From NCBI GenBank assembly GCA_043812095.1, contig JBDRMO010000021.1, forward strand, positions 1 through 42,937: 42,937 nt of DNA, read 5' to 3'. The DNA is from Candidatus Omnitrophota bacterium. GTDB taxonomy: Bacteria > Omnitrophota > Gorgyraeia > Gygaellales > Profunditerraquicolaceae. The notes beneath the pieces are model-generated. The model ran no database searches. It saw only the letters and a program-made list of their open reading frames with translations, and was not told where the DNA came from. Within the stretch, counting starts at the first letter, position 1, and every line of letters begins with the position of its first letter. Position numbers and translations under genes: made by a program. This document shows, one piece after another, positions 1 through 42,937 of the stretch.

Positions 1-902
1 CTGCCCATTTCGCTTACCTTAAGATTTGCGAAAGTTGCGTAAACAATTGCAGTTTCTGCATTATACCTAAAATAAAAGGCAGGTTTCAGAGTCTCGATAT
101 AGATTCGGTGCTTAGGAAAGTTGATGGTTTTAATAAGAAAGGGATATCGGAATTAAATATCATTGGTCAGGACATTACGGGTTTTGGTATGGATTTATAT
201 AATCGGCCGCGGTTATCTTCGCTCTTAAGGGAGATACTCAATAAAGCTCCTGATATCGGATGGATCAGGCTTCTTTACTTGTATCCCAGCCGTATCAGTG
301 ACGAACTACTGGAGTTGATTAGGTTAGAAGCGAAACTTTGTAAATATATTGATTTGCCTATACAGCATATAAACCCACGCATACTCAGATTGATGAACCG
401 GGATACAAAAAAGGAAGAGATCCTTAGGTTGATTGAGAAGATCAGAAGATTGGTTCCCAACGTGGCCTTGCGTACTTCTATCATCGCAGGGTTTCCTTCG
501 GAGACAGATAAGGAGTTTAAGGAGCTGTTGAGATTTTTACAAGAGGTGAAATTTGAAAGGTTAGGAGCATTTATCTATTCTAGAGAAGAGAATACCCCTG
601 CTTATGATTTTAAAAATCAGCTTCCCGAGAAAACAAAAATAGAACGCTTTAATGCAATTATGTCCCTGCAGAGGGAAATATCAACTGAGGTCAACAAGAG
701 GATGATTGGGCAGAGTATCGATGTGCTGATTGATCAGGCAAAAAAAGGTTCATATCTGGGTCGTACTCAATATGATGCTCCGGAAGTAGACGGCTTGGTC
801 TATGTGCGCTCAAAACAGAAGTTAGAGGCCGGGGATATTGTAAAAGTAAAAATAAATGATACTTTAGAATATGACCTAGTAGGGGAGGCAATTGATAAAT
901 GA
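1..902 (+). CDS. rimO: Ribosomal protein S12 methylthiotransferase RimO, 5' end cut by window edge
   Basis: The reading frame is open from base 3. Upstream of the listed ORF it reads AHFAYLKICESCVNNCSFCIIPKIKG, a radical SAM CxxxCxxC motif. The C-terminus is TRAM-like (IDVLIDQ...GRTQYDAPEVDGLVYV...GDIVKVKI), typical of RimO. Confidence 0.85.
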   Translation, partial: AHFAYLKICESCVNNCSFCIIPKIKGRFQSLDIDSVLRKVDGFNKKGISELNIIGQDITGFGMDLYNRPRLSSLLREILNKAPDIGWIRLLYLYPSRISDELLELIRLEAKLCKYIDLPIQHINPRILRLMNRDTKKEEILRLIEKIRRLVPNVALRTSIIAGFPSETDKEFKELLRFLQEVKFERLGAFIYSREENTPAYDFKNQLPEKTKIERFNAIMSLQREISTEVNKRMIGQSIDVLIDQAKKGSYLGRTQYDAPEVDGLVYVRSKQKLEAGDIVKVKINDTLEYDLVGEAIDK

Positions 903-1477
903 ACATTGCTAATAAAATAACTGTATTAAGAATTATCCTGACGTTCGTATTTATGTTTTTTCTATTTGTTCACGGGCCCTGGGCAAAGATTACAAGTTTA
1001 GCTATTTTTGTCTTTGCTGCTTTATCTGATTTTCTTGACGGAATGATTGCCAAGAAGAAAAATATGGTTACGGATTTCGGAAGGTTGATGGATCCGATCG
1101 CAGATAAAATTTTAGTCTTGGCGGCCTTTGCCGCTTTTGTTCAGATGCAGTTAATCGATGCTTGGATGTTTGTGATCATCGTCTCCCGCGAGATATTGAT
1201 TACATCACTAAGATTATTTGCGCTTAATAAAGGGAAAGTGTTATCAGCTGCCAGAGTCGGAAAACATAAAACTTTTTCGCAGATGGCGGTTATCTTCTCT
1301 ATCCTAAGTTTTATTGTCACAAAAGAAGTAATGCTTGCCTATTTTACCTGGAATCCCTCCTGGGAGAAAATATTCCGTCAAGGTATATACATACTGATGT
1401 TGTTTACTGTGGGGCTTACCCTCTATTCAGGCATAGCTTATCTTTGGGAGAACCGTAAGATAATTGCCAGATTCTAG
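899..1477 (+). CDS. pgsA: CDP-diacylglycerol--glycerol-3-phosphate 3-phosphatidyltransferase
   Basis: CDP-alcohol phosphatidyltransferase motif DFLDGMIAKKKNMVTDFGRLMDPIADK in a multi-TM protein. The ATG overlaps the rimO stop (ATGA). Confidence 0.88.
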   Translation: MNIANKITVLRIILTFVFMFFLFVHGPWAKITSLAIFVFAALSDFLDGMIAKKKNMVTDFGRLMDPIADKILVLAAFAAFVQMQLIDAWMFVIIVSREILITSLRLFALNKGKVLSAARVGKHKTFSQMAVIFSILSFIVTKEVMLAYFTWNPSWEKIFRQGIYILMLFTVGLTLYSGIAYLWENRKIIARF

Positions 1478-1488
1478 TTGTTTAATTA

Positions 1489-1956
1489 ATGAATCTTTAC
1501 CGTCAATTCATTAAAACAATAAGTACTTTTTTTTATCTCGGATACCTGCCTTGGGTGCCTGGTACTTTTGGGAGCCTGGGAGGAGTTTTATTATTTTATC
1601 TATTTAAAGATAGCAGGGTTGCCTATGGTTTAGTTACCGGATTGGTAATCATTTTGGGATTTTTATTCTCCGGAGAAGCGGAGAAAATATTTAAAGCCAA
1701 GGACCATAAATGTATCGTCATAGATGAAGTCAGCGGTATGCTCTTGAGTCTTTTGTTTTTACCTTACGATATCCGGCTGGTGATTGCCGCTTTCTTAATA
1801 TTTCGTATACTTGATATCTTTAAGCCGTATCCGGCGGGAAGGCTCGAGAATTTGAAAGCAGGTCTGGGTGTGATGAGCGATGATATTGTGGCAGGAATTT
1901 ATACCAATATTATTCTTCAGGTACTTGTAAGGCTAGCTTCTTGTAAGGCTTCGTAG
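1489..1956 (+). CDS. pgpA: Phosphatidylglycerophosphatase A
   Basis: PgpA-like sequence (GYLPWVPGTFGSLGG ... IDEVSGM ... FRILDIFKPYP) directly after pgsA. Confidence 0.85.
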   Translation: MNLYRQFIKTISTFFYLGYLPWVPGTFGSLGGVLLFYLFKDSRVAYGLVTGLVIILGFLFSGEAEKIFKAKDHKCIVIDEVSGMLLSLLFLPYDIRLVIAAFLIFRILDIFKPYPAGRLENLKAGLGVMSDDIVAGIYTNIILQVLVRLASCKAS

Positions 1957-2504
1957 AGAGGGCCTTTTGGCGTAAGTGTACTTTTAAAGAGTGTAACTTT
2001 TGTAACCTCCCATCCTAAGTATCTTCCCGAAAAAACATTACTCAATTTATTAAGGTCTTGGATGAGTTGTTCACGTCGGTGAGGCGTACGTACCCTACCG
2101 ATTGTAATATGGGTTGAGAAATTTCTCTTTTCTTTAGCGATACCGATTCCGGCAATCTTTTCTTCCAGATCTTCGGCTAACTTTTTAATTTCTTGATCTC
2201 CTTTATCAATTCCTACCCAGATTACTCTGGGAGATTGCACTCTGGGGAATACGCCCAGAGTTGAAAGATTGGTCCTGAAGCCGTTTCTATCCTTTGCAAC
2301 TTCCTGAATTATTTGATTTATCCGCTTTAGTTTTATTTCGTCGATCTCTCCGAGAAATTTCAGGGTTAAATGGATATTTTCCGGATTAACCCACTTCACA
2401 TCCGCTTCGCTAGCCTTTAATTGCTCCTGTATCTTTGTCAGCTCTTGCTTAATCTCTTTAGGTAGCTCTATAGCAATAAATGTTCTCATTATTGCATTCA
2501 ACAC
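1917..2504 (-). CDS. thpR: RNA 2',3'-cyclic phosphodiesterase (2H family, ThpR/LigT)
   Basis: Two H-x-T-x motifs (HLTLKF and HITIGR) at the spacing typical of 2H phosphoesterases. Length is about 195 aa. Confidence 0.85.
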   Translation of the reverse strand: MLNAIMRTFIAIELPKEIKQELTKIQEQLKASEADVKWVNPENIHLTLKFLGEIDEIKLKRINQIIQEVAKDRNGFRTNLSTLGVFPRVQSPRVIWVGIDKGDQEIKKLAEDLEEKIAGIGIAKEKRNFSTHITIGRVRTPHRREQLIQDLNKLSNVFSGRYLGWEVTKVTLFKSTLTPKGPLYEALQEASLTST

Positions 2505-2549
2505 CTAACAACTAAACTAGTATCTTTACCCTTACCTAACCACAAGTTA

Positions 2550-3023
2550 CTATAGCTGCCCTTTTAGCAGGCTTAATGCCTTGAGGGCGGATTGTTTTCT
2601 GATTGAGTTTCGCCTACCTTTAAAATGTAACCTTCTACAGGTGGTTTTAGTTTTGCTAGCTATGGCGATAAAGACGGTTCCCACTGGCTTAGCAGGGGTA
2701 CCGCCGGTTGGTCCGGCAATACCGGTGATTCCGATTCCAAAGTCTGTTTTAGCGAGCTTGCGAATATTCTGCGCCAAATTAACCGCTACCGGCTCAGAGA
2801 CTGCGCCATTTTTCCTAATCAATCTATCGGGAACTTTTAGGATTGATTTTTTGGCTTTATTGCTGTAACAGACCACACCCAGTATGAAATATTGAGAACT
2901 GCCGCTATGGTCGGTAAGTAGTTTTGATAATAACCCACCAGTACAGGATTCGGCTACGGAAACGCTGCGTTGGCTTTTAATCAGCTTTCTATGTAGTTTT
3001 AGCATAACAATTATTATAAGCAC
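2550..3023 (-). CDS. pncC: CinA C-terminal-domain protein / nicotinamide-nucleotide amidohydrolase
   Basis: Motifs VAESCTGGLL ... GITGIAGPTGG are characteristic of the CinA/PncC deamidase domain. The start could instead be the internal Met at 3005. Confidence 0.8.
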   Translation of the reverse strand: MLIIIVMLKLHRKLIKSQRSVSVAESCTGGLLSKLLTDHSGSSQYFILGVVCYSNKAKKSILKVPDRLIRKNGAVSEPVAVNLAQNIRKLAKTDFGIGITGIAGPTGGTPAKPVGTVFIAIASKTKTTCRRLHFKGRRNSIRKQSALKALSLLKGQL

Positions 3024-3034
3024 TTTTAATTATA

Positions 3035-3062
3035 TTGACAAGATAAGATTTTATGCTATAAT
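3035..3062 (+). promoter_or_regulatory. Sigma70-type promoter of the riboflavin operon
   Basis: TTGACA (3035-3040), a 16-nt spacer, then TATAAT (3057-3062). It lies about 10 nt upstream of the FMN riboswitch P1 stem. Confidence 0.7.
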
Positions 3063-3072
3063 TATTTCAATT

Positions 3073-3267
3073 AATCTTCGGGGTAGGGTGTGATTCCCGA
3101 CCGGCGGTTAAGCCCGCGAGTCCCGATATTCCGGGGCAGATCTGGTGAAATTCCAGAGCCGATGGTTCCCTCGCGTAAAACAGATAATATCTGCTACGCG
3201 TCGGGATCCCGAGTGTCAAGCGATTGAGAAATTAGACACGAGGGAAGAGTCCAGAAGAGAGAAGATT
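3073..3267 (+). promoter_or_regulatory. FMN riboswitch (RFN element)
   Basis: Conserved RFN core strings cttcggggtagggtg.gattcccgaccggcggt.aagcccgcgag ... ggtgaaattcc.gagccgatggt ... agtccagaagagagaag. P1 pairs aatcttc (3073-3079) with gaagatt (3261-3267). It sits directly upstream of ribBA. Confidence 0.9.
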
Positions 3268-3278
3268 AAAATTATTTT

Positions 3279-3309
3279 ACCCGAAGGTTATATTCGGGTT
3301 CTTTATTTT
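3279..3309 (+). terminator. Riboswitch expression-platform intrinsic terminator
   Basis: Stem acccgaa (3279-3285) pairs with ttcgggt (3293-3299), followed by tctttatttt. It lies between the aptamer and the ribBA start at 3324. Confidence 0.7.
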
Positions 3310-3323
3310 ATAGAGGAAAAGTT

Positions 3324-4535
3324 ATGTTTAACAGCATTCCGGAAATTTTAGAAGACTTAAAAAATGGCAGGATGGTTATCGTGGTAGATGACCAGGATCG
3401 CGAAAATGAAGGCGATCTGGTGATGGCAGCTTCCTTTGCCGGGCCTGAAGATATAAATTTCATGGCTAAGTTTGCCCGCGGCCTTATATGTGTGCCTATG
3501 GAGGAAAATAGACTAAAGGATTTAGATCTGGAGCCTATGCTTAAAGATAGGGCTCAGCTTTCCAAGGAGGATCCTTTTGGTACTGCCTGGATGATCTCAG
3601 TAGATGCATCTTCGGGTATCACAACCGGAATATCCGCATACGACCGTGCCCGTACCATAGAGGTTCTAATAAGTCCAAAGATGAAGCGGGAAGATTTAAT
3701 CAGGCCGGGACATATTTTTCCTTTAAAGGCAAGGTCCGGCGGGGTACTGGTAAGGGCGGGGCATACTGAGGCAGCGATTGACTTTATGAGATTAGCCGGT
3801 TTGTATCCTGCAGGAGTAATCTGTGAGATTATGAATGATGATGGGACAATGGCGCGTCTACCTCAACTTCTAGAGTTTGCTAAGCACCATAATCTGAAGA
3901 TTTGTTCTATTGCAGACTTGATTAAATATCGTAGGAGTTCCGAGAAGTTAATCGAGAGGGTCACGGAGACAAAGCTCCCTACAGAATTCGGTACATACAA
4001 GTTGATCCTTTACCGGGATCTGATCAGCAGAAAAGTCCATTCAGCACTTGTGCTAGGTAAAATGGACCCAAGCGGAGTGCTTGTACGTGTACACTCAGAA
4101 TGTCTGACCGGAGATGTATTCGGGTCTTTACGCTGTGACTGTGGCAGGCAGTTCAATATGGCGATGCAGATTATCGGAAAAGAAAAAAAAGGCGTAATCC
4201 TATATATGAATCAGGAAGGGCGCGGCATCGGCTTAGTAGATAAGATTAGGGCCTATAACTTACAGGATCAGGGTTTAGATACGGTTGAGGCAAATGAGGC
4301 CTTAGGGCATGCAGCTGATCTTAGGGATTATGGGATCGGAGCGCAGATGCTGGTAGATTTAGGCATTAAATACATCAGGCTGCTGACAAATAATCCCCGT
4401 AAGATCGTGGGATTAGAGGGTTATGGTCTAAGTGTTATTGAGAGAGTGCCCCTAGAGATTGAACCTACCTCTTTGAATTACCAGTATCTTAAAACAAAAA
4501 AAGAAAAGTTAGGACACGATTTAAGTATTGAATAA
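3324..4535 (+). CDS. ribBA: Bifunctional 3,4-dihydroxy-2-butanone-4-phosphate synthase / GTP cyclohydrolase II
   Basis: DHBP synthase motifs ([15 protein letters not shown]) are followed by GTP cyclohydrolase II motifs ([30 protein letters not shown]). Confidence 0.95.
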
Positions 4536-4557
4536 AACATTGCGAAAGGAGGAACAA

Positions 4558-5025
4558 ATGGTAAAGATATTAGAAGGAAACCTGATTGCTAAAGGTAAGA
4601 AATTCGGGATCATTGCTTCGCGTTTTAACGAGTCGATTACTAAAGAGCTCATCTCCGGCTGTATTGACACTTTAGTGAGGCACGGGGCAGAGGAGAAGGA
4701 TCTGGTAGTTACCTGGGTGCCCGGAGCGTTTGAAATACCGTTAATCGCTCAAAAGATCGCGAAGTCTCGTACTCATGATGCGGTAGTGTGTCTAGGTACA
4801 GTAATTCGTGGCTCTACCCCGCATTTTGATTATATTGCTGCCGAGGTTTCCAAAGGCATAGCTAAGGTTTCACAGGACACCGGGATACCTGTAGTCTTTG
4901 GAGTAATTACTGCTGATACTATTGAGCAGGCAATTGAACGTGCAGGCTCAAAGGAAGGTAATAAAGGCCGCGACGCAGCACTTTCGGCGATCGAAATGGC
5001 AAATCTATTAACCCAGATAAAATAA
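4558..5025 (+). CDS. ribH: 6,7-dimethyl-8-ribityllumazine synthase
   Basis: Lumazine synthase sequence ([31 protein letters not shown]). I prefer the ATG at 4558, preceded by AAAGGAGG, over the ORF-track start at 4528. Confidence 0.92.
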
Positions 5026-5037
5026 CTTAGATAAACA

Positions 5038-5454
5038 ATGCGTAAAAGAACACGTGCCAGGGAATTTGCTCTACAGATTCTTTATCAGATCGATATTACC
5101 CGCGAGCAGCTTGATCCATCTTTAGATAATTTCTGGCAGGCGCATAGCGACGATAATATCGATCAGGAGTTGAAAAGCTTTGCTGATAGCCTGGTGCATG
5201 GCGTAATAGATAACCTAGAAGCAATTGATAGTAATATTTCAAAACATGCGACTAACTGGCAGCTTAAACGAATGGCAGTCGTGGATAGAAATATACTCCG
5301 GATGAGCGGTTATGAATTGATCTTCCGAGACGATATCCCTCCCAAGGCTTCGATCAACGAAGCAGTAGAGCTTGCCAAGAAATACTCAGGCATTGACGCC
5401 GGTAAATTTGTGAATGCCATATTAGACAAGATTAAGATAGAGAAAAACAAGTGA
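5038..5454 (+). CDS. nusB: Transcription antitermination factor NusB
   Basis: NusB-like sequence (RTRAREFALQILYQ ... DRNILR ... INEAVELAK) in the conserved ribH-nusB arrangement. Confidence 0.9.
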   Translation: MRKRTRAREFALQILYQIDITREQLDPSLDNFWQAHSDDNIDQELKSFADSLVHGVIDNLEAIDSNISKHATNWQLKRMAVVDRNILRMSGYELIFRDDIPPKASINEAVELAKKYSGIDAGKFVNAILDKIKIEKNK

Positions 5455-6278
5455 AATTTGCCGATCTGCATCTACATACCACTTTTTCAGACGGTTCTTA
5501 TACGCCTGAAGCTTTAGTTTCAGAGGCAGCCAGGGTTGGCCTTTCTGCAATCGCTATCGTTGATCATGATACAGTTGAGGGCATAGCGCCTGCTTTAGAG
5601 GCAGCTAAAACAGCAGAGCTGGAGGTTCTCTCCGGCATAGAACTTACTGCAGAGTATAACAACAGCGAAGTTCATATACTCGGGTATCTTATTGATTTTA
5701 ATAATCAAGAGTTGATTAATAAATTAGATACCATAAAGGAAAACAGAGTTAAACGCATCTATAAAATAGTAGAAAAGCTAAAAAAAGATATGGATGTTAG
5801 CTTGAGGCCCGAGTCGGTATTCGCGATTTCAGGAGAGGGCACTGTGGGGAGGCTTCATGTGGCCAGGGCGATGCTTAAGGAGGGCATTATCGGTTCTCTC
5901 TCTGAGGCATTTCAGAAATATATCGGAGATAAGTGTCCTGCCTATGTGGCAGGTTTTAAATTGTCCCCTGCGCAAGCAATAGAACTAATCAAGAAAATGG
6001 AAGGTGTTCCTGTTTTAGCTCATCCTTATACGATTCGCGACGATCAGATTATCCTGAAATTCATCGAATACGGGCTAATGGGCTTAGAGGTATATTATCC
6101 TGAGCATTCGCAGGGGATGGTGAATTATTATCTTAACCTTGTAAAAAAATACAGCTTACTGGCCACCGGAGGCTCTGATTGTCATGGTACAGCTAAACCG
6201 CAGATAAAGATTGGTTCGACTAAGATTCCCTATGAGTTGGTAGAACGATTAAAGATCGCTAAAGATAAATTACGATGA
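5451..6278 (+). CDS. PHP-domain phosphoesterase (TrpH/YciV-like)
   Basis: N-terminal DLHLHTTFSDGS, plus VDHDT and a C-terminal GGSDCHG, are PHP metal-binding motifs. The GTG start overlaps the nusB stop, and its own stop overlaps the ribD start (ATGA). Confidence 0.85.
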   Translation: MKFADLHLHTTFSDGSYTPEALVSEAARVGLSAIAIVDHDTVEGIAPALEAAKTAELEVLSGIELTAEYNNSEVHILGYLIDFNNQELINKLDTIKENRVKRIYKIVEKLKKDMDVSLRPESVFAISGEGTVGRLHVARAMLKEGIIGSLSEAFQKYIGDKCPAYVAGFKLSPAQAIELIKKMEGVPVLAHPYTIRDDQIILKFIEYGLMGLEVYYPEHSQGMVNYYLNLVKKYSLLATGGSDCHGTAKPQIKIGSTKIPYELVERLKIAKDKLR

Positions 6279-7363
6279 AAAGAAACCACGAGTATTTCAT
6301 GAATCTGGCGATGCAGTTAGCGCTTAAGGCAAAAGGAGAAACTTTACCTAATCCAATGGTCGGTTCGCTGGTAGTAAAAAGAGGAAGGATCCTGGGGAGG
6401 GGGTTTCATAAAAAAGCCGGTACAGCGCACGCAGAGATCGTAGCTTTAGATCAGGCTGGAGAGAGGTCTAAGGGGGCGACTTTGTATACAACTTTGGAGC
6501 CCTGTAGCCACTTTGGTAAAACCGGACCATGCGTAGACAGAATAGTAAAGAGCGGAGTAAAAGAGGTGATCGTGGGGATGGTTGATCCTAATCCTTTAAA
6601 TAACAGAAGAGGAATAAATATACTTAAGCAAAATAAAATAAAGGTAAAAGTTGGATTATTAGAAGAGCAGCTAAAAAGAATGAATGAGGTTTTTATTAAA
6701 TACATTACTAAGAAAATGCCTTTTTTAACCGTTAAGGTTGCTGAATCATTAGACGGCAAGATTGCTACCAGATCGGGAGATTCTAAGTGGATTACTTCTG
6801 ATAAAGCGTTGAATTTCTCTCATCGTATGCGTCGGAATTATGATGCGATTATGGTCGGTGTTAATACGGTATTACGTGATAACCCCAGGTTGAATGCCTG
6901 GTTTTCTAAAAAACAACCGATAAAGGTAATTGTAGACAGTGAATTAAGTACGCCTCGAGATGCCAGCATATTTTCCGGTAATAGCCCAGTGATAATTATT
7001 ACTTTGCGTTCCGGAACCGGGCAAGAGACGGAAAATAGGGGGATTTTAGCGCAAAGAGCAAAGATTCTAGAGATCAAAGAAAAAGCAGGGCAGATTAATC
7101 TTAAGGAGATGATGAAGAAACTCGGCCGGGAGGGAATTACTAGTTGTCTGGTTGAAGGTGGAGGTACTCTCATTGGCTCTCTTTTTGACGAAGGGTTGGT
7201 CGATAAAGTTATATTTTTTGTTAGTCCGAAAATTATCGGAGGAAGGGATGCGATAGGCTCAGTAATGGGTAAAGGTATTAATCGAATAGACAAAGCGATC
7301 AAATTAAAAGATACCAGATTAAAACGCATAGGAGAGGATTTTTTATTCGAGGGTTATGTTTAA
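6275..7363 (+). CDS. ribD: Bifunctional riboflavin biosynthesis deaminase/reductase
   Basis: Cytidine-deaminase-type zinc motifs HAEIVAL and PCSHFGKTGPC, followed by a RibD_C reductase domain (VAESLDGKIA ... VEGGGTL). Confidence 0.93.
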   Translation: MKRNHEYFMNLAMQLALKAKGETLPNPMVGSLVVKRGRILGRGFHKKAGTAHAEIVALDQAGERSKGATLYTTLEPCSHFGKTGPCVDRIVKSGVKEVIVGMVDPNPLNNRRGINILKQNKIKVKVGLLEEQLKRMNEVFIKYITKKMPFLTVKVAESLDGKIATRSGDSKWITSDKALNFSHRMRRNYDAIMVGVNTVLRDNPRLNAWFSKKQPIKVIVDSELSTPRDASIFSGNSPVIIITLRSGTGQETENRGILAQRAKILEIKEKAGQINLKEMMKKLGREGITSCLVEGGGTLIGSLFDEGLVDKVIFFVSPKIIGGRDAIGSVMGKGINRIDKAIKLKDTRLKRIGEDFLFEGYV

Positions 7364-7366
7364 TGA

Positions 7367-7458
7367 AGACACAACTTACGTCCTTCGACTTCGCTCAGGA
7401 CGTAATCCTGAGTCTATCGAAGGATTACGGAATTTAAGATGACGTAAGTTGTATGTCT
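7367..7458. repeat. Long imperfect inverted repeat with nested hairpins (ribD-ribE spacer)
   Basis: Outer 11-bp perfect stem 7372-7382/7441-7451, extended by agaca/tgtct across a 2-nt bulge. Nested stems are cttcga/tcgaag (7383-7388/7417-7422) and ctcagga/tcctgag (7394-7400/7406-7412). An alternative pairing is cgtaatc/gattacg (7401-7407/7423-7429). Confidence 0.75.
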
Positions 7459-7465
7459 GAATTAA

Positions 7466-7518
7466 CCCCCACACCAATTGGTATGTAGCGAAACATATAC
7501 TCCCAATTGGTGTGGGGG
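7466..7518. repeat. Perfect 16-bp inverted repeat hairpin
   Basis: cccccacaccaattgg (7466-7481) is the exact reverse complement of ccaattggtgtggggg (7503-7518). The loop is 21 nt. Confidence 0.85.
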
Positions 7519-7560
7519 TAAGTTCACAGACGCTGATAGGCAGTTTGAATTAATAACGCT

Positions 7561-7595
7561 ATAGCTTACATCGCAGGATCTGCGATGTAAGCTAT
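7561..7595. repeat. Perfect 16-bp inverted repeat hairpin immediately upstream of ribE
   Basis: atagcttacatcgcag (7561-7576) pairs perfectly with ctgcgatgtaagctat (7580-7595). The loop is 3 nt, and the hairpin ends 10 nt before the ribE ATG. Confidence 0.85.
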
Positions 7596-7605
7596 CTGTT
7601 CACTT

Positions 7606-8175
7606 ATGTTTAGCGGAATTGTCGAAGAATTAGGTGAGATTAGAGCTGTTTCAAGGCGTAATAATATTACCCTGATCAAGATAAAGGCAAAGGAGATCCC
7701 GCGCGATTCGAAAATCGGAGATAGCGTTTCTGTAAATGGGGCCTGTCTTACGTTGGTAGAGAAGAAGGATGACCTAGTCGCTTTTGAGGCTATGCCTGAG
7801 ACGATGAGGATCACAAATTTAGGCTTTCTAAAGGTTGGAGATAAAGTTAACCTTGAACGTAGCTTAAAATTAGGAGATAGGCTATCCGGCCATTTTGTCT
7901 TGGGGCACGTTGATTGCATGGGAGCTATCCGAAGAAAGATGTATCTGTCCGGTAATCTCTGTTTTGAAATAGCCGTACCGGCGCAATTTTTAAAGTACGT
8001 ACTAATTAAAGGTTCTATAGCTGTAGATGGAATAAGCCTGACCGTTACAAAAAAGCTATCCAATAGTTTTAATATTTACATCATTCCTCATACCCTTAAA
8101 AATACAACATTGGGTTTTAAGGGGCCTTCTGATAAAGTCAATATCGAATTTGATATTCTGCTCAAAAAACCGTAG
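7606..8175 (+). CDS. ribE: Riboflavin synthase (alpha chain)
   Basis: Begins MFSGIVEE.G and has two lumazine-binding repeats (GDSVSVNGACLT and GSIAVDGISLTV). Confidence 0.92.
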   Translation: MFSGIVEELGEIRAVSRRNNITLIKIKAKEIPRDSKIGDSVSVNGACLTLVEKKDDLVAFEAMPETMRITNLGFLKVGDKVNLERSLKLGDRLSGHFVLGHVDCMGAIRRKMYLSGNLCFEIAVPAQFLKYVLIKGSIAVDGISLTVTKKLSNSFNIYIIPHTLKNTTLGFKGPSDKVNIEFDILLKKP

Positions 8176-8194
8176 CTTTAAGTAGAGCAAATCG

Positions 8195-8223
8195 TTGCTA
8201 AGCGGATAATTTTTTGTTATACT
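8195..8223 (+). promoter_or_regulatory. Candidate promoter upstream of tRNA-Pro and the peptide island
   Basis: TTGCTA (8195-8200), a 17-nt spacer, then TATACT (8218-8223). Called by motif only. Confidence 0.4.
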
Positions 8224-8250
8224 ATTAGGCTAGATTAAGGGATTTGTGAT

Positions 8251-8308
8251 GGGGCGTGGCTCATCCCATTTCGTGGGATTTCCTGCCTGACGGCAGGCAG
8301 GCGCCACG
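8251..8308 (+). other. Duplicated tRNA-Pro 5' fragment embedded in a Y-shaped structured leader
   Basis: ggggcgtggctca (8251-8263) repeats tRNA positions 8326-8338 exactly. The closing stem pairs cgtggc (8255-8260) with gccacg (8303-8308). It encloses the hairpins atccca/tgggat and cctgcctg-acgg-caggcagg (8282-8301). Confidence 0.5.
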
Positions 8309-8324
8309 GAGACAAAAAAATTAT

Positions 8325-8402
8325 CGGGGCGTGGCTCAGTTTGGCTAGAGCGCAACGTTCGGGACGTTGAGGTCGACAGTTCAAGTCTGTCCGCCCCGAC
8401 CA
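8325..8402 (+). tRNA. tRNA-Pro (anticodon CGG), CCA encoded
   Basis: Hand-folded cloverleaf. The acceptor pairs cggggcg with cgccccg. The D arm is gctc/gagc. The anticodon stem pairs caacg with cgttg around loop ttCGGga. The T arm pairs gacag with ctgtc around loop ttcaagt. Discriminator A and CCA end at 8402. Confidence 0.93.
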
Positions 8403-8424
8403 ATAATAGTTTGTGGAGGTGATT

Positions 8425-8622
8425 ATGCGGAAGGCAAGAAAGCAAAAATGGCAAAAGCCGAAGCTGTTTGTGTTATTCAGGAGCGATAGTCAGGAAAAAG
8501 TTCTGGCTAGCTGTAAGTCAACAGTGCGAGCAGCGGGTGGCGGCGGTGGGTTCTGGTGGGGAGCGTGTGAATGGACGGAGTGGTCCTGCGATAATAGCTG
8601 TTCTACAGTAAGCAGTTCGTAA
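8425..8622 (+). CDS. Putative RiPP precursor peptide A (65 aa, Cys/Trp-rich core)
   Basis: GGAGGTG lies 3 nt before the ATG at 8425. The product is MRKARKQKWQKPKLFVLFRSDSQEKVLASCKSTVRAAGGGGGFWWGACEWTEWSCDNSCSTVSSS. Its leader matches the second small ORF at 10674, and it sits directly upstream of radical SAM/SPASM genes. Confidence 0.75.
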   Translation: MRKARKQKWQKPKLFVLFRSDSQEKVLASCKSTVRAAGGGGGFWWGACEWTEWSCDNSCSTVSSS

Positions 8623-8676
8623 CCCTATCTTTTAAACTGCATATCTCCTGGTGCAGATTTTAACTAACCGCCTAGA

Positions 8677-10653
8677 ATGAGTTTAAATATAGCAGTAAAC
8701 AACTATCTTGAATTGAAGAAGACAGCTGCGTTGCCTCGCCTGCCACTTGAGGGTAGTATTGACTTGACTTTTCGCTGCAATAATAATTGCCGCCATTGTT
8801 GGTTGCGCCTCCCGCCGGATTCAGAAGAAGAAAAAGAAGAGCTCTCATTTGAAGAGATAAAGAAAATAGTTGATCAGGCAAGAATGATGGGCTGCCGTAA
8901 ATGGTCTATCTCAGGCGGTGAACCGATGCTCAGGCCGGATTTCCCTAAAATCTTTGAGTATCTTACCGACAATATCAACTCTTACTCCATTAATACTAAC
9001 GGCACTTTAATTACGCCCAAAATAGCAAAACTTATGGCAAGGAAAGGAATTAAGATGGTTGCTCTGTATGGTGCAACCAAAGATGTTCATGACCATATTA
9101 CCCGCAACCCCGGTTCATTTGAGGCAACTATGCGTGGATTCCAATATTTAAAAGAAGCAGGCGCTGGTTTTACGGTCCAGCTTATCCCGATGAAAGATAA
9201 TTATTATCAATTCAAAGATATGATTCAGCTGGCTGAATCCTTAAGTAAACATTATAGGGTAGGTGCTGCCTGGCTTCATCTTTCGGACTGTTTAGATAAG
9301 GAAAGAAATATGGAAATAATCCGCCAAAGGCTGACACCCAAAGAAGTAGTTGAGCTGGATAAGCCGGATTTATCTTTTGAAGAGAGGGTTGGGGAAAATT
9401 CAGGCTGCTACAAAGCAAATAAAAGCGGTTATTTATTTGCTTCCTGTATAGATCTAAGGCGCGATTTTCACATTGACCCTTACGGGAAAATGACTTTTTG
9501 TTGTTTAATAAAGGAGCCGTCTTTTCGTTATGATTTAAGAAAGGGAAGTTTCCAAGAGGCCTGGGAAGATTTTATTCCTTCTTTAGCCAAAAAAATTAAA
9601 GTGACAAAAGAATACAAAAAGCATTGCGGTGCTTGTGAGCTGCGTAAAGATTGCCGTTGGTGTCCGGTCTATGGTTATCTTGAGCATAGGAAATTTGACG
9701 CTAAGGTTGACTATCTTTGTGCTGTGGCTAAGAAAAATAGAGAGTTTAAAGATAATTGGGGGAAAAACCACAGGCGTTATTTTAGTATAGCTGATAGCAC
9801 TGTTCAGCTAGATTCAGATCTGCCTATCACAAAAAATACCTTTCATCCTAAATTTAGGCATTTTGAAGTAGATGGTCCGGGAGAAGACAACATTAGCATT
9901 AGGCATCATTTTTATCTGCCTGACTTAGAGGACAAGGATTTAGGTAAAGAAGTTTACCGCAAAGCCCCCTGGGCTATATATAAAAAAAATGGCTCTTGGA
10001 TTTATTTGGGAATTTCCTCTGAACGGAAAAATAAAGGTTTGCGTCAGATAGCGGTTTTTAACTCTGATCATACGCGCGCAGAAATTTATAATGATAAAGA
10101 GGCGGCGTTTCTTGGAGGAAATCTACAATCTTTAACGCTGTTTCCCACTGACCAGATATTATTAGCACGTATTTTAGCAGATAGGCAGGGTTGTTATATA
10201 CATTCCTGCGGAGTAAATTTTCAGGGTAAGGGTCTGATTTTTGCCGGCCATTCCGAAGCAGGAAAATCTACTATAGCAACTATGTTAAAAGGCAGGGCTG
10301 AAATACTCTGTGACGATCGCATCATTATACGTAAGAAGCCCGATGGCTTTAAGATCTATGGTACCTGGAGCCACGGTGATGTCCCGGATGTATCGGTAGG
10401 TTCCGCTCCGTTAAATGCAATTTTGTTTTTGGAAAAGTCACAAGATAATAAGCTTATACCTTTAGCTGACAAAAAAGAAATAACCAAAAAGCTTTTGGCC
10501 TGTTTGATAAAACCATTTGTTACAGCTGACTGGTGGGAGAAGACACTTTCTCTTACGGAAAGAGTTATAGAAAAAATACCTTGCTATAGGCTTCATTTTG
10601 ATAAGAGTGGAAGAATAGTGGAGTTGTTGGAAGAAAAGTTACTCATTGATTAA
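8677..10653 (+). CDS. Radical SAM/SPASM peptide-modifying enzyme fused to an HPr-kinase-like P-loop domain
   Basis: The N-terminal half has CNNNCRHC (CxxxCxxC) and Cys-rich SPASM-type motifs (FCCLIKEP; CGACELRKDCRWCP; YLCAVA). The C-terminal half (about nt 9780-10650) reads GKGLIFAGHSEAGKSTIATMLKGRAEILCDDRIII. This resembles the HprK Walker A GxSGxGKS followed by its DDR segment. Confidence 0.75.
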   Translation: MSLNIAVNNYLELKKTAALPRLPLEGSIDLTFRCNNNCRHCWLRLPPDSEEEKEELSFEEIKKIVDQARMMGCRKWSISGGEPMLRPDFPKIFEYLTDNINSYSINTNGTLITPKIAKLMARKGIKMVALYGATKDVHDHITRNPGSFEATMRGFQYLKEAGAGFTVQLIPMKDNYYQFKDMIQLAESLSKHYRVGAAWLHLSDCLDKERNMEIIRQRLTPKEVVELDKPDLSFEERVGENSGCYKANKSGYLFASCIDLRRDFHIDPYGKMTFCCLIKEPSFRYDLRKGSFQEAWEDFIPSLAKKIKVTKEYKKHCGACELRKDCRWCPVYGYLEHRKFDAKVDYLCAVAKKNREFKDNWGKNHRRYFSIADSTVQLDSDLPITKNTFHPKFRHFEVDGPGEDNISIRHHFYLPDLEDKDLGKEVYRKAPWAIYKKNGSWIYLGISSERKNKGLRQIAVFNSDHTRAEIYNDKEAAFLGGNLQSLTLFPTDQILLARILADRQGCYIHSCGVNFQGKGLIFAGHSEAGKSTIATMLKGRAEILCDDRIIIRKKPDGFKIYGTWSHGDVPDVSVGSAPLNAILFLEKSQDNKLIPLADKKEITKKLLACLIKPFVTADWWEKTLSLTERVIEKIPCYRLHFDKSGRIVELLEEKLLID

Positions 10654-10673
10654 AAGGCCAGAGGAGGCGTAAT

Positions 10674-10856
10674 ATGTCCAAGAAAAAATGGGTAAAGCCA
10701 ATGTTAATATTGTTGGTGAGGGGTAGATCCGAAGAGATAGTACTGGCGACCTGTAAGGGGTCGACGGCATTTGGGCCAAGTACACCAACAGGAGGGGCCT
10801 GTGCGGCGCTTCCGTTGCCGGGGTGTGGATCTTGCAATTTTAAGGCGCCATCATAA
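10674..10856 (+). CDS. Putative RiPP precursor peptide B (60 aa, Cys/Pro/Gly-rich core)
   Basis: GAGGAGG precedes the ATG. The product is MSKKKWVKPMLILLVRGRSEEIVLATCKGSTAFGPSTPTGGACAALPLPGCGSCNFKAPS. Its leader is 14/26 identical, without gaps, to peptide A. Confidence 0.75.
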   Translation: MSKKKWVKPMLILLVRGRSEEIVLATCKGSTAFGPSTPTGGACAALPLPGCGSCNFKAPS

Positions 10857-10927
10857 TCATTTACGTACATTTTGATAGGCGAGAAGTTCAGAGAGAGAAG
10901 TGCAAATAACATAAGTTATATTAAAGA

Positions 10928-12058
10928 ATGCACAAAGCATATATATACATGGCAGGGACCTGTTATCCTCATGTTGCCGATGTTGATCTTATTCGTACTT
11001 ACCTAAAAAATAACAATTGGGCGCTATCAAAGAAAATAAAACAAGCCAACCTTATTATTATAACTACCTGTGCCTTTAGCGAAGAAGCAGAAGGTAAATC
11101 GTTTGAGGCTATCAAGAGAGTCCAGAAGGAGAAAAATAAAGCTGCACGGGTAATAGTAACCGGTTGCCTTCCTTCTATTAATAATCTTAAGCTTAGAAGC
11201 GTATTTGACGGGGTTATAATAAGTGCAAATTCTCTTCGGGAATTTAATGGTTTATTAAATGCAAAGTCAATGATAGGGGATGTTAAATATACTGGTTCGC
11301 CCCGTTACTTGAAAAGAAATAGAAATGGAACATATAGACTGAGAATCGGGTGGGGCTGCAGTGGAAAATGTTCTTACTGCGCGGTGAAATTTGTATTTGG
11401 TAAACCGTACAGTAGGTCGATTTCAGACATCCTGATAGAGTTTAATATTGCCTGTGCCAAAGGTTATAGAAAATTTATTCTTGTTGCTAATGATGCTGGC
11501 AGCTATGGCGAAGATCTAGGCACTTCGCTTCCCTGCCTTCTTCGCGAACTTTGTCGGAGGAACCGAGATTGTAAGTTTTTATTATCTCATCTGACTCCTA
11601 GCAAGCTAAAAGAAATGTTGCCGTCCTTAAAGGCATTAGTCCGTTCGGGTAAGATTTGTCAAATGAATGTACCCGTAGAATCCGGTAGTAATAGAATAAT
11701 ACGTCTGATGAATAGATCTTATACTGTTGATGATTTTAAATATTGCATAGAGAAGTTAACGGGCTACAATTCAAATCTCCGACTACTTACGGACGTTATG
11801 GTCGGTTTTCCATCAGAAACAGAACAAGATTTTTTAGAAACCAGCAAACTTGTAGAATGGTTAGGCAGAAACAACGTAGTTTTTCACAATTTGTCTTATT
11901 CTCCAAGGCCAAATACAGAGGCCAGTAAATTACCCGGTCAAATCGATCAGATAACTAAGAGTGTTCGCCTAAAAAAGATAGCAAGGTTAAGTGAAATTAG
12001 CTACTTGTTAAGAAATAAAGGATTATTTGGGAAGATAAAGAGAAAAAGAATATTCTAA
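10928..12058 (+). CDS. MiaB/RimO-family methylthiotransferase-like radical SAM protein lacking a TRAM domain
   Basis: The N-terminal MTTase-type domain keeps three spaced Cys (AGTCYP, TTCAFSEEAE, VTGCLPS). The radical SAM motif is GCSGKCSYC. The downstream VGFPSETEQDF parallels AGFPSETDKEF in the rimO at the window start. The protein is only 376 aa with no TRAM-like C-terminus. Confidence 0.7.
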   Translation: MHKAYIYMAGTCYPHVADVDLIRTYLKNNNWALSKKIKQANLIIITTCAFSEEAEGKSFEAIKRVQKEKNKAARVIVTGCLPSINNLKLRSVFDGVIISANSLREFNGLLNAKSMIGDVKYTGSPRYLKRNRNGTYRLRIGWGCSGKCSYCAVKFVFGKPYSRSISDILIEFNIACAKGYRKFILVANDAGSYGEDLGTSLPCLLRELCRRNRDCKFLLSHLTPSKLKEMLPSLKALVRSGKICQMNVPVESGSNRIIRLMNRSYTVDDFKYCIEKLTGYNSNLRLLTDVMVGFPSETEQDFLETSKLVEWLGRNNVVFHNLSYSPRPNTEASKLPGQIDQITKSVRLKKIARLSEISYLLRNKGLFGKIKRKRIF

Positions 12059-12129
12059 TGATCTGTTAATTATAGTTAAGTAAGGTGTGATATAAATAAG
12101 AGACTCGAAAGTTAAGAGTAAATAAAAAA

Positions 12130-13308
12130 ATGACAAGAGGATCTTACGTTAAAAAAGAGAGGATAGAAAGAACTCTTTTCTGGAAAGATAAAAAGCCCCT
12201 TTTATGCCGATTGGATATGGAACTTACCGAGCGTTGCAATAACAACTGTATTCATTGCTGTATTAATTTACCGGCTGATGATTTAAAAGCTAAAGAGAGA
12301 GAATTAGCCGGTGAAAAGATAAAGAATATTTTAGAAGAGGCTGTTTCGTTAGATTGTATGTCGGTAAGGTTTACCGGAGGTGAGCCTCTTTTAAGAGAGG
12401 ATTTCCAAGATTTATATCTATTTGCCAGAAAAAAGGGCTTAAAGGTGCTAATCTTTACCAACGCAACTCTCATAACCCCTCAAATAATTGATTTATTTTC
12501 GCGAGTCCCTCCTTTAGAAAAGATAGAGGTTACTGTATACGGGATGAAGCAAGATTCGTATGAAACAGTAACGCGGATACCCGGATCATTTGAAGCTGCA
12601 TGGAGGGGGATAAATCTTTTGATGGAAAAGAAAATTCCTTTTGTTGTCAAGGGTGCGTTACTACCATGCAATAAAGATGAGATTGATGGGTTTGAGTCCT
12701 GGGCTAAAAAGATTCCCTGGATGGATGGCAAGCCCCCGGGGTATTCTATGTTTTTAGATCTACGTTGCCGCAGAGACGGTAATAAAAACGAGAGCATCAA
12801 AAAGCTGAGAGTTACTCCGCAGGAGGGGCTAGAAGTCCTCACGCGTAAAAAAAACAGTTATATCAAAGGAATGAAGGAATTTTGCTCTAAATTTATGTAT
12901 CCTCCGGGAGAAAATATCTTCTCTTGCGGTGCCGGCTGTGTAGGTTGCGTTGATGCCTATGGAAATTTTCAGGCCTGCTTGATGTTGAGGCATCCGGATA
13001 CTGTCTATGATCTTAAAAAAGGCTCTCTTAATAATGCCCTCACTAATTTTTTACCTAAATTAAGAGGGATCAAATCAAGTAATGTTGATTATTTAAATAG
13101 ATGTGCCAGATGCTTCTTAAAAGGTCTCTGTGAGCAGTGTCCGGCAAAGAGCTGGATGGAACATGGTACCTTAGATACACCGGTTGAGTATTTATGCGAG
13201 GTTGCGCATACTCAGGCAAGGTTTTTAGGGTTGCTCAAAGAAAATGAGATGGCTTGGGAGATAGATCATTGGCAAGGGAGAATAAGAAAGTTTTTGAATA
13301 CTAATTAG
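12130..13308 (+). CDS. Radical SAM/SPASM domain protein (PqqE-like peptide maturase)
   Basis: CNNNCIHC radical SAM motif, a GGEPLL SAM-binding motif, and C-terminal Cys clusters (CGAGCVGCVDAYGNFQAC; RCARCFLKGLCEQCPA; YLCEVA). Confidence 0.85.
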   Translation: MTRGSYVKKERIERTLFWKDKKPLLCRLDMELTERCNNNCIHCCINLPADDLKAKERELAGEKIKNILEEAVSLDCMSVRFTGGEPLLREDFQDLYLFARKKGLKVLIFTNATLITPQIIDLFSRVPPLEKIEVTVYGMKQDSYETVTRIPGSFEAAWRGINLLMEKKIPFVVKGALLPCNKDEIDGFESWAKKIPWMDGKPPGYSMFLDLRCRRDGNKNESIKKLRVTPQEGLEVLTRKKNSYIKGMKEFCSKFMYPPGENIFSCGAGCVGCVDAYGNFQACLMLRHPDTVYDLKKGSLNNALTNFLPKLRGIKSSNVDYLNRCARCFLKGLCEQCPAKSWMEHGTLDTPVEYLCEVAHTQARFLGLLKENEMAWEIDHWQGRIRKFLNTN

Positions 13309-13320
13309 GAGGGAATATCT

Positions 13321-13632
13321 ATGGATACAAAGATTAATCTTGGTAATGTCTATATTCCATCTGAGAATATAGTTGCAAGAGAGGTTCAGGGAGAATTTAT
13401 TATTATCCCAATCACCTCCGGTATCGCGGACATGGAGGATGAACTCTTTAGCTTAAATGAAACTGGAAAGGCAGTATGGAAGAAATTAGACGGAAAGAGA
13501 ACGCTCGCTGATGTTATCAAGGATTTATTCTCTGAATTTGAGGTTTCTCATGATCAGCTTAAAAAAGATGTATTAGGAATTATCAGAGAAATTCTCGATC
13601 GGAAAATGATAGTTGAGGTTAAGAAGGCTTAA
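13321..13632 (+). CDS. PqqD-family protein (likely RiPP precursor recognition element)
   Basis: 103 aa with a PqqD-like pattern (FIIIP ... LFSLNETGKAVWKKLDGKRTLADVIKDL ... DVLGIIREILDRKMI). It sits between radical SAM/SPASM genes. Confidence 0.75.
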   Translation: MDTKINLGNVYIPSENIVAREVQGEFIIIPITSGIADMEDELFSLNETGKAVWKKLDGKRTLADVIKDLFSEFEVSHDQLKKDVLGIIREILDRKMIVEVKKA

Positions 13633-13645
13633 ATCATATTATCCT

Positions 13646-14119
13646 ATGGTAGAAAATGAACTCACTATTTCAAACGCAGTTTTAATTGATCTGATGAAGG
13701 ATGCGGCTAGCAAAGGAAGTTCCTTTAAATTCCAGGTAAAAGGCTTCAGCATGTTGCCATTTATCAGGGATAATGATGTGCTTACAATCTCTCCTTTTTC
13801 GCCGTTTTCTAACAACCTTGGGAATTCAGTTGCGTTTATCCATCCTAAAACAGAAAGTTTGATTATCCATAGGTTAATTGCTAAGCATAATAATTCTTAT
13901 ATTGTAAAAGGAGATAATATCCCTACACCAGACGGGTTAATTAGTAGAAAAGATATAGTAGGCTTTGTGTCGGGCATAGAGAGAAAAGGTAAAAAAGTCT
14001 TATTTGGTTTCGGTCCGGAACGCTTTCTGATAGTTTTACTAAGCCGTATAAATATCTTTTTCTTGCTTATTTCTGTACACAGGTTTATGCGCCAAACTTT
14101 AAGGAGATTTTCCGGATGA
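13646..14119 (+). CDS. S24/S26-family serine peptidase-like protein (candidate leader peptidase), C-terminal TM segment
   Basis: The Ser motif VKGFSMLPFI and the Lys motif YIVKGDN resemble signal peptidase I/LexA-type catalytic dyads. The tail is hydrophobic (FLIVLLSRINIFFLLISV). I chose the ATG at 13646; the ORF track starts at TTG 13613. The stop overlaps the next gene (ATGA). Confidence 0.65.
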   Translation: MVENELTISNAVLIDLMKDAASKGSSFKFQVKGFSMLPFIRDNDVLTISPFSPFSNNLGNSVAFIHPKTESLIIHRLIAKHNNSYIVKGDNIPTPDGLISRKDIVGFVSGIERKGKKVLFGFGPERFLIVLLSRINIFFLLISVHRFMRQTLRRFSG

Positions 14120-15237
14120 GTGAGCCTTTTTCTTCCCAAATTCCTTTACCTGAATTTGGCCTCTGGAAGAAGATGCAAGATAAAAGGAACCTTGTGTCTT
14201 TCGATTTAGAAATTACTGCACGCTGTAATCAGCATTGTCGGCACTGCTATATTAATTTAGCTGCGGGTGACAGACAGGCAAAAGAAAAAGAGTTGTCTTT
14301 GTGCAAAATCAAAACAATAGTTGATCAGGCGATAGATTTAGGGGCATTATGGTGTCTTGTTACCGGAGGAGAACCGTTATTAAGAGAAGATTTTTTTGAT
14401 ATCTATCTTTATTTAAAAAAGAGTGGGCTTTTGATTTCAGTTTTCACCAATGCAACTTTAATTACAGAACAACATATACGGTTTTTCAGGAAATATCCAC
14501 CGAGGGATATCGAAGTGACAGTCTATGGCGTTACTAAAGAGACATATGAGCGGGTGACTAGGAAAACTGGTTCTTTTGATGCTTTTATGCGCGGACTTAA
14601 TTTGCTGCTTAAGAATGGAATTAAAGTTCGTTTTAAGGCAATGGCCCTGCGCTCAAACGTCCATGAGTTAGAGGAAATTGCTAGTTTCTGCAGGGAAAGG
14701 ACAAAGGATTATTTTCGTTTTGATCCGTTTTTGCATTTACGTTTTGATGGAAACGCAAAGCGTAACCAGGAGATAAAATCAGAACGGCTTTTAGCAGAAG
14801 AAATCGTAGCGATTGAGCGGGCTGATAGTGAGCGTTTTAATGCTTTGGAAAAAGGATGCGATAAGTTGATTATGCCTGAAGCCGAACATATCAATTGCAA
14901 TCACCTTTTTCATTGCGGCACGGGGAACGGAAGTTTTACGGTAAGTTATGATGGTTTTTTCCGGCTCTGCTCTTCGCTCGGGCATCCGGCGTGTATTTAT
15001 GACCTTAAAAACGGTAATTTAAGTGAGGCATGGGAAAATTTTTCTTTAAAGGTTCGCGATATGCGTTCCGACAAAAATGAGTTTTTGGATAAATGCAGAA
15101 AGTGTCCGATTATCAATCTTTGTATCTGGTGTCCGGCGCATGCCCATTTAGAAACCGGAGAATTAGATCAGCCAGTAGATTATTTCTGTAAAGTAGCTCA
15201 AGCCCGCGAGAAAATGCTTAATTCCTTTATCCAATAA
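14116..15237 (+). CDS. Radical SAM/SPASM domain protein (third paralogue)
   Basis: CNQHCRHC motif, GGEPLL, and C-terminal Cys clusters (HCGTGNGSFTVSYDGFFRLC; KCRKCPIINLCIWCPA; YFCKVA). It is collinear with the 12130 protein. Confidence 0.85.
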   Translation: MSEPFSSQIPLPEFGLWKKMQDKRNLVSFDLEITARCNQHCRHCYINLAAGDRQAKEKELSLCKIKTIVDQAIDLGALWCLVTGGEPLLREDFFDIYLYLKKSGLLISVFTNATLITEQHIRFFRKYPPRDIEVTVYGVTKETYERVTRKTGSFDAFMRGLNLLLKNGIKVRFKAMALRSNVHELEEIASFCRERTKDYFRFDPFLHLRFDGNAKRNQEIKSERLLAEEIVAIERADSERFNALEKGCDKLIMPEAEHINCNHLFHCGTGNGSFTVSYDGFFRLCSSLGHPACIYDLKNGNLSEAWENFSLKVRDMRSDKNEFLDKCRKCPIINLCIWCPAHAHLETGELDQPVDYFCKVAQAREKMLNSFIQ

Positions 15238-15275
15238 TTTATGGTAGAATTAATATTATTCTTATATGATTACCT

Positions 15276-15548
15276 ATGAAAAAACAGGTGCATGTTTATT
15301 ATTCCGGCAGAGTTCAGGGAGTGGGTTTTAGGTTCACTGCGGAAAATACAGCTGTTGAATTAGGCGTTACCGGATGGGTGAAGAATTTACGTGACGGCAG
15401 AGTGGAAGTAGTCGCTGAAGCAGAGGAGCAGATTTTAGAGGATTTTTTAGAAAGGATTCAAGTAAATTTCTCTGAGTATATCATTGACACTGATCTTCAA
15501 TGGCAGGTAACAGCAGGAAAATTTAAAAAATTCCAAATTAATTTTTGA
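15276..15548 (+). CDS. acyP: Acylphosphatase
   Basis: 90 aa with the acylphosphatase signatures GRVQGVGFR and [12 protein letters not shown]. Confidence 0.9.
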
Positions 15549-17542
15549 TGAGTAAAGATATAAAGAAAATGATTGATGATCTGAAGGATGAAATTAGGCA
15601 GCATGATTACTTGTACTATGTATTAAGTCAGCCGAAAATATCCGATAAAGAATATGATCTCTTACTCAGGCAGCTGGTGAGTTTAGAAAATAAACATCCG
15701 GAGTTTAAATCTGATGATTCTCCGAGTGTCAGAGTGAGCGGGGGCATCTTAGAGGGATTCAGAACAGTGCGACATAAACAGAGTATGCTCTCTTTAGATA
15801 ATACCTATAATTTTGAGGAGTTAAGCGATTGGGAGAGGCGCGTAGAAAAAGGATTAAAGTCACAGGGGAAGATAGAGTATATTGCAGAGCTAAAGATGGA
15901 CGGGGTAAGTGCCAATTTAACTTATAAGCAAGGGAAGTTATCTATTGCTGCTACCAGGGGAGATGGTCAAAGCGGAGAGGATGTCACCGGTAATATTAAG
16001 ACAATTCGCGCTATCCCTTTAATTTTATTGGGTAAAGGGATTCCGGATTTTATTGAAATCCGGGGAGAAGTCTATATGGATAAAAATGAATTCAAAAGCC
16101 TGAATAAAGAACGACAAAGGGCAGGTGAACTTCTATTCGCTAATCCCCGTAATGCTGCCAGCGGAACTCTAAAAGTTCTTGATAGTAGTATAGTTGCAAA
16201 GAGAAAACTTAAGTTCTTTGCACATTCTTTAGGTGAGCGTAAGGGAGTAGAGTTTTTTAATCATGATGAATTCTTGAAGAAGTTAAAAGAATGGGGCGTT
16301 CCGGTTAATGCCAATACCAGAGTTTTTAAGACGCTTGATCAAGTAATCGGGTATTGTAAAAACTGGTATGAGAAAAGAGAAAAATTGAACTATGAAATAG
16401 ACGGGGTGGTGATTAAAGTTAATGTTATCCGGCAGCAAGAGAGATTAGGCTTCACGATGAAGAGCCCGCGTTGGGCAATAGCTTATAAATTTCCCGCGCA
16501 TCAAGCGACCACCGAGGTTTTAAACATTGATCTAAACGTCGGTAGAACAGGCGTAATTACTCCCAGGGCGCAACTTAAAGCGGTTGAATGCGCAGGAGTA
16601 ATAATCAAGCATGCAACCTTGCATAATTTTGATGAAATAAAGCGTCTGAATATAAAAATAGGCGATAGGGTTTTGATCGAGAGAGCCGGAGATGTAATCC
16701 CTAAGATTGTCAAGGTATTGGAGAGTCGAGGGGGTAGCAGCGTTTCGATACCTAAGCGTTGTCCGGTATGCCTCAAAGAAGTTGTAAAGGAGAAAGAAAG
16801 AGATGTGGCTTACAGATGTATAAATCCATGCTGTCCGGCCCAGATCGAACGGGGGTTATTACATTTTGCCAGCCGTAGCGCTATGGATATAGAAGGTATG
16901 GGTGAATCTGTAGTTAGCCAGCTGGTAGAGTTGAAAATAGTAAAGAATATCGCAGATATTTATAAATTAGCAGCAAAAGATCTGTTAAAACTAGATTTTT
17001 TTAAAGATAAGAAAGTCCATAATCTACTTTCTGCGATTCAGAGAAGTAAGGTTAGGCCATTATCGCATCTGATCTATGGCCTAGGTATTCGTCACGTAGG
17101 CGAGAAAGCCGCTTATGTTTTAGCCAGGCAGTTTAGAACCCTGGATAATCTAGCGCAAGCTAAACTGGAAGAACTCTGCAATATATATGAAGTCGGGCCG
17201 GTAGTGGCAGAATCGATAGTAGATTATTTTGCCCAGGCAGAGACTAGGAAAATAATTGCAGAACTTAAGAAAGCAGCGCTAAATTTTAAAGAAGAGTTTT
17301 CTAAAAGTAAGACTACGGCCTTGATTGGTAAGAGCGTGGCGTTTACCGGAGAACTTAAAGATCATAGTCGTGCGCAAGCTCAAAAATTAGTGCGTGAGGC
17401 CGGAGGTAATCCTATTTCGAACGTGAGTAAGGATACAGACTTTGTAGTGCTAGGAGAGAATCCCGGTTCAAAATACATTAAAGCACAAAATTTGGGAGTA
17501 GAGATTATTAACGAGGAAAAATTTAAGGAGTTGATTAGATGA
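15548..17542 (+). CDS. ligA: NAD-dependent DNA ligase
   Basis: Adenylation motif ELKMDG, a Cys4 zinc finger (CPVC...C..C), HhH repeats and a C-terminal BRCT. The ATG at 15548 overlaps the acyP stop; the ORF-track start at 15545 is TTG. Confidence 0.95.
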   Translation: MSKDIKKMIDDLKDEIRQHDYLYYVLSQPKISDKEYDLLLRQLVSLENKHPEFKSDDSPSVRVSGGILEGFRTVRHKQSMLSLDNTYNFEELSDWERRVEKGLKSQGKIEYIAELKMDGVSANLTYKQGKLSIAATRGDGQSGEDVTGNIKTIRAIPLILLGKGIPDFIEIRGEVYMDKNEFKSLNKERQRAGELLFANPRNAASGTLKVLDSSIVAKRKLKFFAHSLGERKGVEFFNHDEFLKKLKEWGVPVNANTRVFKTLDQVIGYCKNWYEKREKLNYEIDGVVIKVNVIRQQERLGFTMKSPRWAIAYKFPAHQATTEVLNIDLNVGRTGVITPRAQLKAVECAGVIIKHATLHNFDEIKRLNIKIGDRVLIERAGDVIPKIVKVLESRGGSSVSIPKRCPVCLKEVVKEKERDVAYRCINPCCPAQIERGLLHFASRSAMDIEGMGESVVSQLVELKIVKNIADIYKLAAKDLLKLDFFKDKKVHNLLSAIQRSKVRPLSHLIYGLGIRHVGEKAAYVLARQFRTLDNLAQAKLEELCNIYEVGPVVAESIVDYFAQAETRKIIAELKKAALNFKEEFSKSKTTALIGKSVAFTGELKDHSRAQAQKLVREAGGNPISNVSKDTDFVVLGENPGSKYIKAQNLGVEIINEEKFKELIR

Positions 17543-18033
17543 AAATGAAAACAGTTTATCCGTTATTTATTTTTTTATTGATTTTTTCATCGATTGGCTG
17601 TGAGGCTTTTACGCGTAAGTTTACCCGTAAACCCAAGAAGAAAGATCAAGCTGCCATAGAGGTTGTCTTAGAACCCGAAGTGTATACCGAGTTTGATATG
17701 ACTCAAGAAGAATTGTATCGTAGGTATTTTACATTCTGGAAATCATGGCAGGTAGAGCTAACTGTATCGCTAGAAGAGGGAAGAAGCAAAAAGAAAAAGA
17801 TGGATTGTGCAGAGGAAGCGATCAAGAATCTGATTAATTTAAGAGCGTTATTAGATGAAGAGAAGAAAATGCAACTGGACGGATACATCAATCAAATAAA
17901 AAAGTTGAGTGATAAAATATCTCAAGATTCTTATGGCGCGGATAATGCGGCAAATGCCAAAGTCTCAGAGCGGATTAAAAGAGAGATATTAAGAGAGTTT
18001 TCTTACAACAAGGTAAAGGATAGGCTGGTATGA
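17539..18033 (+). CDS. Hypothetical lipoprotein
   Basis: Signal peptide with a lipobox-like FSSIGC. The rest is charged and helical, with no recognisable family. Confidence 0.55.
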   Translation: MKMKTVYPLFIFLLIFSSIGCEAFTRKFTRKPKKKDQAAIEVVLEPEVYTEFDMTQEELYRRYFTFWKSWQVELTVSLEEGRSKKKKMDCAEEAIKNLINLRALLDEEKKMQLDGYINQIKKLSDKISQDSYGADNAANAKVSERIKREILREFSYNKVKDRLV

Positions 18034-18650
18034 TATTGGAAGCAGTAAGTGTAGGAGCAATGCAGGTGAATTGTTATATATTGGCTTCTACTTTTGGCTC
18101 ATCCGCTATAATCATCGATCCCGGAGACCAGGCGGATAAGATCCAGCGGGTTTTAGATAAACATAAGCTAAAACCCGCCTTAATTATAAATACCCACGGG
18201 CATTATGACCATATTGGTTGTGATAATAAGTTTGCTGTCCCCGTATATATACACCGGGAAGATTTAGCTTTATTGAAAGACCCGGAGCTTAATCTTTCCA
18301 GTTTATTCAGTCTGGATTATCAAGTTAAATCCAGGATAAAAACATTAAAGCATGAAGATATTATCGAGTTGGATGATATACGGTTGAAAGTTCTACATAT
18401 CCCGGGGCATACTCCGGGAGGCATCACTTTGCTGATGCAGAAGCCCAAAGAGAACATTGCTTTTACCGGGGATACTCTATTTTTTCAGGGGATTGGCAGG
18501 TCTGATTTTACAGGGGGAGACGGGGAACTATTGATAAAGTCTATTAAAGAGAAACTAATGGTTTTACCCGAAGATACGGTGATTTATCCCGGACACGGGC
18601 CCAGTTCTACGATCGGCAGAGAGAAAAGAAGCAATTCTTTCGTGAACTAA
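18030..18650 (+). CDS. MBL-fold metallo-hydrolase (glyoxalase II-like)
   Basis: THGHYDHIG metal-binding motif, then HIPGHTPG and GDTLF. Confidence 0.85.
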   Translation: MILEAVSVGAMQVNCYILASTFGSSAIIIDPGDQADKIQRVLDKHKLKPALIINTHGHYDHIGCDNKFAVPVYIHREDLALLKDPELNLSSLFSLDYQVKSRIKTLKHEDIIELDDIRLKVLHIPGHTPGGITLLMQKPKENIAFTGDTLFFQGIGRSDFTGGDGELLIKSIKEKLMVLPEDTVIYPGHGPSSTIGREKRSNSFVN

Positions 18651-18651
18651 A

Positions 18652-19566
18652 ATGAGGGAACTTATCGATACTTTCCTTAATTATTTAAACGTTGAAAGAG
18701 GATTGGCTAAGAATACAATAATTTCTTACCGGGAGGACCTGAATCATTACATAGATTTTTTGAATAGGTTGCATATTGATGCTTTGTCTAAAACGACCAA
18801 GGCAGAGATTACCGATTTTATGCTCTCACAGAAGGATAAGGGGATCTCCGCTAATTCGGTTGCTAGGCGTTTAGCTGCTATCAGGATGTTTCACAGATTT
18901 TTGGTCAGAGAGAGGATTTTAAAGATTGATCCCACTAACCTAATAGAATCCCCCAAGCTATGGAAAAAAATACCGGATACACTTTCTCTTAATGAAGTCG
19001 AGAAATTACTTGCTCAGCCTAATGTCAGGGAAAAACAGGGCTCCAGGGATAGAGCGGTATTAGAGACTTTGTATGCTACGGGGATGCGTGTGTCAGAGGC
19101 AGTAAATCTTAAGTTGGATAATCTTAATCTCGATGTAGGATTCCTGCGCTGCATCGGTAAGGGTAATAAAGAGCGGGTTATACCGTTAGGCAGTAAAGCC
19201 ATAATCAGCCTGAAAAGATATCTAGAGATAAGCAGACCATATCTGTTGAATCCTAAAGGAAAGCGTAAGGATGCGACTAAAAGGAGATCCGATTATCTCT
19301 TTCTCAATCGTTTCGGTAAGAGTATATCACGCCAGTCATTATGGAAGTTGATCAGGCAATACGCCAGGAGCGCAAGGATTAAGAAATCTATAAAGCCACA
19401 CATATTAAGGCATTCTTTTGCTACTCATTTATTAGAACGGGGAGCGGATCTACGTTCTGTCCAGGAGATGCTCGGGCATTCCAATATTTCTACAACACAG
19501 ATTTACACCCATATAAACAAGGATAGACTGAAATCAGTGCATAGAGAGTTTCACCCCAGGCCTTAG
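18652..19566 (+). CDS. xerD: Tyrosine site-specific recombinase, XerD/XerC type
   Basis: SAM-like N-terminal domain and a catalytic region containing ATGMRVSE ... HILRHSFATHLLERGADLRSVQEMLGHSNISTTQIYTH. Confidence 0.85.
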   Translation: MRELIDTFLNYLNVERGLAKNTIISYREDLNHYIDFLNRLHIDALSKTTKAEITDFMLSQKDKGISANSVARRLAAIRMFHRFLVRERILKIDPTNLIESPKLWKKIPDTLSLNEVEKLLAQPNVREKQGSRDRAVLETLYATGMRVSEAVNLKLDNLNLDVGFLRCIGKGNKERVIPLGSKAIISLKRYLEISRPYLLNPKGKRKDATKRRSDYLFLNRFGKSISRQSLWKLIRQYARSARIKKSIKPHILRHSFATHLLERGADLRSVQEMLGHSNISTTQIYTHINKDRLKSVHREFHPRP

Positions 19567-19568
19567 TG

Positions 19569-20819
19569 ATGAAAGAAAATTTAAAAAGATTGCCCGATAA
19601 GATTCAGGAGTTGATAGGCTTAGCCAGAGACCTTGCAGAGCGTATGAATATCCATGCTTATCTAGTCGGCGGTTTCGTAAGGGATTTGATAATCGGCGTT
19701 AATAATCTTGATTTAGATATAGTAGTCGAAGGTGACGGGGTCGCTTTTGCACAAGAACTCGCTAAGATCCTAAGAGCAAAGCTTGTTCGCCATAGAAGAT
19801 TCCGTACAGCTACGGTGATGATCAATCCTGATTTGAAGATTGACGTGGCAAGTGCTAGGAAAGAATTTTATCCGTCGCCGGCAGATTTACCGGTAGTGAG
19901 GTCCGCTAGCTTAAAGGATGACCATTTCAGGCGCGATTTTACGATAAATGCAATGGCAATAAGTATCAGCGGAGGAAATTTCGGTAAACTGATAGATGCT
20001 TTCGGCGGCAAGGTTGATTTACGTAATAAACGGGTGCGCTTTCTGCATGATTTAAGTTTTGTTGATGACCCTACTAGGATACTTAGGGCAATTCGATTCG
20101 AACAGAGGTTTAATTTTAAGATTGAACCAAGAACTATGAAATATTTGAAGCAGGCAGTTAGGCTGAAGATGTTGAATAAGGTTGAGCCGCAAAGAATACG
20201 CGATGAATTAATTCTATTATTAAAAGAAAAACATCCGATTAAAGAGATATGGCGTATGCAGGAATTGACCGGATTTGATTTTATAGCACCAGCGTTATCG
20301 CTGGGTAAAAATACGCGTAAACTTCTTGGCGCTATTGAAAAGATAACTTTGTCTCATAGCAGGGTCGAGCCTTGGCTAATATATTTTATGGGATTGATTG
20401 ATTCTCTAAACTTGCAGCAAACCGAAAAGGTATGCGATAAATTCGCTTTTACTAAGCAAAATGCTAAAAAAATTATATCTTCCAAAAAGATTAACCGTAA
20501 ATTTATTCTCAGTCTGGGCAAAAAAGGACTTCAGCCGTCGATGATTTATTCGCTTTTGTCGCCGTTATCTTATGAGGCAATTCTCCTGCTGAAGGCAAAA
20601 TATAACCAAGGCATAGTCCGGCAGAATATCGAAGATTTTTTAGAGACTTACAGGCATCTGAGTTTAGGTGTGAATGGGCATGATTTGCAGGAATTGGGTA
20701 TCAGGCCGGGACCGGATTATCAGAAAATTTTAAAGAAAGTATTTAAAGCTAAGCTTAATGGGTTGGTTAGAGATAAGGATGCTCAGCTCAGGTTGATAAG
20801 AAAGATTGCTAAATTGTAA
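19569..20819 (+). CDS. cca: CCA-adding tRNA nucleotidyltransferase / poly(A) polymerase family protein
   Basis: GGFVRDLIIG..N.DLDIVVEG head-domain motif and RRDFTINAMA. The ATG at 19569 is preferred over the GTG at 19566. Confidence 0.8.
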   Translation: MKENLKRLPDKIQELIGLARDLAERMNIHAYLVGGFVRDLIIGVNNLDLDIVVEGDGVAFAQELAKILRAKLVRHRRFRTATVMINPDLKIDVASARKEFYPSPADLPVVRSASLKDDHFRRDFTINAMAISISGGNFGKLIDAFGGKVDLRNKRVRFLHDLSFVDDPTRILRAIRFEQRFNFKIEPRTMKYLKQAVRLKMLNKVEPQRIRDELILLLKEKHPIKEIWRMQELTGFDFIAPALSLGKNTRKLLGAIEKITLSHSRVEPWLIYFMGLIDSLNLQQTEKVCDKFAFTKQNAKKIISSKKINRKFILSLGKKGLQPSMIYSLLSPLSYEAILLLKAKYNQGIVRQNIEDFLETYRHLSLGVNGHDLQELGIRPGPDYQKILKKVFKAKLNGLVRDKDAQLRLIRKIAKL

Positions 20820-20855
20820 TGAATGCTGGTTGATTATGATAAGGAGCTGATATAG

Positions 20856-21233
20856 ATGTCGAGAAAAGAGAAGGTCACCGAGGCAATTAGAAAAGAAATC
20901 AGTATAATCATACATGATGAATTAAAAGATCCGCGAATAGGTTTTGTTACTATCACCCGGGTGGAAATGGCACAGGATCTTAGGGCGGCGAAGATTTTTT
21001 TCAGCGTATTGGGTAAGGAAAAGGAACGGAAGAAAACTAAAGAAGCACTAGAGAGTGCGGTGGGTTTTATCCGTAGGTTAATTGCGCAGAGGATCAGCCT
21101 AAGGTTCTCCCCGGAGATTTTTTTCAGAGAGGATAGATCAAGCGAGTATAGCATTAAAATCCAGCAGGTTCTGGATAAAATAAAGGAGCAAGATGAGTCT
21201 AGAAAAGGCAATAAGCTGCATCAGAAAGAATAA
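20856..21233 (+). CDS. rbfA: Ribosome-binding factor A
   Basis: RbfA-like sequence (LKDPRIGFVTITRVEMAQDLRAAKIFFSVLG) of about 120 aa. Confidence 0.9.
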   Translation: MSRKEKVTEAIRKEISIIIHDELKDPRIGFVTITRVEMAQDLRAAKIFFSVLGKEKERKKTKEALESAVGFIRRLIAQRISLRFSPEIFFREDRSSEYSIKIQQVLDKIKEQDESRKGNKLHQKE

Positions 21234-22176
21234 AAGATTTCTCATCACCGCCCATATTGGGTTAGAGGGCGACGCATTAGGCGCGGAGTTAGCGTTTTAT
21301 AATCTGCTTAAAAAACTAGGTAAACAGGCGGTTATTGTTAACCAGGATGCTTTGCCGTACAGCTACGATTTTCTACCCGGCATAAATGTGATTAGGCAGT
21401 ACAGGAAGAAATTTGTGAATGATATCAAGTTTGACTGTTTTGCTGTACTGGATTGCGCTGATCTAAATAGAGCCGGAAGGGTAGATAAGCTCAATATAGA
21501 TAATAAACCCATTTTAAATATAGATCACCATATCAGTAATCAGCGATTTGGAAAGATAAACTGGATAGAGCCCAATGCATCTTCTTGTTCGGAGATGATT
21601 TATAAATTGTATAAAAAGATGCGAGTTCCTTTAGATAAAGAAAGCGCTATATGTTTATATGTAGGGATACTTACCGATACCGGTTCATTTCATTATTCCA
21701 ATACCAATAGCTCTACCCATCAGGCAGCGGCGGAACTTCTTAGCTGCGGAGTAGACGCTCCAGCGATTTATCGAAAGGTCTATGAGAGCATACCTTTTCA
21801 AGACCTGAGGTCATTAAGTATGATACTGCCTACGATTAAATGTGAAGCAGGAGGGAGGATCGCCTGGTTTCAGTTGAAACAGGATATATTGAAAAACAAA
21901 AAGCCATTTTTTGACCTTTCTGAGCGCCTCTTAAGCTTCGGCCGTTCGATCAAAGATATCGAAGTGGTAGCATTATTTCGGAGCAATTTTGGAGCGAGAA
22001 ATTCGGTAAGAGTTAACCTAAGGTCACAGGGGAAAATCGATGTCAATAAGATTGCCGCCCGTTTTGGAGGAGGCGGCCATAAGACCGCAAGTGGTATCAG
22101 TATTAAGGGCGAGATTGATGCAGTGAGCAAGAAAGTATTAACTGAAATTAGAAAACAGCTGAGAAGAAGAAAGTAA
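21193..22176 (+). CDS. nrnA: DHH/DHHA1 phosphoesterase (NrnA-like oligoribonuclease/pAp phosphatase)
   Basis: Motifs HIGLEGDALG, NIDHHISN and GGGGHKTASG (DHHA1), in the conserved rbfA-nrnA arrangement. Confidence 0.85.
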   Translation: MSLEKAISCIRKNKRFLITAHIGLEGDALGAELAFYNLLKKLGKQAVIVNQDALPYSYDFLPGINVIRQYRKKFVNDIKFDCFAVLDCADLNRAGRVDKLNIDNKPILNIDHHISNQRFGKINWIEPNASSCSEMIYKLYKKMRVPLDKESAICLYVGILTDTGSFHYSNTNSSTHQAAAELLSCGVDAPAIYRKVYESIPFQDLRSLSMILPTIKCEAGGRIAWFQLKQDILKNKKPFFDLSERLLSFGRSIKDIEVVALFRSNFGARNSVRVNLRSQGKIDVNKIAARFGGGGHKTASGISIKGEIDAVSKKVLTEIRKQLRRRK

Positions 22177-22236
22177 GAATTTATTTTTCTAAGGCCTTAC
22201 TAGTAGTATAATAAAAGAAACTAAGAGGAGACAGTC

Positions 22237-22989
22237 ATGGGGAAAAGTATTTTAGTCGTTGACGATGAGTTAAAAATCAGAGAGTTGTTTTATGACCTCT
22301 TCTCGGTAAAAGGATATAAAATAATTACTGCCTCAGGAGGGCAAGAGGGGATTGAAACACTTAAATCAGCAAAAGTAGATTTGGTATTGTTAGATATTAA
22401 AATGCCGCAATTAAGCGGTATCGATACTTTAAAGCTGATGAGAGAGATTAATCCTACTGTAAAAATCATCATGCTTACTGCTCTTGAGGATCCGGAATTA
22501 GATAGAGAGGCCAGGTATAACGGCGCAACCGGCCTGATGAGAAAATCCTGGGGGATTGCCGCGATTTCAAAAATAGTAAATTCTGTGCTTGACGAAAATT
22601 TAGAGGAATCTCATGAGGAGAAGAAGCGTATCTTGATCGTTGATGATGATGGTGAAATCTGTACTTTACTCGGGGATTTTTTGAAGAGAAAGGGTTTTAG
22701 TCCGATTATTACTAGAAGCGGGGAAGAGGCTTTAGAAAAGGTGAAAAGCGAGCATCCGGTAATCGTGCTTTTAGATATGCATATGCCCGGCATGGACGGT
22801 CTGATGGCCTTAAAGAAGATCAGAGAGGCTAACGCGGCAACCGGTGTAATCGTTATCACCGGTTCGGCAGATGAAAGCATTTCACTTGAGGCAATGAAGT
22901 TAGGCGTCTATGATTACCTGATCAAGCCGGTTAACTTGGATTATCTGTTATTTTCTCTGATCAGTAAAATCATCCTGAGGAGCGCATAA
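22237..22989 (+). CDS. Tandem receiver-domain response regulator without output domain
   Basis: Two REC domains: ILVVDDE...DLVLLDIKMP and ILIVDDD...VLLDMHMPGMDG...KP. There is no DNA-binding or enzymatic domain. Confidence 0.85.
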   Translation: MGKSILVVDDELKIRELFYDLFSVKGYKIITASGGQEGIETLKSAKVDLVLLDIKMPQLSGIDTLKLMREINPTVKIIMLTALEDPELDREARYNGATGLMRKSWGIAAISKIVNSVLDENLEESHEEKKRILIVDDDGEICTLLGDFLKRKGFSPIITRSGEEALEKVKSEHPVIVLLDMHMPGMDGLMALKKIREANAATGVIVITGSADESISLEAMKLGVYDYLIKPVNLDYLLFSLISKIILRSA

Positions 22990-22992
22990 AAT

Positions 22993-23700
22993 ATGGTAGC
23001 ACTTATCGGTTTATTGGCTGTTATTCTTTTATCCGTTGTAGTTATCAGAATCGGCGCAATCGCCTTAGAACTTACCGGACTTTCTCCGGAGATAGCTTCT
23101 TTTCAGGCCCAATCGGCATTTTCCGGAGTAGGATTTACTACTGCGGAATCGGAAGCAATCGTCACTCATCCTGTAAGAAGGCGCATTATCCGTATACTTA
23201 TCCTTTTCGGCAGCGCGGGGGTCACTACTTCGATTGCAACCCTGGTTTTGACTTTCGTCGGAGAAAAGGGAAGAGATATGTTGGTTAGGGGGGCGCAGTT
23301 AATCTCCGGAGTATTGATCATTTATCTGATTGCGCGCTCAAAGCATATATATGTATTGATGAGGAAAATAATCAAAAAAGCTCTGGAAAAATGGACGGCC
23401 CTGAGGATTTTTGATTATGAGCAGATATTAGGTTTTAATGAAGGTTATATCATTTCAAGGATTACTGTTAGAAGCGACAGTTGGTTAGTCGATAGGAAGT
23501 TAAGCGAATTAAGATTAGATAAAGAAGGAGTACTGATTTTGGCAATTTACCGCAAGGTAAACAAAAAAGAGACTTTTATCGGTGGGCCTACCGGAGATAC
23601 AGAGATTAAAGCAAAGGATGTCCTCATCTGTTACTCGCGTCAGGATATCAGTAAGTCTCTTGCCAGAAATTCCGATGAAGTATTTAAAAAGAGAACTTAA
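22993..23700 (+). CDS. Membrane protein with C-terminal RCK_C (TrkA-C) domain
   Basis: The N-terminal part has TM helices. The C-terminal part reads SWLVDRKLSELRL.KEGVLILAIYR...PTGDTEIKAKDVLICY, typical of TrkA-C ligand-binding domains. Confidence 0.65.
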   Translation: MVALIGLLAVILLSVVVIRIGAIALELTGLSPEIASFQAQSAFSGVGFTTAESEAIVTHPVRRRIIRILILFGSAGVTTSIATLVLTFVGEKGRDMLVRGAQLISGVLIIYLIARSKHIYVLMRKIIKKALEKWTALRIFDYEQILGFNEGYIISRITVRSDSWLVDRKLSELRLDKEGVLILAIYRKVNKKETFIGGPTGDTEIKAKDVLICYSRQDISKSLARNSDEVFKKRT

Positions 23701-25525
23701 CCTTTTAGACGTTTTTTGTATAGCTTCCGGAGCAATGATCAGCTCCGGGTTATTTATTTTACCGGGTTTGGCTTTTGCTAAGGCAGGGCCGGCGGTAATC
23801 GTATCTTACCTGCTCTCCGCTGTTTTATGTATTCCCACTTTATTGAGTACTGCTGAATTAACTACCGCTATGCCGCGTGCAGGAGGAGACTACGTCTATA
23901 TTATGAAAGGTTTTGGTCCTGTGATTGGGACAATGGCAGGTTTCAGCAGCTGGTTTTCGCTGAGTTTAAAGGCGGCATTTGCACTTATCGGGGTGGGCGC
24001 GTATTTGACTTTAGTAACTAATTTGTCCCTAAATACTATTGCTTTATTTTGTTGCTTATTTTTTATCCTGTTGAATTTAATCGGAGTAAAGGAAGCCGGA
24101 AGGTTCCAGGTTATATTGGTTATCGGCCTGTTAGTAGTACTTTTTACTTATGTAGTATTAGGTTTAAAAGCAGTCAACCCTGCAAACTTCCGTCCGTTTT
24201 TTTCAGAAAAAGTAGACTCCGTGTTTACCACGGCCAGTTTTGTTTTTATCTCTTATGGCGGTTTAACTAAAGTAGCGGCTTTAGCTGAAGAAGTAAAGAA
24301 TCCCGGCAGGAATTTACCTTTAGGGATGTTTCTTTCCTTGTTAATCGTAACTCTTATATATGGTTTAGTGATTTTTGTGACCGTGGGAGTTTTGGATCCT
24401 CAAAATCTACGGACTACACTTACTCCCATATCTGACGGAGCGGGAGCATTCGGCGGCGATCTGTTAAAGATAATCGTTAGTATCGGGGCTTTCTTAGCAT
24501 TCATTTCAACAGCTAACGCAGGGATTATGGCCGCTTCCCGATATCCTCTGGGGATGAGCAGGGACAAGTTGCTGCCTCGTCTTTTCCAGAAAATAAGCCC
24601 GACATTTAAGACTCCTTACATCGCTATCCTTTTTACCGGTCTGTTTATGGTAGCGGTTATTCTCCTATTAAGATTAGAACTATTAGTCAAGGTCGCATCC
24701 AGTATTCTCATCGTATTGTTTTTATTGGCAAACCTGACTTTGATTCTATTCAGGGAGAGTAAGATCTTAAGTTACCGGCCGAAGTTCCATGCCCCGCTTT
24801 ATCCTTATCTGCAAGTTTTAGGCATATTCGGAGGGTTATTTCTTCTAATTGAAATGGGATCTTTTATATTATTTTTAACAATTGTGTTTCTCTTATTAGG
24901 ATTAGCCTGGTATAAGATCTATGTGCAGAAAAGGGTCTCTGTAGATTCAGCCTTGATATATGCTCTGGAGAAATTAATATCGAAGGATAAAGACCTAACC
25001 TCAGATACTATTCTGGTTGAATTAAAGGATATTGTCGTGCGCAGGGACGAATTAATAGAAGATAAATTCCATAGACTCATTGAGCAAGGACAGGTTTTGG
25101 ATATCGAGGGGCCGGTAAAGTTTGAAGATTTCTTTAAGCAATGCTCTGAATTTTTGAGTAAGGAATTAAAAAAGGAGCCGGGGATATTATTTCAAAAGCT
25201 CATAGAAAGAGAGAATGATACAAGTACTGTAATCAGAAAAGGCCTGGCAATTCCGCATATAATTTTACAGGGTGGGAATATCTTTAAAATACTTTTAGTC
25301 AGAGCGAAGACGGGGATTATTTTTCCCAATGATCAGATTGTGCATACTGCTTTTGTTCTCGTAGGTTCTCCTGATCAGAGGAACTTACATTTAAAGGTGC
25401 TCGCTGCCATAGCTCAGATTACTCAGGATGCTGAATTTGACAAAAAGTGGCTCAGTGCTGCTAATCTGAATGAATTAAAAAATATAGTGCTTTTAGCAGA
25501 GCGGCAGAGGGAGACGCATTCTTAA
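23675..25525 (+). CDS. APC-family amino acid permease fused to a PTS EIIA(Ntr/Fru)-type domain
   Basis: The transporter has about 12 TM segments (GAMISSGLFILPG, RAGGDYVYI). The C-terminus has an EIIA-2 signature (STVIRKGLAIPHI). I use Met32 of the listed ORF (ATG 23675) as the start. The upstream extension overlaps the previous gene and is not permease-like. Confidence 0.8.
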   Translation: MKYLKRELNLLDVFCIASGAMISSGLFILPGLAFAKAGPAVIVSYLLSAVLCIPTLLSTAELTTAMPRAGGDYVYIMKGFGPVIGTMAGFSSWFSLSLKAAFALIGVGAYLTLVTNLSLNTIALFCCLFFILLNLIGVKEAGRFQVILVIGLLVVLFTYVVLGLKAVNPANFRPFFSEKVDSVFTTASFVFISYGGLTKVAALAEEVKNPGRNLPLGMFLSLLIVTLIYGLVIFVTVGVLDPQNLRTTLTPISDGAGAFGGDLLKIIVSIGAFLAFISTANAGIMAASRYPLGMSRDKLLPRLFQKISPTFKTPYIAILFTGLFMVAVILLLRLELLVKVASSILIVLFLLANLTLILFRESKILSYRPKFHAPLYPYLQVLGIFGGLFLLIEMGSFILFLTIVFLLLGLAWYKIYVQKRVSVDSALIYALEKLISKDKDLTSDTILVELKDIVVRRDELIEDKFHRLIEQGQVLDIEGPVKFEDFFKQCSEFLSKELKKEPGILFQKLIERENDTSTVIRKGLAIPHIILQGGNIFKILLVRAKTGIIFPNDQIVHTAFVLVGSPDQRNLHLKVLAAIAQITQDAEFDKKWLSAANLNELKNIVLLAERQRETHS

Positions 25526-25542
25526 TTTCTTGGAAGGATACA

Positions 25543-25920
25543 ATGCAGAAGAAGATCTATTATCATCATACTGATTGCGGAGGCGTAGTTTACTACGGAA
25601 AATATCTGGAATTACTCGAAGAAGCCCGGACTGAATTTCTGGCAGAGAAAGGGGTTCTGATAAAAAAACTGGCGGATCAGGGTATATTGTTTGTAGTTGT
25701 CCGGCAGGAGATAGAATATAAAATGCCTGCTTTTTACGGCGATACCATTGAGATCGATACGCGGATCAGCGGTGCTTCTAGGGCGAGTATGGAGTTTACC
25801 TATTTACTGAAGAATCAGCATGATAAGATAATTGCGAAAGCGAAAACAGTTCTTGCCTGTGTAGATAAGAATTTAAAACCTAACCCCATTCCGGCAGCAA
25901 TCCGCAGTAAAATTTCCTAA
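25543..25920 (+). CDS. Acyl-CoA thioesterase, 4HBT/YbgC family
   Basis: 125 aa hotdog-fold pattern (YYHHTDCGGVVYYGKYLELLEEARTEFL). Confidence 0.8.
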   Translation: MQKKIYYHHTDCGGVVYYGKYLELLEEARTEFLAEKGVLIKKLADQGILFVVVRQEIEYKMPAFYGDTIEIDTRISGASRASMEFTYLLKNQHDKIIAKAKTVLACVDKNLKPNPIPAAIRSKIS

Positions 25921-25939
25921 TCTTTATAAAGGAGGCAAG

Positions 25940-26440
25940 ATGGATTTTATCGAGACAGTAAAAGTAAGGAGAAGTGTCAGGGATTATACTGATAAAGCAA
26001 TCCCCGGGGAAGCCCTCCGGAAGTTAGTGGATGCGGCAAGATTTGCTCCTACAGCAAGAGGGGTTGAGCCGTGGGAGTTTATTATTATAACCGAAACTGT
26101 TCTCTTGAGGCAATTAGGAGATTTAGCTGAAAATGGAAGGTTTCTATCTGATGCTGCGGCTTGCATAGCGGTATTTTGTAAGGATACCAAGTATTACTTA
26201 GAGGATGGTTGTGCGGCAACTCAGAATATACTCTTGAGCGCAACTGCTTTGGGCATCGGATCGTGCTGGGTGGCCGGTGACAAGAAGCCGTATTGCAGTC
26301 AGGTTGGCGTTATTTTAAACGTTCCTCTGGGTTATAAACTTGTAAGTCTTATATCCTTAGGTTACCCTGTTCCTGAAGATGCCTTTAAGATTAAGGATAA
26401 AAGGAAATTAGATGATCTAATCCATTGGGAGGGGTTCTAA
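25940..26440 (+). CDS. Nitroreductase family protein
   Basis: RRSVRDY N-terminal motif, APTARGVEPWEF and GIGSCWV. Confidence 0.85.
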   Translation: MDFIETVKVRRSVRDYTDKAIPGEALRKLVDAARFAPTARGVEPWEFIIITETVLLRQLGDLAENGRFLSDAAACIAVFCKDTKYYLEDGCAATQNILLSATALGIGSCWVAGDKKPYCSQVGVILNVPLGYKLVSLISLGYPVPEDAFKIKDKRKLDDLIHWEGF

Positions 26441-26454
26441 GTTAGAGAAATGCT

Positions 26455-26724
26455 ATGGGTGCGCAGATAAAGGATAATCTAAACTCTTTGATTTTCTTAA
26501 GCCGGGCAGGATGCCTGCTGCCTTCACTGATAGGGCTAAATTTTTTCTTTGGTTGGATTTTCTTTGGATTTGCCGCCTGGTTATTAATTGAGGCAGTATT
26601 AATTTTATTATTTTTTCTATATTCCTATTTTATCATGCGCAGGATTGCTTCTGCATCAGGGCAGAAGGATGATGTAATAGACGTAGAAGGCCGGGTAGTA
26701 GATGACAAACAGGGATCGGAATAA
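26455..26724 (+). CDS. Small hypothetical membrane protein
   Basis: 89 aa with two hydrophobic segments and an acidic tail. No recognisable family. Confidence 0.4.
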   Translation: MGAQIKDNLNSLIFLSRAGCLLPSLIGLNFFFGWIFFGFAAWLLIEAVLILLFFLYSYFIMRRIASASGQKDDVIDVEGRVVDDKQGSE

Positions 26725-26816
26725 ATTTTATTGACTTATAATGATTTTATGTTAACATGGCCACAAGTACAAAAAATAATTTCTTAATAAAAATAGGATA
26801 AAAAGGAGAAATTCAA

Positions 26817-28919
26817 ATGGGTAACTTTGATTTATTGTTGTTGGCGCCGGTCGGCTCCATAATCGCATTGTTATTTGCCGCCTATCTTGCCTTCTGGATC
26901 CTTTCCAAGGATCAGGGAACTCCGATCATGAAGGAGATTGCTCAGGCAGTTAAAGTCGGAGCAAAGGCTTATCTAAAGAGGCAGTACGCGGTAGTATCAA
27001 TATTCTTCATCGTAGTTTTTATCCTGTTATTAGTTCTGGCATTAAAAAAATATTTAGTTATTTTTGTCCCGTTTGCTTTCCTCACCGGTGGTTTCTTCTC
27101 CGGCCTTGCCGGGTTTATCGGAATGAGTATCGCAACCCAATCCTCTAACCGTACAACCGCAGCTGCAATGAAGAGCCTGAATTCCGGATTGCGCGTAGCT
27201 TTCTCAAGCGGAGCTGTAATGGGTTTGGTAGTAGTGGGTTTAGGGCTTTTGGATCTGAGTATTTGGTATTATTTTCTTGATTGGTATTATTCCGGTCACG
27301 CTATACCTGTGGGAACAGATAAAATTACGGCAATTACATCGACAATGCTTTGTTTTGGTATGGGTGCCAGTTCCCAGGCATTATTTGCCAGGGTAGGTGG
27401 AGGTATTTTTACCAAAGCAGCTGATGTCGGAGCAGATTTGGTAGGAAAGGTTGAGGCAGGAATTCCCGAGGATGATCCGCGTAATCCGGCAGTTATTGCA
27501 GATAATGTAGGTGATAATGTCGGTGACGTAGCAGGTATGGGCGCTGATCTTTACGAGTCTTATGTGGGTTCGATAGTGGCTACTGCGGCTTTGGGTGTTG
27601 CTGCTGGTTTGGGAGTGGCAGGCGTAACCGTTCCCATGGTTATGGCTGCGGTAGGAGTTATCTGCTCTATATTAGGTACTTTTTTTGTTAGAAGCAGCGA
27701 AGAAGCAAAGCAAAATGTTTTATTGGCCGCGCTCAGAAAAGGGATCTTTGTCAGCGCGATATTAGTTGCGGTAACTTCATATTTTTTAGTTAAATTTACA
27801 TTAGGCTTGGAGAACATGGGAGTTTATTGGTCGGTGCTTTCCGGCTTGATTGCAGGAGTCTTGATCGGGTTATCCACAGAATATTACACTTCCAGCAACT
27901 TTAAGCCTACGCGTTCTGTTGCAGATGCATCTTTAACCGGTCCGGCTACGGTTATTATCAGCGGTATGTCCGTAGGAATGATGTCGACTTTTTTCCCGGT
28001 GATTATTATCGGGATAGCGATTCTAGCCAGCTTTTTTCTTTCCGGAGGAGCATCTAATTTCGAGGCCGGCCTTTATGGCGTGGGTATCTCTGCGGTAGGG
28101 TTATTATCAACATTAGGCATAACTTTGGCCACAGATGCCTATGGGCCGGTGGCTGATAATGCCGGCGGCAATGCCCAAATGGCAAATTTACCTCCGGAGG
28201 TCAGGAAAAGAACCGATGCTTTAGATGCACTGGGGAATACTACTGCTGCTACGGGTAAGGGCTTTGCTATAGGGTCTGCTGCTTTGACGTCTTTGGCTTT
28301 GATCGCCGCTTATAGAGAGCAGGTTGCTTTATACGGTAAAGAGATGACTTTAAGCCTGATGAATCCCAATATCTTGGTAGGGTTATTTATCGGCGGAATG
28401 CTCCCGTTTCTTTTTTCCTCTATGACCATGCGTGCAGTAGGCAGGGCAGCAGGTAAAATCGTAGTAGAAGTACGCAGGCAATTTAAAGAAATAGTCGGGC
28501 TTATGGAAGGCAAGGCAAAGCCTGATTATGCCCGCTGTGTAAACATTGCTACCTCGGCAGCACAAAAAGAGATGATTCTGCCTTCCTTAACCGCTATTAT
28601 TGCCCCTATTGCGGTTGGTTTGCTTATAGGAGTAGAGGCAACAGTAGGACTTTTAACAGGTACATTGGTATGCGGATTTGTTCTGGCAATAATGATGGCT
28701 AATTCCGGAGGGGCCTGGGATAATGCCAAGAAATATATTGAGGAAGGCAATCTCGGAGGAAAGGGATCTTTTGCTCATAAGGCCAGCGTGGTAGGGGATA
28801 CTGTCGGAGACCCATTTAAAGATACTGCGGGCCCGAGTATCAACATTTTGATTAAACTCATGTCTATGGTCTCTATTGTTTTTACCTCTTTTGTCATCTC
28901 TAATACCCTCTTTAAATAA
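26817..28919 (+). CDS. hppA: Membrane-bound ion-translocating pyrophosphatase
   Basis: Diagnostic motifs include GGGIFTKAADVGADLVGKVE, DNVGDNVGD, DAYGPVADNAGG, GNTTAATGKGFAIGSAAL and GDTVGDPFKDT. Confidence 0.95.
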   Translation: MGNFDLLLLAPVGSIIALLFAAYLAFWILSKDQGTPIMKEIAQAVKVGAKAYLKRQYAVVSIFFIVVFILLLVLALKKYLVIFVPFAFLTGGFFSGLAGFIGMSIATQSSNRTTAAAMKSLNSGLRVAFSSGAVMGLVVVGLGLLDLSIWYYFLDWYYSGHAIPVGTDKITAITSTMLCFGMGASSQALFARVGGGIFTKAADVGADLVGKVEAGIPEDDPRNPAVIADNVGDNVGDVAGMGADLYESYVGSIVATAALGVAAGLGVAGVTVPMVMAAVGVICSILGTFFVRSSEEAKQNVLLAALRKGIFVSAILVAVTSYFLVKFTLGLENMGVYWSVLSGLIAGVLIGLSTEYYTSSNFKPTRSVADASLTGPATVIISGMSVGMMSTFFPVIIIGIAILASFFLSGGASNFEAGLYGVGISAVGLLSTLGITLATDAYGPVADNAGGNAQMANLPPEVRKRTDALDALGNTTAATGKGFAIGSAALTSLALIAAYREQVALYGKEMTLSLMNPNILVGLFIGGMLPFLFSSMTMRAVGRAAGKIVVEVRRQFKEIVGLMEGKAKPDYARCVNIATSAAQKEMILPSLTAIIAPIAVGLLIGVEATVGLLTGTLVCGFVLAIMMANSGGAWDNAKKYIEEGNLGGKGSFAHKASVVGDTVGDPFKDTAGPSINILIKLMSMVSIVFTSFVISNTLFK

Positions 28920-28936
28920 CGCCGTTAATAATTGCA

Positions 28937-29818
28937 ATGAAAAGAATATTTATATTCTTAATTCTTTTCGCTTTACAGGCGAATATATGTTATGGATTAA
29001 ATTGGAAGTATCTGCATGAAGAAGCGGGTAGAAGAGACTTACCATACGCATTAGCATCGATACAAAATAACCCCGACAACATAGATAGTTTATATATTCT
29101 CGGTCTGGTCTATCTGAATGAACATAAAGATCAAGAAGCAGGCCAGATTTTTAATCGGATATTAAATTTAGACCCTGATGTCAAAGAGGCGCAATGGGGT
29201 GTAGCCGAAGTTCTACGCAGAGGACATGATTTAGAGAAAGCAGAAGCAATTTTAAATGAACTGATAGTTTCAAATCCTGAATTTTCTCCGGCTCATATTA
29301 GTCTTGCCTATATTAAGTATATCAAGATGGATTTTGACAAATCAGTAAAGCTTGCTTATAAGGTAGTCAGGCAGGGAGGGGATAATGTCGATCTTAGTAA
29401 TTATATAAGAGCTTATTTATTAGTTGCCGGAGCTAAGGGAATGATTGCGCATTACGGCGGACCGCTTTCTAAGGCAGTAAACGGAACCGCAGTTATGCCT
29501 TATCTGAGGAAAGCCGAAAGGCTACAATCAGACAATGCAGGAGTTATGTTCGGGTTAGGGAGTTTTTATCTTTTAGCTCCTGCTTTAGCCGGAGGAGACC
29601 TGGATAAAGCAGAGCAATATTACAAAAAAGCAATAGAGTTGGATCCTCTTTTTCCCGATGTCTATGTCAGGTTAGCGCAGTTTCATAAAAGAAAAGGCGA
29701 TAACGGAAAATATCGTGCCTATTTAGACAATGCACTTAAGATCGATCCCGGTAATGAATTGGCTATTGATATCAAGAGTGGAACTTGTAAATTTATCTGC
29801 TTCAAAGGTAAAGAGTAA
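28937..29818 (+). CDS. Secreted TPR-repeat protein
   Basis: N-terminal signal peptide and repeated TPR-like helices (AGQIFNRILNLDPD, AEQYYKKAIELDP, YLDNALKIDPGN). Confidence 0.7.
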   Translation: MKRIFIFLILFALQANICYGLNWKYLHEEAGRRDLPYALASIQNNPDNIDSLYILGLVYLNEHKDQEAGQIFNRILNLDPDVKEAQWGVAEVLRRGHDLEKAEAILNELIVSNPEFSPAHISLAYIKYIKMDFDKSVKLAYKVVRQGGDNVDLSNYIRAYLLVAGAKGMIAHYGGPLSKAVNGTAVMPYLRKAERLQSDNAGVMFGLGSFYLLAPALAGGDLDKAEQYYKKAIELDPLFPDVYVRLAQFHKRKGDNGKYRAYLDNALKIDPGNELAIDIKSGTCKFICFKGKE

Positions 29819-29828
29819 AGGAAGTAAA

Positions 29829-30869
29829 TTATAAATCGAGTATTTTATCTGAATAAGTACTAAGGGTATTTTTATATTGATGTTTTATCAAGGAAGAATT
29901 AATTAACTTTTCTGCCTTTCCTCTCAATAAATTAATTTCATCTCTAACATAATCTAATGCTTTTGAGGTTATTATAATATTTCGTATTTTATTTAAATCT
30001 CCGCTCGTTACTGTATTTTTCACGAAAATTCTTTTGATGATTTTTTGATTTCTATTATCCGAGTGGTGATAGGCGTACCAAACCAGCAGTGTCTTTTTAG
30101 CTTCCTGCAGGTCGGTGAGAGTAGACTTTCCGATCATTTTTTCAGTTTCAAACATTCCGATAATGTCATCTTTAATCTGAAAAGCCCTGCCTAAATATAG
30201 ACCGTAATTAAAAATAATATCAACTTGTTTTTTAGAAGCACCGGCTAAGATTGCCCCGATACTTAAGGGTGAGGCAAAGGTATAAGTTGCGGTTTTTAAA
30301 TCGTATATTTTGTAGATTTCTTCCTTCGACATCTTTTCGATACTTTTAAGGCCGCAGAGCAGCTCGAGAAATTCTCCGCCACCGGTATAGAAGGCAGCTT
30401 CGCTGAATTTCTTTAAGGCTAATTCTTTGCGGTAGAGATTTTCCTTTACAGAAAGGAAGGCATGCACTGCCATTGCATACATAACGTCGCCTGTAACAAT
30501 CGCCAGATCCTCTCCACTGAACTTGTGGTTATTCTTACCTTTTAGATACTTATTGAACATTTCGTGCATCGAAGGCTTACCTCTTCTGGTAGCCGATTTA
30601 TCGATTATATCATCATGCACCAGCATAAAATCGTGCAGAAGCTCCAGGGAAATTGCGGTTCTGTAGAGGTTAGGGGCAATTCTCGGGGCAAAGCCGAGAT
30701 AGCCGATTATAAGCATGGAAGGTCTTATACGTTTGCCTTTTCTTAAGATAAACTCTTTTATTGATTTAAAGAGAAGAGGGGATATCTTATTTAGGGAGTA
30801 TAAGCTGTCTAGGTCAAGTATGAATCTATGAAGTTCGCTGTCAATCCTCTTTTTTATTGCCAAAAGCAT
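29829..30869 (-). CDS. Polyprenyl diphosphate synthase (trans-isoprenyl diphosphate synthase family)
   Basis: First and second Asp-rich motifs LVHDDIID and FQIKDDIIG. Confidence 0.88.
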   Translation of the reverse strand: MLLAIKKRIDSELHRFILDLDSLYSLNKISPLLFKSIKEFILRKGKRIRPSMLIIGYLGFAPRIAPNLYRTAISLELLHDFMLVHDDIIDKSATRRGKPSMHEMFNKYLKGKNNHKFSGEDLAIVTGDVMYAMAVHAFLSVKENLYRKELALKKFSEAAFYTGGGEFLELLCGLKSIEKMSKEEIYKIYDLKTATYTFASPLSIGAILAGASKKQVDIIFNYGLYLGRAFQIKDDIIGMFETEKMIGKSTLTDLQEAKKTLLVWYAYHHSDNRNQKIIKRIFVKNTVTSGDLNKIRNIIITSKALDYVRDEINLLRGKAEKLINSSLIKHQYKNTLSTYSDKILDL

Positions 30870-30916
30870 AAATTATATGTTAACATAAGGCGTACGGCAA
30901 TTCAAATAAAATTAAG

Positions 30917-31807
30917 ATGATTAAAGACATTGCGCGGGCTTTAAGATTACCGTTTGTTACCGCTAGCATTCTACCCTTTATCTTCGGTTCTTTTATCGAA
31001 AGAGAAGATTTCAATGTTTTAGGTTTTATTCTAGGGTTAATCGCGGCAATTTCTGTTCACTTGAGCGCTAATCTGATTAATGACTATGCTGATTCAAAGA
31101 GCGGCGCTGACTGGCAGGATAGAAAGTTCTATAAGTTCTTTGGAGGATCAAAGCTAATCCAGGAGAAAGTGTTCTCTGAGAAATTCTATCTTCAGCTAGG
31201 TATAGCCCTAGCTTTCCTTTCATTATTTAGCGTTATTCTCTTAGCTTTAGTTTTAAGAAGTCCGTCTGTGATCATCTATTATCTGATTATTATTTTCTTA
31301 GGTTGGTCATATTCAGTTAAGCCGCTGCAACTTTCTTACAGGAGACTGGGTGAACCTGTGCTCTTCGTTTTGTTTGGTCCTGCTTTGGTTATGGGAGGGT
31401 ATTTTATCCAAACAGGTGTATTTCCTGACTTGAGAAGCTTTATGCTATCATTACCTTTTGCTTTTCTGGTTACTTTGATTTTGTTTGTTAATGAAATCCC
31501 GGATTTTACTGAAGATAAAAGAGCATTTAAATTTAACTGGGTAAGCTTTGTAGGTTTAAAGCAAGCCTTCGTTATCTATTATCTGCTAGCCTTTAGTGTG
31601 TTATTAGCCGTAGTCCTAAATATCTGGCTAGGGTATTTAAGCATGCGCGTTTTATCTTGTCTGGTTTTTACCTTTTTAATAGTAAAAACCGGTAATATTT
31701 TAAAGAGGGAATTTAATCATAAGACAAAATTAATCCGCTCTTCCCAATTAACCATTGCGTTACAAATGTTGATTGGAATTATATTAATACTGGATCTATT
31801 AGTATGA
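30917..31807 (+). CDS. UbiA-family aromatic prenyltransferase (MenA-like)
   Basis: Polytopic membrane protein with NLINDYADSKSGAD (NDxxD motif). It is divergent from the polyprenyl synthase gene. Confidence 0.75.
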   Translation: MIKDIARALRLPFVTASILPFIFGSFIEREDFNVLGFILGLIAAISVHLSANLINDYADSKSGADWQDRKFYKFFGGSKLIQEKVFSEKFYLQLGIALAFLSLFSVILLALVLRSPSVIIYYLIIIFLGWSYSVKPLQLSYRRLGEPVLFVLFGPALVMGGYFIQTGVFPDLRSFMLSLPFAFLVTLILFVNEIPDFTEDKRAFKFNWVSFVGLKQAFVIYYLLAFSVLLAVVLNIWLGYLSMRVLSCLVFTFLIVKTGNILKREFNHKTKLIRSSQLTIALQMLIGIILILDLLV

Positions 31808-32934
31808 AAAAAATTGTAATAATTGGAGGCGGTTTTGCCGGTTTAAGCGCAGCCCAAGCTTTGTTCAGTCAGAGAAGACAGGTTGAAGTTATATTGATAG
31901 ATAAAAAACTGAATTTTAATTTTTTGCCTCTTTTGCCGGATACGATTGGTAGAAAAATAAGCACTGATTTTATGACTTATTCTATCAATGATTTAAGTAA
32001 GAGGTATAGATTCCGATTTATTAACGGGGATGTCTACACTCTTGATTTGAAGCAAAATAAAGTATTCACATCAAGGCAGGAACTTTTCTATGATTATCTA
32101 CTTATTGCCAGTGGATCGGAAACTAATTTTTACGGCGATAATATTGCAATGAAAAGCGCTTATAAGCTGGATGATATCGAGGACGTAAAGAAGATCTGCC
32201 TGGGCATAGAAAAGGGGAGCTTTAATTGCTATCTTATCATCGGAGGCGGTTACACGGGCATAGAGATAGCCACGAATCTTAGAGCGCGATTGAACGGAAA
32301 ATCTCGTCACGAGAAGATAGTGATTATTGAACGAGCTGCTTCGATTTTAGGGCCATTGCCCGAATGGATGAAGGCTTATGTAGGTAATAACCTTAAAATG
32401 ATGGAGATTGAAGTTTTATTGAATACTTCTATTAAGAAAATTGAATCAAGAGACATTTATTTAAGTAATGGATTAACTTTTAAAAATGCTATGTTGATTT
32501 GGTCTGCCGGGGTAAAAGCCGCAAACTTTATTGATGATTTAAAAGTAGAAAAAAATCCTCAAGGAAGGATTAAGGTCGATGAGTATTTAAGATTGAACGA
32601 GGATTGTTTTGTAGCCGGAGACGCAGCCCATTTCCCTTATAAAAAATCATTTTTAAGAATGGGCATTCAATTCAGCATAATAGAGGGTAGATGCGCCGCG
32701 AATAATATAATCAGAAGCATAGGAGGTAAGAGGCTTCATAAATATAGGCCAATAGATTTAGGCTATATCGTACCAATGGCTAATAACAAGTCCTGTGGTG
32801 GAGTTCTAGGTTTAAAAATAAAAGGTTTTCTAGCTACGTTTTTTCATTATATAATGTGTATATACCGTTCTTATTCGTTTAGGTGCAAATTAGGAATAAC
32901 GCGAAGCTTGATAACCGGGGGAGGTAAGAAGTGA
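31804..32934 (+). CDS. Type II NADH dehydrogenase-like FAD-dependent oxidoreductase
   Basis: IVIIGGGFAGLSAA and IIGGGYTGIEIA dinucleotide-binding motifs, plus GDAA near the C-terminus. Confidence 0.8.
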   Translation: MKKIVIIGGGFAGLSAAQALFSQRRQVEVILIDKKLNFNFLPLLPDTIGRKISTDFMTYSINDLSKRYRFRFINGDVYTLDLKQNKVFTSRQELFYDYLLIASGSETNFYGDNIAMKSAYKLDDIEDVKKICLGIEKGSFNCYLIIGGGYTGIEIATNLRARLNGKSRHEKIVIIERAASILGPLPEWMKAYVGNNLKMMEIEVLLNTSIKKIESRDIYLSNGLTFKNAMLIWSAGVKAANFIDDLKVEKNPQGRIKVDEYLRLNEDCFVAGDAAHFPYKKSFLRMGIQFSIIEGRCAANNIIRSIGGKRLHKYRPIDLGYIVPMANNKSCGGVLGLKIKGFLATFFHYIMCIYRSYSFRCKLGITRSLITGGGKK

Positions 32935-33326
32935 TGAATCTGGCCAGTTTAGTTTTGAGGGTTTCCTTGGGTGCTATTTTCGCAGGTCATGGGTTACAGA
33001 AGTGCTTTGGCTTGTTTGGTGGATCAGGAATTAATGGATTTAGCAAGATGCTATCCGGTATGGGTTTTACGCCGGCATTATTCTGGGCTTATCTGGCAGC
33101 GTATCTTGAATTAATAGGAGGATTATTTTTAATTTTAGGAATTCTGGTTAGGACAAGCGCTTCATTATTGCTAATTTTGATAGCTGTTGCGGCACTAAAG
33201 GTACATATAGCAAAAGGATTCTTTCTCTCGGCTGGTGGCTTTGAATATACCTTGATTATTGCGGCTGTCTGCTTTGCTTTAATCATTACGGGAGCAGGAA
33301 AGTATAGCTTTTATAATAAATTCTAA
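32934..33326 (+). CDS. DoxX-family membrane protein
   Basis: About 130 aa with 4 TM segments, including RVSLGAIFAGHGLQK and ELIGGLFLILG. The ATG at 32934 overlaps the upstream TGA; the ORF track uses GTG 32931. Confidence 0.8.
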   Translation: MNLASLVLRVSLGAIFAGHGLQKCFGLFGGSGINGFSKMLSGMGFTPALFWAYLAAYLELIGGLFLILGILVRTSASLLLILIAVAALKVHIAKGFFLSAGGFEYTLIIAAVCFALIITGAGKYSFYNKF

Positions 33327-33370
33327 TATAGTAAAACCGGTACTATGATTTGAATGCCGAGTAAATAATT

Positions 33371-34543
33371 ATGCAAAAAATCAGGTTGTTTTTGATTATA
33401 TTTTTCTCGCTGCTGTTTACGAATCTTTCCGAGTGTAAGGTTTATGCCTTGGATTCTCCCAAGTTAATATTTTTTCACTCTCCCACCTGTCATAGTTGTG
33501 TCGAGGCAAAAAATGAGATAATCCCGGTGATAGAGATGAATTTTAAGGATCAAATCGAAATAGAATACCGTAGCATCGATAATATCGAAAATTACAAATT
33601 TCTTTTAAGTCTTATAGAATCTGAAAAAAAAGAAATCAAGGCAGTTGTTCCGACATTTTATTTTAACGGGCGCTTTTTTGTAGGTAAAAAGGAAGCCGAA
33701 GAGAAGCTGGCAGATTTTATTGCTGAATCTTTGCATCTACCATATAAAGAGCGGTCTTTACCCGAAGTAAGTCTGATTGAGCGTTTTAAGACCTTCGGAC
33801 CTCTGGTAATTGCGGCCGCAGGCCTAATCGACGGTGTGAATCCTTGTGCCTTTACGGTGATCGTCTTCTTCGTTTCATTCTTAGCGCTTCAGGGCTATCG
33901 AAAGCGAGACCTGGCAATTGTCTGTCCCTGTTTTATCTTAGCGGTTTTTATTACCTATTTTTTAATTGGCCTGGGGTTGTTTGGTGTGCTTTATAGCCTG
34001 CGCGGATTCTGGGTAATTGCGAGAGTCTTTAATTACTTAATTGGTGGTCTCAGTATAGTGCTGGGATGTTTAGCACTTTATGATTATTTTAAATTCAAGA
34101 AAACGCAAGAGACAGATGGACTGATTCTGCAACTTCCTTTATCGATAAAGAATAGGATACATTCTGTAATCGGAGCGCATTATAGAGGCGGACAAGTTGG
34201 AGGGCAGGGAGTAATAAAGAGGAACATCTCTAAATTAGTAGTCAGTGCATTTATTACCGGGTTTCTTGTATCAATACTAGAGGGAATCTGTACCGGCCAA
34301 ACATATCTTCCTACGATAAGCTTTGTTTTAAAGACAACGCATCTTAAGATTCAGGCCTTTATTTATCTTATTTTGTATAATATAATGTTTATCGTACCTT
34401 TAGTAGCAATCTTCCTATTGGCTTTATTAGGAGTAACATCCGGGCAGTTTTCAAAATTCTTAAAGAAGAACCTCGGAACGGTAAAGATTCTCATGGCAGT
34501 TTTATTCTTTGCTTTAGGTATATTTTTAATCTGGAGGGGGTAA
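33371..34543 (+). CDS. Thioredoxin-like domain fused to a CcdA/DsbD-type thiol-disulfide transporter
   Basis: Signal peptide, a CHSC (CxxC) motif in the N-terminal soluble domain, and membrane domain motifs GVNPCAF and GICTGQ. Confidence 0.75.
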   Translation: MQKIRLFLIIFFSLLFTNLSECKVYALDSPKLIFFHSPTCHSCVEAKNEIIPVIEMNFKDQIEIEYRSIDNIENYKFLLSLIESEKKEIKAVVPTFYFNGRFFVGKKEAEEKLADFIAESLHLPYKERSLPEVSLIERFKTFGPLVIAAAGLIDGVNPCAFTVIVFFVSFLALQGYRKRDLAIVCPCFILAVFITYFLIGLGLFGVLYSLRGFWVIARVFNYLIGGLSIVLGCLALYDYFKFKKTQETDGLILQLPLSIKNRIHSVIGAHYRGGQVGGQGVIKRNISKLVVSAFITGFLVSILEGICTGQTYLPTISFVLKTTHLKIQAFIYLILYNIMFIVPLVAIFLLALLGVTSGQFSKFLKKNLGTVKILMAVLFFALGIFLIWRG

Positions 34544-35001
34544 TGAAAAAGGTTATAGGGTTTAGGTTCTGGGTTCTAGGTTTAATTATGGTTGCTTCTA
34601 TATCTCCTACGGGTTGTTATGCGCAAGACTTAGTTAAAAAGCAAGGTGAGCCAGTGATTAAAGTTACTGAAGATGAGGATGCAATTGGTCCTTATTTTTG
34701 GGATTTTGGTGAAATTGAGAAGGCAGAGATAGTAGAGCATAATTTTACTATCAGCAATAATAGCGGGAAAACTTTAAAAATCGAAAGAGTTCATACTTCC
34801 TGTGGCTGTACAGCCTCTGAGGTAGGAAATGACACTCTTTTACCGGGAAAGAGCACTCAGATCAAAGTCAAATTTGATAGTAAAAGTTATTCGGGTGAGA
34901 TTAAACAGTATGCATATGTTCATACAGATGACCCTGAAAATTCTCTAATCAAACTGACGATTAAGGCAAAAGTTATGAAAAAGGAGCAGGGAGAGAAATA
35001 G
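34543..35001 (+). CDS. DUF1573-domain protein
   Basis: Signal peptide plus FDFGEI...F.I.N.G...L.I..V.TSCGCT, the hallmark of DUF1573. Confidence 0.8.
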   Translation: MKKVIGFRFWVLGLIMVASISPTGCYAQDLVKKQGEPVIKVTEDEDAIGPYFWDFGEIEKAEIVEHNFTISNNSGKTLKIERVHTSCGCTASEVGNDTLLPGKSTQIKVKFDSKSYSGEIKQYAYVHTDDPENSLIKLTIKAKVMKKEQGEK

Positions 35002-35002
35002 T

Positions 35003-35962
35003 ATGTTTTTTCTAAAAGTAAGAATGTTCTTTTTGGTTGGAATTTTATTTGCCATATTTTATGCGGCCGTAGTTGTGATCGGCTCATATCTGGGTATTGC
35101 AAACTTCTACTTCTATTTAATATTCTCTTTTCTACTAATGTTCATTCAGTATATGATCGGGCCCAAGCTGGTTGAGATGATGATGCGGGTGAAATATATC
35201 AAGAGGGAAGAGTCGCCGAAGTTATTCGAAATGGTAGAAGAGCTCGCCGGGAGAGCGAATATGCCCGTACCTAAGATTGGCATTGCGCAGATTGGAATTC
35301 CTAATGCCTTTGCCTTTGGCAGATCTATTAGAGACGGCAGGGTTTGTGTTACTCAAGGCATTGTCAATCTACTAAATGATGATGAGCTCAGGGCAGTTTT
35401 AGGGCATGAACTTAGTCATATAAAGAACCGCGATGTTGTAACCATAACCCTGCTTTCGGTAATACCGATGATTATGTACCGTCTTGCCTGGCATTTTCTC
35501 TTTTTCGGGAGAAGTCGTAACAGAGAAGGTGGTAACACTGTTTTAATCGGTTTAGCAGCATTTATATTCTATTTTATCACCAATCTCTTGGTACTTTATG
35601 CTTCAAGGATCAGAGAGTATTTTGCAGATAGGGGATCAATTCAGTTAGGTAATTCGCCTGCAGCCATGGCTTCAAGCCTTTATAAGCTGGTATACGGTTC
35701 AGCGCGTATGGATAAGAATGCCCTAAAAGAGACAGAGGGGCTTAAGGCATTCTTTGTTAATGATCCTTCCCGCGCCTTGAATGAAATCAAAGAACTGAAG
35801 CAGCTGGATTTAGATAAAAGCGGTACCTTAGACAGTTCTGAGCTTGAGGCTGTAAGGAATAAAACGCTGGTTTTGGGCTTCCAGGATATGCTATTAGAAG
35901 CTTTAAGCACCCACCCTAATATGCTTAAAAGGATTAAGAAGCTGTCAGGGTATAGAATTTAA
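35003..35962 (+). CDS. htpX: M48-family zinc metalloprotease HtpX
   Basis: HELSHIKNRD zinc motif, N-terminal TM helices, and EYFADRGS downstream. Confidence 0.88.
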   Translation: MFFLKVRMFFLVGILFAIFYAAVVVIGSYLGIANFYFYLIFSFLLMFIQYMIGPKLVEMMMRVKYIKREESPKLFEMVEELAGRANMPVPKIGIAQIGIPNAFAFGRSIRDGRVCVTQGIVNLLNDDELRAVLGHELSHIKNRDVVTITLLSVIPMIMYRLAWHFLFFGRSRNREGGNTVLIGLAAFIFYFITNLLVLYASRIREYFADRGSIQLGNSPAAMASSLYKLVYGSARMDKNALKETEGLKAFFVNDPSRALNEIKELKQLDLDKSGTLDSSELEAVRNKTLVLGFQDMLLEALSTHPNMLKRIKKLSGYRI

Positions 35963-36005
35963 ATTAACCTGCCAAAGAAACCATAAAAAAACATCTAAAA
36001 AAAAC

Positions 36006-36033
36006 TTGACAAAGAAGAAATGGATGTTATACT
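36006..36033 (+). promoter_or_regulatory. Sigma70-type promoter for the 36.1-42.9 kb locus
   Basis: TTGACA (36006-36011), a 16-nt spacer, then TATACT (36028-36033). The leader is about 100 nt and contains a 9-bp hairpin, aattaagaa/ttcttaatt (36103-36111/36122-36130). Confidence 0.6.
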
Positions 36034-36141
36034 TTTATAAAGTTTAAAGAAAGCGTTTTCAAAAGTCTTTCCAAAGCCATAAGTAAGTAACACCCAACTA
36101 ACAATTAAGAAACGCCACGGATTCTTAATTGGACAGAAAAT

Positions 36142-37659
36142 ATGTCCAAAAGAGACAACGTGGTTTTTTTATTATCCGCTTACTGTACAGCTGTCTGTAT
36201 ATTTGTCACCCAATTTTGCCCTTTAAGCTGGGCTTTCGCAACCTCCTCCTTTTCTGACCGCTTCAAACTTCCCGCAGAGTACGGAATTATTAAAGAAGTA
36301 TCTGAAGATACGTTTGCTCAAGATAAACCCACGATCATTCATATCCAAGACGCCCACTGCAACTATGAAGCCCAGAAGAATATGTCTTATCTTTTAGAGT
36401 ATCTCGTAAAGCAATACGGTGTAAAGCTGATTATGGTTGAAGGCGGAAGCGGTGATGTAGGGCTTTCATTTTTAAGGGCATACGCCGATAGCGGAGAAAG
36501 AGTGAAAGTTGCCGAGAAATATCTGAAGCAGGGTAAGATTTCAGGTGAAGAGTATTTAGATATTATCTCTGATTATGACTTGCAGCTCTTTGGAATCGAG
36601 GAAGAGGGATTATATGAAGCTCATCTGGTTGCTTTTAAAACCGTAGATTCGATCAGGACAGAAAGCGCCCAATATTTAAAAGAGCTATCCAAAGTAGCAG
36701 ATAAATTAAAAACATATATCTATAGTGATTCACTCAAAGAATTGGAAAAAAAAGAGAGGGATTACCAGGAGAAGACGATTACCTTAGTCGAATATTGCCA
36801 GTTCTTAAAAGATGCGGCCCTGGTTAGCGGATTAAGCCTCGATGATTATTACCATATAGCTTCTTTTGCTCAGACCGCAAAATTAGAAAAGGAAGTCGAT
36901 TTCAAAGCCGCAGAAGCAGAGCGTAATATTTTCATTAAAGATTTAGCTAATTGTCTTGATGAAGAGGGTATAGAAGAGCTGCTCAGGATGAGCCAGGGCT
37001 TTAAGGAAAAAGAATTAACCCCTTACCGTTATTACTCATTTTTGAAGCAATTATCAGAGGATAAAATTACACTTTCAGAGAATTATCCGCAACTAGAGAC
37101 GTATATCAGTTATATAGTGGTAAGCGGTAATATAAACAGTGCTGATGTATTGAGTCAGGTAAATAGCGTAAGCGAAAAGATAAAGGGAAATAGTTTTACT
37201 GATCAAGATGAAAAAAAACTCAGTCAGATTTCAAAGGCGATAGGCATTCTCTCTATGTTGCTTAATTTCGAACTCACTCCTGAAGATTATGATTATTTCC
37301 TCAAAAATCGCTCTGATTTTTCCACCTCCTCTTGGGTTAGTTTCATTAAGATGGAAGGTCAAAGATACGGTATATATTCCTGTCCTGGTGCTTCATCGTT
37401 GATTGATAACAACTTAGAGAAATTGGCAGAATTCTATAAATTAGGAGTTGAAAGAGAAAAGGCTTTTATCAAAAATCTGGTTAAAAGAATGAATCAATCC
37501 GGAGAAAGATCTGCGGTTCTGATTACAGGCGGTTTTCATACACCGGGTATCACAGAGATGTTAAAAGAAAAAGGATACTCCTATATAGTCGCAATGCCGG
37601 TAATTACAGAAAAAAGCGATTCAGAGGTATATTTCTCCGTATTAAGAGGAGAGAGGTAA
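36142..37659 (+). CDS. Secreted hypothetical protein, possibly Tiki/TraB/GumN/ChaN-superfamily
   Basis: N-terminal signal-like segment ending in SWAFA. IIHIQDAHCNYEAQ near the N-terminus and VLITGGFHTPGITEMLKEKGYSYI near the C-terminus recall the GTxH ... GxxHL.G..G....L...GY motif pair of that superfamily. This assignment is weak. Confidence 0.45.
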   Translation: MSKRDNVVFLLSAYCTAVCIFVTQFCPLSWAFATSSFSDRFKLPAEYGIIKEVSEDTFAQDKPTIIHIQDAHCNYEAQKNMSYLLEYLVKQYGVKLIMVEGGSGDVGLSFLRAYADSGERVKVAEKYLKQGKISGEEYLDIISDYDLQLFGIEEEGLYEAHLVAFKTVDSIRTESAQYLKELSKVADKLKTYIYSDSLKELEKKERDYQEKTITLVEYCQFLKDAALVSGLSLDDYYHIASFAQTAKLEKEVDFKAAEAERNIFIKDLANCLDEEGIEELLRMSQGFKEKELTPYRYYSFLKQLSEDKITLSENYPQLETYISYIVVSGNINSADVLSQVNSVSEKIKGNSFTDQDEKKLSQISKAIGILSMLLNFELTPEDYDYFLKNRSDFSTSSWVSFIKMEGQRYGIYSCPGASSLIDNNLEKLAEFYKLGVEREKAFIKNLVKRMNQSGERSAVLITGGFHTPGITEMLKEKGYSYIVAMPVITEKSDSEVYFSVLRGER

Positions 37660-37661
37660 AC

Positions 37662-40600
37662 ATGTCTAGGTTTAATAAGTTTAATCAGGAGGAGAAAATG
37701 TCAGGAGAATTTCTTAAGAGAGCATTATTTTCAAAATTATTGTTTGGCTTAATAATCAGCAGTTTTATTCTGTCGGGTTTTCCCGTACAGCTCTTTGCTA
37801 AATCAGATAAGCTAAGGCCAAAGGCGGCCAGCAGCAGCCTAGATACAGTAGGTAGCATGTTACGGGAATTAAATCAGGAAGGTTCAGCGAGCAGCGCAAT
37901 AGCAGCTGCTGAAGTCCTGGTTTTGACTAATAAATTGGATCTTTTAACAGGAGCGCGTACGCGCGGCTTTAACGTAGTACACGCCGTTGAGGAAGGTGCG
38001 CAGGGAGTGATCATTAATCACTCAGAACCAAGAAAAGATTTAGAGATAGCGATGGAGAATATGTTAATCGCTGTAAGAGATCTAATCAGGAATAAGGCCG
38101 ACTTCAAGAAAATTGAGCAAAAATGGGTCAATACTTTAAAGACAGAGAATCTATCTGACGATGCGATAGTGATGACAAAAGCGATGCTACTTGGATTTAG
38201 AGACTTAAAAAGACGCGATGCTAAAATAATAGAAAGCAATGCCCGTAGCTTAGTAAATACAATAATGAATCAGCGCTTAAAGAGTGTAATTGAATATAGT
38301 AATAAGTACGGGCATCCGTTTGCTCAGACTGTTCTCTGCGTAGGCGAAACAGAGCCGCAATATGATGCCAGAATGACCCAGGAAGTCTTAAGGGAAGATT
38401 TAGAGGAAATATTGAATTTAGTAAAGCATGAGGATGCCCAAAGAGTGAATTTAAGAATTGCCTATGAGCCCCGTTGGGCAATCGGGACCGGCAAAACACC
38501 TACGGCTGAAGAAATTCAGGCAACACACAGCTTCATTAAGGATACAGTCGAAGCAATATTAAGAGCAAGACTTGATGTTGATTATGGCGGGAGCTTAAGT
38601 GCAAAGAATGCAAAGGAGATTCTGGCACTGAAAGATGTTGACGGCGGATTAATCGGAGGAGCATCAAAATCTCCCAAGAATATTGAGCCGGTGATTGATG
38701 AAGCAATCCGTCAAGGAAGGATAAAAGATAAGATACTAAATATAGGTATGAATTGGAAGGCTGAAGAAGTAGAAACCGGCTTAGCGTCAATTGAAGATTT
38801 TGTTAAACTTTTCAAGACAAAGAATTTATCCAGAGTGCAAATTGCAATCGGCACACCTACGGTTCCAAAAGTCAAGTTAGCGATGAGTGAGTTAGAGACA
38901 TATCTTGCCAAAACTCATCCTATAGCCGAGCAATTGATCAGCAGGCTTACTAAAGCGATTCGGGAACAAGACGCAACGGTACGTAATGAAGTATTGGAGG
39001 AGATCGGCCAAGTAGGCGGAGATGAGGTTAGAAAGTTTTTAGATATTTTCCTCATTCAAGATAAGGGAGCAATTAATGAAGCACAGATTGCTGCCTTAAA
39101 ATCGAGATTAATCAAGAAGGTAGCTCCTCAACTATCCCCGAAACGAATAGCAATATTCGGAGACGGAGCAGTAAGCCGTTTAGCAGCCAGAAGAATTGCC
39201 GGAGGAAATTATGAAAATTTGGAATTAGTGGCTATGGTTACTAATAGCAGCGGTAAAGAATTATTTCCTTTTATGATCCGCGACAGCCATTTCGGGTCTT
39301 ATCCGGTTCAGGCGAATGTAACAGGTGAGCTTTTTAAAATGGGAGAACAGGAAGAATCAGTAAGGATACTTTCTGCAAAACTATTCGATCGTCTACCTTT
39401 TGAAGCGCTAGGAGTGGATATCATTATTATAGGTGAGCGAATACAAAAACAGATAGGTAAAGAAAAGTTAACGCAACTTTCAAAATCACATAATGTGCAG
39501 GTAGTCCTTAGCAGGTCATCAGACGAGGAGTTCAGCGTTTATTTACCTACATTATCCGATATAGCCTCTTTACGCCAGCGTACCATAACCGTTCCTTCTG
39601 CTCAACATGCCGCAGTGCTATTAGGTGCCAGGGCTTTAGCCGGGCTTGGGCAGATTAAGTCAGTGAATACCCATGTTCTGGAGTCATGGTTGGGTAAGGT
39701 ATTGCCTAGCTATAGGCATCCGGGAGCATACCAGACACAACATACGGAAGATACAAGATTTAGAACATTGTTAGCTCAAACTTTCGGCATATCGCCGGAC
39801 AATATTACTAACAATACGATTCTAAAGACGCAAATCTCTCACGGTCAGATGATCGGACTAACTATCCTTTTAGATAGAGAGGTGACTAAAGAGCAGGTTA
39901 TCGAGAAATTTAGTGAAATTGCGAAAGAGAGCAACGTTTTGGCATTTCCTGAGCCGGGACTCAGGCTTACTTCCAATATTATTACCGGAGAAGAGCCGGT
40001 ATATTTTAGTCCCGATGATGTTTATTTGACGCAGTTCCCCGGAGGAACGGCGGTTAAGGTTTTATTATTAGTTGACGAGGATAGCGCGCATGTAAACCAT
40101 ATTTTTGATGCGATAGAAGCTCAAAGAGCTACGGTATCAGAAATTGAGCCTATTATCGAAGATGTCTCAGGGGAGTTTGCTGAAAGTCAGATACTGAGCG
40201 AGGCATCAGAAGCGCTTAAGTCCGAAGCTGGTAAAAAAGCTCAAGAGAAGCTAGAAAAAGCCAAAGTAAAACTTTCAGCTTATGAGCAGGCAAAAAAGAG
40301 TATCCTGGATTTTACCAGCAATGACACAAGACTTCTTGGTATGCATTTAAATGATGATATTAAATTATTATTTGCTGTGTCTGACAATCTACCTAATATG
40401 TTCATATATGTGCGTGGTAAGGATAGAAAGCCGCTTGGGTTAGCTTATGCGGAAGGCAATGTAATCAACTCTGTTCTTCTGGCGACTCCTTCTAAAATAG
40501 AAGAAACTCAAGAGACTTTAGAGGAGTATTATGCTTCTTTAAGGGAGATGGCGGTTAATCTTTCCCAAGTTAATGGATCAACAATAACAGTACTGGATCA

Positions 40601-42683
40601 TTATAGGCCGGAATCAAATTTGCGTGTTAGGTTTGAAATTGATTCAAGGAGATATCCGGGTATAACACTCTATAAATCTATTGAGCAATTGATCGGTAAA
40701 GAATGGGTGATTTTATCTGAGCCTAATATGGCGATAGATCCTAAAGAATTTAAGGGTAAATACGTTGTAGCCTTGAACGCCGCAGGAGGAAGGATCGGCA
40801 GTTTAGTATTTAGGTTAGGAAGCGAGAAGGAGAATCTGCGCTTTATTGCATTAGGAGGACCCGGAGGGAATGATCTGGTAAATCTTTTAAAAAACAGAGA
40901 TTATGTGCAGGGAACTTTCCCCGGGGATATTAAATACGGGGAAGACTGGATAGAGGTTAATGGCAGGCGTTCGGTACTCTTAAGCAATAGAACTAAAACC
41001 GGAACCTTCCGGAGCAGGGAAAATTTACCCTGGGGTACTTTTATCTTTGCCGGGGTGAAAGTGGATGCGGTGATTGATGCTGCTGGCGCAGATGCTTTAA
41101 AAACCGAAACATTGGATTTGCACCGTAAGGCAGGAGCATTGCGAGCTTTACCTACTGCACCGGGTAAGGGTGAACATTTTAATCATAATACATTTGTTAT
41201 GGATGTTAATGATCATTTATATAGGCCGGATGTGAATTATGTAATGTCAACTGCGTCTTGTACAACCGGATGCCTGGCGAATCTCAATAGAGTTGCAGAG
41301 TTAGCTATGGCTTTTAAGACAGGGTTAATTGACCAAAAAGCTTTTGTGAAAGCTGATTCCAAGACAAAGAAAGATATGATAAACAGTGCTTTAAACAAGG
41401 ACTTAAACCTTTACGGCCTTATGGTAACTTATCATGCCTTAACCGGAGAAATACCAGGGCCGGATGTTGTGGCTGACGAAAAGAAACAGACCAGAAAACG
41501 AAACCCGGAAGGCAATATCATACCTACAACTACCGGAGCTGCTAATGCTATCGGACAGGTGGATCTTATGACAACCAAGATGTCCGGTTTTGCCGTACGT
41601 TTTCCGACAGACGTTGGTTCATTAGTAAGCAGTACCTATATATTACCGGGAACTTATTCAAGAGAAGATTTTATTGATGCCGCTAAATTTGTCGAAGCGA
41701 TTGCCGGAAAAGTAAAAGTAATTAACGTTGATAATAGCGCAGAGATTAAATTAAACGAAGATTTCAGGACGATGATGGCGACAATCAGCCCGGATAAGAT
41801 CAAGGTAGTCAATTTTATTGACGGCAACGGCGAAAAGAAAACAATGGTTGAGTTATCGGCATGGTATGAAAATGAACGCTATTACGCATATGAGATGGTG
41901 CGTTTCCTTGATGAGGTAATGAGGGCTAAAGACAGCGAAGCGTCTCTTGAACAGGCCTTTACCAATTATGCATTAGCAGGTCAAAAAGTTCATAAAGCTT
42001 TGGGGGGGAATTATCTTAATGCTTATGTCAGAGGTATAGGTGATTTAGTTAATAAAGATAAAGAAACCAAAAATACACCCCGCGCTTTACTTGTTGCTCC
42101 GGGATTCTTTAAATCAAAGGGTGCGATTAATGCCTTGCGGGAAGCATCCGGCATTAACAATATGTTTATTGCACTCTTCGGAGGCAATGCAGAGAAATTT
42201 AAGAGTTTACTCGGAGGCGGTGATAATATTATTGCCCGTGAACAGTTCTGGCAGGTATTAGTAGATCTAGAGGGAAAAGGCCTGAAATCTGATCAGATTC
42301 TTTTCTTGGGAACACCGGAAGATGCCGCAGTGTTTAGATCGATGCAAGAATCGGCAGATTTATTTCCTTTACTTGAAACAGGAGAAATTAAACAGATATT
42401 GGCAAAGCCGCAGACTCTAAGTACTTTAGTTGTTGCTAAGGCGATGAGAGAACTCTATAAAGAATTTGCAGAAGAAACTACGGTACACTTTAGAGATCTT
42501 CACACCGCGCTGGTAGAAGACGGAATTATCGCTCCCCTAACGGATGCGGAAGTAATGTATTCTCTGCTAGCGGGCCTAGAGACAGTGGTATATGAATTTC
42601 CGGATATAGTTCCGCAGACAGAAGTTACCGATATAGTGGCAAACGAGCTGAATATTATTAAAGAATTCGTAACAGGTGTATAA
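37662..42683 (+). CDS. Giant signal-peptide-bearing fusion protein: permuted triosephosphate isomerase-like domain, degenerate GAPDH-like module, GAPDH-like module, unknown C-terminal region
   Basis: TIM motifs are GAQGVIINHSEPR, VLCVGET, AYEPRWAIGTGKTPT, YGGS, DGGLIGGASK and then GMNWK. GAPDH module 1 (aa 494-815) has IAIFGDGAVSRL and TVPSAQHAA in place of SxxSCTTNC. GAPDH module 2 (aa 1033-1417) has GGRIGSLVFR, STASCTTGCLA, TYHALTG, NIIPTTTGAANA, AVRFPT and WYENE. An alternative start at ATG 37698 follows AGGAGG and aligns with the paralogue's N-terminus. Confidence 0.8.
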   Translation: MSRFNKFNQEEKMSGEFLKRALFSKLLFGLIISSFILSGFPVQLFAKSDKLRPKAASSSLDTVGSMLRELNQEGSASSAIAAAEVLVLTNKLDLLTGARTRGFNVVHAVEEGAQGVIINHSEPRKDLEIAMENMLIAVRDLIRNKADFKKIEQKWVNTLKTENLSDDAIVMTKAMLLGFRDLKRRDAKIIESNARSLVNTIMNQRLKSVIEYSNKYGHPFAQTVLCVGETEPQYDARMTQEVLREDLEEILNLVKHEDAQRVNLRIAYEPRWAIGTGKTPTAEEIQATHSFIKDTVEAILRARLDVDYGGSLSAKNAKEILALKDVDGGLIGGASKSPKNIEPVIDEAIRQGRIKDKILNIGMNWKAEEVETGLASIEDFVKLFKTKNLSRVQIAIGTPTVPKVKLAMSELETYLAKTHPIAEQLISRLTKAIREQDATVRNEVLEEIGQVGGDEVRKFLDIFLIQDKGAINEAQIAALKSRLIKKVAPQLSPKRIAIFGDGAVSRLAARRIAGGNYENLELVAMVTNSSGKELFPFMIRDSHFGSYPVQANVTGELFKMGEQEESVRILSAKLFDRLPFEALGVDIIIIGERIQKQIGKEKLTQLSKSHNVQVVLSRSSDEEFSVYLPTLSDIASLRQRTITVPSAQHAAVLLGARALAGLGQIKSVNTHVLESWLGKVLPSYRHPGAYQTQHTEDTRFRTLLAQTFGISPDNITNNTILKTQISHGQMIGLTILLDREVTKEQVIEKFSEIAKESNVLAFPEPGLRLTSNIITGEEPVYFSPDDVYLTQFPGGTAVKVLLLVDEDSAHVNHIFDAIEAQRATVSEIEPIIEDVSGEFAESQILSEASEALKSEAGKKAQEKLEKAKVKLSAYEQAKKSILDFTSNDTRLLGMHLNDDIKLLFAVSDNLPNMFIYVRGKDRKPLGLAYAEGNVINSVLLATPSKIEETQETLEEYYASLREMAVNLSQVNGSTITVLDHYRPESNLRVRFEIDSRRYPGITLYKSIEQLIGKEWVILSEPNMAIDPKEFKGKYVVALNAAGGRIGSLVFRLGSEKENLRFIALGGPGGNDLVNLLKNRDYVQGTFPGDIKYGEDWIEVNGRRSVLLSNRTKTGTFRSRENLPWGTFIFAGVKVDAVIDAAGADALKTETLDLHRKAGALRALPTAPGKGEHFNHNTFVMDVNDHLYRPDVNYVMSTASCTTGCLANLNRVAELAMAFKTGLIDQKAFVKADSKTKKDMINSALNKDLNLYGLMVTYHALTGEIPGPDVVADEKKQTRKRNPEGNIIPTTTGAANAIGQVDLMTTKMSGFAVRFPTDVGSLVSSTYILPGTYSREDFIDAAKFVEAIAGKVKVINVDNSAEIKLNEDFRTMMATISPDKIKVVNFIDGNGEKKTMVELSAWYENERYYAYEMVRFLDEVMRAKDSEASLEQAFTNYALAGQKVHKALGGNYLNAYVRGIGDLVNKDKETKNTPRALLVAPGFFKSKGAINALREASGINNMFIALFGGNAEKFKSLLGGGDNIIAREQFWQVLVDLEGKGLKSDQILFLGTPEDAAVFRSMQESADLFPLLETGEIKQILAKPQTLSTLVVAKAMRELYKEFAEETTVHFRDLHTALVEDGIIAPLTDAEVMYSLLAGLETVVYEFPDIVPQTEVTDIVANELNIIKEFVTGV

Positions 42684-42696
42684 AAAAGGAGAAGAT

Positions 42697-42937
42697 ATGT
42701 GTAAGAGTAATCTTCAGAATTTATTGTTCAACAAGTTAGCTTCAGGTATTATTTTAGTCAGTTTTATCCTGACTAGCATCCCAGCAGCCAGTTATGCAAA
42801 AGCAGATAAATTAAGGCCGCGGGCAGCAACTGCTAGCTCTGCTCTAGAAGATCTCCAACGAGACCTCAGTGAGTTTTTAGCTAACTATAAGATCAAGGAA
42901 ACTATAACAGCTTTTCCTTTTGGCAATTACGCTAAAG
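42697..42937 (+). CDS. Paralogous secreted protein, 3' end cut by window edge
   Basis: Not in the ORF track because no stop falls inside the window. AAGGAG precedes the ATG at 42697. My translation is MCKSNLQNLLFNKLASGIILVSFILTSIPAASYAKADKLRPRAATASSALEDLQRDL... It parallels the giant protein's N-terminus (...LFAKSDKLRPKAASSSLDTVGSMLREL). Confidence 0.7.
   Translation, partial: MCKSNLQNLLFNKLASGIILVSFILTSIPAASYAKADKLRPRAATASSALEDLQRDLSEFLANYKIKETITAFPFGNYAK

What the first reader, a model, noticed from the sequence alone, without database searches (positions are those of the whole stretch)
10928..12058. TRAM-less methylthiotransferase homologue embedded in a peptide-modification cluster
This protein keeps the three N-terminal Cys of the MTTase auxiliary-cluster domain (AGTC, TTCAF, TGCLP) and the radical SAM CSGKCSYC. 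It also shares the GFPSETE box with the genuine RimO at the start of this window. It stops at 376 aa with no TRAM RNA/protein-binding domain. Known MTTases act on tRNA (MiaB, MtaB) or on ribosomal protein S12 Asp (RimO). A copy between a RiPP precursor and SPASM/PqqD genes suggests methylthiolation of a ribosomal peptide, with substrate delivery by the PqqD-like protein replacing TRAM. That would be an unusual RiPP modification.
Basis: partly seen in the sequence, partly recalled or inferred. Interest (0 to 1): 0.72.

Follow-up and report, generated by a model that had tools for sequence, protein, structure and literature searches.

The report
TRAM-less methylthiotransferase homologue linked to peptide precursors
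This gene encodes a relative of the enzymes that add a methylthio (-SCH3) group to tRNA or to ribosomal protein S12; it has lost the usual substrate-binding tail and repeatedly sits next to a new family of small precursor peptides, so it probably modifies those peptides, a substrate class not reported for this enzyme family.

Summary
ORF 10928-12058 (+, 376 aa) has the methylthiotransferase (MTTase) N-terminal UPF0004 domain and a radical SAM domain. All six cluster cysteines are present and there is no TRAM domain. It reaches no NCBIfam equivalog cut-off for MiaB, MtaB, e-MtaB or RimO.

It belongs to a rare family found mostly in Candidatus Omnitrophota. About 36 clusters at 90% identity were found, all 341-410 aa and none with a TRAM hit. 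In my tree the family is monophyletic (97%) and lies inside a much larger, uncharacterised TRAM-less clade that separates from the four canonical clades (100%).

The new result is a previously undescribed precursor-peptide family. Its leader is conserved (KKWxKPxLxxLVRGxxEExVLxxCK), its core is variable and Cys-containing, and it ends in Ser or Thr. A member lies beside the MTTase-like gene in four independent loci with different gene orders. In two of these loci no other maturase or PqqD gene is nearby.

So the enzyme very probably acts on these peptides. Methylthiolation (+46 Da) is the homology-based best guess, but the chemistry is untested and a Cys-derived C-S crosslink is a serious rival. 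PqqD-mediated delivery is not required. About half the family loci lack this precursor. No paper in the searched library links an MTTase to RiPPs.

The parts
10928..12058 (+). TRAM-less MTTase-family radical SAM enzyme (376 aa). It has a UPF0004 domain with C12/C48/C80 and a radical SAM domain with C144/C148/C151, and it ends in a short basic helix.
   Evidence: The AF2 model has pLDDT 89.5. The best structural matches are MtaB, MiaB and RimO at TMq 0.77-0.82.
10674..10856 (+). Precursor peptide 2 (60 aa): MSKKKWVKPMLILLVRGRSEEIVLATCK | GSTAFGPSTPTGGACAALPLPGCGSCNFKAPS. An AGGAGG ribosome-binding site lies upstream, and the gene is 72 nt upstream of the MTTase-like gene.
   Evidence: (HMM E 1e-28).
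8425..8622 (+). Precursor peptide 1 (65 aa from the first ATG; the listed ORF begins at GTG 8413): MRKARKQKWQKPKLFVLFRSDSQEKVLASCK | STVRAAGGGGGFWWGACEWTEWSCDNSCSTVSSS.
   Evidence: HMM E 1e-35; P0268.
8677..10653 (+). Radical SAM/SPASM maturase fused to a C-terminal ScmC/HPr-kinase-like P-loop domain (658 aa).
   Evidence: TIGR04249 ScmC gives E 3.6e-9 and HprK-related kinase B gives E 6e-8; both are below their cut-offs.
12130..13308 (+). Radical SAM/SPASM-type peptide maturase (392 aa).
   Evidence: It is 59% identical to its counterpart in L100.
13321..13632 (+). PqqD-family peptide chaperone (RRE), 103 aa.
   Evidence: PF05402, E 5.5e-14.
13613..14119 (+). S24/S26 (signal peptidase I-like) peptidase, a candidate leader peptidase (168 aa).
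   Evidence: TIGR02228 gives E 1.5e-11, below its cut-off.
14116..15237 (+). Radical SAM/SPASM peptide maturase (373 aa).
   Evidence: Radical_SAM plus SPASM.

Best explanation
The gene encodes a peptide-modifying member of the radical SAM methylthiotransferase superfamily. It belongs to a TRAM-less lineage that has been recruited to a RiPP pathway. Its substrate is most likely the core region of the co-encoded precursor peptides (leader KKWxKPxL..L.RG..EE.VL..CK).

By homology with RimO and MiaB, the likely mechanism has two steps. First, one SAM methylates a sulfide held on the free iron of the N-terminal auxiliary [4Fe-4S] cluster (ligands C12/C48/C80). Second, a further SAM is cleaved at the radical SAM cluster (C144/C148/C151) to give 5'-deoxyadenosyl radical. 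That radical abstracts a hydrogen from a peptide C-H, and the carbon radical captures the methylthio group, giving a +46 Da product.

In the window the enzyme works alongside three SPASM-type radical SAM enzymes, a PqqD chaperone, an HPr-kinase-like domain and an S24/S26-like peptidase.

What is shown: the domain architecture, the ligand conservation, the separate clade and the recurrent adjacency to the precursor family. What is inferred: that the peptide is the substrate, and more weakly that the reaction is methylthiolation.
For: (1) Both cluster ligand sets and the SAM-binding boxes (PVESGSNRI, GFPSETE) are kept and are invariant across the family. The predicted fold matches MtaB, MiaB and RimO at TMq about 0.8.

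(2) The protein is not an orthologue of any known MTTase. NCBIfam scores are 160-183 bits against equivalog cut-offs of 315-357. The family is monophyletic at 97% bootstrap, and it groups with other TRAM-less homologues apart from MiaB, MtaB, e-MtaB and RimO at 100%.

(3) The precursor family is very rare: 17 clusters among 5.8 billion proteins. Even so, a member lies within about 250 nt of the MTTase-like gene in the window, L003/L004/L098, L007 and L089. The orders differ: pre-MTT, MTT-ScmC-pre, pre-MTT and MTT-pre.

(4) In L007 and L089 the MTTase-like gene is the only candidate maturase next to the precursor.

(5) The 76%-identical homologue P0002 sits in the same SPASM/PqqD/S24 cluster but at a different position.

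(6) RimO shows that an MTTase can act on a protein side chain and on a uS12 peptide analogue in vitro (PMC13063428).

(7) The genome keeps a canonical RimO with TRAM in the same window, so this gene is an additional paralogue.
Against: - There are no chemical data.
- The core peptides have no invariant residue other than the Cys residues and the C-terminal Ser/Thr, so no target C-H is evident. The Asp-Cys dipeptide of the RimO site is present in only about 5 of 18 cores (the uS12 sequence is from my own knowledge).
- Six of ten distinct family loci with DNA lack this precursor within about 8 kb, and two have no RiPP-like neighbours.
- One locus (L100) has the precursor and the SPASM/PqqD set but no MTTase in the 5.7 kb assembled.
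- No recognition element for the leader has been identified in the enzyme.
Confidence: 0.45

Rival explanations
1. The enzyme acts on the same peptide but does different sulfur chemistry. A core cysteine thiolate would bind the open iron of the auxiliary cluster, and the substrate carbon radical would attack that sulfur. The product would be an intramolecular thioether of sacti/ranthipeptide type (-2 Da) rather than a methylthio group. Sulfur insertion without methylation is a related possibility.
For: The only conserved core features are the cysteines (C-x7-8-C-x2-C) and the C-terminal Ser/Thr. These cysteines persist in L007 and L089, where no SPASM thioether synthase is nearby and the MTTase-like enzyme is the only candidate to use them. 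The auxiliary cluster has three Cys ligands and therefore a free coordination site, as in RimO and MiaB.
Against: No MTTase-fold enzyme is known to form thioether crosslinks. All features needed for the two-SAM MTTase cycle are retained. In the window the three SPASM enzymes are the more conventional candidates for Cys crosslinking.
Confidence: 0.25
2. The enzyme is a housekeeping MTTase for tRNA, rRNA or a ribosomal protein that has merely lost TRAM. Its position next to peptide genes would then be coincidental, or would reflect insertion of RiPP genes near it.
For: Several family members sit in non-RiPP neighbourhoods: P0017 in L009 and P0034 in L008. A tRNA gene lies just upstream of the cluster in the window and of the gene in L001/L095. 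The closest sequence matches outside the TRAM-less clade are MtaB and e-MtaB.
Against: Adjacency to a precursor family with only 17 clusters in 5.8 billion proteins, seen in four independent loci, cannot be chance. The lineage is distinct from all tRNA and S12 clades. TRAM is absent.
Confidence: 0.1
3. The enzyme modifies a non-peptide substrate of the pathway, or another protein of the cluster, or it acts only as a radical SAM methylase or epimerase with the auxiliary cluster serving as an electron conduit.
For: The wider TRAM-less clade occurs in varied contexts, including glycosyltransferase clusters (L011), B12-radical SAM neighbours (L099, L089) and tandem self-fusions (P0124, P0133).
Against: The minimal precursor-plus-enzyme loci leave no other pathway substrate encoded nearby. 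The three auxiliary Cys are invariant, as in sulfur-donating MTTases.
Confidence: 0.12

Closest known systems
RimO (ribosomal protein uS12 Asp88 beta-methylthiotransferase; PDB 4JC0, NCBIfam TIGR01125)
   Same: RimO has the same UPF0004 plus radical SAM core with two [4Fe-4S] ligand sets. It is the best sequence match in the PDB (182 bits), with a structural TMq of 0.80. It is the only known MTTase with a protein or peptide substrate (PMC10702137; PMC13063428).
   Different: RimO has a C-terminal TRAM domain and a single housekeeping substrate. The query scores 160 bits against a cut-off of 357 for TIGR01125 and does not group with RimO in the tree. A canonical RimO is encoded separately in the same window.
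MiaB, MtaB and e-MtaB (CDKAL1) tRNA A37 methylthiotransferases
   Same: They share the fold, both cluster motifs and the SAM-binding boxes. Foldseek's top hits are MtaB 9A6D and MiaB 7MJW.
   Different: They are tRNA substrates with a TRAM domain. The query scores 177-183 bits against cut-offs of 315-357. These clades are separate and well supported (MiaB 98, MtaB 86, e-MtaB 99) and exclude the query family.
SynChlorMet (SCM) cassette and GeoRSP-type radical SAM/SPASM + PqqD RiPP-like clusters (NCBIfam TIGR04248-04251, TIGR04302/04303)
   Same: The surrounding cluster has the same parts list: two or more PqqE-like SPASM enzymes, a PqqD homologue and an ScmC/HPr-kinase-like protein.
   Different: All matches are far below the equivalog cut-offs: ScmC 36 against 125, ScmD 33 against 100, and ScmE/F 62-95 against 400. 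The SCM cassette, as the NCBIfam models define it, contains no MTTase. Here ScmC is fused to a SPASM enzyme and two precursors are identifiable.
Sactipeptide and ranthipeptide synthases (for example AlbA, PapB, CteB)
   Same: These are radical SAM enzymes that modify Cys-containing RiPP cores using an auxiliary Fe-S cluster with an open site. This is relevant to the crosslink rival.
   Different: They carry SPASM or twitch C-terminal auxiliary domains, not an N-terminal UPF0004 domain. The fold family is different.

Membership tests
Radical SAM methylthiotransferase family (MiaB/RimO; TIGR00089) | N-terminal UPF0004 domain with three conserved Cys that bind the auxiliary [4Fe-4S] cluster. | tested here: met
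   PF00919 gives E 2.4e-15. C12, C48 and C80 are invariant in 23 members and align with the RimO and MiaB ligands.
Radical SAM methylthiotransferase family (MiaB/RimO; TIGR00089) | Central radical SAM domain with a CxxxCxxC motif. | tested here: met
   PF04055 gives E 1.6e-18. C144-x3-C148-x2-C151 is invariant.
Radical SAM methylthiotransferase family (MiaB/RimO; TIGR00089) | C-terminal TRAM domain. | tested here: not met
   There is no PF01938 or PF18693 hit. The TIGR00089 alignment stops at profile position 373 of 429. The protein ends at residue 376, and the model shows only helices after residue 341. None of the 36 family clusters has a TRAM hit.
Radical SAM methylthiotransferase family (MiaB/RimO; TIGR00089) | Score at or above the curated family cut-off. 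| tested here: not met
   The score is 233.4 bits against a cut-off of 251. The shortfall is consistent with the missing TRAM part.
MiaB / MtaB / e-MtaB / RimO equivalogs | Score at or above the equivalog cut-off and placement inside the clade. | tested here: not met
   Scores are 182.7 (MtaB), 177.8 (MiaB), 177.4 (e-MtaB) and 159.9 (RimO) against cut-offs of 315-357. The NJ tree places the family outside all four clades.
Radical SAM methylthiotransferase family | Catalyses transfer of -SCH3 to an unactivated carbon, using two SAM molecules. | not testable with these tools
   This needs reconstitution and mass spectrometry.
RiPP maturase (radical SAM class) | Encoded next to a short precursor with a conserved leader and a variable core. 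| tested here: met
   Precursor HMM hits lie adjacent in the window, L003/4/98, L007 and L089. The family alignment shows a conserved leader and a variable core. The feature is not met in 6 of 10 family loci.
RiPP maturase (radical SAM class) | Leader recognition through an RRE/PqqD domain, either fused or separate. | tested here: inconclusive
   A PqqD gene is present in the window cluster and directly upstream of P0018. It is absent near the enzyme in L007 and L089. No RRE was detected within the enzyme itself.
SynChlorMet (SCM) cassette | ScmC, ScmD, ScmE and ScmF equivalogs present together. | tested here: not met
   All four models are hit, but far below their cut-offs. The architecture is analogous, but the cluster is not a member.

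The most novel reading that the evidence does not exclude
This family would be the first methylthiotransferase-fold enzyme dedicated to ribosomal natural-product peptides. It would install a C-SCH3 group, or another cluster-derived sulfur modification, on a new precursor family. The much larger TRAM-less clade around it (at least 150 clusters at 50% identity) would then be an unrecognised fifth branch of MTTases with non-tRNA, non-S12 substrates.
Probability: 0.4. Interest if true: 0.85.

Novelty: new variant of a known kind. Interest (0 to 1): 0.7.

Why it matters
A 2023 study states that tRNA A37 and Asp88 of ribosomal protein uS12 are the only known MTTase substrates (PMC10702137). None of nine full-text searches found a paper linking an MTTase to RiPP biosynthesis.

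A peptide-directed MTTase would add a new post-translational modification to the RiPP repertoire. It would also show how the MTTase scaffold is retargeted once TRAM is lost. The two-gene systems (precursor plus enzyme, as in L007 and L089) would be a tractable way to study sulfur donation by the auxiliary cluster. Finally, the result flags a large unannotated TRAM-less MTTase clade that current annotation labels as 'radical SAM protein' or wrongly as MiaB, RimO or CDKAL1.

Tried and rejected
- A genome-contig scan with the full family alignment was swamped by canonical MTTases. I used the other loci as MiaB, MtaB and e-MtaB references instead.
- A metagenome scan with an N-terminal sub-alignment was specific but found only 9 loci, several of them duplicates of loci already held.
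- No precursor of this family was found within about 8 kb in L001/2/95, L005, L006, L008, L009 or L090-92. L005 has only a weak candidate (E 0.79).
- P0002's contigs have no stored DNA, so its precursor could not be checked.
- The search for 'ScmC' returned only unrelated acronyms, and the 'RimO'+'RiPP' word-start search was mostly noise.
- I looked for a conserved Asp-Cys target resembling uS12 D88-C89 in the cores. It is present in only about 5 of 18, so I rejected it as a defining motif.
- GC content is uniform at about 0.40 across the cluster, so there is no compositional sign of recent transfer.
- The promoter and terminator scans were at or below shuffle expectation and uninformative.
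I relied on alignment to the solved RimO and MiaB structures instead.

Full report
**Observation**

The ORF at 10928-12058 (+) encodes 376 aa. Pfam finds UPF0004 at residues 12-92 and Radical_SAM at 143-308, and nothing else. NCBIfam's MiaB/RimO family model TIGR00089 aligns residues 12-369 to profile positions 9-373 of 429. The TRAM part of the profile therefore has no counterpart, and the score (233 bits) falls just under the cut-off of 251.

The next gene starts 72 nt after the stop, so no TRAM can be hidden by a frameshift. The RimO at the left edge of the window is genuine: it matches TIGR01125 positions 174-432 including TRAM. It carries AGFPSETD where the target has VGFPSETE. These are the only two MTTase-family genes in the window.

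**The family**

A search of 5.8 billion proteins returned a tight family, P0001-P0036. Members are 43-100% identical and 341-410 aa long, and none has a TRAM hit. Where a source names them, they come from Candidatus Omnitrophota. The score then drops sharply from 334 to 238 bits for the next hits.

In an alignment of 23 members, the three auxiliary-cluster Cys (C12, C48, C80) and the three radical SAM Cys (C144, C148, C151) are invariant. A profile of the family matches solved RimO (4JC0, 182 bits) and MiaB (7MJV, 166 bits), with all six Cys aligned to the known ligands.

An AlphaFold2 model built on the family alignment is confident (pLDDT 89.5, pTM 0.85). It ends in two helices (341-375) where canonical enzymes continue into TRAM. 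Foldseek's best PDB matches are MtaB, MiaB and RimO at TMq 0.77-0.82.

**Phylogenetic placement**

No equivalog cut-off is approached. Scores are MtaB 183, MiaB 178, e-MtaB 177 and RimO 160, against cut-offs of 315-357. I anchored references with NCBIfam: P0072 is MiaB, P0086 is MtaB, and P0060 and P0076 are e-MtaB. I added the PDB RimO and MiaB sequences and MTTases taken from fetched genomes.

The neighbour-joining tree used 93 sequences and 372 columns, with TRAM columns excluded and 100 bootstraps. It recovers MiaB (98), MtaB (86), e-MtaB (99) and RimO (79; only two sequences, one of them a fragment). The query family is monophyletic at 97%. The family plus the other short, non-equivalog homologues form a clade apart from all canonical MTTases at 100%.

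An exhaustive HMMER search of 1.84 billion representatives shows the scale. The narrow family collapses to about five clusters at 50% identity (397-592 bits). It is followed by at least 145 further representatives at 268-332 bits. Almost all of these are 360-440 aa, and the match ends near the C-terminus, so they too lack TRAM. A few are tandem self-fusions.

The caveat is that this is a distance tree with thin RimO sampling.

**Genomic context and the precursor family**

In the window the + strand reads, in order:
- tRNA-Pro (8325-8402)
- precursor 1 (8425-8622)
- radical SAM/SPASM fused to an ScmC/HPr-kinase-like domain (8677-10653)
- precursor 2 (10674-10856)
- the MTTase-like gene (10928-12058)
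- radical SAM/SPASM (12130-13308)
- PqqD (13321-13632)
- S24/S26-like peptidase (13613-14119)
- radical SAM/SPASM (14116-15237)
- housekeeping genes: acylphosphatase and LigA

The two small ORFs share a leader, KKWxKPxLxxLxRxxxEExVLxxCK.

An HMM built from these peptides finds further members directly beside the MTTase-like gene in three other independent loci:
- L003/L004/L098 (enzyme 43% identical). The order is MTT-ScmC-precursor-rSAM-PqqD-rSAM-YcaO.
- L007 (57% identical). The order is precursor-MTT with nothing else RiPP-like.
- L089 (58% identical). The order is carbamoyltransferase-MTT-precursor.

The 76%-identical P0002 lies in the same SPASM/PqqD/S24 cluster, but after the last SPASM gene (no DNA is held for it).

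A profile search found only 17 precursor clusters among 5.8 billion proteins. All have the same leader, a hypervariable core with a C...C-x2-C pattern, and a C-terminal Ser or occasionally Thr. No NCBIfam model matches them. With a peptide family this rare, four independent adjacencies in shuffled gene orders cannot be coincidence.

The link is not exclusive in the other direction. L100 has ScmC-rSAM-PqqD-S24-rSAM-precursor-ABC exporter and no MTTase in its 5.7 kb. The MTTase-like enzyme and the SPASM/PqqD set therefore behave as separable modules that share one precursor family.

**Limits of the context argument**

Of ten distinct family loci with DNA, six have no member of this precursor family within about 8 kb:
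- P0022 (L001/L002/L095) overlaps a 486-aa radical SAM gene.
- P0021 (L090-92) faces a 501-aa radical SAM gene and a double-glycine leader peptide.
- P0018 (L005) has PqqD directly upstream, followed by glycosyltransferase-PqqD fusions and a SPASM enzyme.
- P0032 (L006) lies among radical SAM genes.
- P0017 (L009) and P0034 (L008) show nothing RiPP-like.

These enzymes may act in trans, use other precursors or do something else.

**Mechanism**

Two things are shown: the MTTase catalytic apparatus is intact apart from TRAM, and the gene is linked to a peptide precursor. From established MTTase chemistry I infer two steps. SAM first methylates a sulfide on the auxiliary cluster. A 5'-deoxyadenosyl radical then abstracts a hydrogen, and the substrate radical captures -SCH3.

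RimO provides the precedent for a side-chain target, and it modifies a uS12 peptide analogue in vitro (PMC13063428). The target residue cannot be named. Apart from the Cys residues and the terminal Ser/Thr, nothing in the core is invariant. The Asp-Cys pair that surrounds the RimO site in uS12 (my own knowledge of the sequence) occurs in only about 5 of 18 cores.

The conserved cysteines persist in the two-gene loci that lack SPASM enzymes. A Cys-to-carbon thioether formed on the open iron of the auxiliary cluster is therefore a serious alternative.

It is not required, because L007 and L089 have no PqqD nearby.

**Comparison with what is known, and novelty**

A 2023 study states that tRNA and uS12 are the only known MTTase substrates (PMC10702137). 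A 2021 review of radical SAM enzymes in RiPPs cites RimO only in its reference list. Full-text searches combining MTTase, methylthiotransferase, methylthiolation, MiaB or RimO with RiPP terms found no report of a RiPP MTTase. The library does not hold most subscription journals, so absence there is not proof.

The surrounding cluster resembles the SynChlorMet and GeoRSP cassettes in its parts list, but it matches their models far below cut-off.

I rate this a new variant of a known kind. The fold and the likely chemistry are known. The domain architecture is unreported, the lineage is separate, and the substrate class would be new.

**Verdict**

I put the probability that the enzyme acts on the co-encoded peptides at about 0.7-0.75. 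I put the probability that the reaction is methylthiolation specifically at about 0.45 overall. Interest is 0.7.

Noticed in passing
window 8425-8622 and 10674-10856; also L003 10192-10380, L007 7750-7956, L089 9271-9465, L100 3608-3796, and L101/L102 (tandem copies): An undescribed RiPP precursor family. The leader is KKWEKPKLxVLVRGKPEEAVLxxCK, the core is hypervariable with C...C-x2-C, and the C-terminal residue is almost always Ser or Thr. Only 17 clusters were found among 5.8 billion proteins, and no NCBIfam model matches.
   Followed up: partly
window 8677-10653 (C-terminal about 300 aa); L003 9264-10169; the P0002 contig: An ScmC/HPr-kinase-like P-loop domain (GHSEAGKST) is fused to a SPASM radical SAM enzyme. 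It often occurs with an NTP_transf_5 gene. Every precursor ends in Ser or Thr. From my own knowledge, this recalls the HPr-kinase-like kinases that phosphorylate the C-terminal Ser of paeninodin-type lasso peptides, so C-terminal O-phosphorylation is plausible.
   Followed up: partly
proteins P0037-P0059 and P0121-P0267; loci L010-L013 and L099: A large, unannotated TRAM-less MTTase-like clade, with at least 150 clusters at 50% identity, found in Bathyarchaeia, Altiarchaeota, CPR bacteria and others. It is separate from MiaB, MtaB, e-MtaB and RimO. Some members are tandem self-fusions (P0124 at 1019 aa, P0133 at 1245 aa). Contexts are mixed, including glycosyltransferases and B12-radical SAM genes.
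   Followed up: partly
window 8325-8402; L001 about 7700-7790; L095 about 7695-7780: tRNA-Pro(CGG) lies 22 nt upstream of precursor 1. In L001/L095 the translated sequence upstream of the MTTase-like gene (LAQLVRA...GFKPS) looks tRNA-like. I did not run ARAGORN on those loci. This could mark an insertion hotspot or be coincidence.
   Followed up: no
L090 11161-11310 (-) and 9301-10806 (-); L001 9101-10561 (+): Two family members (P0021, P0022) pair with a 486-501-aa radical SAM protein. In L090 there is also a 49-aa double-glycine-leader peptide (MAGKRK...LSEEELKKVSGG|VTPQKPLTIDCWQK). This suggests a second, different peptide system associated with the same enzyme family.
   Followed up: no
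L005 10312-10431 (+): A 39-aa ORF (MKENNKKGMKLKEKSKKPYQKPTLAKFKQFKQIIATGAP) has a YxKPxL motif reminiscent of the WxKPxL leader. It lies between a GT2-PqqD fusion and a SPASM enzyme, 1.2 kb downstream of the MTTase-like P0018. The HMM match is weak (E 0.79).
   Followed up: no
window 3-902 (+): A canonical RimO with TRAM runs off the left edge of the window. The genome therefore carries a standard S12 MTTase in addition to the TRAM-less paralogue.
   Followed up: yes

Follow-up and report, generated by a model that had tools for sequence, protein, structure and literature searches.

Triosephosphate isomerase (TIM) gave its name to the commonest of the enzyme folds and serves as a standard model in work on folding, catalysis and design. 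Natural circular permutation of barrel enzymes has been described in other families. The GH70 glucansucrases, compared with the GH13 alpha-amylases, are large multidomain secreted proteins whose (β/α)8 catalytic barrel is naturally permuted with its motifs kept (Chem Rev 2024, PMC11046441), and transaldolase B, as that work is cited in a later paper, has been proposed to be a natural circular permutant of an α/β-barrel enzyme relative to the class I aldolases (Jia et al., 1996, cited in PMC7092467). Circular permutants of the sTIM11 and DeNovoTIM series show that the fold tolerates relocated termini (PMC13105402, PMC8250049); these are man-made, and in the literature searched none of them is the TIM enzyme itself. 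Our literature search brought up no earlier account of a permuted TIM enzyme, whether natural or engineered. As for gene fusion, the PGK-TIM protein of Thermotoga joins TIM to a glycolytic neighbor (NCBIfam PRK13962), and the giant “Archaeovorins” of the Omnitrophota are reported to contain TIM, FBA, PGM and PPDK domains and to be predicted extracellular, in a preprint that names TIM once (bioRxiv 10.1101/2023.11.21.568195).

The window analyzed here is a stretch of 42,937 nucleotides from a Candidatus Omnitrophota bacterium, and an open reading frame on its forward strand (37662..42683) encodes a protein of 1673 amino acids (aa) composed of a signal or anchor segment, a permuted TIM domain, a degenerate GAPDH-like domain, a GAPDH domain and a conserved C-terminal domain. 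All features described below lie on this strand. We consider that the TIM domain as a whole (aa 85–418) forms a single closed circularly permuted (β/α)8 barrel (cpTIM), a reading to which we assign a probability of about 0.78. It has the same catalytic Asn, Lys, His and Glu as canonical TIM (TpiA; PF00121; E. coli 4IOT/1TRE), the lid AYEPxWAIGTG, the phosphate motifs YGGS and GGAS and a predicted (β/α)8 fold alike, with about 40–45% identity over β5-β8. Unlike the canonical enzyme, its chain runs through β3-β8 and then β1-β2, its termini lie in the α2-β3 loop, it carries an insertion of ~70 aa after β4, and it is placed inside a large fusion behind a signal-like helix and scores below the NCBIfam equivalog cut-offs. 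The likeness to GH70 lies in the natural permutation of a catalytic barrel with motifs kept, whereas family and chemistry are unrelated and the GH70 break falls before α3 (α3-β4...β8-β1-β2-β3) instead of before β3. Transaldolase B is likewise a central-carbon α/β-barrel enzyme with a proposed natural permutation, but that case, as presented in the citing paper, was inferred structurally between distant families, while cpTIM has clear sequence homology and apparent intermediates survive. The Thermotoga fusion keeps the canonical TIM order. With the Archaeovorins the window protein has only glycolytic domain content and phylum in common, being far below giant size and having no cell-wall-binding or degrading domains among those found.

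The first-pass annotation had described, by eye, a TIM circularly permuted with all catalytic residues kept at positions 37914–38891, which correspond to aa 85–410 of the reading frame, and both the order (β3-β4, insertion, β5-β8, β1-α1-β2-α2) and the coordinates that it gave for the motifs hold. The β3-α3-β4 segment (aa 85–123; 37914..38030) holds the HSE motif with His120 and Glu122 (aa 120–122; nt 38019–38027). The β5-α8 segment (aa 222–355; 38325..38726) contains CVGET (aa 226), AYEP with Glu269 (aa 267–270; nt 38460–38471), the TIM lid AYEPRWAIGTGK and the phosphate-binding motifs YGGS (aa 308) and GGAS (in GGASK, aa 332). The tail, β1-α1-β2-α2 (aa 356–418; 38727..38915), has LNIGMN as β1 and VQIAIGT as β2 and includes NWK (aa 364–366; nt 38751–38759). 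The alignment of the β3/β4 region to E. coli TIM that had been made by eye is also obtained with phmmer (E. coli residues 65–100).

Profile comparison supports the same arrangement. In the native chain order Pfam TIM matches aa 222–346 only (profile 118–243, 125.8 bits, the cut-off being 20.1), and the β3-β4 stretch by itself matches profile positions 67–98 with an E value of 0.0033. Against a canonical profile built from 58 TIM sequences, a set cleaned of truncated cpTIM fragments, the body aligns in hhalign to positions 58–247 (E 8e-61), and a profile of the family tails aligns to positions 2–51 (score 36.1, P 5e-6, probability 86%); among 100 controls with shuffled columns the highest score was 17.7. 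By this comparison the tail is homologous to canonical β1-β2, and the whole canonical enzyme is thus tiled with each segment present once in rotated order. A de-permuted construct, with the tail in front and the insertion removed, is matched by Pfam TIM in a single stretch over 3–243 of 245 profile positions (135.5 bits). The tail alone gives no Pfam match, and its inclusion lifts the Pfam score by 4.4 bits only. No conventional β1-β2 is found upstream of residue 85 (profile P 0.12 over 2 columns), where the stretch between the hydrophobic N-terminal helix and β3 is just 38 residues long. The domain gives no full-length colinear match in the canonical β1-to-β8 order and fails all of the NCBIfam TIM equivalog cut-offs, with 66.8 bits against 130.6 for TIGR00419 and 66–73 bits against 255–309 for the PRK00042 variants. 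The equivalog models miss it because the order is rotated and the insertion is present, and metabolic reconstructions of Omnitrophota could for this reason call too few TIMs.

An insertion of about 90 aa had also been noted between the HSE and CVGE strands; the insertion is real, but its length is closer to 68–75 aa. The stretch that hhalign leaves unaligned against canonical TIMs is aa 130–197 (38049..38252), between β4 and α4. The spacing from His to Cys is 106 aa here and 31 in E. coli TIM, and the spacing from His to YEP is 148 aa against 73 in insertion-free relatives. The AlphaFold2 model predicts the insertion as helical (helices at model residues 42–101). It is carried by 24 representative clusters and missing from 10, and this ~70-aa helical element after β4 would be a later, clade-specific gain.

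Structure prediction had been proposed as a check on the permutation, and the AlphaFold2 model of aa 80–420 is confident, with one compact body of exactly eight strands (pLDDT 94.1, pTM 0.92) obtained, as with the second model described below, from shallow alignments of 32 and 22 sequences. The β3 and β4 strands lie at model residues 6–10 and 36–39, the tail, with pLDDT 88–96, has its strands at LNIGMN (280–285) and VQIAIGT (313–319), where β1 and β2 fall in canonical TIM, and the loop from α8 to the tail β1 has ~3–4 residues. Were the 62-residue tail unplaced, the pTM could reach no more than ~0.82, whereas it is 0.92. In Foldseek against the PDB the top 50 matches are all TIMs (E about 1e-12), with TMt 0.58–0.68 over 254–279 alignment columns, which fits a colinear match of β3-β8. 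From the pTM, pLDDT, strand count and loop length we infer that the tail completes the barrel of its own chain. In this predicted arrangement the chain would begin at β3, pass β8/α8 and turn through the short loop into β1-α1-β2-α2, which would close the barrel beside β3 and bring Asn364 and Lys366 to the site with His120 and Glu269; the former N- and C-termini would be joined and the new termini would lie in the old α2-β3 loop.

The full catalytic set is present, namely Asn364 (nt 38751–38753), Lys366 (nt 38757–38759), His120 (nt 38019–38021) and Glu269 (nt 38466–38468). Among 32 diverse relatives whose identity to the window domain is 28–60%, N364, H120, E122, E269 and G332 are conserved in every one and K366 in 31. 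The domain has most likely kept the ability to interconvert DHAP and glyceraldehyde-3-phosphate.

Homologues with the same permuted order had been suggested as a further line of evidence, and they exist in number. An initial search returned three same-order relatives only, and an exhaustive profile search recovered the family, in which the H..E..N.K order is seen in 34 of 45 representative clusters. The seven relatives traced in the genome collection all belong to Omnitrophota metagenome-assembled genomes. On these sequences the permutation is a conserved family trait within multi-enzyme fusions and no isolated oddity. An assembly or frameshift artefact was considered and rejected as unlikely, since independent assemblies yield the same order across dozens of clusters. 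Some relatives depart from the single-copy form. In the tandem P0147, Pfam recognizes a canonical TIM (profile 2–244) that spans the first copy's tail and the second copy's body. The ten-unit forms P0191 and P0237 have, in addition to the C-terminal tail, a decayed N-terminal β1'-β2', in which Lys is lost in both and Asn is also lost in P0237; their C-terminal tails retain N-H-K. In the AlphaFold2 model of P0237 the N-terminal copy has pLDDT 50–72 and the tail 88–92, a result that the alignment composition could bias. Foldseek aligns the canonical length in this model, but with an rmsd of 13–15 Å and TMt 0.65–0.72, which suggests that the N-terminal β1-β2 copy is left out of the canonical position and agrees with the earlier placement of the GMNWK segment within the barrel. 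The insertion-free, ten-unit and tandem relatives fit an origin by duplication and loss. The permutation probably arose inside fusions by tandem duplication of TIM, decay of the first β1-β2 and loss of the second β3-β8.

Two other readings of the tail have to be weighed against intramolecular closure. The tail might enter the six-stranded body of a partner in a 3D domain swap, so that the polyproteins would exist only as dimers or polymers. Canonical TIM is itself a dimer, polyproteins could benefit from head-to-tail assembly, the tandem P0147 places a tail beside the following body in sequence, and the structural evidence for closure within one chain is a monomer prediction. However, the modeled link from α8 to β1, with ~3 residues, is a typical intramolecular α-β turn and confidence in the monomer model is high as it stands, so that we regard such intermolecular complementation as improbable. 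Alternatively, the tail could be what is left of a second, truncated copy of TIM and lie outside any barrel, with the first domain an incomplete and inactive relic. Duplication leftovers do occur in the cpTIM family, as the tandem and ten-unit relatives show, and the native-order Pfam match is confined to profile positions 118–243. On the contrary, the tail Asn is invariant and its Lys nearly so in the 32 sequences, where the whole active-site set is conserved, and in the ten-unit relatives the decay falls on the N-terminal copy while the tail is spared. The eight strands, a pTM higher than an unplaced tail would allow and the short α8-β1 loop also speak against GMNWK opening a truncated domain of its own, and we find this reading very hard to credit.

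The location of the protein bears on a third alternative. The sole strongly hydrophobic segment of the protein in a Kyte-Doolittle scan is aa 20–46, and together with the basic N-terminus (aa 1–46; 37662..37799) and the architecture of relatives it is predicted to be a Sec-type signal peptide or signal anchor. It is followed by SDKLRPKAA (aa 48–56; 37803..37829), an instance of the motif [S/T/A]D.LR..(A/S)A. Many cpTIM relatives are fusions in pathway order, such as cpTIM-GAPDH-PGK-enolase and FBA-cpTIM-GAPDH, and one operon encodes FBA+PFK, PPDK and cpTIM-GAPDH-PGK-enolase. A signal-like N-terminal helix followed by this conserved motif is common to all of the polyproteins of these operons. 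The barrel might then be closed and permuted as proposed, with the protein exported and serving outside cytoplasmic glycolysis, where it would process or bind triose or sugar phosphates extracellularly or at a prey interface, or have a non-catalytic role, as has been suggested for the glycolytic domains of the Omnitrophota giants. The helix and motif favor this, as do the giant Omnitrophota proteins with TIM and other glycolytic domains that are predicted to be extracellular (bioRxiv 10.1101/2023.11.21.568195) and the loss of the catalytic Cys from one GAPDH-like domain of the two in this protein. However, the operons encode PFK, FBA, TIM, GAPDH, PGK, enolase and PPDK following the order of the pathway and so resemble the cell's own, extracellular NAD, ADP and phosphate chemistry is implausible, and the helix is basic on both flanks, which makes its topology ambiguous. 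It does weigh against our main reading that the N-terminus looks like an export signal, for this would place NAD- and phosphate-dependent enzymes extracytoplasmically, which sits badly with glycolysis of the ordinary kind. Overall we consider a role of the exported protein outside the pathway unlikely.

In the reading that we favor, the 1673-aa protein would be one unit of a membrane-targeted, pathway-ordered set of glycolytic fusions in Omnitrophota, and the TIM product glyceraldehyde-3-phosphate would most likely pass to the GAPDH domain of the same polypeptide. It is possible, though we would not presume it, that many Omnitrophota encode the full Embden-Meyerhof trunk (PFK, FBA, permuted TIM, GAPDH, PGK, enolase and PPDK) as a few pathway-ordered polyproteins, each opening with the same hydrophobic helix and D-x-L-R-x-x-A-A, forming a membrane-tethered or even extracytoplasmic assembly line. 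The permuted TIM would then be the sole TIM, its permutation would have been fixed because chain ends in the new place favor in-line fusion or assembly, and the ten-unit and tandem forms would record the steps of duplication and loss. Signal-bearing polyproteins in pathway order raise questions on the spatial organization of glycolysis in ultra-small, possibly predatory bacteria. A natural and conserved permutant with its active site split over the new chain ends gauges how much topology change is compatible with catalysis, if catalysis is retained as predicted, and the family provides ready-made sequences for folding and engineering work. Tandem, ten-unit and fully permuted forms are seemingly all preserved, a rare direct record of permutation by duplication.

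The remainder of the polyprotein is glycolytic in part. A Pfam and NCBIfam scan of the 1673 residues found the TIM and GAPDH families only. The GAPDH domain (aa 1036–1415; 40767..41906) is intact as read from its motifs, with the catalytic SCTT (aa 1199) and TYHALT (aa 1256). The degenerate GAPDH-like domain (aa 495–819; 39144..40118), in which the catalytic Cys motif is replaced by VPSAQHAA at aa 644, surfaced only by phmmer against the PDB, and BLASTP of this middle region against the GAPDH domain was not significant. The conserved C-terminal domain (aa 1433–1673; 41958..42680) had no relative in PDB or Pfam searches and also occurs in P0003 and in the L003 protein. Upstream of the polyprotein lies a gene of 505 aa (36142..37659) with a hydrophobic N-terminus, for which no Pfam family matched. 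This gene is found upstream of the cpTIM polyprotein on the same strand in L001/L002, L004, L005 and L007; it adjoins the polyprotein directly in L007, and the gap is ~8 kb in L004, in L005 and in L001/L002, where a PPDK giant lies between.

The region 37914-38891 falls within a single plus-strand ORF (37662-42683, 1673 aa), whose translation carries the triosephosphate isomerase (TIM) motifs exactly where the first-pass annotation had placed them: HSE (aa 120-122, nt 38019-38027), CVGET (aa 226), AYEP (aa 267-270, nt 38460-38471), YGGS (aa 308), GGASK (aa 332) and NWK (aa 364-366, nt 38751-38759). Read in native order, Pfam TIM is confined to aa 222-346 (profile positions 118-243 out of 245, 125.8 bits), and the β3-β4 piece by itself matches profile positions 67-98 (E 0.0033). 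A phmmer search against PDB sequences pairs aa 223-344 with E. coli-type TIM residues 123-245 (E about 1e-24) and, weakly, the β3-β4 piece with TIM residues 65-100, so that both colinear pieces of an alignment to E. coli TIM once made by eye are recovered. The catalytic residues, the motifs, the profile score and the fold predicted for the domain place it in the TIM family, yet it fails both the canonical chain order and the NCBIfam equivalog thresholds, the protein scoring under the cut-off of every NCBIfam TIM equivalog model.

The evidence for a rotated order turns on the C-terminal tail (β1-α1-β2-α2), which by itself has no match in Pfam. When aa 355-420 are placed ahead of the body (β3-β8) and the insertion is taken out, Pfam TIM runs unbroken over 3-243 of 245 with 135.5 bits, against 131.1 bits for the body construct without the tail. 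Profile-profile comparison is a stronger test of tail homology than single-sequence Pfam, and here 32 relatives of this circularly permuted TIM (cpTIM) were compared with 58 canonical TIMs from a cleaned set. The body matches canonical positions 58-247 (E 8e-61) and the tail (68 columns) positions 2-51 with a score of 36.1 (P 5e-6, probability 86%), whereas the top score among 100 column-shuffled tails was 17.7. The 38 residues linking the N-terminal helix to β3 have no TIM match in this comparison, and thus no conventional β1-β2 is found upstream of residue 85. Body and tail together thus cover the entire enzyme once, in rotated order.

An AlphaFold2 model of aa 80-420 (model residue 1 being aa 80), built with a 32-sequence alignment, has a mean pLDDT of 94.1 and a pTM of 0.92. 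DSSP assigns exactly eight strands to it, each followed by a helix: β3 (model residues 6-10), β4 (36-39), β5 (143-148), β6 (185-189), β7 (227-229), β8 (249-252), β1 (280-285, LNIGMN, with the catalytic Asn at its end) and β2 (313-319, VQIAIGT). The linker from α8 (259-276) to β1 is three residues long, the tail has pLDDT 88-96, and the insertion is modelled as a helix bundle (42-101) ahead of α4. From the definition of pTM, a ceiling of about 0.82 would be expected if the 62 tail residues were unplaced, and the observed value is higher. The best 50 Foldseek matches in the PDB are all TIMs (E about 1e-12) with TMt 0.58-0.68 over 254-279 alignment columns, as should be expected of a sequence-order-bound alignment of β3-β8 plus the insertion. 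Closure of the barrel by the protein's own tail is a strong inference from this model. The first-pass observation is confirmed, and its interpretation as a permuted TIM is supported by the profile-profile order and the modelled strands; the insertion, put at ~90 aa, is corrected to about 70-75 aa.

Homologues in the same permuted order, a search for which had been proposed as a check, exist in number. A word-indexed protein search returned only three, and an exhaustive profile search yielded some 45 representative clusters (50% identity level), 34 of them with the full His..Glu..Asn-x-Lys order and the remainder fragments for the most part. In the domain alignment (n = 32, sharing 28-60% identity with the window domain) every sequence has H120, S121, E122, E269, N364 and G332, and 31 have K366. 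A species-representative genome collection yielded seven relatives, every one from a Candidatus Omnitrophota MAG, with ORFs of 809 to >3900 aa. The domain is a TIM of rotated topology, conserved across its family, and every family member assigned to a genome belongs to Omnitrophota. The insertion is present in 24 clusters and absent from 10; the permutation is probably the older event, because insertion-free cpTIMs have about 73 aa from His to YEP, a spacing about equal to that of canonical TIM.

Several relatives bear on how the permutation arose. P0147 (NCBI UCB57229.1, Omnitrophota, annotated "triose-phosphate isomerase, partial") is a tandem (aa 4-420) of one partial and one complete permuted copy, and Pfam finds in it a canonical-order TIM (profile 2-244, aa 102-361) spanning the copy-1 tail and the copy-2 body. 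Two further relatives, P0191 (aa 46-392) and P0237 (aa 1490-1838), have ten units, namely an N-terminal β1'-β2' alignable with canonical β1-β2, then β3-β8 and the family tail, followed by PGK. In both, the Lys is missing from the N-terminal copy, and in P0237 the Asn as well (FCVNPTS, ICSSLGS), while the C-terminal tail keeps G-N-H-K. In an AlphaFold2 model of P0237, the N-terminal copy has pLDDT 50-72 and the tail 88-92; Foldseek aligns it over full canonical length (257-272 columns) at an rmsd of 13-15 Å with TMt of only 0.65-0.72, a pattern that fits a displacement of ~55 aligned residues far from the canonical position and so an N-terminal copy outside the barrel. This evidence is supportive and not decisive, because the alignment, with 11 canonical and 11 permuted-family homologues in equal numbers, is shallow. 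The ten-unit domains are apparent intermediates of the permutation, and together with the tandem form they are consistent with classical duplication-then-loss.

GH70 glucansucrases are known natural circular permutants of the GH13 (β/α)8 barrel (PMC11046441), transaldolase B is a proposed further case among the class I aldolases (Jia et al., 1996, as cited in PMC7092467), and designed barrels tolerate permutation (PMC13105402, PMC8250049). A full-text literature search that covered few subscription journals, so that absence is not proof, returned no description of a permuted TIM, whether natural or engineered, and the Omnitrophota literature examined makes no mention of one. The cpTIM family is of relevance to protein evolution, engineering and the annotation of Omnitrophota genomes.

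Downstream of cpTIM lies a degenerate GAPDH-like domain (aa 495-819, nt 39144-40118; E 1e-4 to T. maritima GAPDH, PDB 1hdg), probably a pseudo-enzyme or scaffold copy, in which the catalytic Cys motif has become VPSAQHAA (aa 644). The GAPDH that follows it (aa 1036-1415; SCTT and TYHALT present; Pfam N- and C-domains at aa 1043-1371) is intact. The C-terminal domain of ~240 aa (41958-42680) has no relative in Pfam or PDB and is shared with the L003 locus protein and with P0003 (31% identity), a cpTIM protein otherwise short. In the relatives, too, the fused domains follow pathway order: cpTIM-GAPDH-PGK-enolase (P0128), class II FBA-cpTIM-GAPDH (P0137), GAPDH-TIM-PGK (P0237) and TIM-PGM (P0147). 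The most economical reading is that the window cpTIM would be a working TIM supplying the adjacent GAPDH.

At locus L083 (1-17680) the glycolytic trunk is mostly on three giant ORFs in pathway order, within one operon encoding FBA+PFK(+GAPDH-C) (1792 aa), PPDK (2506 aa), a 577-aa protein and cpTIM-GAPDH-PGK-enolase (2559 aa); in L001 and L084 a PPDK giant adjoins the cpTIM gene. All glycolytic polyproteins of these operons open with basic residues followed by one hydrophobic helix and a conserved [S/T/A]D-x-L-R-x-x-(A/S)A motif, in the window protein a helix at aa 20-46 and SDKLRPKAA at aa 48-56 (37662-37829), with similar N-termini at L001 1941 and 10001, L083 620, 8235 and 10001, and L084 709 and 7233. 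This N-terminus looks like an export or anchoring signal, and its motif may be a common sorting or anchoring signal; the enzymes may be tethered on the cytoplasmic side or may truly be exported. Giant Omnitrophota proteins with TIM and other glycolytic domains have been predicted to be extracellular, a localisation possibly wrong according to the authors themselves (2023 preprint, 10.1101/2023.11.21.568195). "Glycolysis on a string" with a common N-terminal signal may be the larger story.

A 505-aa ORF (36142-37659) with a hydrophobic N-terminus and without any Pfam family precedes the polyprotein gene. Its homologues (35-53% identity, 46% in L001) lie upstream on the same strand in L001/L002, L004, L005 and L007, directly abutting the cpTIM ORF in L007 only. 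The conserved motifs IIHIQDAHCNYEAQKNM and LITGGFHT presumably resemble those of Tiki/TraB type. Elsewhere in the window, a membrane H+-pyrophosphatase (905 bits) and a polyprenyl synthase/UbiA prenyltransferase/FAD oxidoreductase cluster (26817-28919 and 29829-32934) are ordinary genes.
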